From NCBI GenBank assembly GCA_963796455.1, contig CAWCLO010000001.1:128001-192000 (forward strand): a DNA stretch of 64,000 bases, read 5' to 3'. Positions 1-64,000 of the stretch are shown here, piece by piece. The translations under genes were made by a program, and so were the position numbers. The notes beneath the pieces are model-generated. The model had not been told where the DNA came from. It saw only the letters and a list, made by a program, of their open reading frames with translations, and searched no databases. How positions within the stretch are numbered: position 1 is the stretch's first letter; each line of letters starts with the position of its first letter. The DNA is from Candidatus Sulfomarinibacteraceae bacterium. GTDB taxonomy: Bacteria > Acidobacteriota > Thermoanaerobaculia > Thermoanaerobaculales > Sulfomarinibacteraceae.

Positions 1-87
1 ATGGCATCGATGTCCCGATCCCGATCCCGAATAGGGCGGACCGCACCCACATGGCAGAGGAGCATGGGGCCCAGCGATCTTTCAGTA

Positions 88-203
88 TGTCATCCTGAGC
101 GCAGCGCCTCGGGCGCGCAGTCGAAGGATCTATGAGATGGACAAAACGACCCGAGCCGCAGATCCTTCGACTACGCGCCTTTGGCGCTTCGCTCAGGATG
201 ACA
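88..203. repeat. REP-like inverted repeat dyad (two ~44-bp arms, each with an internal GC hairpin)
   Basis: 88-131 TGTCATCCTGAGCGCAGCGCC...GTCGAAGGATCT is the near-perfect reverse complement of 160-203 AGATCCTTCGACT...CGCTCAGGATGACA. Confidence 0.85.
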
Positions 204-246
204 TCGGGAGGCGCCGTTGGCATCCATTGTCAGTGAAGGATGGTTC

Positions 247-278
247 GCCCTTCCTCCCTTTCGCCTTTTCGCCCTTTC
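247..278 (+). repeat. Pyrimidine-rich ~8-nt tandem repeat (CCCTTTCG-like)
   Basis: gcccttcctccctttcgccttttcgccctttc; a similar tract in the same orientation lies at 1176-1248. Confidence 0.6.
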
Positions 279-539
279 GGTAACGGTAACGGGCTCGGGC
301 TCCGGCCCGGGATCCAGCATCCAGGATCACTGCTGTCCAAAACAGATCGTCACGCGAAGTTTTCCAACTGACAACACGTGGCTTACGAGTTGGTTTTTGG
401 CATTTCCGGTCCGTGGTTGCCCCGTGCCCACGTCCGCGTCCGTGCCCGAATTGCAGCGGCAGCGACAGTGTCCAGCGGCGGCGGCAGCGGCAGCGGCAGC
501 GGCAGCGGCAGCGGTCAGGAGTACAGGCGACGAAGTGGC

Positions 540-669
540 CACCTCCGGGTCGTTCAACACAAGGGGTAGCCGGTGGGCGGCCGATGTCAAGGACAGTCAG
601 GGTGCAGGGCATCCTTGACATCGGCCACCACACCGGCTTGTGGGTATGGGCATGAACGACCCGGAGGTG
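540..669 (+). promoter_or_regulatory. Nested inverted repeat/hairpin pairing an anti-SD arm with the RBS of the four-helix-bundle gene
   Basis: 540-556 pairs with 653-669 (17/17, includes GGAGGTG), 568-575 with 631-638 (8/8), and 579-593 with 612-626 (15/15, contains TTGACA). Confidence 0.75.
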
Positions 670-672
670 ACC

Positions 673-1026
673 ATGTCCTCAGCCGCCACGACCACCAACC
701 TCGTTGCCCACTCGAAAGCCCTCGAAGCAGCAGGAATCGCGATCAAACTCGTGATGAGAGTTCCCGCTCCGCTGAAATCCATAGCCGATCAGGTAGTCCG
801 ATCGGCGAGCTCAGTCCCGGCCAACCTGGCAGAAGGCCACGGCCGTTTCGGTAGAGACCGGTTGAACCACTGGAGAATCGCGTACGCCTCCGCGAAAGAG
901 GTCGACAGCCACTTGCAGCTCCTCGCCGACGCCGGGGCGATCAGCCCGAACGGAGCCAGTGAAGCGATGAAGGCCTTCGATCAAGTCCGTGCCATGACCT
1001 GGCGCCTCTTGAACCCGACTAAGTAA
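673..1026 (+). CDS. Four-helix-bundle protein (23S rRNA intervening-sequence protein / Avd-like family)
   Basis: Family-typical motifs IADQVVRSASSVPANLAEGHGR and IAYASAKEVDSHL. SD GGAGGTGA at 663-670 favours ATG 673 over the upstream starts; 117 aa. Confidence 0.9.
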   Translation: MSSAATTTNLVAHSKALEAAGIAIKLVMRVPAPLKSIADQVVRSASSVPANLAEGHGRFGRDRLNHWRIAYASAKEVDSHLQLLADAGAISPNGASEAMKAFDQVRAMTWRLLNPTK

Positions 1027-1175
1027 GGGCTGTCCGCTGACGCTGACGCTGCCCCGGCCGCTGGTCGCTGCCGCTGCCTACTGAACGCTGCCGCCGTCCA
1101 CTGTTCCCTGTCGCTGTTCCTGCCCGAACTCACACCTGGCAGGAGTGATCTCTCATCCAGGAACGAGCGGCGGGC

Positions 1176-1248
1176 CCTTCCCCCTTTCTCCCCTTTCTCC
1201 CTTTTTTCTCCCTTTCCCCCTTTCTCCCCTGCCCCTCTGCTCCTCTGC
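1176..1248 (+). repeat. Pyrimidine-rich ~8-9-nt tandem repeat (CCCTTTCT/CCCCTCTG-like)
   Basis: cccttcccctttctccccttttctcccttttttctccctttccccctttctcccctgcccctctgctcctctgc. Confidence 0.65.
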
Positions 1249-1252
1249 CACG

Positions 1253-1283
1253 AAAAAACCCGGGCCGCGAGGCCCGGGTTGTT
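1253..1283 (-). terminator. Rho-independent terminator of the M13 peptidase gene
   Basis: Minus strand reads AACCCGGGCC-TCGC-GGCCCGGGTT followed by a T run, about 20 nt after the stop codon. Confidence 0.8.
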
Positions 1284-1305
1284 CAAGTTGGTTTCTCGTA
1301 CTGCC

Positions 1306-3348
1306 CTACCAGATCTTCACCCGCTCCTCGGGCGGTAGGTAGAGGGCGTCGCCCTCCTTGACATCGAAGGCCGCCACGAATTCGGGCATATTCGGGACCG
1401 GGCCGTTGACCCGGAATTCCGGTGGCGAGTGGGGGTCAGTCTGGACGCGATTGCGAGTCGCCTCCTCGGTTGCCTTGTATCGCCACACCTGGCCGATGCC
1501 CATAAAGAACCGCTGATCTCCAGTCATACCGTCGATCACCGGGGCTTCCTGGCCGTCGAGCGACATCTGATAGGCACGGTAGGCGATCGTCAGACCGGAG
1601 AGATCACCGATGTTTTCGCCGAGGGTCAGCTCGCCGTTGACATTCAGGTCCTCAAAGACCTGGAATTTTGCATACTGATCGACGAGAGCCTGGGTCCGCT
1701 TTTTGAATTCGGCAAGATCCTCGTCGGTCCACCAGTTGTTCAGATTGCCTTCGCTGTCGTACTTCGAACCTTGATCGTCGAAACCGTGGCCCATTTCGTG
1801 GCCGATCACCGTCCCGATGGCACCGTAGTTGACCGCGTCATCCGCCGCCATATTGAAGAACGGAGGCTGCAGGATGGCGGCCGGGAACACGACTTCATTC
1901 ATCGACGGGTTGTAGTAGGCGTTGACGGTCTGCGGAGTCATCCCCCACTCCCAGTCCCGAATCGGGCCGCCGAGCTTGCTCCGGTCCAGTTCGAAGAAGA
2001 AGAGATTTGCTCGCCGGATATTGCCTACCAGGTCACCATCGACGATTTCGAGATCGGTGTAATCCTCCCAGCGGTCAGGATAACCGACCTTGGGGACGAA
2101 CTTGGCAAGCTTGACCTGGGCCTGAGCTTTGGTCTCGGGGCTCATCCATTCGAGGCCTTCGATGGCCTCGCCATAGGCGGCACGAAGATTTTCAACCAGT
2201 TCGACCATCCGCGCCTTGGCCTCGGGTTTGAAGTGACGGCTCACATAGACCTTGCCGATGACCTCGCCAAGGCTGCTGTTGACCGTGTCGACCCCAAGCT
2301 GCCATCGCGGCCGCTGTTCCTGCTGGCCGTTGAGGGTGCGCTGGTAGAAATCAAAGTCCTGGTCGACGATCGGCGCGGAGAGATAGTTGGCGGTCCGGTT
2401 GAGCAGATTCCACCGCAGATACAATTTCCAGACCTCGACCGGGGTTGCCTCGAATATCTGGTTGAAGCCCTCGAGGTAGCTGGGTTGGTAGATGATGATG
2501 TCGTCTTCGGCCTCGAGTCCAGCCGCTGCGAGAAAGGCCGGCCAATCGACACCATCGCCGAGGGTGCCGAGATCATCGACGGCGAATTTGTTGTAGGTCT
2601 TGTCGCGGTCGCGGTTCTCGACTGTCGTCCAGTGTTTGGCGGCCATCTCGGTCTCGAGGGCCATCAATCTCTGCGCCGATCCCTTTGGGTTGTCAAATCC
2701 GGCCAGCTCGAACATCTTCTCGATGTGGGACACATAGGCCGCGCGAAGCTCGACCGACTTTTCGTCTTCCCGGAAATAATAGTCACGATCCGGCAGACCC
2801 AGACCGCTCTGGTAGAGGTGAGCGGCGTAGCGGGTCGAATCCTTGCCGTCGATCGAGATGAAGACCGTGATCGGGCCACCGGTGCCGAGAATCTTGCTGT
2901 TGGCGAAGTAAGCCGAAAGCTCGCTTCGGTCGGAGATGGCGTCGATGGTTGCGAGCCCGTCGGCAATCGGAGACACACCGAGTTCGTCGAGACGCTCGGT
3001 GTCCATGAAGGAGTTGTAGAGATCGGCCACCTTCTTTTCGTCGGAGCCGGGCTCGAGATCATCACTGGCCGACACATCTTCGATGATCGCCAGCACGTCC
3101 TCGCGCGAGCCGTCGCGGAGGTCCAGAAAGACCCCGGTGTTGGTCCGGTCGGCCGGGATCTCGGCGGTCTCGAGCCAGGTCCCATTGACATAGCGGAAGA
3201 AGTCGTCCTGCGGTCGGACGGATGTGTCCATATTCGCCAGATTGATGCCGCTGGTCAGCACGATCTCCGCCTCCTCGGTGTCGACCGCTGCCTGGCCGCA
3301 CCCGATGAGCGCGAGCAGACACAGCGATCCCAGAATCGTTCGTTTCAT
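1306..3348 (-). CDS. M13 family zinc metalloendopeptidase (PepO/neprilysin-like), lipoprotein
   Basis: VNAYY, HEMGH, ENIGD and DPHSP motifs; lipobox LIGC; SD upstream of ATG 3348. Confidence 0.93.
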   Translation of the reverse strand: MKRTILGSLCLLALIGCGQAAVDTEEAEIVLTSGINLANMDTSVRPQDDFFRYVNGTWLETAEIPADRTNTGVFLDLRDGSREDVLAIIEDVSASDDLEPGSDEKKVADLYNSFMDTERLDELGVSPIADGLATIDAISDRSELSAYFANSKILGTGGPITVFISIDGKDSTRYAAHLYQSGLGLPDRDYYFREDEKSVELRAAYVSHIEKMFELAGFDNPKGSAQRLMALETEMAAKHWTTVENRDRDKTYNKFAVDDLGTLGDGVDWPAFLAAAGLEAEDDIIIYQPSYLEGFNQIFEATPVEVWKLYLRWNLLNRTANYLSAPIVDQDFDFYQRTLNGQQEQRPRWQLGVDTVNSSLGEVIGKVYVSRHFKPEAKARMVELVENLRAAYGEAIEGLEWMSPETKAQAQVKLAKFVPKVGYPDRWEDYTDLEIVDGDLVGNIRRANLFFFELDRSKLGGPIRDWEWGMTPQTVNAYYNPSMNEVVFPAAILQPPFFNMAADDAVNYGAIGTVIGHEMGHGFDDQGSKYDSEGNLNNWWTDEDLAEFKKRTQALVDQYAKFQVFEDLNVNGELTLGENIGDLSGLTIAYRAYQMSLDGQEAPVIDGMTGDQRFFMGIGQVWRYKATEEATRNRVQTDPHSPPEFRVNGPVPNMPEFVAAFDVKEGDALYLPPEERVKIW

Positions 3349-3587
3349 TCCTTGCCTCCCTCGTGGATTTGTTCGGTGGTCACCGATATTCATTTTCCCG
3401 TTTGCACATGTTCGGCCATCGATTCCGGCCCGGAACCGGCCGCGAAGCGATGACTCCCTGATTTATTCGCAAGAAGCTTCAACAAGTTTCAAATCTGGCG
3501 CCGCGATTCGCCGTGTATCATGATGCGGCGAGGGGCCGGGGCGGTTCCGCCGGGGCCCAGCCGGATCGATTACGGAGGTTATCAGCA

Positions 3588-5361
3588 ATGCGCAATCTCA
3601 TCACCATCTGTCTCGTGGCCACTGTTTCGATCCTTGCCGCCTGCACCCAGGACGCCGACAGCCCGGCCGATCTGATCCTGCTCGACGGCAGAATATACAC
3701 CATGGAATCGGAAAAACCGTGGGCCGAGGCGGTGGTGATTTCAGGCAACCGGATCACCGCCGTGCTCGATTCCTCCGAAGAGGCCCGATCCCTTGCCGGC
3801 CCGGACACCCGAATCATCGATCTCGACAGGCGCCTTCGTGGTGCCCGGCTTCATCGACGGCCACATCCACTTCGACAGCGCCGGCGCGCTGCTGACCGAC
3901 ATCAATCTGCTCCGCGTTTCCGATGAGCAGGGCCTTCGCGACGAGGTCGCGCGGGTGGTGGACAACATCGATGACGGCGAATGGATCGTCGGTGGGATGT
4001 GGGGCGCTTACGAGCAATGGGCACTTGGAGCGGCGCAGGCCGGAGCCGGGCCGGAGTCACGCTGGCTCCCTTTTAAGGCCATGATCGACGAGGTCTCGAC
4101 AGAAAATCCATGCCTGCTGTCGAGCTTCGACCGCAAGCTATTCCTCGCCAACACACCGGCACTCGAGGCGGCCGGTCTCCTCAGCGATCCCCTCGCCGGG
4201 ATGCAACGCCACCACGATGGCAGTCCTACCGGCCTGATCCGGGCTGCCTCGCCGGCCCTCGACAGGATCCGCCAGCTGATCAAACCCAAATCCGAAGCAC
4301 GCTCGCTGGCGGAAAACCGCGCGGCCTTGCGGGAGCTGGCGGCGTCGGGCATCGTCGAGGTCCACGATATCGCCAAACCCGACCAGACCGCACGGCTGGT
4401 CAAACTGCAGGAGAACGGCGAGCTCACCTGCCGATTCTGGCTGCGCCCCGACCTCTCGCGCGGTGCCGAACTGGGTGAGGCCGGTCTGACCATGGGTCTG
4501 CACCCGGTAAACAAAGAGCCCGACGGGTGGCTCCGTTACGGTGCCCTCAAAGGCTATATCGACGGGATCATGGGGACCCACGGGGCCCTGTTCTTCGAGC
4601 CATATAACGACCAACCCGGAAACTACGGACACTACCGACGTCACACCTCGGACGACCCCGATTTCGCCACTGGAAATATGGAGAAGATGTACGGGCTGTT
4701 GACCGAAGCACGCGAGTCGGGCTTCGTTGCCAATGTTCACGCCATCGGCACCAAGGGCTCGGCGCTCATGCTCGATACCTACGAACGGTTGATGAAGGAG
4801 GTGGGCCGCGATCTCGAGGGATACCGGGTGATCCACGCCCAGGTCATCCGGCCCGAAGATTTTCCGCGATTCAAAGAGCTCAACGTCATCGCCGAGGTCA
4901 ACCCCTACCACATATCTGACGACATGCGGTGGATGGAAGAACGCATCGGCCACGAGAGGTGCAAGGGCGCCTACGCCTTCCGCTCGCTGCTGGACAACGG
5001 CGCCACGCTTTCCTTTGGTTCGGATTGGCCCGGTACCTCGGCGGCCTATTACCACGTTCACCCCAGATACCTGATCCACGCCGCCGTCAACCGCACCACC
5101 CTGGCAGGCGAGCCTGAAGGCGGCTGGTTCCCTGAACAGAAGATCACCATGCACGAGGCGCTCGAGGCCTACACCATCAACAATGCAGCGGCGGCATTCG
5201 AAGGCGACAGCCGGGGCTCGATCAAGGCCGGCAAACTAGCCGACATCACCGTCATCGACCGCAATCTGATGGAGATTGATCCGTCGGAGATCCTCGACAT
5301 GGAGATCGAGATGACCATCGTCGACGGCCGGGTGGTCTATGAGCGGGGTACCGAAGGTTAG
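3588..5361 (+). CDS. Amidohydrolase (YtcJ-like, Amidohydro_3), lipoprotein; frameshifted near 3828
   Basis: N-terminal frame (LAAC lipobox, DGRIYT) joins a second frame with PGFIDGHIH, HAIG, HAQ and GSDWP when one base at ~3828 is removed. Confidence 0.85.
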
Positions 5362-5399
5362 CTCGGTACCCTCGGGCTCACATACATCGAAGATCTGTC

Positions 5400-5449
5400 G
5401 CCCCTTCAGGGCTCGCAAGCTGCGTACAAACGGTACGCCCCTGCGGGGC
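5400..5449. repeat. Two short GCCCC-loop-GGGC REP-like hairpins between convergent genes
   Basis: gccccttcagggc (5400-5412) and gcccctgcggggc (5437-5449). Confidence 0.4.
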
Positions 5450-5466
5450 TCTCCCGTCCGCCCAGT

Positions 5467-6828
5467 CTATCCCCGCCCACTCACGCTTCTTCCCACAAGG
5501 CCCAGGGGCCCGAAGCCCGCGATACCGGCGCCGACCAGGGGCAACAGCAGCGGTACCCATCGCAAACCGAGCCAACCCTCGCCGCCGACGCCGCCAATCG
5601 CCAACATGGCAAGGCCGCCGCAGGCGATGCCGCAGCCGATGAGCTGCAGCCAAACCGCAGCCGGTCGACGGTCCTTGTCCGAGGAGGGTCGTTCGAATCT
5701 CGAAAACACCAACAGAAACGGCACGGTGACAATGGTGTAGGCCGCCAGCCACAACGGACGGGTCAACCACCACCCGGTGGTATTTGGGTATTGTCCGAGA
5801 ACCGACGGCATCTGCCAGAAGGCGAGGCCAACCAACAGCATCATCACCGTCGAGTGCCAAAGGAAGATCGTCATGATCATGCCGTTGATCATTATCGTGG
5901 CGGCCCAGGGCACCCTCTTCGCGAGCCATCGTCTGGCCGGTTTCTCGAACAAAAGAACCAGCCCGATCTGCGCCGCAGCGAGCGCCAGCAGCGGCAATTT
6001 CGGCGGCAGGGTATTGCTGATCTCGTCGGTCGGGACGCCGACCAGGGCCAGTGGATAGGGCCCGAGTTGCGTCAAAGCGCCCAACGAAAGAAGGCCGGCA
6101 GCGAAGAGCGACCAGCCAGTCTTCACGCCGCTGATACGTCCGTCGTGCCACGCATATCCCAGCTGGTGGACCGAAAGCCAGACGAAGGGGTAGTTGAGCC
6201 AGGCGAGGGTCCGCATATCGCCGGCGAAAAACGCCACGTCCATCACCGCGGCCGCCATCACCGGCGCCAGAACAGAAGCAAAGCCCCACTTCTGCCAGGC
6301 AGCGTGGCTCCACGGCACAAGGGCCACGACCATGATGTAGACGGCCAGGAACCAAACCGGAATCAAGGCCACCTTCGAGCCGATAAAGATCATCCGCGGT
6401 CCGACACCGTTTGCGTGGGCCACCGCAACCATCGCGCCCCACGCGATCAGCAGGGGGAGGACCGGACCGATCAGACGTCGTGAACGGCTGTCGAACCATG
6501 CGCGATAACTGAGCTTCTTGCGCTTGGCGGACTCCCACGAAATGCCGTTCGAAAATCCACCGACAAAGAAAAAGATCGGCATCACCTGGAAAAGCCAGGT
6601 CAGCCACTGCGACCACGGTGCCAGAACGAGAAGGTGGCTATAAGCCGGAGCCCCGTCTGCAAAATAGGGCGCGGAGATGAGCCAATGCCCCAAAACGACT
6701 GCGAGAATCGACAGGGCCCTGAGAAAGTCAACATATCGGTTGCGTTCCTCCGGGGTTCGATCGGCATACCAGAGCGCACTCCCCCACAGACTGCGCGGCG
6801 GACGGTCGTCGGTGGCATCCTGAATCAT
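5467..6828 (-). CDS. Acyltransferase family 3 membrane protein
   Basis: RNRYVDFLRALSILAVVLGHW, MPIFFFVGG, WFLAVY; many transmembrane segments. Confidence 0.85.
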   Translation of the reverse strand: MIQDATDDRPPRSLWGSALWYADRTPEERNRYVDFLRALSILAVVLGHWLISAPYFADGAPAYSHLLVLAPWSQWLTWLFQVMPIFFFVGGFSNGISWESAKRKKLSYRAWFDSRSRRLIGPVLPLLIAWGAMVAVAHANGVGPRMIFIGSKVALIPVWFLAVYIMVVALVPWSHAAWQKWGFASVLAPVMAAAVMDVAFFAGDMRTLAWLNYPFVWLSVHQLGYAWHDGRISGVKTGWSLFAAGLLSLGALTQLGPYPLALVGVPTDEISNTLPPKLPLLALAAAQIGLVLLFEKPARRWLAKRVPWAATIMINGMIMTIFLWHSTVMMLLVGLAFWQMPSVLGQYPNTTGWWLTRPLWLAAYTIVTVPFLLVFSRFERPSSDKDRRPAAVWLQLIGCGIACGGLAMLAIGGVGGEGWLGLRWVPLLLPLVGAGIAGFGPLGLVGRSVSGRG

Positions 6829-6961
6829 GAGACCGATTATACGTTGAGGTCATTCGTGACCCGCCACCTGTCAATGGATATTTGCGGTTGTCAGCGCCAC
6901 ACCGCCCCCGTATTCTCGTTCCTGACAACGCGGGGGATACGCAGTACCGAAGGAGGGTTTC

Positions 6962-9443
6962 ATGATGGTCTCTCAGATTTCTTTCAGGCAGTTTCTGTCG
7001 GCGTCGTCCGTCGCGACATTGGTTCTTCTCGGCGCGCTCTGGGCGCCGGGGGTTGAAGCCGGGACCGAACAGGTCTATCAGCGACCGCCGGAGGTCATCG
7101 CGAAGGTCGTCGAGGCCCCATTCACGCCAACCATCTCGGTGAGCCCCGACCACAAGAACATTCTGATTCTCACCCGACCCGGCCTCGCGGGCATCGACGA
7201 GGTCTCGCAGCCCGAGTTGCGAATCGCCGGTCTGCGAATCAACCCGAGGAACTATGGACCGAGCCGCGCGAGGTATACCGAAAAACTCGCGCTCCGCAGC
7301 CTCGAAGGCGGCGACGAGCGGCCGATCAAGGGTCTGCCCGAGAACCCCAAGATCAGCATGGTCCGATGGTCGCCCAACGGCCGACACATCGCTTTCCTAC
7401 TCACCTTGTCAGAAACAATCGAGCTGTGGACCATCGAGGTGGCCTCGGCCAAAGCCGGACGGCTCTTCGACAAATCCGTCAACCACACCTATTCCGACAC
7501 CCTCGTCTGGGCCCCGGACGGCAGCGCGGTTTTCGCATCGGTGATCCCCGATGATCATGGAGATGCGCCGCAGAAGCCCTCGGTGCCCACGGGCCCCGTC
7601 ATCCAGGAGAATCTGGGTCGGGTCGCGCCGGCACGTACCTATCAGGATCTTCTCAAGAGCCCTCACGACGAGTCCGTTTTCGAGCATTACACCACCTCAC
7701 AAATCGTCCGTGCAGGGCTCGACGGGAGTCTCGAGGCGATCGGCCCAGCCGGCATCATCGGTGGCTTCACCCCGTCCCCAGACGGGCGCTATATCCTCGT
7801 GAGCACGACCCGGAAGCCATTCAGCTACACCGTCCCCTCATGGCGCTTCCCCCTCGATATCGAGGTTTGGAATCCGGACGGTGAGGTTGTAGCAACAATC
7901 GCCACGCTCCCCCTGGCTGACGATGTGCCGGTGCCCTTCGGTTCGGTCCGGACCGGTCCGCGAATCGTCAACTGGCGCAGCGACGCCGATTCCACCCTGT
8001 TCCTCGTGGAAGCGCTCGATGGAGGCGATGCGGGTGCCGACGCCGAGCTCCGAGATCGCCTCTCCCTGCTCGAAGCCCCGTTTTCCGGGTCACCCAGGGT
8101 CCTGGCCGAGATCGATCTCCGTTATCGCGGCACCTATTGGGGATCTGATGATCTCGCCTATGTCAGTGGCGTGTGGTTTCAGAACCGGCAGGCCAAGGTG
8201 TGGCGGGTCCGGCCCTCCGACCCCGGCTCCGCTCCGGTACTCACCATGGACTATTCATACGAAGATCGTTACAGCGACCCCGGAAGACCCCTCCTGACAT
8301 CAACGCCAAGGGGCACCAAGGTGCTCGTGACGGCCGACGACGGAGCGACCGTATTTTTGAGCGGATCCGGCGCGAGCCCGGAGGGTGACCGGCCGTTCCT
8401 CGATGCGATGAATGTGGAGACCGGAGAAACCCGCCGGCTCTTTCATTCGGCGGCGCCCTTCTACGAACGACCGGTGGAGTTTCTGGATCCCGAGAACGGC
8501 CTGATCCTGACCTCGCGAGAATCCAAGGATATCCAGCCCAACTACTGGATCCGCAATCTCGACGCCGACACCAAGAAACAGATCACCGCATTCCCCCATC
8601 CCAACCCGCAGTTTGCCGACGTGCAGAAGGAGATGGTGCGCTATACGAGGTCGGACGGCGTCGAACTCACCGCGACCCTCTATCTCCCCACCGGCTATGA
8701 CAAGGAAAAGGACGGCCCGCTGCCGATGCTCATGTGGGCCTACCCGCAGGAGTTCAAAAGCGCCAGCGCCGCCGGCCAGGTCACCGACTCGCCCTCATCG
8801 ATTCGTCAGGGTGACCTACTGGTCGCCCATGCTGTGGCTCGCCCGCGGTTACGCCGTGCTCGACGACCCGGCCATGCCGATCGTCGGCGAGGGTGATGAG
8901 GAGCCGAACGACACCTTTGTCGAACAACTCGTTTCCAGCGCACAAGCGGCAGTCGACGAGGTGGTCCGGCGCGGTGTCGGCGATCCCGACCGCATGGTCA
9001 TCGGCGGACACTCTTACGGCGCCTTCATGACAGCCAATCTGCTCGCCCACTCCGACATCTATCGGGCCGGCATCGCTCGCAGCGGGGCCTACAACCGGAC
9101 GCTGACACCCTTCGGGTTCCAACGAGAGGAACGCACGGTCTGGCAGGCGCCGGAAATCTACTTCGCCATGTCGCCCTTCATGCACGCCGAAAAGGTCAAT
9201 GAACCGATCCTGCTGATCCACGGTGCGGCGGACAACAACTCCGGCACCTATCCCCTGCAGAGCGAACGTTACTACGCGGCCCTCAAGGGCCTCGGCGCAA
9301 CCGCCAGACTGTGTATGTTGCCGCACGAAAGCCACGGCTACCGGGCGAAAGAAAGCATCATGCACATGTTGTGGGAGATGTCGGAGTGGATGGATACCTA
9401 TGCCAAGAATGCCGGGCCGAGGGAGGCGACGGAGGAAGACTGA
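6962..9443 (+). CDS. S9 family serine peptidase (prolyl oligopeptidase clan, glutamyl peptidase-like), secreted; frameshifted near 8795
   Basis: Signal peptide, beta-propeller (SPD/WSPNG repeats), GHSYG nucleophile, DNNSG and ESHGY. The two frames join at TDSP/HRFVR. Confidence 0.88.
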
Positions 9444-9485
9444 TTCGACGAATCGAATAACGCATACAGAAAGCCTTTCGGACCA

Positions 9486-9590
9486 GTCGCTCTCGATATC
9501 GTTGTCGAAAACCTCGGCACCCGAGTCGCGGTCAAAAACGAAATCGATAGCGATACTGCGATAGATGCCGATACCGATACCGATAGCGAT
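9486..9590. repeat. Hexamer-periodic inverted repeat tract (TCGNTR ... CGATAC/CGATAG)
   Basis: gtcgctctcgatatcgttgtcg (9486-9507) and atcgatagcgatactgcgatagatgccgataccgataccgatagcgat (9543-9590), between convergent genes. Confidence 0.6.
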
Positions 9591-9674
9591 TTTCTATCAG
9601 GGATCTCCTCGACTAACGCATATCGAGGCGCCGAAACAATCGCAGCGAATACCAGAACATCATCGCCAAGGATC

Positions 9675-11855
9675 TTACAAGAAGAAGCGGTAGCTCACCT
9701 TGACGGCCAGTTCGCGGTGGCGCTCGACCGGCAGACCGATCTCGTCGATCTCGCTCTCGTTGTACACCACAAAAAGATCGGAATCGTTGTGCAGGATCCA
9801 ACGAAGACGCAGATTGAGCAAGGTCGTTTCGGTGGATGAATTGTGCTGCAGATATGCCGACGTCGAAAGGACGGGAGAAAACGTGTAGTCGAGCCGGAGC
9901 GACCATAGCTGCCAGTCGACAGCTCCGTGGTCACTCGTGATGTCGTAAATCGAGTACGAACCGCCTGTCCTCAGATGCTTGCTGAAAACAAACCAGAGCT
10001 CACCGGAAAACTGCTTCCGATCACCGTCGTAAAACCCACCACCGCTGATCGAGGCATCGCCACCCCAGCGTCGGGACCGATCCGAATGATAGTCGATCGA
10101 TCCGTTGACAAAGGTGTAGTCGCCCGGCCCAAAGATGAGATCTTCATCCAGTTCGAAATCTTCAAAAAGGCGCTCGAAATTCCGCCCGATCCGAAAGTCG
10201 AACTTGTCGCCGGAGCTCATCTCCGACTCGATATTGAAGTTGAAACTGCTGCTTTCAGTCGTGTCGTAGACCAGGGATTGATGGCCGCTGGCCGAGCCAC
10301 GGAATGAGAGCCGGCGGATACCCAGCTTGCCGGGCCGGATGGTCCGCCGCAAGGACCCGTGGCCGTTTCGATAGCCGGTTCGGCGGACGAAACCAACGGC
10401 CGGATTCATTCCATCATCTATCTGACGATAGGCGAATCTGAAGCCCCACGGGTCGGTCGTGAGATCGAGGGCCAGGTAACCGGCCGAAGTCGAACCCTCC
10501 TCGTCGTCATCCACCCTGAGGTAGTCGGCAAGGAATGAAAGTGCCTGGGTGATATACCAGGCGCCATCTATACCAATGGTCGTCGACCGATGGCCGCTTT
10601 CGCTTTTGTCAGTGATGATTCCGCCGACATACGAACGGCCGCCCAGATCCTGGCGCAACCTCGCGACGTTGTACCAGGCCGATTCGAGACCGAACTCCTC
10701 CACACCGCCGGTCCGCATCGAGAGCACTCCGATATCGCTTTTGCCCACCTTGCCGGTGAGACGCAGACCGCCGTCGATAGGAACAGTTTCGCCATCGTAG
10801 ATGCCGATACGACGGCTGAAAAAGGGCGTGATTTCGGGCGGCCGGCCCGGAAAACCCTGACCGTGCCCAAAGGAGAAAAGATCGGCGTTTTCGAGAAAGA
10901 ACTCGCGCTTTTCCGGATAAAAGAGCGAGAACCTCGTCAAATTGACCTGCACGTCGTCGGACTCGACCTGCGAGAAATCGGTGTTGTAGGTCGCGTTGAG
11001 GACAAGATTGGAGGTCACCGAGAACTTGACGTCAAGACCGGCCTCGAGATAGGAATCCTCGAGATCATCGCCACCCTCGGGATCGGTCTCTCGCACCAAT
11101 CCGGCCAGACCATATGGGATCAACTGGAGGTTTCGTTGTCGTTTGTCAAACGAAAGCCCGCTGAGCTCGCCGGCGAAGTTCAGGCTGCTGATTTCGAATG
11201 GCGGCGGTGGCGCCGACAGATAACTTTCTTCCTGCAGCCTCTTGACAACCCTCTTGACGTTGACGCCCCACGTCTGTTCGCCATGGGCGCGGTAACGCAG
11301 CATTCGCAGCGGAATCCGGAACTCGGCCTGCCACCCGGTCTCGGTGATCTTGGCCTTGACATTCCAGACCTCGTTCCAGTTCCAGGTGTAGCGCCAGGCG
11401 CCATTGACCAGGCCTTCGTCTTTGGCGCCCAGGGGGTTGACCACGAAAATGGTGCCGCGGATCTCGTCCCGGTAGGTGTCGAAAATCAACTGGATATTGT
11501 CGTCGGTCTCCGGCCGGTCACGGTGCCGGAGTTTCTGGGCCCGGATCTGATCGGGGTGATCGTCATCGCAGATCACGGCCACATAAATGGCCCTTTCGCC
11601 GAGCAGGAAGGCGATCCTCGTCGGCTGGGTCGCGGCCTCACCAAAGTGGGGTTCAGTCTGGCGAAAATCATCGAACCACGAAGCCTCACTCCAGATAGGG
11701 TCGCTCAGGTCACCGTCGATTTCCGGCGCCTTCGAGGATTCGATGCGCAACGCCTCGGTCGATGGGTTCTGCGCAGAAACCAGGCCCAACGGGGCCATCG
11801 CCACCCACACCGCCACTGCAATCAGGACCGTTTTTATTTTTCTGGAATATGTCAC
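9675..11855 (-). CDS. CBM9/DOMON-like plus DUF5916 outer-membrane protein
   Basis: Signal peptide, APEIDGDLSD, GWQAEFRIP, TYNTDFSQVESD, FYPEKREFFLE, FFSRRIG; beta-strand-rich C-terminus. Confidence 0.85.
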   Translation of the reverse strand: MTYSRKIKTVLIAVAVWVAMAPLGLVSAQNPSTEALRIESSKAPEIDGDLSDPIWSEASWFDDFRQTEPHFGEAATQPTRIAFLLGERAIYVAVICDDDHPDQIRAQKLRHRDRPETDDNIQLIFDTYRDEIRGTIFVVNPLGAKDEGLVNGAWRYTWNWNEVWNVKAKITETGWQAEFRIPLRMLRYRAHGEQTWGVNVKRVVKRLQEESYLSAPPPPFEISSLNFAGELSGLSFDKRQRNLQLIPYGLAGLVRETDPEGGDDLEDSYLEAGLDVKFSVTSNLVLNATYNTDFSQVESDDVQVNLTRFSLFYPEKREFFLENADLFSFGHGQGFPGRPPEITPFFSRRIGIYDGETVPIDGGLRLTGKVGKSDIGVLSMRTGGVEEFGLESAWYNVARLRQDLGGRSYVGGIITDKSESGHRSTTIGIDGAWYITQALSFLADYLRVDDDEEGSTSAGYLALDLTTDPWGFRFAYRQIDDGMNPAVGFVRRTGYRNGHGSLRRTIRPGKLGIRRLSFRGSASGHQSLVYDTTESSSFNFNIESEMSSGDKFDFRIGRNFERLFEDFELDEDLIFGPGDYTFVNGSIDYHSDRSRRWGGDASISGGGFYDGDRKQFSGELWFVFSKHLRTGGSYSIYDITSDHGAVDWQLWSLRLDYTFSPVLSTSAYLQHNSSTETTLLNLRLRWILHNDSDLFVVYNESEIDEIGLPVERHRELAVKVSYRFFL

Positions 11856-12121
11856 TCGAAGTTCCCGAGATGCCCTTCACTCGCTTGTCACAATTCTGCC
11901 ACATAACCAGGGCGTGAATTGTCAAGAATTATCAAGCGATGGTCAACCTCGACTTCGTCAACAACGAGGAAGTCCGGGTCTACGGATTTGCCGTGACCTA
12001 CGGGTTCTGACTCTTGCTCCACTGTTGAGAATCAAGTGGCAGAAACCGCGTGGTATCGCCTCGGCACCAGTGGCTTTTTCAATGCCCGTGATAGCCTCGA
12101 GCAACCAATCGGGAGGGCAAT

Positions 12122-12670
12122 ATGGCGACGGCAATCGTGATTCTCGCTGACGGCTTCGAAGAAATCGAGGCGGTCACCCAGATCGATGTCTTGCGTCGCG
12201 CCGGCGTCGAGGTGACGGTGGCAGGGCTCAACGGAGGGGTCGTCACCGGTGCCCACGGTCTAGGAATCGTTACCGATTCGGCCCTCGTTGACCTCAACAC
12301 CACAGCGGATCTCGTCGTGTTGCCGGGCGGCATGCCGGGCTCAGAGAATCTCGGCCGATCGGAGGCGGTCGTCTCCCTGCTCGAGGAACAATTTGCCGCC
12401 GGAAGAAAAATCGGCGCCATCTGCGCGGCGCCCGCCTATGCACCCGTTGCGGCGGGAGTCCTTGTCGGCAAACGAGCGACCTGCTACCCCTCCTTCGAAA
12501 AACGATTCGGCCCATCGACCACCGCAGTGGAAGACCGGGTCGTTGTTGACGGCAATGTCATCACCAGCCGCGGACCCGGCACCGCCCTCGAATTTGCCCT
12601 GGTCCTGGTGGAAGAGCTCGTCGGGACTGCGAAGGCCGACGAGTTGCGTTCAGCGATGCTCGTCACCTGA
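12122..12670 (+). CDS. DJ-1/PfpI family protein (YajL/ThiJ-like glyoxalase/deglycase)
   Basis: GFEEIEA, LPGGMPG, AICAAP and ITSRGPGTA motifs; SD GGAGG. Confidence 0.92.
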   Translation: MATAIVILADGFEEIEAVTQIDVLRRAGVEVTVAGLNGGVVTGAHGLGIVTDSALVDLNTTADLVVLPGGMPGSENLGRSEAVVSLLEEQFAAGRKIGAICAAPAYAPVAAGVLVGKRATCYPSFEKRFGPSTTAVEDRVVVDGNVITSRGPGTALEFALVLVEELVGTAKADELRSAMLVT

Positions 12671-12758
12671 CGGCACAGGCTCTGAAAACGGTCTTTCCCC
12701 CGGAAACGTCGCCGGGAACAGGTAACATCTTTGGAAAAGGATGCTGGAGGTTGCCGTG

Positions 12759-14537
12759 ATGTGTCGAGTTCGATTGATCTCAATGGTCGTTTTTGTCGCG
12801 CTCGCCGTGCTCGCCGCGCCAACCGTGTCCGCCCAGGCTCTTCCGTGCGCGGACGCCTATAGCGCCATTGCGTGGGAGCTTATTTCGTCCATTCGATCCG
12901 CCGGAGGGCCCGAAGTCCCAACTCGGATCATGGAACTTTTCGTTCGACTCTCCATCAACTCCGTCAACCGTGGCAACGGTTCAGCTGCCCTCTCCCAACT
13001 GCAATCGGTCGAACGCTTCATCGACCGCTCCATCGATGATCCCGTGACCCGGGAATCACTGATGACACTGCTGGACCAAACGCGCGCCGTCCTTGCCAAT
13101 TGCACGGCGACGCCGCCTTTGAGCACGCTCAATTGCCGATCAGGAGACGGCGAGAACGAGCTCCTGTGGGTCAATCCCGCGGGCAGCCATCTTTCGACCA
13201 CGATCCTCGTGCGCACCGACCGCTACCCCGTGGGTCCATCGGATCCGATCGCCGACGAGGTCGGGACCTACGCTGGTGGGCCCGGCGAGATCGGCCGGGC
13301 AACGCACGACACGCTCGCCAACGGGATGCGCTATTTTTACGCCGCCTACGCGACCGATTCCAGCGGCGAGCCCTCGCCGGCCAGATTCACCTTCGGCCGG
13401 CCTCAGAGTCGCGACGGCGCGTTTCGTTGGTCCTTCACAACCGGCGGGGCCGGCCGGCCGACCATCGGAGGCCTCGAGGATCAATTCATGACCACGTCCA
13501 GCACGGGCTATGTTTTCGCCCTCGAACCCGGCCCGGATGGCGGCACCTGGCCCGCGAGCTACCTCCCGCCAAAGATCCCGTCTCCTTCAGATGGGCGACC
13601 AATCACGATACCCGCAAACATCACCCCCGACGGTGCGCCCTGGGTGCTCGTCACGAGCCGCAACGGGAGGGTCTCGGCGATCAATGCCTCGACCGGCGAA
13701 ACCGTGTGGGTGAGCCCGATCCTCGGCAACGGGATCGATGCTTCGGTGTGCGCCATGTTCACCGCGTACGGCGGGGTTGACGACGTGGTCATGGTGGGTG
13801 TCAACAACCTCTTCGGCGGCAGCCGTCTCGTGGGACTGGATTTCGCAACCGGTTCGTTGTCGTGGTCCTTCGACAACGGAGGCGGCAGGGATGCCGTTGG
13901 TGCGATTCGAAATACCTGCACCGTCGACTATGCCCAGCAACGCGTCTATTTCACCACCGAGACGGCGCGGTGGGGCAGTCGGGATACCATCTGGGCCCTG
14001 ACGCTGGAGGACGGTATGGCCTCCAAACTGTGGTCGGAGAACCACCCGAGGATCAACACTGCGGCGGTATTGGTCGGCGAGGCGCTCTACGTCGGAACCG
14101 ACCTCGGCGACGTTCTCTCTATCGATGTCGCGGACGGGCGTTCGCGTTGGACCTCGCCCTATTCGACCGGTGACGGTCCTGTCGAGAGTTTCGTCTTCCC
14201 GCAGCGGGGCACGGGTCTGTTGGCTTTCAGCACGGACAATCGGGTCCACCTCGTGCTCGACACCGGCACCGAGGCCTCGGCCGTCTGGCGCCCGGGCATC
14301 TTGCTGCCTGAACCGAATGTGCCCCTCATCCGTGAAGACAGGGTTCTTGTTGCAGACGCCGACGGCGCGGTCTACAGCATCGACACGACGGCGGCCCAAC
14401 CGACCGCGACCCCATTTGCGGAGTTTGGCGACCCGGCGCGGCGCGCGGCGCCGGGACAACCCTATTTCGATTGGAGAACCGGGCTTTACGGCGTCGGCAC
14501 CGCGGAGGGGGTGCTCTACGTCGTGCAGACTCCGTGA
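12759..14537 (+). CDS. Secreted protein with small helical N-domain, FN3-like domain and PQQ-like beta-propeller
   Basis: Signal peptide; repeated AxDxxTGxxxW-type blades (AINASTGETVW, GLDFATGSLSW, SIDVADGRSRW); LANGMRYFYAAYA FN3-like strand. Confidence 0.7.
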   Translation: MCRVRLISMVVFVALAVLAAPTVSAQALPCADAYSAIAWELISSIRSAGGPEVPTRIMELFVRLSINSVNRGNGSAALSQLQSVERFIDRSIDDPVTRESLMTLLDQTRAVLANCTATPPLSTLNCRSGDGENELLWVNPAGSHLSTTILVRTDRYPVGPSDPIADEVGTYAGGPGEIGRATHDTLANGMRYFYAAYATDSSGEPSPARFTFGRPQSRDGAFRWSFTTGGAGRPTIGGLEDQFMTTSSTGYVFALEPGPDGGTWPASYLPPKIPSPSDGRPITIPANITPDGAPWVLVTSRNGRVSAINASTGETVWVSPILGNGIDASVCAMFTAYGGVDDVVMVGVNNLFGGSRLVGLDFATGSLSWSFDNGGGRDAVGAIRNTCTVDYAQQRVYFTTETARWGSRDTIWALTLEDGMASKLWSENHPRINTAAVLVGEALYVGTDLGDVLSIDVADGRSRWTSPYSTGDGPVESFVFPQRGTGLLAFSTDNRVHLVLDTGTEASAVWRPGILLPEPNVPLIREDRVLVADADGAVYSIDTTAAQPTATPFAEFGDPARRAAPGQPYFDWRTGLYGVGTAEGVLYVVQTP

Positions 14538-14556
14538 TCAACGGAGGTTGCCGGCA

Positions 14557-16220
14557 TCAAGAGGCGGTATGAGGAAAACACGCGCCGTTCTCGGCAAAGG
14601 TCTCACACCACCCTGATCCCCTGCTCAACCAGGTCGGTTTGATCTCGCCTTCGCGCCGCCCCTCGCGAACCCGGCGTCGCACGAAACGCCCCCACCCGTC
14701 ACCTTTGACGGCGTGGATCTGCAATGGCGACAGCTGATCGAGCGCCCGGCAGTAGGCATAGTGGGGGTTCTCCATCAGTCCCCTTTCGACCAGCCGCGCC
14801 ACGCGTTCCATATCGCCGGCTCCGGCCTCCGATTCCAGGTGAAGAACATAGGCGGGCGGATGTCCCTCTTCGAGCGCCACCAGGCCAAAACGAAAGCTAA
14901 GGCCTTCACGTGCTATGGCACCTTCGACCACCATCCGGACGTGAGGTTCGGAGAGCTTTTCTCCGAACCGATCCGCTACCAGATCCTTCTTGCCGATGAA
15001 TCGCACCCGGGGGCACCGGTCGTGAAAACCAACGACCTCCACCAGGTCCCCGGTGAGATAGCGATAAAGACCGCCACCGGTGGTCAGAACAACCTCATAG
15101 CGTCCACCCCGGTCGAGCCGGTGGGCCGGTACGCCGGCCGCCTCGCCTTCGGCAACGAACTCGAGGTAGTGCGAGGTCAGCGTCAGAGCACTGCCCTCTT
15201 CGTCCTCCGCTTCAAATGGTATCGAGCTGATCCCCTCGGTGGCCACGAGCCCCTTCGGTTGCAGCTCGGCGTGCGGAAAAAGGCCCGCCAGACGATTGGC
15301 ATACGTCTCGCTCGGACCGTCTGCCCAGGCGCTGATGACCGCGAGCCGCGGCCACAGCCGGCGGTGGATCGAAGCCGGGTCCGATTCCTTCAAGGCAGCG
15401 AGAATTGCTCTCGATCTGCCGACCATGGGTCGAGTTCGGTGATCTTCAGCAGGTTCGCACAGGCGCGGAGGATTCGGCACGCCTACCGCCACATCGGCCG
15501 CCAATCGTTCCCCCCACTCCGCCAACCTCTCCACAAGCAGTTCGAGGAACGTCGGGCTCCACACCGAGATCAGTGCCAGGTCCCGTGACCGGAGCAGATA
15601 AAAGAGTGTGACGTAGCGGCAGGTTTCCATATTCTCGAGATGCCGCACCGAACCCGGCACGGCCATGATCGATTCCACCAACGACGCCGCCGCGCCCCCC
15701 AGATAGGAGCTATCCGTCTCGAAGCCGAAGGGCACCGAAGTCGGCTGCCCGCCAGGGGCAGCAACGGGCTCACTGACCAGTACGCGGGGCCCGCCGCAGC
15801 CCGCGGGTGGCATCGAAAGAGTTGCGCCACCCACGCACCGATGGCGCGGGAGAACTCCCGCTGCAACGAACTGGTGTACGGAATCCACTTACTCGGAGAT
15901 GCCGAGCCCGACGAAGGCTGGATCAAGCGCACAGGCTCCGTCGTCAGGAGTCCGGTCACGCCGTCGCCGATTCTCCGCATCGTTTCGGCATAGTCCTCGT
16001 ATCTCGACAGCGGCACCCGTGCGCTGTATGCCTCGGGCGAAGGAGTTGCGGCGAAAGAGTGCGTACGTCCGAATTCGGAATCACGATTGCGACGAAGGAT
16101 CCGGTGGAGCACTTTCGACTGCGCGGCGGCCGGGTCTGACGCGGCTCGACACCACGCCGCTCGGTGGCGTTCGGCCGCGAGCCACCAGGCTCTGTTGACG
16201 GCACCGGTCAGCAAGCCCAA
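14557..16220 (-). CDS. GH3 family acyl-acid amido synthetase-like protein; frameshifted near 15755
   Basis: VPLSRYEDY, SSGSASPSKWIP, LVATEG, YEVVLTTGGGLYRYLTGD, GEKLSE. The frames join at a G4 run (15755-15758). Probable TTG start overlaps the upstream gene. Confidence 0.85.
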
Positions 16221-16945
16221 CGCCCCCCCACAAACTCGATCTCCGGCGCCACCGACCGCAGGATTCTGCGGCCGCGCGCGTTGAGATTTTCGGGGCTCAA
16301 CTCGGCCAGGCACACCAACTCGTCACCGGCAAGCCAACCCGGGTTGCTACGCAGGAAGAATCCGACGTTCGGGTCCGTTCGCCGAGCCTCGGCCACCGCC
16401 GTTTCGGGTTGGCGGAGGATCTGCGGTTCATCAAAGACCACGAGACCGGATGACGGGTCGAAGTACCGTCCCCACCGCTCATGGGCCAGTAGCCGTATCA
16501 ACTCCTGCACACTCGGCGGGGTGTCGAGATCGAAGCGCGGATAGAACTCCCGAAGAAAAACCGGGAGGAATCGATACGTCCGGAAACTGGAACAGATCAG
16601 CAGCCACAGGAGGGGGACCTCAGCACAACCACCGAGGGTCATGATGGCGCCGAGGACCGTACGGGCGAGCATATTGCTGCGGCGGGCTGACGGGTCGACT
16701 ACCGTATCCCCGGAGACCAGGACCTGAAGCGGCCGTCCCGCCGCGGACGTCTGATACCTGGCAAAGGTCGAGAAACCCCTCAACCCACCCTCGGAATCCG
16801 TCACCGTCACGGCCCAGTCCTTGTGCTCGAGATCGGCGAAGAAGCGTTCCTTGGAAACCCCTCGGAAAAACTCCGAAAAGAGATCGAACATGGCGTCTCT
16901 GCCCCGGTCGCCGATCTCGGTGGTGGCCACCAGCCGACCCTTCAC
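16208..16945 (-). CDS. GNAT-like fold protein of unknown function
   Basis: GLRGFST, SGDTVVDPSARR, RTYRFLPVF; GTG start overlaps the upstream TGA. Confidence 0.6.
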   Translation of the reverse strand: MKGRLVATTEIGDRGRDAMFDLFSEFFRGVSKERFFADLEHKDWAVTVTDSEGGLRGFSTFARYQTSAAGRPLQVLVSGDTVVDPSARRSNMLARTVLGAIMTLGGCAEVPLLWLLICSSFRTYRFLPVFLREFYPRFDLDTPPSVQELIRLLAHERWGRYFDPSSGLVVFDEPQILRQPETAVAEARRTDPNVGFFLRSNPGWLAGDELVCLAELSPENLNARGRRILRSVAPEIEFVGGRWAC

Positions 16946-18060
16946 AGCAGCGCGACCTCGGGCCGGCACAGCCGCCCATCGAGGCGGTCCACCGCCTCGA
17001 TGCTCGCGTCGTCAGACCAGTGGACCGCATACAAGGTGCTTGGATAAATCCGATGGCGGAAAGCCGCTTTGATTGCTGCCGCCAGTGGGCTTCGAACCGA
17101 CAGACCCACCGCGAGGCTGGTGAGGCCCCTGGATCGAGCTTCGCGCCGGGCCGCTCGAACGAGCGGCAAAACATGCTCCGGTCGATCATCTTCGGCCGCA
17201 ATATGCGACAGATAGGCCATGGCGATCGTCTCGCCGACTCGAGGCAACCGAGGGATCCCGAAGACCGGAGCCAACAGATTGATCAGGTGCCGCAGGCGGC
17301 CGACAGTGGGGCCATAACCCCGGACCACCGCCTGTTTGACGGCCCGTTGGTCCCACAGAGCCAAAGCGGCAACGATCCGTCCGCGAGCGCTTCGGACAAA
17401 AAAATCGCCCGCCTCGAGTCCGGGTGTTCTCGAGTCGCTGAGAATATCCTGCACTGCCCACTGTTCGGCGAACTGATGCTCCATAGCGCGCGAGTCGATC
17501 AATTCGATGATTTCCGGGAGGGCATCCATCGATCCCCGATCCACACCTTGGGAATCGTGCGGCGCGGTCCTTCCGGCAGGAAGCACGATGGTCTCCATCT
17601 CTTCGATCGGCCGGTACGAGGGAAGGCCGGCGCGGCCGCCGGCCAACAGCTTGTTGGCCTCACGATTGTCGGAGATGATCGAGGTGAGGCAGAATGGAAG
17701 CTCGTCGTCCTCGAGCAGCCCCCGGCACATCTCGAATCCGTCGCGCAGAAGGCGGAGCGCCCGCCGATAACGCCGATCGACCCGGAGACATCCAAGGTAC
17801 GGCTGCCACACCGCTTCACCGTTGACGTAGCATCGCCGCGAAGCGAGGCTGCCCATGCCCGCAAGCTCAGGCAAGCCCTGCCATCGTCCGACAATCGTCC
17901 GGTGGCGCTCGCCATCGAGGGCGCCGGCAAAAAAACTCGGTTCGCGCTCGAGCGACACCGAGACCTCTCCCTGCATGGGATTGTCGCGCAACAACCTGCG
18001 CAGCTCGGCATCGTCTTCGGGCCGGGCGAGCTCAAGACGCACATCACTGGCGGTTCGCAC
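16942..18060 (-). CDS. Tandem-GNAT / N-acyltransferase-like protein (start uncertain, 18060-18096)
   Basis: ARPEDDAELRRL, YLGCLRVDRRYRR (acetyl-CoA motif A-like), LTSIISDN; a second GNAT-like half follows. Confidence 0.65.
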   Translation of the reverse strand: MRTASDVRLELARPEDDAELRRLLRDNPMQGEVSVSLEREPSFFAGALDGERHRTIVGRWQGLPELAGMGSLASRRCYVNGEAVWQPYLGCLRVDRRYRRALRLLRDGFEMCRGLLEDDELPFCLTSIISDNREANKLLAGGRAGLPSYRPIEEMETIVLPAGRTAPHDSQGVDRGSMDALPEIIELIDSRAMEHQFAEQWAVQDILSDSRTPGLEAGDFFVRSARGRIVAALALWDQRAVKQAVVRGYGPTVGRLRHLINLLAPVFGIPRLPRVGETIAMAYLSHIAAEDDRPEHVLPLVRAARREARSRGLTSLAVGLSVRSPLAAAIKAAFRHRIYPSTLYAVHWSDDASIEAVDRLDGRLCRPEVALL

Positions 18061-18092
18061 GTGCGTCGTACGCGCGTCAGCCCGGAAGTCCG

Positions 18093-19457
18093 TCAGGCGG
18101 CGTCGCGTGCCGATGACCGCAGGTTGCCCTTCCACCCTTGATCTCCCAGCGGGAAGCCGTCCCGGTCCCCGACTTCCCTCCGCTGCAATGCGTTGATCAA
18201 AAAGAACTCCACCGCCCGACTGAGGCGACCCCGGCTCGGCTGACGCAGGCCGCGGCCGACGATGGATCGCCACGAGTAGAATTCCCGCCTCGATTCGAGG
18301 CATTTTCGGCGCAATTGGTCGGCCGACATCAATTTTGGTCGAAAGGTCACCTGATTGAAGCCGTACTGTGGATCCAGCCACCACGATTCCTCGAAGAGGC
18401 GATTCTGGGCGCGAAGCCTGTCGTAGACCGGGGTGCCTGGAAAGGGAACCAGGTGATTGAATGCTGCGAGATACATCGCGTGTTCCCGGGCAAAGGAGAC
18501 GGCCGTTTCGAAGTGATTCTCCGTGTCGCCGTCGTATCCAAATATAAAGGTGCCGTAGATGCAGAGCCCCTTGTTGGCCACCATTTTCATCGTGGAGTCG
18601 TAATCCGCGATTCGATTGAATCCCTTGTTCATCTCGCCCAGGTTGCCGTCGTCCAGAGTCTCGAATCCGACCAGGACGCCGATACACCCGCTCAGAACCA
18701 TCAACGCGACCAACTCTTCGTCCCGGAGCGCATCCATCGAACACTGACCGACCCATGGAACGGGATTCCGCGCCAGCAGGCGGCAGAGCTCTTTGGCGCG
18801 ATCCCGGTCGGCGCCAAAATTGTCATCGACCACGAAGAGAAACTTCTTCGACGGTGCGAGCTCCCACATCTGGCGAGCCACATCCTCGACGTCGAAGGGC
18901 GCCACTTTGCCTCCGTAAAACGCGGTGATGGCGCAGAAGTCGCAGCGATGGTTGCATCCACGGCTCGATTCGAGGAGCCCGATCGGCAGATAGCTCTTGC
19001 CCTCGAAGATGCTGCGATCGGGTTTTGTCAAATGCTTGGAGCTCCCACCTTCGGTCCGATAGACTCTCTTCAGGGTTCCCGATCGGTGGTCGTCGATCAC
19101 CTCCGCCCACCGGCCCTCCGCTTCGCCGACGACGATGCTTTCGGCGTGGATCATCGCTTCCTCCGGGACGAGCGTCGGGTGGAATCCCCCGAGCACGACC
19201 GGTACGCCGCGGCGCCGGTATTCGCTCGCTATCTGATAGGAGCGGAGAGCCGTGTAGGTCTCTACCGAGATTGCAACCAGATCCGCCGGGGCATCGAAAT
19301 CGATCCGCTCCACCCGATCGTCTTGAAGGCTCACCTCCACATCGTCCGGCGTCAGCGCCGCGAGCGCGGCGAGTTGGAGGGGCTCCATCTGCCAGGTCTT
19401 GAGGTAGGAAGAGCCGGGTCGCCGCCCCACCGCAGGCTGCACCAGGGTCAGCTTCAT
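18093..19457 (-). CDS. B12-binding radical SAM enzyme
   Basis: N-terminal cobalamin-binding domain (PLQLAALAA, VLGGFHPT, IVVGEAE) and CNHRCDFC; ATG overlaps the upstream TGA. Confidence 0.92.
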   Translation of the reverse strand: MKLTLVQPAVGRRPGSSYLKTWQMEPLQLAALAALTPDDVEVSLQDDRVERIDFDAPADLVAISVETYTALRSYQIASEYRRRGVPVVLGGFHPTLVPEEAMIHAESIVVGEAEGRWAEVIDDHRSGTLKRVYRTEGGSSKHLTKPDRSIFEGKSYLPIGLLESSRGCNHRCDFCAITAFYGGKVAPFDVEDVARQMWELAPSKKFLFVVDDNFGADRDRAKELCRLLARNPVPWVGQCSMDALRDEELVALMVLSGCIGVLVGFETLDDGNLGEMNKGFNRIADYDSTMKMVANKGLCIYGTFIFGYDGDTENHFETAVSFAREHAMYLAAFNHLVPFPGTPVYDRLRAQNRLFEESWWLDPQYGFNQVTFRPKLMSADQLRRKCLESRREFYSWRSIVGRGLRQPSRGRLSRAVEFFLINALQRREVGDRDGFPLGDQGWKGNLRSSARDAA

Positions 19458-20797
19458 GCGGAGAACTCGATCCTGCCTGCTTCGGCCAACGGCCAGTCGC
19501 ACTGATAAAAACGACTCAGGTTGTTTGCGTAGAACCGGTAACCGGCGTTGGCGAGCAACGCCACAGGCAGGGGTGCCGCCGTCCGCAGCAGACGGCGCGC
19601 GATCCCGGAGAAGCTGTATGCGATTTTCCACGCCATCTCCGTACCCCTAGCCAGATCCTCGATGCCCATCCGCGCCGGATGGAAAACCACGTGCTGGCCG
19701 TCGTAGAGATCCCAGTCCCTGGTGAAAATCCTGCCCTCGCTCTCCAGCCGGCGGTAGAGGGGCGTTCCCGGAAATGGTGTCACAACGGCAAAACGGGGAA
19801 GGTCGATCCCCGCCTCGACGGCCATCCGCGCGGTTTCTTCGAAGGTATCCACTGTGTCATGGTCGAGACCGAAGACAAAACACGCCTGGAGACCGATCCT
19901 GTGTTTGTGGAGTTTTTGAACCAGTTCCTCGCAGCTGCCACTCCACCCCCACCCTTTTCGGATCTCACCGAGATTTTCACGATCCATGGATTCGAGACCC
20001 ATGAGCAAACCTCTGCACCCACTTCGAGCCGCCAGCCGCAGCAGGGCCTCGTCGGTTACGAGACGGGTGGTGGAAAGCCCGAACCAGGTCAGGTCGAGTG
20101 GAATCAGAGCCTCGAAGAGAAGGGCGGCGTAGCCGGGATCTGCAATCAGATTGAGATCCACGAAGATGATCCGCCGCGACCCGTGACGGCGGATGTCTTC
20201 CACCACCTCAGCGACCGGCTTTTTCAGAGGTGTCCGGCCCCACGCCGAGGGAACCACGCAGAACTCGCAGCCATGAACACAAGCCCGCGTCGCCTCGAAG
20301 ACGGCATCGGTGAGATAGCCCTTTGGGGGAAGCAGATCGCGCCTCGGTCGCGGCATGCCTGCGAGGGAAAGATCCGGGCGCTGATCGTATCGGGAACCGA
20401 GCCTTCCGACGGCAAAATCGCGCAGCAGCGCCGGCCAGCTCTCCTCCGCGTACCCCACCACGACGGCATCGCAGTGGGGTGCAGCATCTTCAGGGACAAG
20501 GGTCACATGAGGTCCGCCCAACACCACCGGAATTCCGCGGGACCGGAATTCCGCCGCCAGCTCGTAGCCGCGATTGGCGGTGCCGGTGATGAGGGTCATC
20601 CCGACGAGATCGGTCTCGAGACCGGGCGTCAACTCTGCCACGCCCTCGTCGATGATCACGATCTCGGCATCGAGTTCGGCGGGCACTAGAGCCGCCAAGG
20701 TGGTCAGCGTCAGGGGCGCGTAACGCAGAGACCGGCCGAATATCCCACCGCGATGGCGGTAGAGCGGTCCCTTCGGAGAAATGAGGGTGATTCTCAA
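19454..20797 (-). CDS. B12-binding radical SAM enzyme
   Basis: PLTLTTLAA, VLGGPHVT, CVHGCEFC and TPFPGTP; TTG start with SD GAGGGAG. Confidence 0.92.
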   Translation of the reverse strand: MRITLISPKGPLYRHRGGIFGRSLRYAPLTLTTLAALVPAELDAEIVIIDEGVAELTPGLETDLVGMTLITGTANRGYELAAEFRSRGIPVVLGGPHVTLVPEDAAPHCDAVVVGYAEESWPALLRDFAVGRLGSRYDQRPDLSLAGMPRPRRDLLPPKGYLTDAVFEATRACVHGCEFCVVPSAWGRTPLKKPVAEVVEDIRRHGSRRIIFVDLNLIADPGYAALLFEALIPLDLTWFGLSTTRLVTDEALLRLAARSGCRGLLMGLESMDRENLGEIRKGWGWSGSCEELVQKLHKHRIGLQACFVFGLDHDTVDTFEETARMAVEAGIDLPRFAVVTPFPGTPLYRRLESEGRIFTRDWDLYDGQHVVFHPARMGIEDLARGTEMAWKIAYSFSGIARRLLRTAAPLPVALLANAGYRFYANNLSRFYQCDWPLAEAGRIEFSA

Positions 20798-20907
20798 TGG
20801 ACTCCCTCTGAAGCTTCAGCCGGTAGACGGTCGAGATCGAGAACGATTCCGGACCTTTCGAGATTATCACGCACCCAATGTGGTGGGATCGTTCGTCAAA
20901 AAAAACG

Positions 20908-22236
20908 CTATTCTACTGAATTTGAATCACTTGACTCGATGGATCCCGGGTTCACTGCGGACGAAAACGCCCCATCGTCCACATCGGTCATCACCAGCCT
21001 GACGTCGGAATCGAAGACCCGGTTGGCTGCCATCAATTGCATCATCAGCTCACCCCACAGCGTGCCGTCGATATCGGAGTGGTCGGCGCTGATCGCGGCG
21101 GGCACCTGGAAGATCCAGAAAGGTGTGTCGTTCCATCGATCCGGCTTCTCGTGAATCTCCACCTTGCCGTCTCGAACAACCACCTCGTGGCTGTGGAGAA
21201 ACGGCACGTGGCCGGCAGTCCGAATCCCGAGCCGGCGTTGCGACGGCATCCCCGGTTCGCTCGATCTCCGGTACCGGACGAAGACCGAGTTGAAGGTCAT
21301 CGCGATGGGGACCATGAATCTGGTCACGCCGTCGCGTTCGGATGTGATTGAAACGATCATCGGGCCATCGGTGGGGCTGAGACTGCCGGCCTCCGACTGC
21401 AATACCATCTCGACGCCGGTTCGCTTGAAGACATCGATCAGCTGTTTGGAATACAACGCCTCCGTCGAGGCATTCGCTGTCACGATGAGATCGTAATGAA
21501 GCGGCACCGGCCGATCGCCGTACTCCGCGAGCATGATGTCCGAAACAACGGCCGGCCCGAGGGTCTTTTCAACGATCATGCCCCCCATGGAGTGGCCGAC
21601 CAGGGCGCACTTGCTCTCGCCATTCTCCTTGGCCACATTGGCCGATCGGAAAAGCACCTCGTTGAGGCTCTTCGACGCTACCCGGTGGGCGGCCACTCGG
21701 CGGTTCCAGAACGACACATCAATGAGTATCGGTAACGAATAGGTTCGACCGCGCCACCCGATATACAGACCGACCACCGGCCTCGGATCTTCGCCGGTTG
21801 CCTTGGCTGCCTCGGCCGAAGCTTCGGCGATGTCGGAAATCCGGGTCTCGAACCACTCGAGACGCCGACCCCCATCCTCGTCGCGCGCCGCGTTGCTTTT
21901 CCAGCCGTGTACGAATTGATAGAGGATAATGCCGTGTTCGCTTGAACGGTTGAGCCGGCGAATCTCTGCCAGGACCGCGTCGAGCTGACGTAGATCCCAC
22001 GGCTCACCCTGGTCATCGAACTCCACGACCCCCACGGAGTACTGCAGTCCGCTCCCGGTCTCGAAACGGCGCAGGTAATCTCCGGGTTCAGTGTTGAACA
22101 TCCGGTTGCCGACACAGCCAAAGGGCAAGGCCACGCCGACAGCCACTGCGACGAAGAATCCCAGCACCAGCCGTCTGAAATATCTCGCCAACCAGCCGGG
22201 TCGGGAGTCCGTGGAATCGCTTTCTTTGGGCCGCAT
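20908..22236 (-). CDS. Alpha/beta hydrolase fold protein, membrane-anchored
   Basis: N-terminal hydrophobic segment, VEFDDQG, FVHGW and GHSMG. Confidence 0.75.
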   Translation of the reverse strand: MRPKESDSTDSRPGWLARYFRRLVLGFFVAVAVGVALPFGCVGNRMFNTEPGDYLRRFETGSGLQYSVGVVEFDDQGEPWDLRQLDAVLAEIRRLNRSSEHGIILYQFVHGWKSNAARDEDGGRRLEWFETRISDIAEASAEAAKATGEDPRPVVGLYIGWRGRTYSLPILIDVSFWNRRVAAHRVASKSLNEVLFRSANVAKENGESKCALVGHSMGGMIVEKTLGPAVVSDIMLAEYGDRPVPLHYDLIVTANASTEALYSKQLIDVFKRTGVEMVLQSEAGSLSPTDGPMIVSITSERDGVTRFMVPIAMTFNSVFVRYRRSSEPGMPSQRRLGIRTAGHVPFLHSHEVVVRDGKVEIHEKPDRWNDTPFWIFQVPAAISADHSDIDGTLWGELMMQLMAANRVFDSDVRLVMTDVDDGAFSSAVNPGSIESSDSNSVE

Positions 22237-22330
22237 CAAGATCCTGTCGTTGGTTGATCGCGCCGATTGGTTGATAATACTGGCTGCTAAGATCGCAGCC
22301 ATTCTACCGGACCGAAAGGTGGTGTCCGCC

Positions 22331-23842
22331 GTGACCCGTCAAAATCGTCGTTTCATTCGTCCAATTCTCGTCACGGTTTTCGGGATCATCGCGGTGATTC
22401 TTCTGCTGGCATCGTGGGCCCAGCGTTCGAAACCGGATCTCTCGCCCTGGCACACGGCGGACTTCGATTCAGAGTTCGAGGCCAAGGACGCACGGGATGG
22501 TTTTGATTGGGGAGACTATCTGGCTCTGGAGGAGGATCTCTTCGAGGAACTCGAAGAAAAGATCGTCAGAAAAAGTGGTTCCCACGCCGACCCGAGTTGG
22601 AACCGCTATGCCGATGGCGGCCTCAACAATCCAGCCGGATTTCCCGTCAACTGGAACCGCTCATACGAGGTGGATGTGCCGTCTCCGAAGGGAGGCGCGC
22701 TCCTCATCCACGGTCTCACCGACTCACCCTACAGCCTGCGCCGCACAGCTGAGATTCTCTCCTCTCAGGGCCTGCACGTGGTCGGTGTCCGTCTTCCCGG
22801 GCACGGCACCACGCCTTCAGCCCTCAGCCGGGCCGAAGTGGCGGACTGGCGGGCCGCCGTGCGACTCGCGGTCGAGCACCTGCAAGGAGAAATCGGTTCC
22901 AGCGACGAGCTGATTCTGGCGGGCTACTCCAACGGCGGAGCGCTTGCCATCGACTATTCCCTGGACAGCCTTTTGGACGAGGGTCTTCGCACCCCCGACC
23001 GGATCATTCTCTTCTCCCCCGCCATCGGCATCACGCGGGCGGCGGCACTGGCGCGGGCCCACCATCTGTTGAGCTTCATGCCCTGGTTCAACAAACTCGG
23101 ATGGAGCGGTATCGAACCGGAGAATGATCCCTTCAAATACAATTCCTTTCCCACCGATGCCGGCTATCAGACCCACGTTCTGACCCGGTCGGTTCGGCAC
23201 AGGCTGTCTCAACTCCAGCATCAGGGTCTGTCGGAAGAATTCCCCCCGGTGCTCACCTTCATGTCACTCGCCGACGCGACGGTCCTGGTGGAGGCCGTGG
23301 TGAGCGGACTCTATGACCACCTCAGCAAACCCGAAAACGAACTCGTGATCTTCGATATCAACCGGCAATCGAAAATGACGGATTTCTTCCGAACCGACCC
23401 CGCAGTGCGGCTCAAAATGTTGATGGAAAGACCGACCACTCCATACCGGATCACAGTGATATCCAACATCGACGAGACCACCGACGCCCTCGAAGAATGG
23501 TCGCGGCCTGCCGGCTCTGACCGCGCGGATGTGAATTATCTGGAGTTGGCGTGGCCGCGCGGTTTCTATTCGCTCTCGCATGTGGCGGTTCCCTTCCCGC
23601 CGGAGGATCCGATCTATGGCTCACACCCTGACCCCGATCATCGATTCGGGATCCAGCTCGGCACCCTCGAACCGCGCGGCGAGCGGGGTCTGCTCGCGAT
23701 CTCCGCTGATCAACTCATGCGGCTGCGTTCAAATCCCTTTTTCAGCTATATCGAGGCCAGACTGAGCGCCGCAAAAACTGCGGAAGTGCCACCGGAAACC
23801 GACACCGAAACAGTCGACGCCACCGCGGGTGAAGAACAATGA
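22331..23842 (+). CDS. Alpha/beta hydrolase (esterase/lipase-like), membrane-anchored
   Basis: LIHGLTDSP, LPGHG, GYSNG nucleophile elbow and SLSH; GTG start. Confidence 0.82.
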   Translation: MTRQNRRFIRPILVTVFGIIAVILLLASWAQRSKPDLSPWHTADFDSEFEAKDARDGFDWGDYLALEEDLFEELEEKIVRKSGSHADPSWNRYADGGLNNPAGFPVNWNRSYEVDVPSPKGGALLIHGLTDSPYSLRRTAEILSSQGLHVVGVRLPGHGTTPSALSRAEVADWRAAVRLAVEHLQGEIGSSDELILAGYSNGGALAIDYSLDSLLDEGLRTPDRIILFSPAIGITRAAALARAHHLLSFMPWFNKLGWSGIEPENDPFKYNSFPTDAGYQTHVLTRSVRHRLSQLQHQGLSEEFPPVLTFMSLADATVLVEAVVSGLYDHLSKPENELVIFDINRQSKMTDFFRTDPAVRLKMLMERPTTPYRITVISNIDETTDALEEWSRPAGSDRADVNYLELAWPRGFYSLSHVAVPFPPEDPIYGSHPDPDHRFGIQLGTLEPRGERGLLAISADQLMRLRSNPFFSYIEARLSAAKTAEVPPETDTETVDATAGEEQ

Positions 23843-23855
23843 GGGGATCAATCTG

Positions 23856-25472
23856 ATGACCGTCTCCTACCAAGCTGACGTGATCATCGCCGGGGGTGGT
23901 CTGGCCGGGCTCACCGCCGCCTGGGAGCTGATCGAAAACGGCCTCAGGGTCGTGGTGCTCGACCGCGATTCCGTTGACCGGCTGGGCGGGCTCGCCAAGC
24001 GGTCCTTCGGCGGCGTGATGTTCGTCGACACTCCCCACCAGCGCAAGCTGGGCATCCGCGACAAACCCGAGCTTGCCTGGTCCGACTGGCAGAGCTTCGC
24101 GGACTTCGGTCCCGAGGACGAGTGGCCCCGGCGCTGGGCACAGACGTATGTGGAGAATTCAACCCAGCTGATTCTGGAGTGGCTCGACCAATGCGGTGTT
24201 TCTTTCCTGCCTCTGGTCAACTGGGCCGAGCGCGGTCTCTTCAAACCCGGAAACTCGGTGCCCCGCTGGCATATCGCCTGGGGAACCGGCTTCGCGATCA
24301 TCGAGGCGGTGCTTGCGTCTCTCGAGAATCACCGCCACCGGGATCTGCTCGAAATCCACTGCGGTCACAAGGTCGACCGATTGCTCACCAAAGCGGGTCG
24401 GGTTGTCGGCTGCGCCGGATCACTCGAGGAGGATGGCGGCGACTTCGAGGCCCGCGCCGACAACGTGATCCTTGCCTCCGGCGGGATCTGCGGCGGCGAT
24501 CTCAGCAAGGTCAAGGCCAACTGGTACAAACCGTGGGGCAATCCACCCTCAGTGTTGCTCAACGGCTCGCACCGCTTTGCCGATGGGCTGCTTCACGAAG
24601 AGGCGGCAAAGACCGGCGCCGCGCTGACCCACCTCGACAAACAATGGCACTACGCCGCCGGCGTTCATTCGCGAGAGACGGATTCTGCAGATGACGGCAT
24701 CAGTCTGGTGCCGCCGCGGTCGGCGCTGTGGCTCGACGCCCGCGGCCGGCGCATGGGCCCGGTGCCCCTCATGGGCTACACCGATACGCGTTGGCTGGTG
24801 GAACAGATCTGCCGCACTCCCGAGCAGTATTCGTGGCAGGTCCTCAACTGGAAGATCGCCATCAAAGAATTGGCCGTCTCTGGTTGCGACTACATGACCG
24901 CTTTCCGCAACAAAAAAAAGATCGAGCTCATCAAATCCGTCATTTTCGGCAACAAGGAGCTCGTCCACCGGCTCATCGAAGAAAGCGACGATTTCGTCGT
25001 CGCGGACACTCTGGACGAACTGATGAACAAGATGGACGTCCTCTCCCTCGACGGTGCATCCATCGACCGCGAAGGAATGGCCTCTGATATCCGCGCCTAC
25101 GATGCCCAGATCGGCCGCGGTCCACGCTATTTCAATGACGAACAACTTCGCCGAATCGCCAACTTCCGCCGCTACAAGGGCGACCGCCTTCGGACCTGTG
25201 CCTACCAGAAAATCGACGACTCGCGGGCGAGGCCGCTGATCGCCATCCGCGAGTTCATTCTCAGCCGTAAAAGTCTCGGAGGGATCCAAACCGATCTCTC
25301 GAGTCGGGTGCTCGACACCTCCGGCAAAACGATTCCCGGACTCTATGCCATCGGCGAGACCGCCGGATTCGGCGGCGGTGGCATCCACGGCAAAGGCTCG
25401 CTGGAAGGAACCTTCCTCGGCAGCTGTGTCCTGACCGGGCGATTCGCCGGTCGTGCCATCAGCGGCGGATAG
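23856..25472 (+). CDS. FAD-binding dehydrogenase (FAD_binding_2, KsdD/fumarate reductase flavoprotein-like)
   Basis: GGGLAG dinucleotide fold, SLGGIQTD, GLYAIGE and LEGTFLG. Confidence 0.88.
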   Translation: MTVSYQADVIIAGGGLAGLTAAWELIENGLRVVVLDRDSVDRLGGLAKRSFGGVMFVDTPHQRKLGIRDKPELAWSDWQSFADFGPEDEWPRRWAQTYVENSTQLILEWLDQCGVSFLPLVNWAERGLFKPGNSVPRWHIAWGTGFAIIEAVLASLENHRHRDLLEIHCGHKVDRLLTKAGRVVGCAGSLEEDGGDFEARADNVILASGGICGGDLSKVKANWYKPWGNPPSVLLNGSHRFADGLLHEEAAKTGAALTHLDKQWHYAAGVHSRETDSADDGISLVPPRSALWLDARGRRMGPVPLMGYTDTRWLVEQICRTPEQYSWQVLNWKIAIKELAVSGCDYMTAFRNKKKIELIKSVIFGNKELVHRLIEESDDFVVADTLDELMNKMDVLSLDGASIDREGMASDIRAYDAQIGRGPRYFNDEQLRRIANFRRYKGDRLRTCAYQKIDDSRARPLIAIREFILSRKSLGGIQTDLSSRVLDTSGKTIPGLYAIGETAGFGGGGIHGKGSLEGTFLGSCVLTGRFAGRAISGG

Positions 25473-25484
25473 ACTCAGTAAAGA

Positions 25485-25870
25485 GAGTCATTGCTGTTCA
25501 CGACGCGTGTGTCAGCACCAGTGTTCAGGGACGGGAACGGGAGCAGCGACAGCGCCCGTGTCCGAATTGCTTCGGCAGCCGCAATAATCAGGGGCAGCGT
25601 CAGTTTCCAGCGACAGCGACAGTGTTCAGCGGCAGCGGCGGCGGTCAGGTGCAGCAACGGAGGGGCCACCTCCGTGTCGTTCAACGGATGGAGTTGCCGG
25701 AGAAGCGATGACACCCTTCGCTGAGGTCCATGCCATGACATAGCGGCTGTTGAATCCGGAGACTTGAGTACCGTTCGCTGTCACTGTCCCGGCCGCTGGT
25801 CGCTGCCGCTGATTTCTGTTCGCTGACGCTGTCCCTGATCGCTGTACCAGACACTGCCTTGGACCAGGGC
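25485..25870 (+). repeat. Copy B of the CAGCG/CGCTG element (gene-less)
   Basis: Shares with copy A the left end, the GCCACCTCCGxGTCGTTCAAC segment (25665-25685) and the 24-nt identity at 25788-25811. Its central core matches copy D. Confidence 0.8.
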
Positions 25871-25891
25871 GACTGAAATCTCAGGGTTCTC

Positions 25892-27553
25892 TCAAGGTTC
25901 GCAATAACACGACGAGGTCGGTCTGGTGTCGGCGTCGTCAAAGGCCCGGGCCAGCCGGATCGTGAGATCTTCGGCCTCGGACTGACGCTCCTGACTCTGC
26001 AACGCCAGCTGCAACCCGGTGAGCGACCAGCCGTTGTCGCGGTTGCGTCGCAGATCTTCACGATAGACCTCCTCGGCTTCGGCAAATCGTCCATCCGCCA
26101 TCAGTAGAGCGCCAAGAGCGTGGCGAACCGGCAGCATCCAACCCGGGGGCTCGTCATAGACGAGGGCGTCTTCAGCCTCGACCCCTTCGCGCAAAATGGC
26201 GAAGGCCTCGTCACGCTCGCCCTCACGGAAGAGCAACTCACCGTAAATCATGGCGCGCGCAATCGGCAGCACGGCGGAAACCTGGTTGTTGAAGATCCAC
26301 CACTCCTCGGGAACTTCGGCCATCGCCTGCTCGAAGGACTCGAGTTCGGCGCGCGCCTCGTCGGTCCGACCAAGGGCCGAATTGGCGATCGATCGCGCAT
26401 AATGGCGGACCGCGCGCGACACCAATCGCCATTCAGGGTAATCGGGTTCTTCGAGGATCTCCTCCCATTTCCCGAATCGAATCAGAACGTGAAAATTGGC
26501 GGGCATGATGCCTTCGATGAGGCCCGAGAAATCGCGCAATGCGGACTCGGGCATTTCGGCCTCGAGATCGCGTGCGGCCTGGATCGCCTGTTCGTAGTTG
26601 CCCGACATCATTGCGGCATAGGAGAGGAAATGCAGGTTGTGGCCGTAGTACATCGCGTAAAGACCGGGAGTCGGAGCGTTGGCAAGGTAATTACGATCCA
26701 CCTCAATGGCGGCGATATTGGTCTGCGCCGCGTCTGCGTACCTGCCGACCCGGATGTAAATGTGTGAGGGCATGTGGACGAGGTGGCCGGAGCCCGGCAC
26801 GATCTCGGTCAGGCGATCGGCAGCCTCGATCGCGCGCTCCGGGTTCGACGAGGCCTCCACCGCATGAATCAAGAAGTGGTTCGCACCCGGGTGCCGCGGA
26901 GAGGTCTCGAGAGTTCGCTCGATGATTTCGACAAACTCCGCCGTCCGCCCCTTGGGCTCGCCGGCGTCGGTCCAGTAGTCCCAGGGTTGAAGATCCATCA
27001 ACGCCTCGGCAAAGAGGGCCGCAACATCGGGATCATCAGGAAAATCCTGATAGACCGTCTCCATCGCATCGGCATAATCCTGGTCCAGCCCACTCCGATC
27101 TTCGGGCGCCGGCCAGGCATATCGAGTCGCCACTGCGCGCACCAGCGCGGCCTCGACGGGTGATGCGGCGTCAATCCGCTCGATGGCCTCCTGGGAGGCC
27201 TTCCACGCGTTGTGCGGCCGATCGCCCGTCATTTCAGCGTCGTTGATATTGGTGCCGTTGCAGTAGGCGATCCCCCACCACGGCATCGGATTCGAGGGGT
27301 CGGCCGCCGCCGCCTGCTCGAAGGATCGGATCGCCTCATCGTGGTTGAAGCCGTACATCAGCTGCATGCCCTGGTTGAAGAACTGCTGGGCGGTCTCCGA
27401 CTCGGTCGTGATGGCGCGCTCGTAGTTGCCGAACCCTTCGTAGATCCGGCCGGCCGCGCCCGGTTCCTCGGAGCGGCACCCCGAGAGCACCATGACCCCG
27501 GCGGTGGCAACTGCAATTGCGGACCACCACAACTTCTGCTTCGTATTTTTCAC
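25892..27553 (-). CDS. TPR-containing lipoprotein
   Basis: Lipobox LSGC, GFNHDEAIRSF, HPGANHFLIHAVE, HLVHMPSHIY; helical repeats. Confidence 0.8.
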   Translation of the reverse strand: MKNTKQKLWWSAIAVATAGVMVLSGCRSEEPGAAGRIYEGFGNYERAITTESETAQQFFNQGMQLMYGFNHDEAIRSFEQAAAADPSNPMPWWGIAYCNGTNINDAEMTGDRPHNAWKASQEAIERIDAASPVEAALVRAVATRYAWPAPEDRSGLDQDYADAMETVYQDFPDDPDVAALFAEALMDLQPWDYWTDAGEPKGRTAEFVEIIERTLETSPRHPGANHFLIHAVEASSNPERAIEAADRLTEIVPGSGHLVHMPSHIYIRVGRYADAAQTNIAAIEVDRNYLANAPTPGLYAMYYGHNLHFLSYAAMMSGNYEQAIQAARDLEAEMPESALRDFSGLIEGIMPANFHVLIRFGKWEEILEEPDYPEWRLVSRAVRHYARSIANSALGRTDEARAELESFEQAMAEVPEEWWIFNNQVSAVLPIARAMIYGELLFREGERDEAFAILREGVEAEDALVYDEPPGWMLPVRHALGALLMADGRFAEAEEVYREDLRRNRDNGWSLTGLQLALQSQERQSEAEDLTIRLARAFDDADTRPTSSCYCEP

Positions 27554-27695
27554 GTCTTCCCCCACTTCATCCTCACGATGTGGTGGGGGGTGTCGGCTCA
27601 CAACCGCGATTTCCCCACCCTTTCTATTTAGATACTCTGTCTCAAATATGTTTCATCATAACAAAAGCTGGGTTAATTTGGGGCCGGAGGGCACC

Positions 27696-30338
27696 ATGAA
27701 AGAGTCAATTGGCCACCACGCCCAGATCTCCGCGAAATGCTGGTGCGCATCGGTTCTGGTTCTTCTCACGCTGACCGCCGCCAACACCGGCGCCACCAAT
27801 GTGCCGTTGATCTTCGCCGATGGATTTGCTTCCGGCGACACCTGCGCCTGGGGCGGCACTTGCGCCGATCCGGCTGTTGTCGACGGCGTATGGATCGGGA
27901 CGCTGGATTTTGACGGCACCGTGCGCCCGATCACCATCCAACTCTCGCAACGCGGCGATGGCAGGGTGATGGGCTACCTGCTCGGCGGCACCTCCAAAAG
28001 GATTGTCGTCGACGGTGAGTACGCAGCCGGAACCCTCGACCTCCGGCTGGGTTTCCAACGGGTCGACTCTGCCGACTGGGTGCGGATGGTGGGCCCAGTT
28101 GCCGGGGCGGTGTGGACGGGGACCGCGACAACCAGTCTCGGTCCGCAGGCATTTTCATTTCAGATGTGGCCCGGAGTTGTCCACGAACGACGCTACATTT
28201 TTGCCGACTCGGCTCTCGGCGAGGACGCCAACCAGGAAATGGGAGTCGCCCTGTCCGACACGGGGGTCTTTCTCAGCGGTGGTTTCTCGGGACCAACGAG
28301 CTGCCTGCTGTGGGCCTGCGATGGCGGACTGAGCTCATTTGCGGAGACCCCCGACACGATCACCTTCGGTCTCGAAACCTCCGGCGGCTGTTCCACAGGA
28401 TCTACCGCAACTGTGGTTTACAACCCGACCCAGGGCTATTTCGAGGGCAGCTACAGTTTCACCGATTGTGCCGGGACCGCCACCGGGAGCGTCGCCTCTG
28501 GACCGGTTTACGGGACCCGCAGCGACCACGTCGCACAGATCCTCAGCCGGCTCGGGAGCGTTGCCGACGAGTTCGAAGGAATCGACTCTTTTGTCGTGCC
28601 CCACCCGGCCTTTGCCGATGACTACCTCCACAACGGAGACAGCCTGACCGATCTCTTCAATTCCTGGAACTCCATGAGGGCCGGCCATGCGTCCATCGAA
28701 TTGTGGGTCGAGGAGACCCGGCAGATCACGACCGTCGAGGTGGCGCGAGCGGTCGAGAATTTTGCGATCGAGGATGGCGCCGTCTTCGAACTTTATGGCG
28801 TTGGTGAGCCGGATGACGGCTCCAAGGCCATTACCATTTACTACGACACAGTTGGCGACATCCTTTTCAACCCAGCCCACAATCCGATGCGGGTATGGGA
28901 GGAGATTGACGGCCAGTGGCTGATCTCGGGCAACCGCGAACCGGCGCTTGATCTGCCCTGGGAGTGGGCCATGTCGGGTGGCGGCGACCGCCTCGATTCC
29001 CCCACCGCCGGGAACCCGGTCCACATTTCTCTCGGCGTCTACGGGGGCCACTTCACACCCCACACCGGTCACGCCTTTGGAGACACCAAATCGAATTTCG
29101 TGGCCTATCTGCCCGCAAACGACAGCGAAATGTCCGAACTCCTCGGTGACGCCATCGGCGACGACGACGGGTTCTGCGAACCCGGCGAAGAATGTGCCTA
29201 CTACGGCGGTCTCACCGGAGACGGAACGTGTGCAGTGGACGGATGTCTGGTGCGCGACCGGACGCCCGTCTATCTCGCCCCGCAATCCGGCACGGTCAGC
29301 TATATCGAATTCCAGGAAGGACCCAGCGGAGACTATTTCGACAATCCTCCGCAATGGGTGGTGGAACTCCGTTTCGCCAGCGGGATCGTCTATCGCTTGG
29401 TGCACGTGGCGGCATTCGCGTCCGAATTTTCCGTGAAGGTGGCGGCGGCGACCGGGTGTGATCCCGAGGATTGGGCCGATTGTGGGCTGAGTAACGGCCA
29501 GGTCATTCTCGATGAAGGCGCGGGTGATCCCCCGATTCCTGTTGCCGTAGACGAGGCCATCGCCCACCCACAGATCATGGCAGCGCCCGTTCCCGGCCAC
29601 CCCGGCTACTACCTCGGCAACGGGACCTTCCCCGACTACCCGTGGGCGCAGATGGAGATCTTTGCCCGCGGGACCTTCGATCTCACAGGATACAAATTTT
29701 GTATCTACAACGCTTTGGCCGACGAAAGGTTCAGCACGCTCGAGTCGGCGCTGACGGTGGATGTCAGCAATCCGAACTCGCAGCGCTACGCTCTCGGTTT
29801 CTCACCACCGCAGTGGCAATGGGGCGCCGAGACGGCCCTCTGCAACGAGCAGGATCTGGAGCCCTTTTTCTCCAACAGCCTGACCTCGCGGCTCGGTGGG
29901 TGGTTTGAGAGGGACGAGTCGGCGACGACTCCCGACGAGATCATGGGGTGGGTGCCCATCAACAAGGAAGGGCCCGGTTATGACGCGAGCCTCTACGATC
30001 CATCGAATCCCGACGCGCTGATCATCCGTCAACGCTCGAGCGGTGGCGGTACCTTCTCCTGGCTGATGCCGGATGGCAGCACCGTCACTCCGGTTTTTGC
30101 CTCCGCCGAGGTCCTTGATGTCACCGACGACTCGATGCTCCTGATGTGGCGCGACATCGGTTACACGGCGGGCAACATTCCCGTTTACCAGCGCACCTCC
30201 TATGAGCAGGTCGCACAGGAGCTGACGATCAAATGGGGGGCCTTCGGAGCGACACCGGCGTCGACACCACACGTCTTCCTCGAACCCGGAGACACCTGCA
30301 ACGACACGACGGTGATCTGCTACGACAACGAGGAGTAA
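27696..30338 (+). CDS. Large secreted Cys-rich hypothetical protein (paralog 1)
   Basis: SD GGAGG, signal peptide and N-terminal IFADGFASGD motif; colinear homology to 59493-62104. Confidence 0.8.
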   Translation: MKESIGHHAQISAKCWCASVLVLLTLTAANTGATNVPLIFADGFASGDTCAWGGTCADPAVVDGVWIGTLDFDGTVRPITIQLSQRGDGRVMGYLLGGTSKRIVVDGEYAAGTLDLRLGFQRVDSADWVRMVGPVAGAVWTGTATTSLGPQAFSFQMWPGVVHERRYIFADSALGEDANQEMGVALSDTGVFLSGGFSGPTSCLLWACDGGLSSFAETPDTITFGLETSGGCSTGSTATVVYNPTQGYFEGSYSFTDCAGTATGSVASGPVYGTRSDHVAQILSRLGSVADEFEGIDSFVVPHPAFADDYLHNGDSLTDLFNSWNSMRAGHASIELWVEETRQITTVEVARAVENFAIEDGAVFELYGVGEPDDGSKAITIYYDTVGDILFNPAHNPMRVWEEIDGQWLISGNREPALDLPWEWAMSGGGDRLDSPTAGNPVHISLGVYGGHFTPHTGHAFGDTKSNFVAYLPANDSEMSELLGDAIGDDDGFCEPGEECAYYGGLTGDGTCAVDGCLVRDRTPVYLAPQSGTVSYIEFQEGPSGDYFDNPPQWVVELRFASGIVYRLVHVAAFASEFSVKVAAATGCDPEDWADCGLSNGQVILDEGAGDPPIPVAVDEAIAHPQIMAAPVPGHPGYYLGNGTFPDYPWAQMEIFARGTFDLTGYKFCIYNALADERFSTLESALTVDVSNPNSQRYALGFSPPQWQWGAETALCNEQDLEPFFSNSLTSRLGGWFERDESATTPDEIMGWVPINKEGPGYDASLYDPSNPDALIIRQRSSGGGTFSWLMPDGSTVTPVFASAEVLDVTDDSMLLMWRDIGYTAGNIPVYQRTSYEQVAQELTIKWGAFGATPASTPHVFLEPGDTCNDTTVICYDNEE

Positions 30339-30436
30339 CTCGGCTTCGAAAAGTCTTTTCACCCCGGGTCAAGGGAATACCGAAGGCGAAACTCCGCCAC
30401 CCGTTTCGCGGCCGTTCCGTGTATCCTCTGCGCGGC

Positions 30437-32236
30437 ATGGCACCGCTGATCACCGCACGCGAACTGACCCGGTCGCATGGGCATCGAACACTGTTCGAAG
30501 GGCTGAGCCTGACCATCGCCGAGGGCGACCGCATTGGAGTGATCGGGCCCAACGGCGCCGGGAAAACGACACTGCTGCGCATTCTTTCCGGTGATGAATT
30601 GCCCGACGCAGGCGAGGTCCACCGCCGCAAGGGCTTGCGGGTGGCCACTGTGACCCAGGAGGATGTCTTCGAACCGGAAGCCACCGTGATCGATATTGCG
30701 GCCGGCAGCGCGGCTTTCGACCCGAAGGGGACGGAAGACGAGACCGACGCCCAGGTCCGGGTTGCCATCGCGCTCGAACAACTCGGTTTCCGATCACCCG
30801 GGCAAAAGGTCGGCGAGTTATCTGGAGGTTGGCGCAAACGGCTTTCAATCGCCGCCGCCCTTGCCGCCGACCCAGAGATTCTCCTACTCGACGAGCCAAC
30901 CAATCACCTCGATCTGGACGGCATTCTCTGGCTCGAGAAGATGCTGCTTTCGAGCCGGTTGCTGGCCTACATCGTCATCACCCACGACCGGAGTTTTCTC
31001 GACCGTGTTGCCAATCGTGTGGTCGAGGTAGCGCCGCAATACCCCGGCGGCTCCTTTTCCGCCTCCGGCAGCTACACGACCTTTCTGGAGAAACGAGCCC
31101 AATACCTGGAGGCGCGGGCCCAGTACCGCGATAGCCTCGCCAACCGGGTACGGCGGGAGCTCGAATGGCTCGGGCGCGGCCCCAAGGCACGGACCACCAA
31201 GGCCCAGGCACGGATCGACCAGGCCGATCGTCTGATGAGTGATCTCGCCCAGGTCCGGGCCGAGTTGGCCACCTCCCAGGTCGGTATCGAAATGAGCGCT
31301 TCGGGCCGGCGCACCAAACGGTTGCTGGTGGCTTCGGGGGTCGACAAGTCATTTGGCGAAAATCAGCTCTTGAAAAACCTCGACCTCGTTTTACAGCCGG
31401 GCCAGCGGCTCGGTGTGGTGGGCTCCAATGGCAGCGGCAAGAGCACCCTGCTCAAAATCCTTGCCGGCGATCTCGAGCCCGACAACGGCATCATCCGCCG
31501 TGCCGAACACCTCCAGGTGGTGCACTTCGATCAGGCCCGGACGCAGCTCGACCAGACCCTCCCACTCCGCCGCGCCCTGGCGCCGGAGGGAGACACAGTG
31601 GTCTACCGTGAACGCGAGGTCCACGTGGTGACCTGGGCCCGCCGTTTCCAATTTCGCGATGATCAACTCGACCAACCGGTCAGCGAACTGTCCGGCGGCG
31701 AACAGGCGCGCGTCCATATCGCCCGCCTGATGCTCCAACCCGCCGACCTCCTCCTGCTCGACGAACCGACGAACGACCTCGACATCCCGACCCTCGAGGT
31801 GCTCGAGGAGGGCCTGCTCGACTTTCCGGGAGCATTGGTGTTGGTCTCGCACGACCGCTATCTGCTGGATCGAGTGAGCTCGGTGCTGCTTGGTCTCGAC
31901 GGGAGCGGCACTGCGACTCCCTTCGCCGACGTCGAACAGTGGCTTGGACACCGCACACCGGCAAAAGCCGCGCCACGACGAACACAGTTCAAACGACCTC
32001 GCGAGAAATCCCGGCGAAGCGGGCTCAGCTATCTCGAAAAACGTGAATACGAAGCCATGGAGGAAACCATCCTCGGCGCTGAAACCGAGCTCGAGTCGGC
32101 AGCCGATCACCTGGCGGATCCGCAGGTAGCCTCGAACGCCGAGGCCGCTCATGACGCATTCCTCGCGCACGAAAAGGCGAAGGAACGGGTCGCCGACCTC
32201 TACCGTCGCTGGGCCGAACTCGAGGACAAGATCTAA
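30437..32236 (+). CDS. uup: ABC-F family ATPase, Uup-like
   Basis: Two ABC domains (GPNGAGKT, LSGGW, DEPTNHLD; GSNGSGKS, LSGGE), PKARTTK linker and C-terminal coiled coil ending YRRWAELE. Confidence 0.85.
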   Translation: MAPLITARELTRSHGHRTLFEGLSLTIAEGDRIGVIGPNGAGKTTLLRILSGDELPDAGEVHRRKGLRVATVTQEDVFEPEATVIDIAAGSAAFDPKGTEDETDAQVRVAIALEQLGFRSPGQKVGELSGGWRKRLSIAAALAADPEILLLDEPTNHLDLDGILWLEKMLLSSRLLAYIVITHDRSFLDRVANRVVEVAPQYPGGSFSASGSYTTFLEKRAQYLEARAQYRDSLANRVRRELEWLGRGPKARTTKAQARIDQADRLMSDLAQVRAELATSQVGIEMSASGRRTKRLLVASGVDKSFGENQLLKNLDLVLQPGQRLGVVGSNGSGKSTLLKILAGDLEPDNGIIRRAEHLQVVHFDQARTQLDQTLPLRRALAPEGDTVVYREREVHVVTWARRFQFRDDQLDQPVSELSGGEQARVHIARLMLQPADLLLLDEPTNDLDIPTLEVLEEGLLDFPGALVLVSHDRYLLDRVSSVLLGLDGSGTATPFADVEQWLGHRTPAKAAPRRTQFKRPREKSRRSGLSYLEKREYEAMEETILGAETELESAADHLADPQVASNAEAAHDAFLAHEKAKERVADLYRRWAELEDKI

Positions 32237-32336
32237 CTGCCGGTTCTCACCAGGCATCTGCTGCGGCCGGTGATGGGTTGCACCGAGAGCTGAAGGTGGG
32301 CCAAGGCCCACCTTCAGAGTTGTTTTCCACTGCCTG

Positions 32337-32728
32337 GATCACTCGGCCCAGGTGGGAAGTGTCGGACAGCGATCAGGGACAGGTACAGGGAACGGCGGAC
32401 AGCGTCAGCGAACATGAGTCAGCGGCAGCGGTCAGTTTTCAGCGGCTGCCTTCAGCCACAGCCTGTCGAGTACGGATGGCACAAAACGCTCAATTCAGGA
32501 AAGTTGGTTGAGCAATCGCCAGGTCGTCGTACGGATCTGATCGCTGCCGCTGATTGCTGAATACTGATCGCTGTTCCCCGTCTCTGGTCCCTGTCGCTGC
32601 CGCTGCAATTCGGGCACGGGCGCGGGCGCGGGGCAACCGCGAACCGGGAATGGCAAAAACAAACCTATAGACCTCGTGTTGTCAGGTGGGCAACTTCAAA
32701 TGACGATTTGTTTTGGACGGCTGTGACT
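32337..32728 (-). repeat. Copy C of the CAGCG/CGCTG element (gene-less, both ends retained)
   Basis: GATCACTCxxxCCAGGTG end matches the right end of copy A. 32590-32728 is the reverse complement of copy A 325-468. Confidence 0.85.
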
Positions 32729-32779
32729 CCCAATGCTCGATGCACTGCATCTCTTGCTGTCCGACGGAAAGGTGCGAGA

Positions 32780-34180
32780 ATGGTCGATCTGAAGGATCCA
32801 ACCAAGGGGAGTCACGCAACAATGTTCGATACTCGAGCGATCACCAAATCGTTGACCGATTTCGTATGGGGGCAGGATCGGGTCGGTCTGACTGCCCTGC
32901 TCGATGAGCTGCCGGTGGGCGACATCCAGCTGATCCTCTCGAGGATCGATTCGAGCGACCGGGCCGAAATGATCAAATTGCTGGATCCCGCCGATGCCGC
33001 TCGACTCCTGCTGAACCTCATGGACTTGCAACCTCAGGATCTGCTGACCCTGGTTTCACCCGAGACCGCCGCCGACATTCTTCATCAATTGCCGAGCAAC
33101 ATCGAAACCGATCTCATTTCGGCCATGAAACCGAGCGAGGCTGAACGGATCCTCGCCCTGCTACCCAAACGAGAAACCGACGGAGTTCTGGCGCTGGCTC
33201 GGTACGACTCCGATACCGCCGGCGGGCTGATGGTGACCGAGATTCTCTCCTACCCGGAGATCGCAACGGTCCAACACGTGGTCGATGACATGCGGGCCAA
33301 TGCATCGGTCTACGCGTCTTATAACGTCCAGTACATCTACGTCACACGTACCAACGGAATCCTCGCCGGAGTGCTCAAGATCCGGGATTTGTTGCTCAGC
33401 AGCGAAGAAACCGTACTCGAAGATCTGATCTCCGGGCAACCGGTGACTGTGGACCATCATGCTCCACTGCAGGAACTCCATGACCTCTTCGACCGCTATC
33501 GATTCCTCGGCCTGCCGGTGGTGGACGACGGCACCCTTGTGGGCGTTATTCGACGGGCGGCTGTCGAGGAGGCCATCGCCGACAAGACGGCACGCCAGTT
33601 TCGTCTCGTGCAGGGCATCATCGGCGGCGAAGAAGTCCGCACGCTCCCGGTCACGGTTCGTTCCGGCCGACGCCTGGCATTTCTCAGCGCCAACATCGTG
33701 CTCAACGTACTGGCGGCGAGCGTCATCGTCTATTTCGAGGACACTCTTTCCAGTCTGATTGCCCTGGCGGCGTTTCTGCCCATCATCTCCGACATGAGCG
33801 GGTGTTCGGGGAATCAGGCGGTCGCCGTCAGCATGCGCGAGCTGTCATTGGGGTTGGTGCGACCGCGGGAAGTTCTGAGGGTTCTGTCGAAAGAAGCCAG
33901 CGTTGGCGTCATCAACGGCGCCGCCCTCGGCGCGCTACTCGGCATCGTGGCGTGGTTATGGCGCGGCAGCCCAATCCTCGGTCTGGTGGTCGGGGCGGCC
34001 CTGGCCATCAACACCGTCGTCGCCGTCTCGATCGGAGGAACAGTTCCACTCCTCCTGCGCGGGCTCGGGGTCGACCCGGCTCTGGCTTCAGGGCCGATCT
34101 TGACGACGGTCACTGATATTTGCGGGTTCTTCTTTGCTCTCGGCCTGGCAGCGCTGGCTATGTCAAACGGTCTTCTCTAG
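32780..34180 (+). CDS. mgtE: Magnesium transporter MgtE
   Basis: N-domain, TAGGLM, CBS pair, GCSGNQ, DPALASGPILTTVTD. Start may be 32822. Confidence 0.93.
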   Translation: MVDLKDPTKGSHATMFDTRAITKSLTDFVWGQDRVGLTALLDELPVGDIQLILSRIDSSDRAEMIKLLDPADAARLLLNLMDLQPQDLLTLVSPETAADILHQLPSNIETDLISAMKPSEAERILALLPKRETDGVLALARYDSDTAGGLMVTEILSYPEIATVQHVVDDMRANASVYASYNVQYIYVTRTNGILAGVLKIRDLLLSSEETVLEDLISGQPVTVDHHAPLQELHDLFDRYRFLGLPVVDDGTLVGVIRRAAVEEAIADKTARQFRLVQGIIGGEEVRTLPVTVRSGRRLAFLSANIVLNVLAASVIVYFEDTLSSLIALAAFLPIISDMSGCSGNQAVAVSMRELSLGLVRPREVLRVLSKEASVGVINGAALGALLGIVAWLWRGSPILGLVVGAALAINTVVAVSIGGTVPLLLRGLGVDPALASGPILTTVTDICGFFFALGLAALAMSNGLL

Positions 34181-34229
34181 CCCGAAAAGGGATCAGGAGC
34201 CGGGGCACTTCACAGGAAGAACGGGTTTG

Positions 34230-35894
34230 TCAGCGGCGACTGCCGTTGCGCTTGCCATCACTCCACTCGCGGAACTTGACTCTGGGGTCGCGCGGGTCGG
34301 GGCGGCCGACTGAACGGCTGAAGGCCTTGGCGATCTTGGGGTTGACCTCCACCATCGAGGAATGACCGCCGATGGTGATGGCGCCAACGTCCTTGCTTTT
34401 GATGTCGCCCCGGCGACAGACGATCGCCAACAGACGCCGGGGATCAGCACCATGGTTCTTGCCCCAACTGACCTGGAAGCGGGCCCAATTCGAGACCGAT
34501 GGCCGGCGGCTGTTTTTTCGATTGGGGCGGCCATCCCAACGGTCGTTCGAGGCCGCCGGCGCGATATCGCGCGGTTGGCACGGGCCGTTGTGATCGGCCT
34601 CGCCGAGCAGGGTTGCGACCACACTCACCGGATCGCGATCCTCGAGCAATTCGGCTGCCACCCTCTGGAGGCGGTTCATTTCGTTTTCGTTTCCGGCGTC
34701 GATCTCGGTGAATTTCTCGAGCAGGCGCCGGTCGGCTGCGACGTGGATTTCCTCAGAATTGGGAATCTCGGCCCGAACGGCCTTGACTCCTGCCTGGCGC
34801 AACATCGCATCCACCCGGCGGACTGCCCGCGGGGGCACGAAGATCAGGCTCCGGCCCTTGCGGCCGGCACGCCCGGTACGGCCGCTGCGGTGGGTCAGCA
34901 CCTCGGCGTTTTCAGGAAGATCGACGTGGATGACCTGGGCGATGTCCTGGACGTCGAGGCCGCGCGCCGCCACGTCAGTGGCCACGATGATTGGCGTCTG
35001 ACCCCGCCGGAAGGCGTTCAAGGTGGCGGTGCGTTCGCGTTGATTGAGGTCTCCGGAGAGCGGCCGCACCGCAAAACCGAGCTCGGCAAGGGCGTCGGAC
35101 AAACCGGCGGTGTCGATCCGGGTGCGGACGAAGATCAGGGTCTTGGCATCGGGTTCCGTGAGGAGAACGTTGACCAGTGCATCGAGCCTTTGATTCGCAG
35201 CCACCACCATGGTTGCATAGGTGATATCGGTATTCGATTTGCCGGGTTTCGTGCCGGCAACCATCACGGAATCCTGCTGATGGCGCGCCGCCACCGATCG
35301 AACCGACGACGGGAAGGTCGCCGACACGAGGTGGGTGCGGCGCTCGGGCGGCGTGGCGTCCAGGATCGCCGTGACCTCCTCCTCGAATCCCATGGCCAAC
35401 ATCTCGTCGGCCTCGTCAAGGGCAACCACCTGCACTCTGTCGAGCTCCAGGCTGCCCCGCTCGAGGTGATCTCGCACCCGCCCGGGAGTGCCCACCAGAA
35501 CCTGCGGGTGACGTTTGAGTTCGCGAAAATCGATCCCGAGCGATGTGCCACCGGTCAGCGACACAACGGTGGCGCCCAGGGGCTTGAACAACCACGAGAG
35601 TTCTGCGGCCAGTTGAACCGCCAGCTCACGTGTGGGTGCCACGAGCAACACCGAGGGCCGCGCCGCTCCCGACACACCGTTCTTTTCGGCCGCCGCGGTG
35701 GCAACATCTTCGGCGACGACGAGACCAAGAGCCACCGTCTTGCCGGAGCCTGTCTGCGACGAAATCCGCAGATCGCGTCCCGCGATGTCCGGATTCAAAA
35801 CAGCCGTCTGGATTGGGGTGAGTTCAGTGAAGCCACGTGTAGCGAGAACCGCGCCGAGGCCTGCGGGGACCTCTGCAAAGGAGATTTCATGCAT
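34230..35894 (-). CDS. DEAD-box RNA helicase with DbpA-type RNA-binding domain (DeaD/CsdA-like)
   Basis: Q motif TPIQ, QTGSGKT, PTRELA, TPGR, DEAD, SAT, TDVAARGLD and HRSGRTGR. Confidence 0.93.
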   Translation of the reverse strand: MHEISFAEVPAGLGAVLATRGFTELTPIQTAVLNPDIAGRDLRISSQTGSGKTVALGLVVAEDVATAAAEKNGVSGAARPSVLLVAPTRELAVQLAAELSWLFKPLGATVVSLTGGTSLGIDFRELKRHPQVLVGTPGRVRDHLERGSLELDRVQVVALDEADEMLAMGFEEEVTAILDATPPERRTHLVSATFPSSVRSVAARHQQDSVMVAGTKPGKSNTDITYATMVVAANQRLDALVNVLLTEPDAKTLIFVRTRIDTAGLSDALAELGFAVRPLSGDLNQRERTATLNAFRRGQTPIIVATDVAARGLDVQDIAQVIHVDLPENAEVLTHRSGRTGRAGRKGRSLIFVPPRAVRRVDAMLRQAGVKAVRAEIPNSEEIHVAADRRLLEKFTEIDAGNENEMNRLQRVAAELLEDRDPVSVVATLLGEADHNGPCQPRDIAPAASNDRWDGRPNRKNSRRPSVSNWARFQVSWGKNHGADPRRLLAIVCRRGDIKSKDVGAITIGGHSSMVEVNPKIAKAFSRSVGRPDPRDPRVKFREWSDGKRNGSRR

Positions 35895-36009
35895 TTTTTT
35901 TCCTGTGGGTACGGTCGCGGGCGCCTTGAGCCTGAAACACCGGGACGGGGTCAATTGGAGGGTAGCTGGTGTTGGCTCGTGTATGAAGCAGCGCACCCAG
36001 GACGGCCGG

Positions 36010-36018
36010 AGTATAGCA
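36010..36018 (-). promoter_or_regulatory. Putative extended -10 promoter of the DEAD-box helicase
   Basis: TGcTATACT on the minus strand about 115 nt upstream of ATG 35894. Confidence 0.45.
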
Positions 36019-36097
36019 GAAAACGTAAAATCAGGTCGAATAGCCGCATTCTTCGCCAAAAACTACAACACAACGCCAATTCTCACACTCTTCCCTC

Positions 36098-36420
36098 TAA
36101 GGCGGTGTCCCGGACAGCGATCAGGGACAGCGACGGGGAGCAGCAGACAGCGTCAGCGGTCAGTGATCCGCGACAGCAGCCAGCGCTCACGTCTTCGGAT
36201 TCGAAAGCTGCCATGTCTTGGTACGGACCTGATCGCTGGCCCTGAACACTGATTGCTGCCCCCTGTCCCTGTTCGCTGTTGCCTGTCGCTGACGCTGAAC
36301 CCTGTCGCTGCCGCTGGCGCTGGACACTGTCGCTGCAATTCGGGATCGGGAACGGGTACGTGCGAACCGCGAACCGGAAATACCAAAATCCAACCGGTCA
36401 ACGGCCGACGCTTTCAGTTT
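36098..36420 (-). repeat. Copy D of the CAGCG/CGCTG element (gene-less)
   Basis: GGACAGCGATCAGGGACAG start as in copy C; core CTCACGTCTTCGGATTCGAAAGCTGCCATGTCTTGGTACGGACCT matches copy B; followed by GCAATTCGGG...AACCGCGAACCGGAAATACCAAAA. Confidence 0.8.
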
Positions 36421-36503
36421 CCCCACAATTCCCCCATTTCTCTCGTGGATAGTGGTCCCACATTCGAGGAACGAGAACAAAACACGGAAGGAGATCTGGT
36501 GTC

Positions 36504-37049
36504 ATGAAAAAGAACCTGGCGATTTCTCTATTGGTTGGGATCCTGGTGCTTGCGGTACCAAACGCATTGGCGGAAGACCCGGAAGAGCTCGAAAAGGCCC
36601 GTTGCGGCAAGTGTTCGCCGGCCGGTATCTTCTACGGCGGAGCCGAGCTTGACGAAGAAGGTCTGTTCTTCAAGTGGATCCTCAATGTCACGCCGGAGAA
36701 GAATGGACGATACCTGGTCAGCGCCTACGCGGGCTGGGGTGCCGGTGTGCCTATCGCGACACCGATAAACGCGACCTCGGTACGGATCGGACGAAATAAA
36801 TACGAGTTCTTCGGCATCGGGTATCAGAACACCGATGACTCGTATCCGCCACTCAACCCGCCGATTATCATCGCGGTTCACGGATACATGCAGATGATCG
36901 ACTGCGATACGATCCGTGCCGAATACGACTTCCAGGGTATCTATGCGTGGGGCATGGAGCCCTTTGTCGACCCACCTCTCGATGACCTCGGTTTCTGGTC
37001 TGAAGACTATAAGAGGATGGAAAACCCCGAGTGGCCGCCCGACTGGTAG
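36504..37049 (+). CDS. Secreted hypothetical protein
   Basis: SD AAGGAG, signal peptide and beta-rich composition; no recognised family. Confidence 0.65.
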   Translation: MKKNLAISLLVGILVLAVPNALAEDPEELEKARCGKCSPAGIFYGGAELDEEGLFFKWILNVTPEKNGRYLVSAYAGWGAGVPIATPINATSVRIGRNKYEFFGIGYQNTDDSYPPLNPPIIIAVHGYMQMIDCDTIRAEYDFQGIYAWGMEPFVDPPLDDLGFWSEDYKRMENPEWPPDW

Positions 37050-37147
37050 GTCAGCCTCGCTTTCAAGACCCGAAATCCTTCAGCTGAGGTCGGTCCCGAC
37101 AATTAGAAACCGCACCCATCCGTTCGCTGAAGATGTCACAATGCGGT

Positions 37148-37762
37148 ATGGAAAACCGCCGCTATTTTGACGCCAAGGCAGAGGATTGGGATATCGATCC
37201 CAGGGTCGAACGGGCTCGGGTCATCGCGGCCTGTCTTGCCGAACAGATTCAACTGTCGCCGACCACGACGGCGGTCGATTTCGGCTGCGGCACCGGACTT
37301 CTGGGTTTTGCCCTGCTGCCCAATGTCGGACACCTGACCCTGGCTGATCCATCCAGCGGAATGCTCAAGGTGGCGGAGCTCAAGATCACGGCCGAAGACA
37401 AGGACCGGGTCACGATTCTGCATCTCGAAGGTGAGGGCGAGATCCTGCCCGATTCATACGACCTGATTGTGAGCCTCATGACGCTCCACCACATCCCCGA
37501 AACCGAGGAGGTGGTCCGGAGCCTGACACAGCACCTCAACCCTGGCGGGACCCTTGCGCTGGCCGACCTCGATTCCGAAGACGGTTCCTTCCATGGGCCG
37601 GACGCCGATGTTCATCTCGGCTTCGAGCGCTCGGTCATCAGAAACTGGATGATTGACAGTGGGCTGCGCGGGGTCAGTGATTCAACGCCCTGGACGATGC
37701 ACAAGCGGGTGGACGACGTCGACCGCGAGTATCCCCTCTTCCTGATCACTGGGCAGCGCTGA
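37148..37762 (+). CDS. Class I SAM-dependent methyltransferase
   Basis: VDFGCGTG, YDLIVSLMTLHH and LNPGG motifs. Confidence 0.9.
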   Translation: MENRRYFDAKAEDWDIDPRVERARVIAACLAEQIQLSPTTTAVDFGCGTGLLGFALLPNVGHLTLADPSSGMLKVAELKITAEDKDRVTILHLEGEGEILPDSYDLIVSLMTLHHIPETEEVVRSLTQHLNPGGTLALADLDSEDGSFHGPDADVHLGFERSVIRNWMIDSGLRGVSDSTPWTMHKRVDDVDREYPLFLITGQR

Positions 37763-37807
37763 TTTCCACACCGGAGGGTTCGCCTGCCGAGTGACAGCGA
37801 AAAACCG

Positions 37808-37862
37808 AATTCAAAAACGGCAAGGGGCGTGGGGAACCGCGAACCGGATCTACCAAAAACCT
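37808..37862 (-). repeat. Copy G: short fragment of the element left module
   Basis: AATTC...GGGGAACCGCGAACCGGATCTACCAAAAAC resembles 32631-32660 and 36364-36388. Confidence 0.55.
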
Positions 37863-37880
37863 CAGCGAGAAGCTCGGTTG

Positions 37881-38603
37881 TCAATCGAGATGGGCCCGCG
37901 TCTCGGCTTCCGCACCGACGGTTGTCTCGGTCTGAACCCTTTCGATTTCGTCGAGTAGATCCGACGCCGCCAATTGGGCCCATTGCTCTACATCCGCCCA
38001 AAGCGCGGTTTTTGTTCCGTCTTCGGGGGATTCCACGAAATGCATGATTCTCCGGCGCTCGGCCACCCGAGCCTGAATCACTCCGGTTTCGGCGTCGATG
38101 AGATCGAACACGATCGTGCCTGTGGCGACCAGCTGTACGCTGGGGTCGTCGTTTCGGGACTTCTTCAATGCCAGATAAGAAACCATATCGGTGACCCGGG
38201 TGCGTAGAAAAAGCGTATTGGGTCCCGCCTCGCCTGCCACTTCAAATCGTTCACGCCGCTCGAGTTCTGAGATACAGGCATCACCGATGGCCCGCTTGAA
38301 TTTCGCGATGTCTTTGGCCTTTGGTTTCCTGGTGCTGGAGTTTTTCTTGGCGAAGTGGCTGCCGGTCGACGCGACCGATTGACTGCTTTTTGATTCTCGA
38401 AACTCGAGCTCCACAGACATGGGCAACAAACCCTCATATTGGGAGAAGTCGGCATCAGGTCGGATCAAAGTGGTGTGGAAGCGGCCGTCCTGCACAGCCA
38501 GCTCATCGAAACCACTGATCTCGGGTGCATTGTTCTTTTCCTTCGCCCCGATCACTCCCAGACCCATGAACAAAACCAATACGAACGCGAACACTCTTTT
38601 CAC
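37881..38603 (-). CDS. Secreted protein, DUF3313-like
   Basis: Signal peptide, PDADFSQY and FDLIDAETGVIQARVAERR. Confidence 0.6.
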   Translation of the reverse strand: MKRVFAFVLVLFMGLGVIGAKEKNNAPEISGFDELAVQDGRFHTTLIRPDADFSQYEGLLPMSVELEFRESKSSQSVASTGSHFAKKNSSTRKPKAKDIAKFKRAIGDACISELERRERFEVAGEAGPNTLFLRTRVTDMVSYLALKKSRNDDPSVQLVATGTIVFDLIDAETGVIQARVAERRRIMHFVESPEDGTKTALWADVEQWAQLAASDLLDEIERVQTETTVGAEAETRAHLD

Positions 38604-38722
38604 AATGGACCCCCCGAACTCGACTCCGCCGATGCAGAATCTCGCTGTCCACGACAAAAGGTGTACCGCTATTCGAAACCGAAATCAAATTTGCGATTTA
38701 TTCTCGTTTTCAACAAACATTA

Positions 38723-38836
38723 TGCCTGAGCTGCAGCGACAGCGGCCGAAGTAGCCGCCGTAGACGGATCGCTGCCGCTGACTACTGATTGCTGACGCTG
38801 TCTTCTGATCCCCGTCGCTGATCGCTGTCCGAGACT
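38723..38836 (+). repeat. Copy E: miniature internally deleted copy of the CAGCG/CGCTG element
   Basis: TGCCTGAGCTGCAGCGACAGCG matches copy A 443-464; ends in CTGATCGCTGTCCGA like the corresponding end of copy C. Confidence 0.7.
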
Positions 38837-38876
38837 CTTTCTTCGACAAGTCGGAGTTTGAATCAAAAAACAGGCG

Positions 38877-40570
38877 TCAGTTCGTTTCTGTCCCGCCAGA
38901 AGCCAGGGCGTAGACTTCGAAAAGCTTGTGCTCGGTGTGAGATCGTCCGTACTCGTCAGTTGCCCGCACCGAAATGGTGTGCACGCCGGGCTGCAATCCA
39001 TCAGGCAGAGGAGCCTCCCAAAGGTGGGTCGAGGGCTCGGGCCCGGCCCAGGATTTGATGGTCTGGCGTTCGCGCTGGAAGAGTTCTTCGTAGAACGGAT
39101 CGATCCGGATCACCCGCTTCATTTCCATCGCCGGGTTGTCTCCGATCCGGTATTCGACTCGCGACTTCGGACCGCCGTCGAAGAGATTCACCAGGACCCG
39201 TGTCGCGTAGAGCTGCGCCATTTCGAAACGGTTGCCCAGCAATTCGCCGTGCCGATAGTCGCGCCGGGTCTCCAGTCGTTGCCGGGGAAAGCCGGGATCG
39301 AGGGTGATCCGCATCTGGTGGTCGGCCGGTTTGCCGGTCGCCCGGAAGCGAAGCTCGCCCGTTGCCATCCACGTCCATCAGATAGTAACCCCGGGGTGAC
39401 CCGTCCCGCTGCAGGCTGATCGGCACGCCGCGCTCGTCCAGAGGCCCGCTCCACCAGCTCCCACAAACCGCTGAAAGAGTATGGAGGTGAAGCGGGTCGG
39501 GGCCATCAAAACCTTCACCATTGCCAAAGTACTTGTGATCGGCAAGGTGCATATGACCCGCGAGGGCGAAGAGATGTTCGCGTCCTTCGAGGGCTGCGAA
39601 AAAGTTCTCACGATCGGCCACATTGACCCTCGACCCCATCGGGAGCGATCTCCGAATACAACGGAATATGCATTGCCATGAACCATCGAGACGATCCGCC
39701 GGAACCCGCCGAGATCGTTGCCAACCATTGAATTGCCGGTCCCCGATCTCTCCGACATAGGGCCCCGAACCAAGGGGTCCGGGTCATCGGAACCCAGCGA
39801 AGTGCCCTCGTATTTGACGGTGTCCAGCACGACGAAATGCACCTTGCCGTAGTCGAAGGAGTAGTAGGACGGACCGAAGTGGCTGCGAAAAGTGTGCGAG
39901 CGAATCTTCATCGGTGGTGGAAGCAGGTTCATATCGTGGTTACCGGGCACGTGATACCACGGAACCCCGATCTTCGGCGATATTTCGGTGCTTGCCTGGC
40001 ATACAGCGAGAGATCGTCGTAGGCGATGTCGCCGAGAGTGATCCCGAATGCGGCCTCGCTACCGACCAACTCGGCGACCACGTCATCGCGGATGTACTCC
40101 ACCTCGTCCTGTGTTTCTGGTTGGGTATCCGCAAACCAGATCGAGGTGAAGCGATCGGGCTCGGGTTGGTGAGTCAGCGGAAAATCGACGGATTCGGGCA
40201 GTGGGCCTGAAGGCGGCAGACCACGATACCTCGGCCGACGGTCGGCGGGCGCTCCCTCGGGAACGTGATGGTAGAAAAAGCGCGGGAGATTCTCGGCGTT
40301 CGATGACACGGCCCACCCACCCGGTTTGGTGATGAAGAGGGTGTCTCCCGATTCGATGGCGATGCGGTATCTTCCCGCAGCGTCGGTCTCGACGACATCG
40401 AGGCCATTGGATACCGCCACGCCAGCCACACCCGGCTCCGTATCCTGGTGCATTCCATCGCCGTTGCGATCGTCAAAAACCAAACCACCAACTGTCTCCG
40501 CCGCGGCGGCCGGCATCACATTGGGCAGGACTGCGGCCAGACCCAGAACCATCAAAAAACGCGGATTCAC
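38877..40570 (-). pseudogene. Calcineurin-like metallophosphoesterase with N- and C-terminal accessory domains; multiple frameshifts
   Basis: VSNG N-domain, ADTQ, LGDIAYD, PGNHD, YYSFDYG, AGHMH, VCGSWW, DGSPRGY and STHLW are spread over at least 4 frames. May be sequencing error rather than decay. Confidence 0.75.
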
Positions 40571-40709
40571 AATCACCCTCCCTCGCACGGTCGGCGAAAA
40601 AATCACCTCGCCGCCTGGGTGATTTCACCACAGTTTTCGGGCTTGCGCAGGAATCCGCCGCCACCCCGGCGAGGTGGTACTCTCGGCAGCACGTCATTTG
40701 GAGGGATTC

Positions 40710-42601
40710 ATGAAACGTCATCTGCTCTTGTTTGTCACGATCCTGGCGACCCTGCCCATGGTGGTGTCGGCCCAGAGGGCCGAACAATCCCGCTCCGAGT
40801 ATGTGCGCGAAAATTTCACCAAATACGAACACCGCATCGAGATGCGGGATGGCACCCATCTCTTCACGGCGGTCTATGTGCCGAAGATCTGTGAGGAGCC
40901 GCGTCCGATCCTCCTCAAACGAACCCCGTATTCAGTGTCGCCCTATGGCGCGGATCAATATCCGAGATCGCTCGGCCCCTCCGAACACCTGATGAAAAAG
41001 GGGTTTATCTTTGCCAACCAGGATGTCCGGGGCCGCTACATGTCAGACGGAACCTGGATCGAGGTTCGTCCGATCGACCCCGACAAGGGCACCGGAGACA
41101 CGGATGAAAGCACCGACACGTGGGATACCATCGAGTGGTTGGTGAACAACGTGCCGTGCAACAACGGCAGGGTCGGCATGTACGGCGTTTCTTATCCCGG
41201 TTTTTACGCATCCGCCGGAATGATCGACGCCCACCCCGCTCTCAAGGCGGTGTCGCCGCAGGCGCCGGTGACCGATTATTTCCTCGGCGACGACTCGTTT
41301 CACAACGGCGCCTTCATGCTGGCCGCCAACTACCGCTTCTACTCCTTCTTCAAACCGCGTCCGGGCCCACCCGAAAAACCGCCCAAGGACCGCCCATCCG
41401 TCGATTTCGGCACCGAGGACGGTTACAAGTTCTTCTTGGAGTTGGGCCCGCTTTGGGAAGGCGCCGAAGCAAGCGGTCACAACGAGAACCCCCATTGGCG
41501 GATCAATCTCGAGCACACGACCTACGACGACTTCTGGCAGGCCCGATCTCTGTGGCGGCACTTCAAGAACATCACACCGGCGGTGCTGACCGTCGGCGGT
41601 TGGTATGACGCCGAGGACCCCTTCGGTCCGCTGATCACCTACAAGACCATCAAGAAGGAAAGCGCCCAGACAACCAACCATCTGGTCATGGGCCCCTGGA
41701 CCCACGGCGGATGGGGCTGGGGCGAAGGCCGGAGCGTCGGCAACGTGGACTTCGGCCAGCCGACCGGGGAATACTACCGGGAGAAGATCGAGCTTCCGTT
41801 TTTCGTCAATCATCTGACCGAGGAAGAAGCTCCGCAGCTGGCAGAGGCCGTCATCTTCGAAGCCGGCACCAACCGCTGGCGGGAGTTCGACACCTGGCCG
41901 CCGGAGAACGTCGAGCCACGCACCATCTACCTCGCCGCGGACGGCACGCTGACTTCGCAAATGCCGACCGAAAACGAAGCTTTTGACGAGTACATCAGCG
42001 ATCCCAACCGGCCGGTGCCCTATGTCGGCTACATCCAGATGGGCATGCAGCGCGACTACATGACCGAGGACCAGCGCTTCGCCGCCCTGCGAACCGACGT
42101 TCTGGTCTATCAGACGCCCGTCCTCGACAGGGACCTCACGGTGCTCGGACCCATCACAGTGAATCTGCACGTCTCCACAACCGGCACGGACTCCGATTTC
42201 GTGGTCAAGGTGATCGACGTCTATCCCGATGACTACCCCACTCCGAAATGGGAGGGCGAGGGTCGCCCCCGGCCAATTACGTGAGGATGAGCGGTTATCA
42301 GCGACTCGTACGAGGCGAACCGTTCCGCGGTAAATACCGGAACAGCCTCTCGGAGCCCGAGCCATTCGAACCTGGAAAGCCCGAAGTGATCTCCTTCGAG
42401 TTACCCGACGTGGCGCACACCTTCCGCAGCGGCCACCGGCTGATGGTCCAGATCCAGAGCTCGTGGTTCCCGCTCACGGACCGCAATCCGCAGACTTTCA
42501 CGGACATCCCACACGCCAAGGAGGAGGAATTTCAGAAGGCCACGCAGAGGGTCTACCGGTCGGCCGACCGGCCATCGTCGATCACGGTCCTGGTGGATTG
42601 A
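40710..42601 (+). CDS. CocE/NonD family hydrolase (S15, alpha-amino acid ester hydrolase-like), secreted; frameshifted at C5 run 42266-42270
   Basis: RTPY, QDVRGR, GVSYPG, GGWYDAED and GPWTHG; C-terminal HRLMVQIQSSWFP is in the next frame. Confidence 0.88.
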
Positions 42602-43638
42602 GGCCGGGATTCACCACCCTCCGCCCACGGTGACCGAGAAAAAAGGAACCCACCCAACACCCGGGAGCCATTCTCGTTCATATGCACGGGATCGCCATAA
42701 ACCTCGTCGATGGTGAGACCACGGTCGACAAGGTGAGTGCGGAAGTCGAAGGCTTCGATGCCGCGCCGCCGGAGAGTTTCCTCCCACCATTCCGCTTTTT
42801 CCGGTGGGCCGTAGATCTCGTCGCGGTGGGGAATCACGATCGCTGAAAACCGAACGCCGCGAGACACAGTCAGATCCCGCAGCCGCGCCACGACAGCGTC
42901 GGCCACCGCCTCGACCTCCTCATCATCCAGACACCGGTCGCCGATGGCGCGCGGTAGCCATCCGGACCCGGGCGCAAGGTCATGGATTTTCCAGATCCAA
43001 GGTCCAAGAGGGCTGGTTTCGAGGTGGTTGCGGGCGCAGTTGGGGGCAATCGGAACCGAGGTGAGGGAAAGGGAATTGCCGTTCATTTCAAAGAGCGGCT
43101 TTTTCTTACCCTCCGCGAAATTGCAGCGGCAGTTGCCGAGATCGTTGTCCGAGCACACGACAAAGATGACCCAGCGAAGATCCGGGAGACGATCGATCTC
43201 GTGTTGGAGTCGCAGCAGGGTCTGGTCGGGCCCGTAGCCGGCCACCCCGAGATTCTGCACCTGGACACCGAAGGGTGCGACCAGAGCGCCGAGTGCGGCG
43301 GAGGGCGTCCGGTCATTGGCCAGACCGATGCCGAAGACCACCGAATCGCCGATCATGGCGATGGTCGGCACATTCGGCCGGATTTCGGGGGAACGAAAGC
43401 CCGCCGTGTTGAAGCGGATGCCCCCGTGATCCGGCGTGAAATAGTCGGGTATGGGCGCCCACCCGAGCCCGCTGTCGAATTGAATCCCCGCCGCGCCGGG
43501 GTGTGGGCCCCAATTTTTGAGGCGGATCCAATGAACGCCCTCCACCAGGGCGATCACGAGAATCGCTGTCGCAAGACCGGATATCAGAGCCAGTACCCAC
43601 AACCGCAACAGACGACGGAAGCTTCGATTCATCACCAC
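42553..43638 (-). CDS. SGNH/GDSL hydrolase family protein, membrane-anchored
   Basis: IGDSVVFG, NLGVAGYG, DND and DPVH blocks; N-terminal TM helix. Confidence 0.8.
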   Translation of the reverse strand: MVMNRSFRRLLRLWVLALISGLATAILVIALVEGVHWIRLKNWGPHPGAAGIQFDSGLGWAPIPDYFTPDHGGIRFNTAGFRSPEIRPNVPTIAMIGDSVVFGIGLANDRTPSAALGALVAPFGVQVQNLGVAGYGPDQTLLRLQHEIDRLPDLRWVIFVVCSDNDLGNCRCNFAEGKKKPLFEMNGNSLSLTSVPIAPNCARNHLETSPLGPWIWKIHDLAPGSGWLPRAIGDRCLDDEEVEAVADAVVARLRDLTVSRGVRFSAIVIPHRDEIYGPPEKAEWWEETLRRRGIEAFDFRTHLVDRGLTIDEVYGDPVHMNENGSRVLGGFLFSRSPWAEGGESRPQSTRTVIDDGRSADR

Positions 43639-43663
43639 ACTGTCTCAATTATATAAAACGCGA

Positions 43664-44995
43664 CTACTCGGCCCGGAAGAGCTGCCACTGATCGCTGACA
43701 CCCTTCAATTGGTGCGTGCCGTGATCGACAAAGGTCAGCCCCGACCCGGCGACAAGATCCTTGACGGTCCTCGACACCAACACCTGGCCGGCCTCCGCGA
43801 GACCGGCCACCCGAGCGCCGATATGGACGGCGATTCCCGCCAGCTTTTCACCGGACCGTTCACACTCGCCGGTGTGAATCCCGGCGCGGATTTCGATCCC
43901 GAGCGGGCGCAGGGAGTCTCGGATCGCCTTGGCGCATCGCACCCCCTTTGCGGGGCCCTCGAAGGACGCCAGAAATCCATCCCCGGCAGTATCGATCTCA
44001 TGGCCCTGGAAGTGGGCCAGCTCGCGTCGAACCACGACATGGTGGCGCTCGAGCAACTCCCGCCACGCCGAGTCACCGAGTCGCTCCGCCTGGGCGGTGG
44101 CACCGACGATATCGGTGAAGAGGACCGTTGCCAGCACCCGTTCTGCTTCGGGTTGCACTCTGCTCCCGGTCAGGAATTCCTCCACCGGGCCCAGCATCGC
44201 CTCGATATCTCCCGAATGAAAGAAATGATCCTCACCGGGGAGCTCGACGTAGTGCGAACCCTCGATGTGGTCGGCCAGGTAGCGGCCGTTGCCAACCACC
44301 ACATAGCGGTTGCCGGCGCGATGGAGCACCAGGGTCGGCACACGTATGGTGGGGAGCACCCACCGGAAGTCACGGTTATAGGTCAGCGGATAAACTCGGT
44401 TGAATTGTCCCGGGCTCATGGCCAGTCTTTCAAAACGTCCCCGCCACTTGATGAATGCGGGATCTACCGCCAACGTCGGGGCACCGACCGTCGATGTTCC
44501 GCCGGTTCCCCACGCGCCCAGAATCCCCTCGATCAAATGCGGGACCACCGATTCCGGAACTCCACAGGGATAGTCATCAGCCTGGATACGTCTGGCGTAG
44601 GCGTCGGCGAGGACGAGTGCCGTGACCCTGTCCGGATGGGTGGCAGCGAAGAGCATGGCCATGGAAGCACCATCCCCATGCCCGAAAATCACCGCCTGCC
44701 GGCTGTCTGCCGCATCCATGACGGTGCCGACGTCATACATCCACTCTTCCCAGGTTGGAATCGCGCCCAATGGCACAGGGTCGGAGAGACCGGTGCCGCG
44801 TTTGTCAAAGCAGATCACCCGTGCGAAACGAGCCAGACGCTCGATGAAAGCGGCCAGGCTCGGGTCCTCCCACATGATGTCGAGGTTGCCGACCCAATCC
44901 GGCACGAAGACGAGATCCAATGGACCGTCACCGCAGATCTGGTAGGCCACCGACTCACCATCGGGGTTGGACGCGTATCTGATTTCACTTCTCAT
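43664..44995 (-). CDS. Alpha/beta hydrolase fused to class III adenylate/guanylate cyclase (LipJ-like)
   Basis: FDKRGTGLSD N-domain; LFTDIVGAT, TAGDG, RAGIHTGE and GIAVHIGARV cyclase motifs. Confidence 0.9.
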   Translation of the reverse strand: MRSEIRYASNPDGESVAYQICGDGPLDLVFVPDWVGNLDIMWEDPSLAAFIERLARFARVICFDKRGTGLSDPVPLGAIPTWEEWMYDVGTVMDAADSRQAVIFGHGDGASMAMLFAATHPDRVTALVLADAYARRIQADDYPCGVPESVVPHLIEGILGAWGTGGTSTVGAPTLAVDPAFIKWRGRFERLAMSPGQFNRVYPLTYNRDFRWVLPTIRVPTLVLHRAGNRYVVVGNGRYLADHIEGSHYVELPGEDHFFHSGDIEAMLGPVEEFLTGSRVQPEAERVLATVLFTDIVGATAQAERLGDSAWRELLERHHVVVRRELAHFQGHEIDTAGDGFLASFEGPAKGVRCAKAIRDSLRPLGIEIRAGIHTGECERSGEKLAGIAVHIGARVAGLAEAGQVLVSRTVKDLVAGSGLTFVDHGTHQLKGVSDQWQLFRAE

Positions 44996-45086
44996 GATGA
45001 GAAACGAGTATATATGGGCGGAGAGCCAGATCTGCCCCGCCTTGCCGTTGGCCGCGATATAGAGCCTGATACCTTAAGCTGCAACG

Positions 45087-46883
45087 ATGTGTGGAGTTGC
45101 CGGCATTGCCGGAGAATTGGCGGAGTGTGGGCTCGTGAAGGAAATGAGCTCGCGGCTCGTGCATCGAGGCCCCGACGATTCCGGGATTTTCGAAGACGAG
45201 GGCGTCTGCCTTGGTCATCGCAGGTTGTCGATCCTCGACCTCTCGTCGGCAGGACACCAACCGATGACCCTCGGGCCGTACACCCTGGTCTACAACGGCG
45301 AGCTCTACAATTTTCACGATCTCCGAAAAACTCTCCCCGGCCCGTTCCATTCCAACAGCGACACTGAGGTCCTGCTCCATCTCTGGGCTCGTGACGGCAA
45401 GGCGTGTCTCGATCGACTGGTCGGCATGTTCGCTTTTGCGATCTGGGACCGCGACGCCCGCGAGCTGACGCTGGTTCGCGATCGTCTGGGCATCAAGCCG
45501 TTGCTCTATCGACAGGTGGAGGGATCCATCGCTTTCGCGTCGCAACTGAGAGCGCTGGTCGACCTCGACGGAAGATTCGATCACCCGTCAATCGATCCCA
45601 CCTCGGTCAGGGACTTCTTTTCCTACAAGTACATTCCCACACCGAAGACCATCTACCGCGGCGTGTACAAGCTCCCACCCGCCCACCTGCTGAGCTATCG
45701 TCTCGACGACAAAAACCTCGTATTCGAGCGCTACTGGCAACCTGAAAGCCACCAAGACGTCGTTGACATCGACCGGGCATCGCAGGAGTTCGAGCAACTT
45801 CTGACCGGCGTCGTGTCGCAACACACATTGTCGGACGCACCGGTGGGCGTCTTCCTGAGCGGCGGCCTCGATTCGACCAGCCTGACCGCCAATCTGGCCA
45901 GCAACGGAGAGCTCGTCACACCCAGCACCTTCACTCTCGGATTCGATGTCGCCTCACACGACGAAGCGGAGGCCGCCCGTGAGATCGCGCGACACCTCGG
46001 GTGCCGTCATCACGAGGAGCGCGCAACAGGGTTCGAACTCGACTCCACGCTCGACCGATACCTCGATGTCTTCGACGAGCCCTTCGGCGACCACGGGGCG
46101 TGGCCGATGGTGATGGTCTCCGAACTCGCCCAACGGCAGGTCAAGGTGGCCCTCTCGGGAGAAGGTGGCGACGAATTGTTTGCCGGCTACCAGTGGTATG
46201 ACAAAGTGCCACGCTTCAGATCCAATTGGTGGCAGAAAACACTCGCCGGAACCCTCCCGCCATTGTGGGCCGCAAGCCGCTCCGCGCAGCGGCGAGCCGC
46301 TACGGGTCTCGATCGCTACGCCATGTTCATGGGCCCTTTCACCCCGGCTCAGAAACGGTTCATGATCGCACCGGAACTGATGTCCGATGCTTACGACGAC
46401 CTCTGGTACTTTCGCAAATACTGGAGGGAGGACCTGTCACCCATCAAGGCGATGCAGTGGGTGGATGTTCACACCTATCTGCTCGACGATATGCTCACCA
46501 AAGTCGACCATGCCAGCATGTCGGTCTCCCTCGAGGCGCGCCCACCATTTGTCGATCATCGGATGGTCGAGTTCGCTCTTTCACTCCACCCCGATCTCCT
46601 GCGGCGCGGTGGCCTCGGCAAGATCCTCACCCGGCGATACCTCGAAGGAAAGGTCCCGAAAGACGTTCTGAACCGTCGCAAGATCGGCTTCTCGATGCCC
46701 GCCCGAAGATGGGTTTTGCGAGAGCCTACCCGAATGAAGAGGACCTGCAACCGCCTTTTTCACGCCGGCGTGCTCGCGAGGAAGACACCTGGGACCATCC
46801 GCCGAATGCCCTTCAACAACGAACAAACCTGGAGTCTCATGGTGCTCGATCGCTGGCTGCAAAGGAATGGCGTGAGCCTTTAG
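45087..46883 (+). CDS. asnB: Asparagine synthase (glutamine-hydrolysing) family amidotransferase
   Basis: MCG N-terminal nucleophile, HRGPD, RDRLGIKPL, LSGGLDS and LSGEGGDELFAGY. Confidence 0.92.
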   Translation: MCGVAGIAGELAECGLVKEMSSRLVHRGPDDSGIFEDEGVCLGHRRLSILDLSSAGHQPMTLGPYTLVYNGELYNFHDLRKTLPGPFHSNSDTEVLLHLWARDGKACLDRLVGMFAFAIWDRDARELTLVRDRLGIKPLLYRQVEGSIAFASQLRALVDLDGRFDHPSIDPTSVRDFFSYKYIPTPKTIYRGVYKLPPAHLLSYRLDDKNLVFERYWQPESHQDVVDIDRASQEFEQLLTGVVSQHTLSDAPVGVFLSGGLDSTSLTANLASNGELVTPSTFTLGFDVASHDEAEAAREIARHLGCRHHEERATGFELDSTLDRYLDVFDEPFGDHGAWPMVMVSELAQRQVKVALSGEGGDELFAGYQWYDKVPRFRSNWWQKTLAGTLPPLWAASRSAQRRAATGLDRYAMFMGPFTPAQKRFMIAPELMSDAYDDLWYFRKYWREDLSPIKAMQWVDVHTYLLDDMLTKVDHASMSVSLEARPPFVDHRMVEFALSLHPDLLRRGGLGKILTRRYLEGKVPKDVLNRRKIGFSMPARRWVLREPTRMKRTCNRLFHAGVLARKTPGTIRRMPFNNEQTWSLMVLDRWLQRNGVSL

Positions 46884-46915
46884 GTGACGGTAATCCCCTG
46901 CTTGAGGCATGGGGT

Positions 46916-48259
46916 TCAGAACGCGTGGCCTGCCATGACCCACAATCCGACGCCTTCAGCGGAGACGCCCAAATCGAGACGGATCACGATTCGCCGGAGG
47001 AGGGTCCGCATGCCGATTCCCACATCCCATTTCAGATCCCGGTGGAGCTCACTGAGCGACCAGGTGGGCGAGACCCGTCCCACCTCGGCGAAGGCCACGA
47101 GTTGCCACCAGTCGAATCGATAGCGGCCGATCTGATCCAATTTGTTCATCGGTGATCGCTTCGGGATGAATCGAAACTCGGCGCTGGAGTAGATCGCCGC
47201 CTTGTCGTGGAAGCGGTGAATTCGATAACCCCTCATGCGATACAGACCGCCGAGGCGTGCTCCCTCGAAATAGGGTGGGGCGCCGGAAACCGAGGGGGAC
47301 CCCTCTCCGTCTTCGGTGGATTTCCAGGTCGGCGTATCGATCGCCCAGATCGTGAAGGCGAGCACCCGTTGCTTGGTTCGTTTTCCCGCGCCCAGTTTGA
47401 TGAATTTCGAATACTCACCCTCGATGGTCGTCCATTTGTCCGAGTTGCCGTACCAACCGAAATCTCGGCGAATGTTGACGATTTTACGGCTGCCTTGGGA
47501 GGGGTTGAGGAGGAAGTCGGTGTTGTCGTGCTCGAGAGTCAGCGAGAGACCGCTGGTCGTATAGGGCCGTTCCCCGTATTCACCATTCAGGGTCTGATCC
47601 CGAAGGAAGATATCGAGGCCGATGTAACTGCGGCCGCTTTTAAGGGGGCTCCAATTCCAGCCACCCGTGGCACCGGATTCCAGGAGACCGTCTTCGACCA
47701 CGAATGTATTGATGATCGGGTCGCGACCGCCACCCATTGGCAGCAGGTAACGGAAATCGAGGTAGGCGAACCCGTCACGCGCCGGAGTCACGATGAAATT
47801 TTCTTTTGAGGAGTCGTTGTTGCCGGCCCTCTCGTCGACGTAGTCAGGATTCCCGGGGACGTAGGATCTGAGTCCGGAATATCTCACGTAGGCGATGGTG
47901 GTATCGAGGAACAGGCGCTTGATCGGTCGGATCTGCAGGTTGCTGGTCTTGCCGAAAACTCCGAAGGTGGCATTCGTGCTCCCGAGAGCGGAGCCCGCCA
48001 GGCTGAGTTGAGGCTGCCCATGGCCGATGGACGCAAAACCGAGCCCGGCAGCAAGCTCGAATGTGTCGGTGTAGAACACGTAGGGTAGTGCGGCAAAGAC
48101 CTTCGCGGGTTCTTTGTCGAGGTGACCCGCCTGTCGGACAATGCCCTGAGCGCCTGCTCGATGGACAAAGGAGAGCATCAGCAGGACGGCAGCAACCAGG
48201 ATTCGACGATTGAGTGTCGGGCCACAGGCGGTGCCGGTACCGACGCGGCGATCCATCAT
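46916..48259 (-). CDS. BamA/TamA (Omp85)-like outer-membrane beta-barrel protein
   Basis: LGGLYRMRGY (VRGF/Y-like motif), DVGIGMR and C-terminal Phe. Start uncertain. Confidence 0.75.
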   Translation of the reverse strand: MMDRRVGTGTACGPTLNRRILVAAVLLMLSFVHRAGAQGIVRQAGHLDKEPAKVFAALPYVFYTDTFELAAGLGFASIGHGQPQLSLAGSALGSTNATFGVFGKTSNLQIRPIKRLFLDTTIAYVRYSGLRSYVPGNPDYVDERAGNNDSSKENFIVTPARDGFAYLDFRYLLPMGGGRDPIINTFVVEDGLLESGATGGWNWSPLKSGRSYIGLDIFLRDQTLNGEYGERPYTTSGLSLTLEHDNTDFLLNPSQGSRKIVNIRRDFGWYGNSDKWTTIEGEYSKFIKLGAGKRTKQRVLAFTIWAIDTPTWKSTEDGEGSPSVSGAPPYFEGARLGGLYRMRGYRIHRFHDKAAIYSSAEFRFIPKRSPMNKLDQIGRYRFDWWQLVAFAEVGRVSPTWSLSELHRDLKWDVGIGMRTLLRRIVIRLDLGVSAEGVGLWVMAGHAF

Positions 48260-48462
48260 TTGATACGCACGCCTACCCACCGATCGGATCTCTGGACGAA
48301 ACCGTCCGAAACACGGCACTCTCCCCCTCAATGGGCTCACCGATATCCATTGTCAAATCGAGACAATCTCATCAACAATCGAGAATTGTGAAAACCCCCT
48401 CCGGTGACGATGATAACCCGGCAGGGAGCCGCTTCACTCGAAAATCAAAGTCACGAAGCGGA

Positions 48463-49290
48463 TCAGGCGAAATCGATCAGCACAATCCGGTGGCGGCTGA
48501 CAAACCCGGCCTTGGCAATGGCTTTCCGGCTGCCGATATTTTCCGCCTCGCAGGAACAGATCGGCTTGGCGTCCTGCTCGTAACAGAACTCCTTCGCTCG
48601 AGCGAGGATGTAATTCCCCACACCCTTGCGGCGGTGTTCCGCGGCCACGATCATGCCCAGGTCGGCATGGGGTTTTTGAGTCTGGCTGATCCTGCACTCG
48701 CTGGTCGCAATCAGATCTGCGCCATCGCGCAAAACGAAGATGCTGTGATCCCCCATCGTCGAACGGATATAGCCCTTGATGTCCTCGAAACCCGCTTCGA
48801 TGCTCTCGGTGTCCATGGACCCACTGGCCGCACAATAGTGTTTGAAGACATCGGTGAAGTCATCCTCGGTGGCGAGATCAAAGGAGAGCTGCGCAAAGCC
48901 ATCGAGTTCGGGCGACACCTTGTGATTGTCTTCGAACAAGAGCGTATGGACACGACAGCCCACCGCAATGTCCAAACAAAGGCTGAGGAAGAAGGGATCG
49001 TTGGTGCCTGCCAAAGCAACCGCAACGCCATGTTCGGCGACAACAAAGTCCAGGGCAGGCCTACCCATGGCGACAAAATCCCGGGTCAGGAAAAACGCCA
49101 CCAGTTGCTTGTCGTTATTCAGACAATAGAACCCGGCCCGGTCACCATCGACTTGGAGCTCATAGTGATCGGAGAGTCCGATCAACGCACCTTCCCAATA
49201 GGCATCGAGTGGCGCCGAGAGGGTTTGCAGGTATTCGGTCTTCAGTTCAGCCAGTTCACCGGAATTTTTTCGCAAGATCCCATTCAACAT
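48463..49290 (-). CDS. GNAT family N-acetyltransferase
   Basis: VAAEHRRKGVG and ENIGSRKAIAKAGF motifs. Confidence 0.85.
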   Translation of the reverse strand: MLNGILRKNSGELAELKTEYLQTLSAPLDAYWEGALIGLSDHYELQVDGDRAGFYCLNNDKQLVAFFLTRDFVAMGRPALDFVVAEHGVAVALAGTNDPFFLSLCLDIAVGCRVHTLLFEDNHKVSPELDGFAQLSFDLATEDDFTDVFKHYCAASGSMDTESIEAGFEDIKGYIRSTMGDHSIFVLRDGADLIATSECRISQTQKPHADLGMIVAAEHRRKGVGNYILARAKEFCYEQDAKPICSCEAENIGSRKAIAKAGFVSRHRIVLIDFA

Positions 49291-49475
49291 TCGAGCTCTC
49301 TTTCATTTGTTCCGCACGATCTCGTCATCGTGAGGCACATCGACTTCGATCCGACCGCACCGGGGTGATCCTTCCGACCACCTGTCCGGCAAAGGGTGTA
49401 CCAGCGATCGTTATCGGTCAAGGCGGTTGTAGTAGAGTTTTCGGGCGCCGAAATGAGACGCTCTTGGAGGGGACA

Positions 49476-51569
49476 TTGCGCAAATTGTTTTTCCGATCCA
49501 CTTTTCCGATCGCCGTTTTTTCTCTCACACTGGGGATATTGAGCCCAGTGCCCGTCGAAGGCCAGGAACCCGATTACCACGACTTCGCATCAGTGGCCGC
49601 ACAGCTGGAGACATGGGCCGATCAGAATCCGGATATTCTCCAGGTAGAAATAATCGGCAAGTCGGCCGCAGGAGCGCCACTGCTGGTGGCGCGGGTGGCT
49701 TCTGCCGGCGCGGTCGATCCGAACAAAAGAACCGCGATCTTCGTCGGCGCCAACATCGCCGGCTTTCACAATGCGGGGACCGAAGCAACCCTGGACCTGT
49801 TGGAAACACTTCTGAACGGCGAAGCTGCCGGGCTTCTCGAAAAACACACGTTCTATATTGCGCCGGTACTCAACCCGGATGCCCACGACGCCATGTTCCG
49901 TTCACCGAAACAACGGCTGGCGGGCAATGGAGCCACCTGGTCTCCGGCGGGATGGAAGAACTCCTACGGGCTCGACCGCGATCTCGACGGTTTTGATAAT
50001 GAGGACGGGCCGAACGACCTCAACGGCGACGGGCTGATCACCATGATGCGGATCCCCGATCCGGCGGGACGGATGCTCCCTGACCCGGATGACCTCCGGG
50101 TCCTCATCTCAGCCGACCCGCTCGAGGGTCAGGTCGGGCTCTATCGGGTCGTGACCGAAGGCTCGGACGACGATGGTGACGGCTCGTTCAACGAGGACGG
50201 ACCGGGCGCCCTGGCCCCCGACCGGAACTTTGCCCACGGCTTTGAGTACGATCAGCCTGAAGGCGGGCCATGGGCGAGCTTTGTGCCCGAGACCCAGGCG
50301 ATCATGGACTTCCTCCTCGAACGTAGGAACATCGCGGTGGCAGTGGTCTACGGTCCGGCCAACAATCTTCTGGCCGCTCCCCGCGGCTTTGGCGGCGGCG
50401 GTGATACCGGCTCGCTCAAGATCAAGGTGCCCGAGAGGTTTGCCGGAGCGCTGGGTCTCGACGCGGACCAGGAGTACACCGCTGACGAGATCTGGGAGCA
50501 GGCCAAGGACCATCCGATGGTGGTTCAGAACAACATCGGAAAGGAACAACTGATTCAATTCATGGGCGCCGGGCCCGCCACCAAAATGAACGACAACGAC
50601 CTCGGTTATCTGACCAAACTTGCCGATGCCTACAAGGAGCGGCTCGAAGAGGCCGGTCTCGACGCCAAACGTGCCGGCGAGCAATACGGACGTGGCGGAT
50701 TCACGCCGTGGTTGTACTACCAATACGGCGTGATGGCAGTCGAGCTGGATGTCTGGGGCGTGCCCAAGGCGCCAAAGGAAGAAACGGCCGAAGGCGAAGA
50801 GCCTCTCACGCTCGACAGTCTGGCCGATATGAGCGTCGAAGATTTCATGGCGCTCGGTGAGGAAAAGGTCGCGGCATTTCTGACCGAAATCGGCGCGCCT
50901 CCGCAGTTCACGGCCGCGGCGTTGATCGGCCGCGTCGAATCGGGTCAGGTGACTCCAAAAAAGATCGCCGAGATGGCGAAACAGATGGGGGCAGGTGACG
51001 CGGAAAAGAAGGGCGAGGACGGAGGCCCCAACGACCTGATGGTCTTCATTGACGAACACGCGCCGGACGCCTTTGTGGAATGGACCAAAGTGACCCTGCC
51101 CGACGGTTCCGAGGCGGAGGTCGGCGGCATCGATCCATTCATCGAAATCGCACCGCCCTATGCTCTGCTGCAGCCCGCGCTGAAGGTGCACACCCAAACC
51201 GTGCTGGAAGTGGCCAAGGGGCTCGCTCAGCTCGAGATCGTCCAACTCGAGTCTACGGAACTCGGTGCCGGTGTTTACCGCATCGAGGCGGTGGCCGCCA
51301 ACCGCGGGTTCTATCCGACCCACACCAAGATGGCACAACGGGCGCGAAGCCACCTGCCGGTGCGGCTCGAAATCACCCTTCCGGATGACGTTGATCTCGT
51401 GACCGGTCACCGTTGGGTCACCGAGGAGCGGCTCGATGGAGAAGGCGGGACCATGACGGCAGAGTGGATGGTCCGTGTCCAGGGCTCGTCGACCGAGATC
51501 ATCGTCGATGCGATCTCTGACAACGCGGGTCACGATCGGAGGACCCTGGTACTTGGGGGGAGGAAATGA
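49476..51569 (+). CDS. M14 carboxypeptidase-like protein with degenerate zinc ligands, secreted
   Basis: IGKS, PVLNPD, DRNF, PETQAI and DxDxDG loops. ANIAGFH replaces HxxE. TTG start with SD GGAGG. Confidence 0.8.
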   Translation: MRKLFFRSTFPIAVFSLTLGILSPVPVEGQEPDYHDFASVAAQLETWADQNPDILQVEIIGKSAAGAPLLVARVASAGAVDPNKRTAIFVGANIAGFHNAGTEATLDLLETLLNGEAAGLLEKHTFYIAPVLNPDAHDAMFRSPKQRLAGNGATWSPAGWKNSYGLDRDLDGFDNEDGPNDLNGDGLITMMRIPDPAGRMLPDPDDLRVLISADPLEGQVGLYRVVTEGSDDDGDGSFNEDGPGALAPDRNFAHGFEYDQPEGGPWASFVPETQAIMDFLLERRNIAVAVVYGPANNLLAAPRGFGGGGDTGSLKIKVPERFAGALGLDADQEYTADEIWEQAKDHPMVVQNNIGKEQLIQFMGAGPATKMNDNDLGYLTKLADAYKERLEEAGLDAKRAGEQYGRGGFTPWLYYQYGVMAVELDVWGVPKAPKEETAEGEEPLTLDSLADMSVEDFMALGEEKVAAFLTEIGAPPQFTAAALIGRVESGQVTPKKIAEMAKQMGAGDAEKKGEDGGPNDLMVFIDEHAPDAFVEWTKVTLPDGSEAEVGGIDPFIEIAPPYALLQPALKVHTQTVLEVAKGLAQLEIVQLESTELGAGVYRIEAVAANRGFYPTHTKMAQRARSHLPVRLEITLPDDVDLVTGHRWVTEERLDGEGGTMTAEWMVRVQGSSTEIIVDAISDNAGHDRRTLVLGGRK

Positions 51570-53320
51570 CCATGGCTTTCACGACGACTCACGGTGTTTC
51601 CTGCCGCTCGTTTGTCTGTTTCCTCCTGATCGCGATCTGGGCCTTCGCCCCTTCCGCGATGGCGGTCGAACCGTTGCAGGCCAAGGTTCCACCGCCGGAC
51701 CCACAGTTCAATCGCCTCTATCCAAATGACGAAATCGTCGACTTTCTGAGCGGCTACGCAGCTTCCTATCCGGACTGGGTACGACTGGAAAGCATCGGTG
51801 AAGCCGGCGAGGGCGGCGAGATGTGGTTGGTGACGATCAACAACCCTGCCACCGGCAGCGAGCTCGACAAACCTGCCATGTATGTCGACGGCGCGACCCA
51901 CGCCAACGAGGTCCAGGGCACCGAAACGGTGCTCTATCTCATCGACTACATGCTCCGGAACTACGGCCGACTCGAACCGGTGACCGAAATCCTCGACCGC
52001 GCCGTCTTCTACTGCGTGCCGATGGTCAATCCCGACAGCCGGGCCAAGTGGTTCACCGAACCGTCAACCGCCAGCTATCCGCGTACAGTACCGATTCATA
52101 TCGACGACGACCGTGACGGCCGTGTCGACGAGGATGGCTACGACGATCTGAACGGCGACGGCGAGATCACCCAGATGCGGAAACGCGTGCCGCTCGGCGA
52201 AGGCGGCTACCGTCTTCATCCGAAGGACCCGAGACGACTGGTCGCCGTCGAGGAGGATGAACTCGGCGATTACATCCAGCTCGGCAACGAGGGTTTCGAC
52301 AACGATGGTGATGGACGCGTGAACGAGGACACCGTGGGCTATGTCGATCCCAATCGCACCTGGGGCTATGGCTGGCAGCCGCGCTACGTGCAAGGTGGGA
52401 CTACTCAATATCCACTCCAGATTCCCGAAACACGAAGCATCGCCCTGTGGGCCCTCGACCATCCGAACATCATCGCCTCGCAGAGCTTTCACAACACCGG
52501 GCGAATGATTTTGCGCGGCCCCGGCGCCAAGACCATGCGGCGCTACGAGGCCGCCGACCGGCGGGTCTTCGATCGAATCGGCGAAGAGGGCGAGAAGATC
52601 CTGCCCGGATACAACTACTACATTCTGTGGAAAGATCTCTACACGGCCTATGGCGGAACCGTCGACCATTTCTACGGAATCCACGGAGCGTTTTCGTTCA
52701 CCAACGAGCTCTTCGGCCCAGAACAGGATTTTGACGGCGACGGTTCGGTGAGCGACGAGGAGCGTTTCAAATTTGCCGACAGATTGACCCAGGGGCGGAT
52801 GCTCGTCGACTGGGAAGAGATCGACCACCCGCAGTACGGCACGATCGAGGTCGGCGGTTACCGTCACGACACCCGGCGCGTGCCCGAGGGTTGGATGCTC
52901 GAGGAGGATTGCCACCGCAACGCCTCCTTTGTCCTCTACCACGCATGGCAGATGCCGCGATTGAGTTTCGGCGAGCCGACAGTCGAGAACCTCGGTGGCA
53001 ACCTGTGGCGGCTCCACGTTCCGGTGCTCAACGATCGCGCGATCCCCTCCATGGCCGCGGTCGCGACCCGGCTCAAGATCCACCGGCCGGACATCGCATC
53101 CATCGAGGGGGCCACGGTGATCAGCAGCGGCATTGTCCAGAACGCCTACCTCGACAAGGTCGACGTTCAGAAGGACCGTCCTGAACGCCTGCTCGTCAGC
53201 GGCGTCCCGGGTCTCTCCACCGAAACGCTGTTCTTCCTCGTCGAGGGCAAGGGTGAGGTGACCGTGACCTACGACAGCCTCAAGGCGGGCACGATCCGGA
53301 GGACCATCTCGTTGCGTTAG
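51566..53320 (+). CDS. M14 family zinc carboxypeptidase, secreted
   Basis: HANE, PMVNPD, DPNRTW, SFHN and FTNEL; ATGA overlap with the upstream gene. Confidence 0.9.
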   Translation: MTMAFTTTHGVSCRSFVCFLLIAIWAFAPSAMAVEPLQAKVPPPDPQFNRLYPNDEIVDFLSGYAASYPDWVRLESIGEAGEGGEMWLVTINNPATGSELDKPAMYVDGATHANEVQGTETVLYLIDYMLRNYGRLEPVTEILDRAVFYCVPMVNPDSRAKWFTEPSTASYPRTVPIHIDDDRDGRVDEDGYDDLNGDGEITQMRKRVPLGEGGYRLHPKDPRRLVAVEEDELGDYIQLGNEGFDNDGDGRVNEDTVGYVDPNRTWGYGWQPRYVQGGTTQYPLQIPETRSIALWALDHPNIIASQSFHNTGRMILRGPGAKTMRRYEAADRRVFDRIGEEGEKILPGYNYYILWKDLYTAYGGTVDHFYGIHGAFSFTNELFGPEQDFDGDGSVSDEERFKFADRLTQGRMLVDWEEIDHPQYGTIEVGGYRHDTRRVPEGWMLEEDCHRNASFVLYHAWQMPRLSFGEPTVENLGGNLWRLHVPVLNDRAIPSMAAVATRLKIHRPDIASIEGATVISSGIVQNAYLDKVDVQKDRPERLLVSGVPGLSTETLFFLVEGKGEVTVTYDSLKAGTIRRTISLR

Positions 53321-53368
53321 CTGCGTCACGGCACAACATCCGCTTCGCGGATATGTCGGTACCCTAAG

Positions 53369-53393
53369 CGGGCGGGACTGGTCCCGCCCGTTT
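53369..53393 (+). terminator. GC hairpin after the M14 pair (terminator or REP-like)
   Basis: CGGGCGGGA-CTGG-TCCCGCCCG followed by TTT. Confidence 0.4.
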
Positions 53394-53430
53394 ATGATGA
53401 GCGGGTTCGCGTGACCAAGCGGAGGTGAGG

Positions 53431-54513
53431 ATGTCGGATCGAATGCTGCAGCAGTTCATGGACATGGTGCGGATCGACTCGGAATCGGGCAACGAGGCCA
53501 GATTTATGGATTATCTGCTGGGCGAGGTGCGAGCCATCGGCGGCAACGCCGCGCTCGATGACTACGGCAATCTCGTCGCGGTATTCAAAGCGAAGGACTG
53601 CGATGGTGTCGACCCGATCCTGCTGTCGTGCCACGGCGACACGGTCAAACCGGGCATCGGTATCGAACCGGTCCTCCGGGACGGTGTCATCCGCTCCGCG
53701 GGCGACACGATCCTCGGCGCCGATGACAAGGCCGGAATCGCTGAAGTTCTCGAGGCGCTTCGGGTGGCGCCGGTCCGCCCGCCGATCGAGTTTGCCGTGA
53801 GCCGCCAGGAAGAGATCGGACTCCTGGGAGTGAAGGAACTGGACTTCAGTCGACTCAGTGCCCGCCGCGGCTTTCTGATGGACAACGACACCCTCGACAC
53901 CATCATCATCGGCGGTCCGACCTACTTCGCCATCGACGTCGCGGTGACCGGTCGCTCGGCCCACGCCGGGATGGAACCGGAGAAGGGCATCAACGCCATC
54001 CTGGCGGCAGCGAAGGGCATCACTGCGCTGCGACTCGGCAGGATCGATCATGAGACCACCTCCAATGTTGGTGTCATCAACGGTGGGATCATCCGCAACG
54101 GCGTCCCCGATGCCTGCTCCTTCCTCGCCGAGTGCCGCTCGGCCGACCACGACAAGGCGGTCGCCCTTTGCGAAGAAATCACCTCAATTCTGCGAAGAGA
54201 GATCGAGGCGGCCGGTGCCGCTGTCGAAATCGAGGTCGACGAAAAGTGCCGGGCGGTGGAGATCCCCGAAGAGGCGTGGTCGGTCCAGATTGCAAAGCGG
54301 GCCCTGGCAACCGTCGGCATCGACGCCGAAGCGGTCTTCATGACCGGTTTCACCGATGCCTCCATCTACAACAACCGCGGCATTGAAATGGCGGTGGTCG
54401 GCATCGGCGCCCAGAACGAGCACTCGACCGAAGAATGCATCGAGGTCGCCGACATGGAGAAGGCGGTCAAGATGCTGGTCGAGATTTTCCGACTGGTGGC
54501 GACCGGGGACTGA
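53431..54513 (+). CDS. M20 family peptidase (peptidase T-like)
   Basis: HGDTV, GADDKAG, EEIG, MD, HAG and NEHS motifs; SD GGAGGTG. Confidence 0.9.
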   Translation: MSDRMLQQFMDMVRIDSESGNEARFMDYLLGEVRAIGGNAALDDYGNLVAVFKAKDCDGVDPILLSCHGDTVKPGIGIEPVLRDGVIRSAGDTILGADDKAGIAEVLEALRVAPVRPPIEFAVSRQEEIGLLGVKELDFSRLSARRGFLMDNDTLDTIIIGGPTYFAIDVAVTGRSAHAGMEPEKGINAILAAAKGITALRLGRIDHETTSNVGVINGGIIRNGVPDACSFLAECRSADHDKAVALCEEITSILRREIEAAGAAVEIEVDEKCRAVEIPEEAWSVQIAKRALATVGIDAEAVFMTGFTDASIYNNRGIEMAVVGIGAQNEHSTEECIEVADMEKAVKMLVEIFRLVATGD

Positions 54514-54537
54514 TCGAAGGCGTTCATCGCGTCACGG

Positions 54538-54733
54538 GCGGCTGTCCCTGTTCGCTGATGCCTGTCGCTGACGCTGGACACTGTCGCTGCCAACTGTCGC
54601 TGCCGCTGTAATTCGGACGCGGACGCGGACTCGGGCACGGGGCAACCGCAAACCGGGAGTGCCAAAAACCGACCCGTTAACCTCGTGTGGTTCAGTGGGA
54701 AACTTCACGAGACGTGTGTTTTTGGACAGCTAT
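54538..54733 (-). repeat. Copy F of the CAGCG/CGCTG element (one arm plus left module)
   Basis: Reverse complement of copy A 330-475; CTGTCCCTGTTCGCTGxTGCCTGTCGCTGACGCTG shared with copy D. Confidence 0.85.
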
Positions 54734-54761
54734 GCCCGGTTTGCGGTGTGCTGGCCGTCAA

Positions 54762-55499
54762 CTAGAACCTGAAACCGGCACCAAAGCTGAACATCAAAGG
54801 ATCGAATGAAATCGAGGTGCCCCTCGAGTCGGGGTCATCTTTGAAGTTGTAGGTGGCGTCCATGTAGGTCAGGCTGCACCCAAGCGACCATGTCTTTTTC
54901 TTACCAAGGAATATGTCGAGCCCGGCCTTGGCCCCCCAGGTGACCTCTGAATCGCTTTGCCATTGAACCGTCACCCATTCATCGTGTTTTTCGTGCCAAT
55001 CGCCGTGAAAGCCTGAGCGAGTCGACACGTTGGAGTAGCGGTTGAATGCCAGCATCGGCCCGGCATAGACATCCACCGGTCCCTCATTGACGAAATGGAA
55101 ATTGACCCCAAGCGCTATTGAACCTGTCGTCAGAAAATCGGATTCCGAGTACACGTGATGCTTGAGGCCAGCCCCGGTCGAGAGGTTCAGATCCGAGGCC
55201 ATGCCGATGAGATTGAATTCGACACCGACGAGTGGGCTGATTCTGCGTTCGAGGCTGACGAAGCCTCCCCCACCGCCGCTGAGGCTGACGCTGGTCCCTC
55301 CGGGGCTGGTCGCCACCGAGGTGTCTCCCACGGTGTCCGCCACCAGGAAACCGAAACGAAGAACCCAGTCGCGGCTCCGTTGCGCCTGCGGGGTCGTCGG
55401 CTCCTCGGCCGGTGGGGCGTCCTGAGCGCCCACTCCGGGAGCTACCATCACGATTGCGAAAAGCACGGAAAGCACGATGCACGTATCAGTCTTTTTCAT
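54762..55499 (-). CDS. OmpW-like outer-membrane beta-barrel protein
   Basis: Signal peptide, VNFHF, VYAG, FDPLMFSFGAGFRF with terminal Phe. Confidence 0.8.
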   Translation of the reverse strand: MKKTDTCIVLSVLFAIVMVAPGVGAQDAPPAEEPTTPQAQRSRDWVLRFGFLVADTVGDTSVATSPGGTSVSLSGGGGGFVSLERRISPLVGVEFNLIGMASDLNLSTGAGLKHHVYSESDFLTTGSIALGVNFHFVNEGPVDVYAGPMLAFNRYSNVSTRSGFHGDWHEKHDEWVTVQWQSDSEVTWGAKAGLDIFLGKKKTWSLGCSLTYMDATYNFKDDPDSRGTSISFDPLMFSFGAGFRF

Positions 55500-55671
55500 C
55501 TATTCCTCCTGTTCAATCCGGCCCGTCGGTCCTGGGCCCGTCTGCAATTCAGATTGTCGGTCCCAGGGGATCGGCGCGCTTGAGGGAGTTGTGAGGATTG
55601 GCTGAGGTTTGAAGATAAAACGGACGATGGCGGGCGGGTTTGGCGCCAGGCACCTCGTGTTAGGATGCGCC

Positions 55672-57024
55672 ATGCCCACTTCAAAAGCCGGTTATGTCTC
55701 CCTCGCCTGCTCGATTCTGGTTTTTCTGGCTGTGGGAGCCGGCGCTGCGGAAACTCTGATAATCGTCGGTTCGACGGTCATCGATGTGAGTGATTATGGT
55801 GCCGGCGAATCCGACATCATCGACTCGGTGGTGGTGATCGAAGACGGGGTCATCACATTCGTCGGATCACGATCCGATGTGAAAATCCCGGCAACCGCTC
55901 GTGTGCTCGAGGCCAAAGGCAAATTCATGATCCCCGGTTTGACTGACGGCTTTGCCGCCCTCAACAACCAGTCCTACGCCGATGCCTATCTCGAGAGTGG
56001 GGTGACCTCGATCATCGCCGTCTCGGGTGGCCGGCGTGGCCCCTTGGCAACGGACCTGCACCCCGGACCGCGCGTCAGCCGATTGGGTTCGGTCGGCAAC
56101 GAAGCGGGAACGCTCGACCAGCATCTCGCCGCGCTCGAGGACCTGGCGGCCAACGGTGTCGACGTGGCCCTGTTGATGTATGAACTCAATCCCGAACAGC
56201 TCAAAACGTTGATTCGGCGGGCAGACCACTTGGGGATGGCGACCATCGGCGAACTCGGTCGCACGACCTACGCGGAGGGCATTTCCGCAGGCCTGGATGC
56301 AGTGGTCCATACCACCCGCTACTCACTCGACCTCGCTCCGACCAGCATGGCCGGAGCGGTCGCGGACCAACCCTTCAGCAATGACCTCGAGAGCGCCAAA
56401 TGGGTCTACTACCTCTGGTTGAGCGAGCTGTCTCCACATGACCCCCGTCTGGAGGAACACGCCAGGACCCTCGCCGCCGGCACCACGGCCCTGATCCCGA
56501 CCTTCAGTCTGCTCCACCTCGACCGGCCGTGGGCGACAAATCCCTGGATGGACCCGGTCGCCCGCCTCCTGGACCCGAGCGACATCAATGCTCCGGCGGA
56601 CCGTGACAGCGGTCGCCACACCTACGACGCCGCCCACCAGGTGGCCTATACAGCGATTGCTCGCGCTCAATTTCTGCTTGAAGAGGCTTACCACCTCGCC
56701 GGTGCCCGCTACCTGGCCGGGAGCGCCACTGATGTCTGGGGAACCATGCCCGGGATCTCCCTCCATACGGAGCTCGACAGCCTCGTTCGCCTCGGTCTGA
56801 CACCCCGCCAGGCCCTTGCCGCCGCCACCTCCAACTTCGCTGCGGTCTTTCCGAACTGGGGCCGACGCGGAGAAATCAAGGTCGGTTGGCAAGCCGATCT
56901 GCTGGTGCTCGCAGCGGACCCGCGCGAGGACATTCGAAATCTCCGCAGCATCGAGACGGTGGTGCTCGGAGGGCAGGTCCTACCGAAATCGGCCGCGGCC
57001 GACCTCGAAATCAACGGAGAATGA
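55672..57024 (+). CDS. Amidohydrolase-fold protein, secreted, with degenerate HxH motif
   Basis: GKFMIPGLTD(GFA), PGISLHTEL, ALAAAT and G.I..G..ADL.VL..DP signatures. Confidence 0.8.
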   Translation: MPTSKAGYVSLACSILVFLAVGAGAAETLIIVGSTVIDVSDYGAGESDIIDSVVVIEDGVITFVGSRSDVKIPATARVLEAKGKFMIPGLTDGFAALNNQSYADAYLESGVTSIIAVSGGRRGPLATDLHPGPRVSRLGSVGNEAGTLDQHLAALEDLAANGVDVALLMYELNPEQLKTLIRRADHLGMATIGELGRTTYAEGISAGLDAVVHTTRYSLDLAPTSMAGAVADQPFSNDLESAKWVYYLWLSELSPHDPRLEEHARTLAAGTTALIPTFSLLHLDRPWATNPWMDPVARLLDPSDINAPADRDSGRHTYDAAHQVAYTAIARAQFLLEEAYHLAGARYLAGSATDVWGTMPGISLHTELDSLVRLGLTPRQALAAATSNFAAVFPNWGRRGEIKVGWQADLLVLAADPREDIRNLRSIETVVLGGQVLPKSAAADLEINGE

Positions 57025-57025
57025 C

Positions 57026-58186
57026 ATGTGTGACATCGATCGAAGAGACTTCATCAAGATTGGTTCCGCCGGTGCCGCCGGTCTCGGCCTCATGGGAACA
57101 GCGGTCTCCTCCGAAGCCGGAGTGCTCAGATCCGATCGGCCGATCTTTTTTACCGGTGACGGCCTCAACCTGTCGCCACAGGAGTACGCCGCCGTCCTGG
57201 CTGAAATCACCAGCGATGGCAAGCTCGAGCAGGACTATTACTCCAACGGCGGCGTGGTCGAAGAATTCGAAAAACGAATGGCTGAGACCCTCGGTAAGGA
57301 AAGAGCGGTTTTTCTGCCCACCGGTACGCTTGCCAACCACCTCGCTATCCGGACCCTGTGCGAAAGCCGCGGTGGCCGCAGGGTCCTGACTCAGGCGGAG
57401 AGTCACATCGGCAACGACGCCGGCGATGACTGCGCGGCGCTCGCGGGCCTACGCGTGGTCGGCCTGGCTCCCGGCGAAGTGGGCTTCACCCTCGATCAGG
57501 TGCAAGCCGAGTACAACCGAGCGGAGGCAGGACGCGTCAAAACGGGAATCGGCGCCATCGCCATCGAGTCCCCGGTCCGCCGCAAGCTTGGCGGAGTCTT
57601 CGATTTTGACGAGATGGTCCGAATCAGCGAGTGGGCGAAATCGAACGGCACAGGTCTTCATCTTGACGGCGCCCGCCTCTTCATCGCCGCCGCATACACC
57701 GGTATCTCCGTCGAGCGCTGGGCAGGACTTTTCGACACTGTTTTTGTTTCCGCCTGGAAGTACTTCAATGCCGGGTCGGGCGCTATCCTCGCCGGGCCGT
57801 CCGATCTGCTGGACGGCCTCTTCCACACACGGCGCATGTACGGTGGCGCCCTGGTGCGGGGGTGGGTCTATGCCGCGGTCGCCCTCCACTATCTCGACGG
57901 TTTCGAGGACCGATACCGACGCGGTGTGGCGGTAAGTAAAGATCTCTTCGGCCGCCTGGACAAGCACCGGGCATTCTCCATTCGCCCCATACCCAACGGG
58001 TCCAACATCTTCATTCTCGAAATTCAGGGCTCGGACCCGGCAGAATTCCGCGACCGCCTGGCCACGTCCGGGATTTCCATGCGCGAGCCGCGCCCCGACG
58101 GATCGATCGTGATTCAGGTCAACGAGACCTGGTCCGCCGCCAGCGGCGAAGAACTCAGCCGGAAAATGCTGGCCGCGTTGGGTTGA
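57026..58186 (+). CDS. Low-specificity threonine aldolase family PLP enzyme with Tat signal
   Basis: DRRDFIK twin-arginine motif, LPTGTLAN, HLDGARLF and SAWKY. Confidence 0.85.
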   Translation: MCDIDRRDFIKIGSAGAAGLGLMGTAVSSEAGVLRSDRPIFFTGDGLNLSPQEYAAVLAEITSDGKLEQDYYSNGGVVEEFEKRMAETLGKERAVFLPTGTLANHLAIRTLCESRGGRRVLTQAESHIGNDAGDDCAALAGLRVVGLAPGEVGFTLDQVQAEYNRAEAGRVKTGIGAIAIESPVRRKLGGVFDFDEMVRISEWAKSNGTGLHLDGARLFIAAAYTGISVERWAGLFDTVFVSAWKYFNAGSGAILAGPSDLLDGLFHTRRMYGGALVRGWVYAAVALHYLDGFEDRYRRGVAVSKDLFGRLDKHRAFSIRPIPNGSNIFILEIQGSDPAEFRDRLATSGISMREPRPDGSIVIQVNETWSAASGEELSRKMLAALG

Positions 58187-58223
58187 GATCCCTCGAAGGC
58201 TTCGACTCGCGTATCGTGGACTC

Positions 58224-59333
58224 ATGAAACAGGCTCAAAAAACCGCCGCTCTGATTTCCGCAGTCATCATTCTGGGGTGTGCCGTCGCATCCGCCCAACT
58301 CGTTCAACCTTCTGCGGAAAAACTCGCCGAGTTGGATTCCTGGATCGAAGCTCACCTGGAGGAAAAGATCATCCCAGGTGCGTTGGTCGCGGTGGCCTCG
58401 AAGGGCCGGATCGTTCACCTCAAAGGATATGGCCTGGCCAATGTCGAACTGAACGTCCCTGTCTCAGACATGACGGTCTTCGAGATCGGTTCCATCAGCA
58501 AGCAGTTCGTGTCCGCCGCCGCCCTGCTGCTCGTTGAGGAGGAAAGACTCGATCTCGACGACTCCATCCACAAATTTCTGTCGGTCCTCCCGGGTGAGTG
58601 GCACGGCGTCACGGTCCGGCAGCTCATGAACCATACCTCCGGCATCCCGGATTACGAGGAGATCGCTTCCTACGACATCTACCGGTTTCGCCTGACTCCC
58701 GCCGAGGTCATTCGAATCGCCCAATCCCGCCCCATGGACTTCGTACCGGGAACCGGGTGGCACTACAGCAATACCGGTTATTACCTATTGAGCATGATCG
58801 TCGAAAACCTCGAGGGACAGTCCCTCGGGCAGGTGCTTCAAAGGCGCATCTTCGGTCCCCTGGAGATGACTCAGACGAGGATGGCGGACCCGGAAGCCAT
58901 CATCCCCCACCGGGCGGCCGGCTATTGGGTCGACAAAACCGGGAAGCTCATCAACCGGAACCCTACCGAAACCTCATCGACCCTCGGCGCAGGCGGGATC
59001 GCGTCGACCGCCACGGACCTCGCGAAATGGGACGAGGCCCTCTATGGAGAAGAGCTCCTGAGCGCACAATCAAAAGAGATGATGTGGACGGCGACGATCC
59101 TGCCGAATGGGGAAAACACCGGTTACGGTTTCGGGTGGGGTCTCGAACCCTACAAGGACCTGACCCGGATCGGCCACTCCGGCATGGTCGCAGGGTTTGT
59201 GGCGATGTACTCCCGATTCCCCGACCAGGAAATGTCCGTCATGGTGTTCATGAATCGTTATAAGGTGCCCAGCTTTCAGATCCAGCGGGCTGTGCTCCAC
59301 ACGTTCATGCCGAGCCTCGGGCCGATTCCATAA
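58224..59333 (+). CDS. Serine hydrolase, beta-lactamase class C/AmpC-like family, secreted
   Basis: SISK, LMNHTSG, YSN and HSG motifs; signal peptide. Confidence 0.9.
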   Translation: MKQAQKTAALISAVIILGCAVASAQLVQPSAEKLAELDSWIEAHLEEKIIPGALVAVASKGRIVHLKGYGLANVELNVPVSDMTVFEIGSISKQFVSAAALLLVEEERLDLDDSIHKFLSVLPGEWHGVTVRQLMNHTSGIPDYEEIASYDIYRFRLTPAEVIRIAQSRPMDFVPGTGWHYSNTGYYLLSMIVENLEGQSLGQVLQRRIFGPLEMTQTRMADPEAIIPHRAAGYWVDKTGKLINRNPTETSSTLGAGGIASTATDLAKWDEALYGEELLSAQSKEMMWTATILPNGENTGYGFGWGLEPYKDLTRIGHSGMVAGFVAMYSRFPDQEMSVMVFMNRYKVPSFQIQRAVLHTFMPSLGPIP

Positions 59334-59492
59334 CTTCACGTCCGAATCACAACTGCGGCTGCAGTCGCCAACGGAATTGCGGAGATCAACTCCGCCCTGA
59401 AGGATTCTCGTCATCGGGGCGGTGTTTATCCCTGGCCCCAGAAGCGTGAAAATTCCAAGCGGATCCATTTATAATGAGATTCGGAATCAATC

Positions 59493-62104
59493 ATGTTTTT
59501 TCGTACTCTCCGTGTCTCGGTATGCGCTCTGGGGATTGCCGTCTGCACGACAGCTCCCGTGGTCGATGGCGCGACTCCGGTATTCCTCGACGGATTCGAA
59601 TCGGGGGACCTGTGCGCCTGGCAGGGCACCTGTCCTGCGCCCACGGATGTGGCTGGCACGTGGATCGGTTCTCTGTCCTTTCCTGGTGGGGTGTCCCGAA
59701 CCATCGTGCTCCAGCTTCATCCGAGGGTCGATGGCGATCTGCTCGGCTACATGCTCGGGACCAGTGAGAGCTGGGTCATGCGGTCCGGAACCTATGCCGC
59801 CGGCGCGCTCGATCTGGAACTCGCCTTGCAGGGCCCCTCCGGCGACCGGATCGTGACCCTGTCCGGCCCGGTTAACGGCGGCCGGGCCACCCTCACTCTG
59901 AGCGGCGATCTTGCCGGCCAGACGGTCAGCCTCATTCGTTGGCCCGAAGAGCTCGTCGAACACCGCTTCGCCTTTGCAGACTCCAGCGATGGTCTCTCGA
60001 ACCCCCACTTCATCAGCATGGCCGTCGTCCTGAATGGAGCTGGAGAACTGGTGGCGGGCGCTTGGGCCGGATCCGAGCAAAAACCGCCCTGGGATCAAGA
60101 CGGCGGAGTCAATTCGTTTTCAATCGACGGCGACATGGTGACGTTTGGGCTCGATCTCGACGGCGGTTGCTCCGACGGCTCCGTGCTCGACGGCGCTCTC
60201 GATTCCTCCATCGGCTTTTATACCGGCAGCTTCAACCTGATCGACTGTTCAGGATCGCAGGCTGGGACGCTGCTCGGCGGATTCATCGACGGCACCACGT
60301 CGGCAGATGTCACCGAAGTTCTGTCCGCACTGGCCGCGATTGCGGATCAGCTCGAGTCGGGTGCCCCTTTTCCCAGCCCCACCCCTCGTTCGTCGAGACC
60401 TACTTCCACGAAGGCACTGATCTTCCCGGCCTGTTCGCGGGCTTTACCGCCGAAACTACTTCGTGGGACGACATCGAGTTCACCGTTCTCGACATCTCAC
60501 GGATCGCCACCCGCGAAGTGCCCGGTGAAGTGGCGATCCTGTCCCGGCCCCTGGGTGTCGATTTCCAACAGATTCGTTCCGGCGTGCCCTCGGGTGGAGG
60601 GATGCGAGAGACATATCTGGACACCCGCACCGACCCGCTCGCACTCGTAGCTCACAATCAACTCGGCGTTGTCGCGGATGACGGCGGAACCTGGAAGATC
60701 AACGGCGACCAACAGCCGGCCTTCGATCTGCCGTGGATGTCTTCGGCAATCCAGCCAGGCGACAAACGGCTCCTGGCCTCCACCTCGGCCGATCCGATCC
60801 ACGTCTCTCTCGGCGGTTACGGCGGCCATTTCTCTCCGCTCAGCGGCCATGCTTTCGGCGACCGCAAGGCCAACTACTCTGGTTTTCTACCGGCCGACGA
60901 CAACGAATTGGATGAGCTCGTCGGCGACGGCATCGGCGACGACGATGGCACCTGCTCTCCCGCCGAGTTCGAGGAAGGCGGCTGCGCGTACTGGGCGGCG
61001 GTCGACGGGTCCCTGGTTCGGCAGCGCACCCCTTGGTATCTCGCTCCTCAGAACGGCAAGGTTTCCGGCATGAAACTGAAAAGCGGGGCACCTTCAGGAT
61101 ACTTCGATTCACCTCCCCACTGGGAAGTCGCCATGGCGTTCGACTCGGGCATCAAGATGGAGCTCGGACACGTTGGCAGGATCGATGATGACGTGGCGCT
61201 CGCGGTGCTTGCCGAAACAGGCTGCGATCCTCGTAGCTGGCAAAGCTGCACCGGGGTCGGCCCCGGGAGTGATCTCCTACTGGGGGCCACGCCTATCCAG
61301 GTGAGCGCTGGAGATCCCGTGGCTCAGCCCCAGGTCTTCGCGGACGAAGTTCCGGGCTTCGACGGCTACCACGTGGGCGGAGGCAGCTACCCCGAGTATC
61401 CCTGGGCCCAGATGGAGTTCAACGTCTCGGCGGTCGTCGAGGGCCGGCTCATCAACGCCTGTGTCTTCGGACTGATGAAAGGCGACCGCCGCCACGCATA
61501 CAAAACGGTGATGGAAGCGGACATGGCCGACCCTGATTCGCAACGCTACCGGTCCCGTTTCGATTGGCCTCAGTGGGCGTGGCGGGCCGAGGCAGCGTTG
61601 TGCAACTCCGAGTGGCAGGGAAACACTGACTATTCGAGTCTGTCCACCAGTCTCGGCGGGTGGTACGAGCGGGACGACGCGGGCACCGTTTCCGACGAGT
61701 TGGTGGCCTTCGCCCCGATCGCCATGGAGACGGGGCTCTACGATCCGGAATCCTACGAACCCGGCACCGATACTCTGATTCTCCGCCAGAAAGCCTCTCC
61801 GGGTTCCTTTTCGTGGACAATGCCCGATGCCTCGGTCATCGAGGCCTTCTACCCTTCCGGTGAATTGCTGCAAAGGACGGCCTCGAGCCTTCTCGTCCTC
61901 TGGCGCGATATCGGTTGGGTCGGCGGCGATGTCTACCAGGCCGCAGCCTACCGTCTCGATGAGAATGGCTTGACGATCAAGTGGGGGCCGTTTGCAACAA
62001 CCTCCGCCGGAGCCCTGGCGGTTGCGCCTACCCTGGGACCAGCTGAAGCGTGCGACGAATCCACTGTCATCTGCTACAACCACGACGAGCAGCCCGGGTA
62101 CTGA
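59493..62104 (+). CDS. Large secreted Cys-rich hypothetical protein (paralog 2); frameshifted near 60370
   Basis: Signal peptide and VFLDGFESGD. Homology to 27696-30338 continues across the frame change at the T4/C3 run 60368-60374. Confidence 0.8.
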
Positions 62105-62136
62105 AAACGGATTCCAACCCAGGGGAATCGAGGTCC

Positions 62137-62691
62137 CTACGACCCTCGGATCTTCAGGCGTGCCTTGAGTTCGCCCGGGGTGATCTCCCCCGCATGGTGC
62201 ACCGCCTCCACCTGATCAAAGTCCGAGACCCTGTGCCCTGAGTTTCGCATCTCTTCCGGCGACGGGAGCTGGACGAAGCGAGTCTCCGGTTCCTGTTCGC
62301 AGTAGCGGGCGAAGGCAGAATCGGTGCCGCTGATGTGATTTTGAATCCACCTCTGAATGAGGCCCTGTAAGGACGTCACCGTCGCCGCCACTGATCCTTC
62401 CTGATTGTTGATAGATCTGCTCAATTCAGAAAGTTCCCGCCGCATCATGGCGTGTTCCCAGCGGTGGCGGTCTACTCCTTCGTAGCCGGCGGCGACCATG
62501 GCGTACTCTTCGGAGTCGAAATGGTATTTGGCATAGGCGATGAGAAATCTCGCCGCGCGCAAGACGATTGCACGATTTCCATTGACCGCACCGATCGAAT
62601 TCACGGTCCGCGCCCAATGGATGAGAGCGCGGTGCTGGTCGTCGATGCCCTGAATGCCGGTCAACAGATTGTCGGGAAGTACGACAGTCAT
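62137..62691 (-). CDS. Bacteriohemerythrin
   Basis: TGIQGIDDQH, HFDSEE, HRWEH and HISGTD (full di-iron ligand set); SD AAGGAG. Confidence 0.9.
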   Translation of the reverse strand: MTVVLPDNLLTGIQGIDDQHRALIHWARTVNSIGAVNGNRAIVLRAARFLIAYAKYHFDSEEYAMVAAGYEGVDRHRWEHAMMRRELSELSRSINNQEGSVAATVTSLQGLIQRWIQNHISGTDSAFARYCEQEPETRFVQLPSPEEMRNSGHRVSDFDQVEAVHHAGEITPGELKARLKIRGS

Positions 62692-62740
62692 ATCTTGGTG
62701 CTCCTTTTTGGACCCCAGAGAGTCTCCGTCGGCTTTTTTT

Positions 62741-62756
62741 TGCAAACGCCGTGCCA
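62741..62756 (-). promoter_or_regulatory. Sigma54 (-24/-12) promoter of the hemerythrin gene
   Basis: Minus strand TGGCACGGCGTTTGCA fits the TGGCACG-N4-TTGCW consensus exactly, 50 nt upstream of the ATG. Confidence 0.8.
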
Positions 62757-62903
62757 AAATTCCACCAATCAGGAGCAAGGTCATCTCGGGAATATGTCCT
62801 AAATCGGAATAGTTACTGTATCGATCTAATGAATCTTTGCTTTTGATCGCCGCCGAACTGTCGAACATGGCGGGAAAAACTCTTTTTGTTGGGGGCAGGG
62901 GCC

Positions 62904-63704
62904 TCAGGGCACGATTGCCACGATGCGAAGCGGTCCGCCGCTTCCACCGGCGATCTTCATCGGCAGGGCGATGATCACGAATCCGGTCTCCGGAAGCTGA
63001 TCGAGGTTGGCGAGGTTTTCGAATGCCGGAATCTCCTCGGCGAAGAGCACCTGGTGTGACTCGAAGAGGGTCGACTGGCCGAAATCGATGCTTGGAGTAT
63101 CGAGACCGATGCTCTTGATCGACCGATTGGCCACCAGCCATGCAGCCGCCTCGGGTTCGAGACCGGGAAAATGGAGATCGGCCACCGCTTCCGGGCCACG
63201 TTCGTCCGTCCCCATGTAACGAACCCGGTCGGGCCAGAATGCGCCGAAGCCGGTGCGCAACAAAACAATGGCGCCGTCGGGAAGAGCGCCGTGCTGCGAC
63301 TCCCATGCCTCGAAATCGGTGATCGACACCTCATAGTCCGAATCTGCCGCGCACTTTTCCGAGACATCGATGAGCACCGCCTCGCCCATCAAGCGGTCGA
63401 GGGGGATCTGGTCGACGCTTACCTTGCCCTCCGAGAAATGGATGGGAGCATCGATATGTGTTCCACCGTGCTCGGCGGTGCAGAAGGTGTTGGCGGTGTA
63501 GTAATAGCCGTTTTCGGTGACGCCCTCGAAATCGGCAGCCAGGCTGAATCCCTCTGCGGTGGGCCAGAAGATCGTGGACTCGTCATAGCTGTAGCTCAAA
63601 TCAACTACGGTGCCCTCCGGAAGGGCGAATGGCGCCAGGGACTGCTCCGGGGGAACGGGTTGGCAGCCGCTCAGTACGATCACAACGAGAAGCACAAGGC
63701 GCAT
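62904..63704 (-). CDS. Cyclase family protein (kynurenine formamidase-like), lipoprotein
   Basis: EHGGTHIDAP, LLRTG, GLDTPSID, H..LF, ENL and GSGGP motifs; LSGC lipobox. Confidence 0.9.
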   Translation of the reverse strand: MRLVLLVVIVLSGCQPVPPEQSLAPFALPEGTVVDLSYSYDESTIFWPTAEGFSLAADFEGVTENGYYYTANTFCTAEHGGTHIDAPIHFSEGKVSVDQIPLDRLMGEAVLIDVSEKCAADSDYEVSITDFEAWESQHGALPDGAIVLLRTGFGAFWPDRVRYMGTDERGPEAVADLHFPGLEPEAAAWLVANRSIKSIGLDTPSIDFGQSTLFESHQVLFAEEIPAFENLANLDQLPETGFVIIALPMKIAGGSGGPLRIVAIVP

Positions 63705-63810
63705 CGTACGGTCTCCATTCAGTCGAGTTTTGTAAGTACGAGCCTATGGTACCGCCGCCGGACCCGATGGTCACCCGGTAACGAAGATCCGGCCCAAAAA
63801 AAGAGAGTCC

Positions 63811-63839
63811 TTGCTTTTGGCGCCAATATCGCCTATCAC
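63811..63839 (+). promoter_or_regulatory. Putative sigma70 promoter of the serA-like gene
   Basis: TTGCTT-17 nt-TATCAC, 30 nt upstream of ATG 63870. Confidence 0.35.
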
Positions 63840-63869
63840 ATTGACGAACCTGCTGATTGGGAGGGTCCT

Positions 63870-64000
63870 ATGTCAAAGAAAGTCCTGGTAGCTACAGAAA
63901 AACCGTTTTCACCGGCAGCCGTCGAACAGCTCGTCGAAGTGTTCAAGGCAGCGAATTACGAAGTCCAGCTTCTCGAGAGCTACACCGACAAAGCGGACTT
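63870..64000 (+). CDS. serA: D-3-phosphoglycerate dehydrogenase-like 2-hydroxyacid dehydrogenase, 5' part (runs off the window)
   Basis: MSKKVLVATEKPFSPAAVEQLVEVFKAANYEVQLLESYTDKAD resembles the KVLVATEKPF N-terminus of Bacteroides-type SerA; SD GGAGG. Confidence 0.65.
   Translation, partial: MSKKVLVATEKPFSPAAVEQLVEVFKAANYEVQLLESYTDKAD

Follow-up and report, generated by a model that had tools for sequence, protein, structure and literature searches.

In REP/RAYT systems one gene lies between inverted repeats, gene-less copies of the repeat are found between other genes, and the arrangement is lineage-specific. Mobile insertion cassettes are exemplified by MIC231, which belongs to the IS231 subgroup of the IS4 family (PMC6199540). 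The intervening sequence of Coxiella was shown to be excised by RNase III, and heptamer repeats precede its open reading frame (ORF) (PMC4990558). Heptamer arrays of the GGGAATC and GGGGA(C/T)T types are dispersed between the genes of Xanthomonas and Nostoc, often as convergent pairs, and slippage is a published hypothesis for the heptamer excess (PMC4692102). Frpo of F and ColIb-P9 are single-stranded-DNA (ssDNA) promoters (PMC9849209).

We analyzed a 64,000-nucleotide stretch of DNA (the window) from a Candidatus Sulfomarinibacteraceae genome, in which an 820-bp unit at positions 328-1147 is one of 234 family loci of that genome. On balance we favor the reading that the unit is a cassette with IS4 ends, lacking a transposase and moved in trans, and that its cargo is an intervening-sequence-type unit whose protein is predicted to bind its own folded arms. 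The shell is of a known kind, and the layout of the cargo was not found in print in the literature searched.

Results

Layout of the window copy

The preliminary description of this locus placed a 117-residue gene between a left arm bearing (GCGGCA)5 and a right arm able to pair with it. This arrangement stands: the ORF is enclosed by complementary arms (Table 1), and the stretches 458-502 and 1034-1078 are 84% complementary. Folding of the whole unit gave z = -7.06 (versus 20 shuffles). The proposed bounds GATCACT and AGTGATC are present, but the element itself starts with CAC at 328 and finishes with GTG at 1147, the AT being part of the 9-bp target duplication. Likewise, the direct repeat CATCCAGGA is found at 318-326 and 1154-1162, but its right copy lies one 7-nt unit out of register, and the target duplication of this copy is worn. 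The cassette contains no transposase, its only passenger being the PF05635 ORF, and its neighbors are protein genes, not rRNA. No Rfam family reached threshold in window 1-1400.

Table 1 Features of the cassette and of its partial copies in the window
Feature	Position	Strand	Remarks
Left flank, (ATCCAGC)-type heptamer array	311..327	+	last 9 nt (319-327) = left target-site copy
Terminal inverted repeat CACTGCTGTCCAA	328..340	+	IS4 right-end type
Conserved subterminal region (module A)	328..452	+	short hexamer run at its end
Left arm, CAG-type 6/7-mer units	453..518	+	contains (GCGGCA)5 at 481-510
Fold-back leader	537..672	+	outer stem ~537-556/653-672; inner stem 576-593/612-629
Promoter-like TTGACA-16 nt-TACCCC, weak -10	563..590	-	predicted ssDNA promoter for the gene
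Four-helix-bundle gene, 117 aa	673..1026	+	PF05635 / TIGR02436
Right arm, CTG-type units	1030..1123	+	complementary to left arm
Right terminal inverted repeat	1135..1147	-	worn: 8/13 versus IS4 left-end type
Right flank	1148..1163	+	versus left target copy: in-register 9-mer 5/9, next heptamer unit (1155-1163) 8/9
Deletion derivative in which half the leader abuts the 3' end of the gene	25485..25875	+	
Deleted copy with 3' gene fragment	32337..32726	-	
Deleted copy with 3' gene fragment	36096..36402	-	
Remnant of left subterminal region	37808..37887	-	
Remnant of right arm and right end	38723..38850	+	
Truncated copy: left end, arm, short gene fragment	54507..54734	-	

The cassette is inserted in a composite island of 6-/8-mer runs (17-69, 239-314 and 1174-1250) that also holds, at 87-204, a REP-like 45-nt inverted repeat of the GTCATCCTGAGC type; this composite family recurs many times genome-wide. 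On the right, an M13 peptidase gene (1306-3393, minus strand) has an intrinsic terminator (1257-1280) that faces the cassette. Copies fixed at orthologous sites in all relatives would have spoken against a mobile family. The expansions are genome-specific, and the cassette was absent beside the M13 peptidase gene in all 14 congeners fetched, loci that are not strict empty sites because their left neighbor is non-syntenic.

Copies in the genome and gene-less derivatives

By tblastn the 5.0-Mb genome contains 59 near full-length copies of the gene, and 58 gene copies are stop-free over the first 115 codons. Profiles of four modules gave the 234 loci: 65 with a full-length gene match, 51 with a gene fragment, 86 in which just the 5' portion of the leader module was matched (some of these may be arm-only, since that module includes arm sequence) and 32 with ends only. 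Hence, the family of gene-carrying and gene-less elements outside rRNA proposed earlier is real and far larger than the window shows. Paired ends were found in 98 copies, none of which lies within a crude ORF call (at least 130 aa), in agreement with the intergenic placement first noted. Convergent gaps are the commonest setting (34 convergent, 15 divergent, 20 co-directional and 29 with one side unassigned). In eight of the 98 copies both ends are of one type.

The six further window sites given in the preliminary description all carry element modules, in both orientations. They are not simply gene-less, however: those at 25485, 32337, 36098 and 54538 keep a 3' gene fragment and thus are deletion derivatives, and the other two are separate end remnants. 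Gene-less copies are deletion or replacement derivatives. One recurring deletion (eight copies) fuses leader and gene at a short shared word and so may have arisen more than once. Two gene-less subfamilies, of six and three copies linked at 90-98% identity, include one shared replacement interior, and every copy of both has a target duplication of 8/9 or better. Spread with intact duplications indicates that the protein is not needed in cis.

Copies also recombine, the four-gamete conflict being 0.55 for near sites versus 0.65 in permutations (2 of 500 permutations were as low). In two copies (C10:352979-353799 and C1:390881-391608) leader and gene together are inverted with respect to the ends; recombination between the two inverted arms is the likely cause. 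Two other elements of this genome were seen in passing: one with three copies (C6:37094, C7:279899 and C7:285081), whose ORF looks IS91-like by its sequence motifs, and a presumably RAYT-like ORF at C4:1143372, recognized in the same manner and present in two copies.

IS4 ends and a 9-bp target duplication

The ends of the cassette are 13-bp inverted repeats of an IS4 family. Both ends are in register in 78 of the 98 paired-end copies, and flank identity peaks at 9 bp, with at most one mismatch in 38 of these 78, compared with 7.1 when the pairings were shuffled. The peak holds in the 23 copies that lie outside arrays, where flank identity was 0.705 for k = 9 but 0.19-0.28 for k = 3-8 and for k = 10-13. 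A 5-bp or 7-bp duplication with the AT inside the ends was rejected, as only k = 9 rises. A duplication of at least 8/9 is reached by 44 of the 98 copies, about half thus being without a clean one, and is equally frequent in full copies (17/38), copies with a gene fragment (7/17) and gene-less copies (20/43).

The preliminary description knew of no mechanism of spread; an IS4 transposase with matching ends nevertheless exists. Among 24 PF01609 loci of the genus, L008 has both cassette ends. It encodes an IS4 transposase (NF033592, 251 bits; cut-off 115) bounded by the same two asymmetric ends, and 18 of the first 19 nt of the window cassette are identical to its right end. In metagenomes both ends, with the same left/right asymmetry, were found at 65 of 80 loci of IS4 homologs; nine of these have a 9-bp duplication, and most homolog loci there also lack a clean one. 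For dispersal in this genome, this transposase and the gene-less subfamilies with their intact duplications provide what the preliminary description had named as evidence against its proposal. Other candidate sources were discarded: the ends of the sole PF01609 match of this genome (L007) differ, and the IS1380-like L009, L013 and L017 match at one end only.

The cognate transposase was not found in the present assembly (90.5% complete) or in the relative G006, these two genomes being the richest in the ends, and an intact one occurs in only 1 of 41 genomes. Its lack bears on present activity, not on origin. End matches numbered 191 here, 86 in G006, 72 in G021, 35 in G008 and none in G004 and G014. 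In G008, G016, G020, G021 and G024 the same ends carry other passengers, REP-like hairpins. Given the IS4 ends and the spread of copies without the gene, the shell is a mobile insertion cassette. From the sequences of ends and flanks we consider it very probable that the cassette was moved in the past by an IS4 transposase acting in trans.

Heptamer arrays as the target

The cassette shows a preference for (ATCCAGC)n arrays: most copies sit in them, and of 36 arrays of this type 29 adjoin an end. The arrays are older than the cassette, because two relatives rich in them nearly lack the ends (242 array matches versus 0 end matches in G015, and 180 versus 1 in G022). The idea that arrays are excision footprints, formed when the 9-bp duplication is joined at the AT ends, was dropped because arrays abound where ends are absent. 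Among the 24 of 34 loci listed, a gene with (ATCCAGC) arms was found in one of three array-rich congeners (G015), and none was found in G022 or G002, both incomplete genomes.

The gene and its protein

The assignment of the protein to the IVP/Avd-like group is confirmed by a PF05635 score of 58.1 bits (cut-off 33.8), a TIGR02436 score that also passes its cut-off and the predicted fold. The structure model of the 117-residue protein (pLDDT 95) resembles Xcc0516 (2GSC; TM 0.82), BT_0352 (TM 0.83) and, at 9-10% identity, the Avd protein of diversity-generating retroelements (DGR; 4DWL, 8UB7; TM 0.77-0.80). Its invariant polar residues are Q40, R43, N51, E54, R58 and E76. No PF00078 reverse transcriptase match was found in this genome, and retro-mobility was set aside on this ground. 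Among viral contigs the window protein had no match, and another PF05635 family member had three loci.

Across 58 copies dN/dS is 0.14 (0.14 for shared variants and 0.58 for singletons), and it is 0.18-0.29 in four relatives. Shared variants of the gene are under purifying selection. However, gene fragments of eight deleted copies gave 0.23 versus 0.20 for the same region of intact genes. As the fragments are as constrained as the intact genes, inheritance or gene conversion may account for the constraint, which, given recombination, describes the gene pool and not each copy.

The fold-back leader

The outer stem of the leader hides the GGAGGTG ribosome-binding site (663-669), and the inner stem pairs TGTCAA with TTGACA. 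In 12 aligned leaders, 12 of the 47 pairs of this two-tier hairpin have two-sided changes; TGTCAA and TAG are almost invariant. Of 126 leaders 79 could be parsed, and in 77 of these the minus strand reads TTGACA, 16-18 nt, TAC. Its -35 and the TA of its -10 are fixed and its spacer covaries; the weak -10 fails a consensus promoter scan, which found no site at TTGACA-TACCCC. When folded, the minus strand would rebuild a promoter that faces the gene, a predicted ssDNA promoter to which we give slightly less than an even chance. At three loci of G006 (L081, L083, L160) and one of G005 (L359), near-identical genes have different inner leaders within the same outer stem; hence, the inside of the stem is exchangeable.

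The stems might instead act in RNA, the arms pairing in the transcript so that RNase III excises the gene loop, with the leader stem as a translational lock. RNA folding does pair the arms, and the ribosome-binding site is covered by the outer stem; RNase III excision is known for the heptamer-bearing Coxiella element (PMC4990558), and family members elsewhere are wedged between co-directional genes, the array beginning at the stop codon of the gene upstream at 28 of 43 loci (a count without control). However, sense-strand mismatches show no excess of G-T over A-C (13:12 and 5:8), the arms in the relative G040 are direct, not inverted, and the copies of this genome lie mostly between convergent genes. 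As excision also offers no route of spread, we regard this explanation as very improbable.

The same cargo in relatives

Matches in 40 relatives ranged from 0 to 54 per genome. Gene and leader are multiplied also in G014, G004 and G040. In G014 the cargo lies inside a second pair of ends, the left one being present in all eight copies fetched and also at L003. In G004 (25 of 45 matches retrieved) and G040 (25 of 46), the copies with long flanks, 19 and 16 respectively, share no terminal repeat. The copies of each genome cluster (seven changes for eight groups) in a tree of 131 copies whose bootstrap is not fully settled. We think that a pre-existing cargo was probably captured by two different transposon shells. 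The second transposon-like ends, GGCTCATCCGGAATT, surround the cargo at L093-L100 (G014) and at L359 and L362 (G005), in cassettes whose insertion sites are 8-mer arrays of the AACGTT type; another PF05635 gene of G005 (L357) has arms of that unit.

Expansion of the cargo outside IS4 ends would also fit an element in which the four-helix-bundle protein moves the whole unit, the IS4-like ends being incidental. Such an element would explain why the cognate transposase is missing from 40 of 41 genomes; low dN/dS of shared variants beside near-neutral singletons is the pattern of a protein serving its own spread, and the invariant polar residues agree with it. We nevertheless judge it improbable, because ends and duplication are exactly those of IS4, the same ends spread gene-less copies and other passengers, the fold has no known catalytic chemistry and the genome has no PF00078 reverse transcriptase.

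PF05635 genes and inverted arrays across bacteria

Other four-helix-bundle genes without these arms had been expected to count against a link between gene and arms. The four other, divergent PF05635 genes of this genome do lack these arms, but each lies between inverted arrays of its own 6-8-mer, and arrays of these units rank among the most frequent dispersed ones in this genome. In the phylum (the 30 best-scoring loci, from 30 genomes) arrays were found on both sides at 22 of 30 loci, compared with 35 of 1200 genes in the present genome, where inverted arrays flanked 3 of the 1200. Plasmid loci (10 of 36 records fetched, eight of them cyanobacterial) had inverted arms by eye in 10 of 10 cases, often inside operons. 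At three of the cyanobacterial plasmid loci (L244, L246 and L253) the PF05635 cassettes are wedged in CRISPR-Cas operons (cas6-cas4; cas10-cmr3).

A further 80 named genomes were retrieved with one family member as query; 25 of the top rows are Acidobacteriota, and the remaining genomes belong to Bacteroidota, Planctomycetota, Chloroflexota, Pseudomonadota and others. Arrays flank the gene on both sides in 40 of 80 versus 0 of 143 shifted windows, and a stem score of at least 12 was reached in 59 of 80 versus 2 of 143 shifted windows and 6 of 150 cross pairings. Thirty array pairs were inverted and one was direct. Among 43 loci of the L254-L333 set, the upstream array begins at the stop codon that ends the gene before it at 28 loci, and its sense strand is rich in purines at 38, both counts being without control.

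In four genomes the unit beside the PF05635 gene is the unit scattered gene-less through that genome. The GGGAATC unit that brackets the Xanthomonas gene at L293 has 242 matches in its own genome and none in four others. The 8-mer of L292 and L309 has 41 and 142 matches in its own genomes and none in three others, and the Bosea unit has 51 in its own genome and none in four others. These counts cover three patterns in five genomes and include overlapping matches, and kin among them are not independent; the fifth genome (L301) had no clear array. Inverted 8-9-mer runs, of a different type for each gene, also bracket genes of another family, GxxExxY (PF13366; L106, L107; C1:453963, 748392, 750134), and the units of these runs make up a gene-less family of ~27 copies.

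Could the gene be a plain passenger, a host-function gene unrelated to the repeats, within an IS4-derived cassette that uses slippage arrays as safe landing sites? The gene is dispensable in cis, the same ends carry unrelated passengers, arrays exist without ends, the slippage hypothesis for heptamer excess is published (PMC4692102) and singleton variants are near neutral (0.58). However, several observations are then left unexplained: PF05635 genes in many phyla are flanked by inverted arrays of a unit particular to each gene, the flanking unit is also the one found scattered through that genome, and the cargo expanded in G004 and G040 without shared ends. We consider it rather unlikely. The data show the association of gene and array, not its direction, and genes could have been placed into existing array pairs. 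From these sequences, the protein may be the missing partner of the repeats that bracket it.

Discussion

The favored reading, an IS4-ended cassette with an intervening-sequence-type cargo, can be put as a series of proposed steps. IS4-type ends and the 9-bp duplication would reflect movement by a transposase supplied in trans; the cargo would consist of the gene, its fold-back leader and inverted short-repeat arms, and the IS4 shell and the second-end shell would each have captured it. The folded template strand of the leader would serve as an ssDNA promoter for the gene. Finally, a ring of the Avd-like protein might bind the arms and help to copy or keep the cargo and the gene-less arrays, much as RAYT does for REP, a step we advance only tentatively. 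A wider reading, similarly doubtful at present, is that PF05635 proteins are the partners of heptamer arrays and would propagate gene-bearing and gene-less pairs via a single-stranded intermediate. Two parts of it are equally conjectural: that this would be a RAYT/REP-like system without a known nuclease fold, each gene recognizing the arrays of its own unit, and that the present subfamily might have added an ssDNA promoter and been hijacked twice by insertion-sequence ends whose targets are arrays of the same class.

Two old questions meet at this locus, the role and mobility of the ORF of rRNA intervening sequences (PMC4990558) and the origin of heptamer arrays (PMC4692102). Our literature search, mostly of journals outside subscription, found no paper linking the PF05635 family to repeat arrays; PMC8700078 and PMC5524665 do no more than list such genes. 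The gene-array link supplies cognate and non-cognate protein-repeat pairs for direct comparison of binding, and the genome itself offers 58 alleles of natural origin, deleted copies that can serve as controls and a defined shell of IS4 type. Should the protein prove idle, there would still be a mobile insertion cassette family of unusual size and an IS4 that targets repeats.

Like MIC231, the cassette has two IS4-family inverted repeats, no transposase and a passenger ORF; MIC231 features also include a size of 0.7-3 kb, movement in trans and modular passengers (PMC6199540). Unlike those of MIC231, the cassette ends fit the IS4Sa signature (CA------T, 8-10 bp repeat; PMC2266710), not that of IS231. 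The cassette differs further in its ~60 gene-bearing copies, its heptamer-array target and its passenger, a repeat-armed unit that multiplies also in other ends or in none.

As in REP/RAYT, inverted repeats enclose one gene, and gene-less copies of the flanking repeat are dispersed in the same genome in a lineage-specific manner. However, the cassette family has tandem 6-8-mers where REP has short palindromes, a PF05635 gene is all that its repeats enclose, with no HUH nuclease, and the direction of cause is not shown.

The arrays resemble those of Xanthomonas and Nostoc in being dispersed intergenic heptamers, and the Xanthomonas unit also brackets a PF05635 gene; the available portion of PMC4692102 names no protein partner for those arrays and leaves their function open. 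As in Frpo, a long fold-back before the gene would rebuild -35 and -10 on the template strand (PMC9849209); unlike Frpo, the cassette leader, for which the promoter is a prediction from sequence, is chromosomal, with a weak -10 and no conjugation context.

The modeled protein shares its fold with DGR Avd (4DWL, 8UB7) and Xcc0516 (2GSC), whereas the low identity to Avd and the lack of a PF00078 match in the genome set the cassette apart from a DGR. The 23S rRNA intervening sequences of Coxiella and Leptospira have the same protein family, complementary arms and tandem heptamers by the ORF (PMC4990558), and rRNA inserts of CPR bacteria include ORF-bearing ones of this protein family (PMC11270868). 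Unlike the intervening sequences, the cassette lies outside rRNA in dozens of intergenic copies and has an extra fold-back leader, and its gene is under purifying selection, not decaying.
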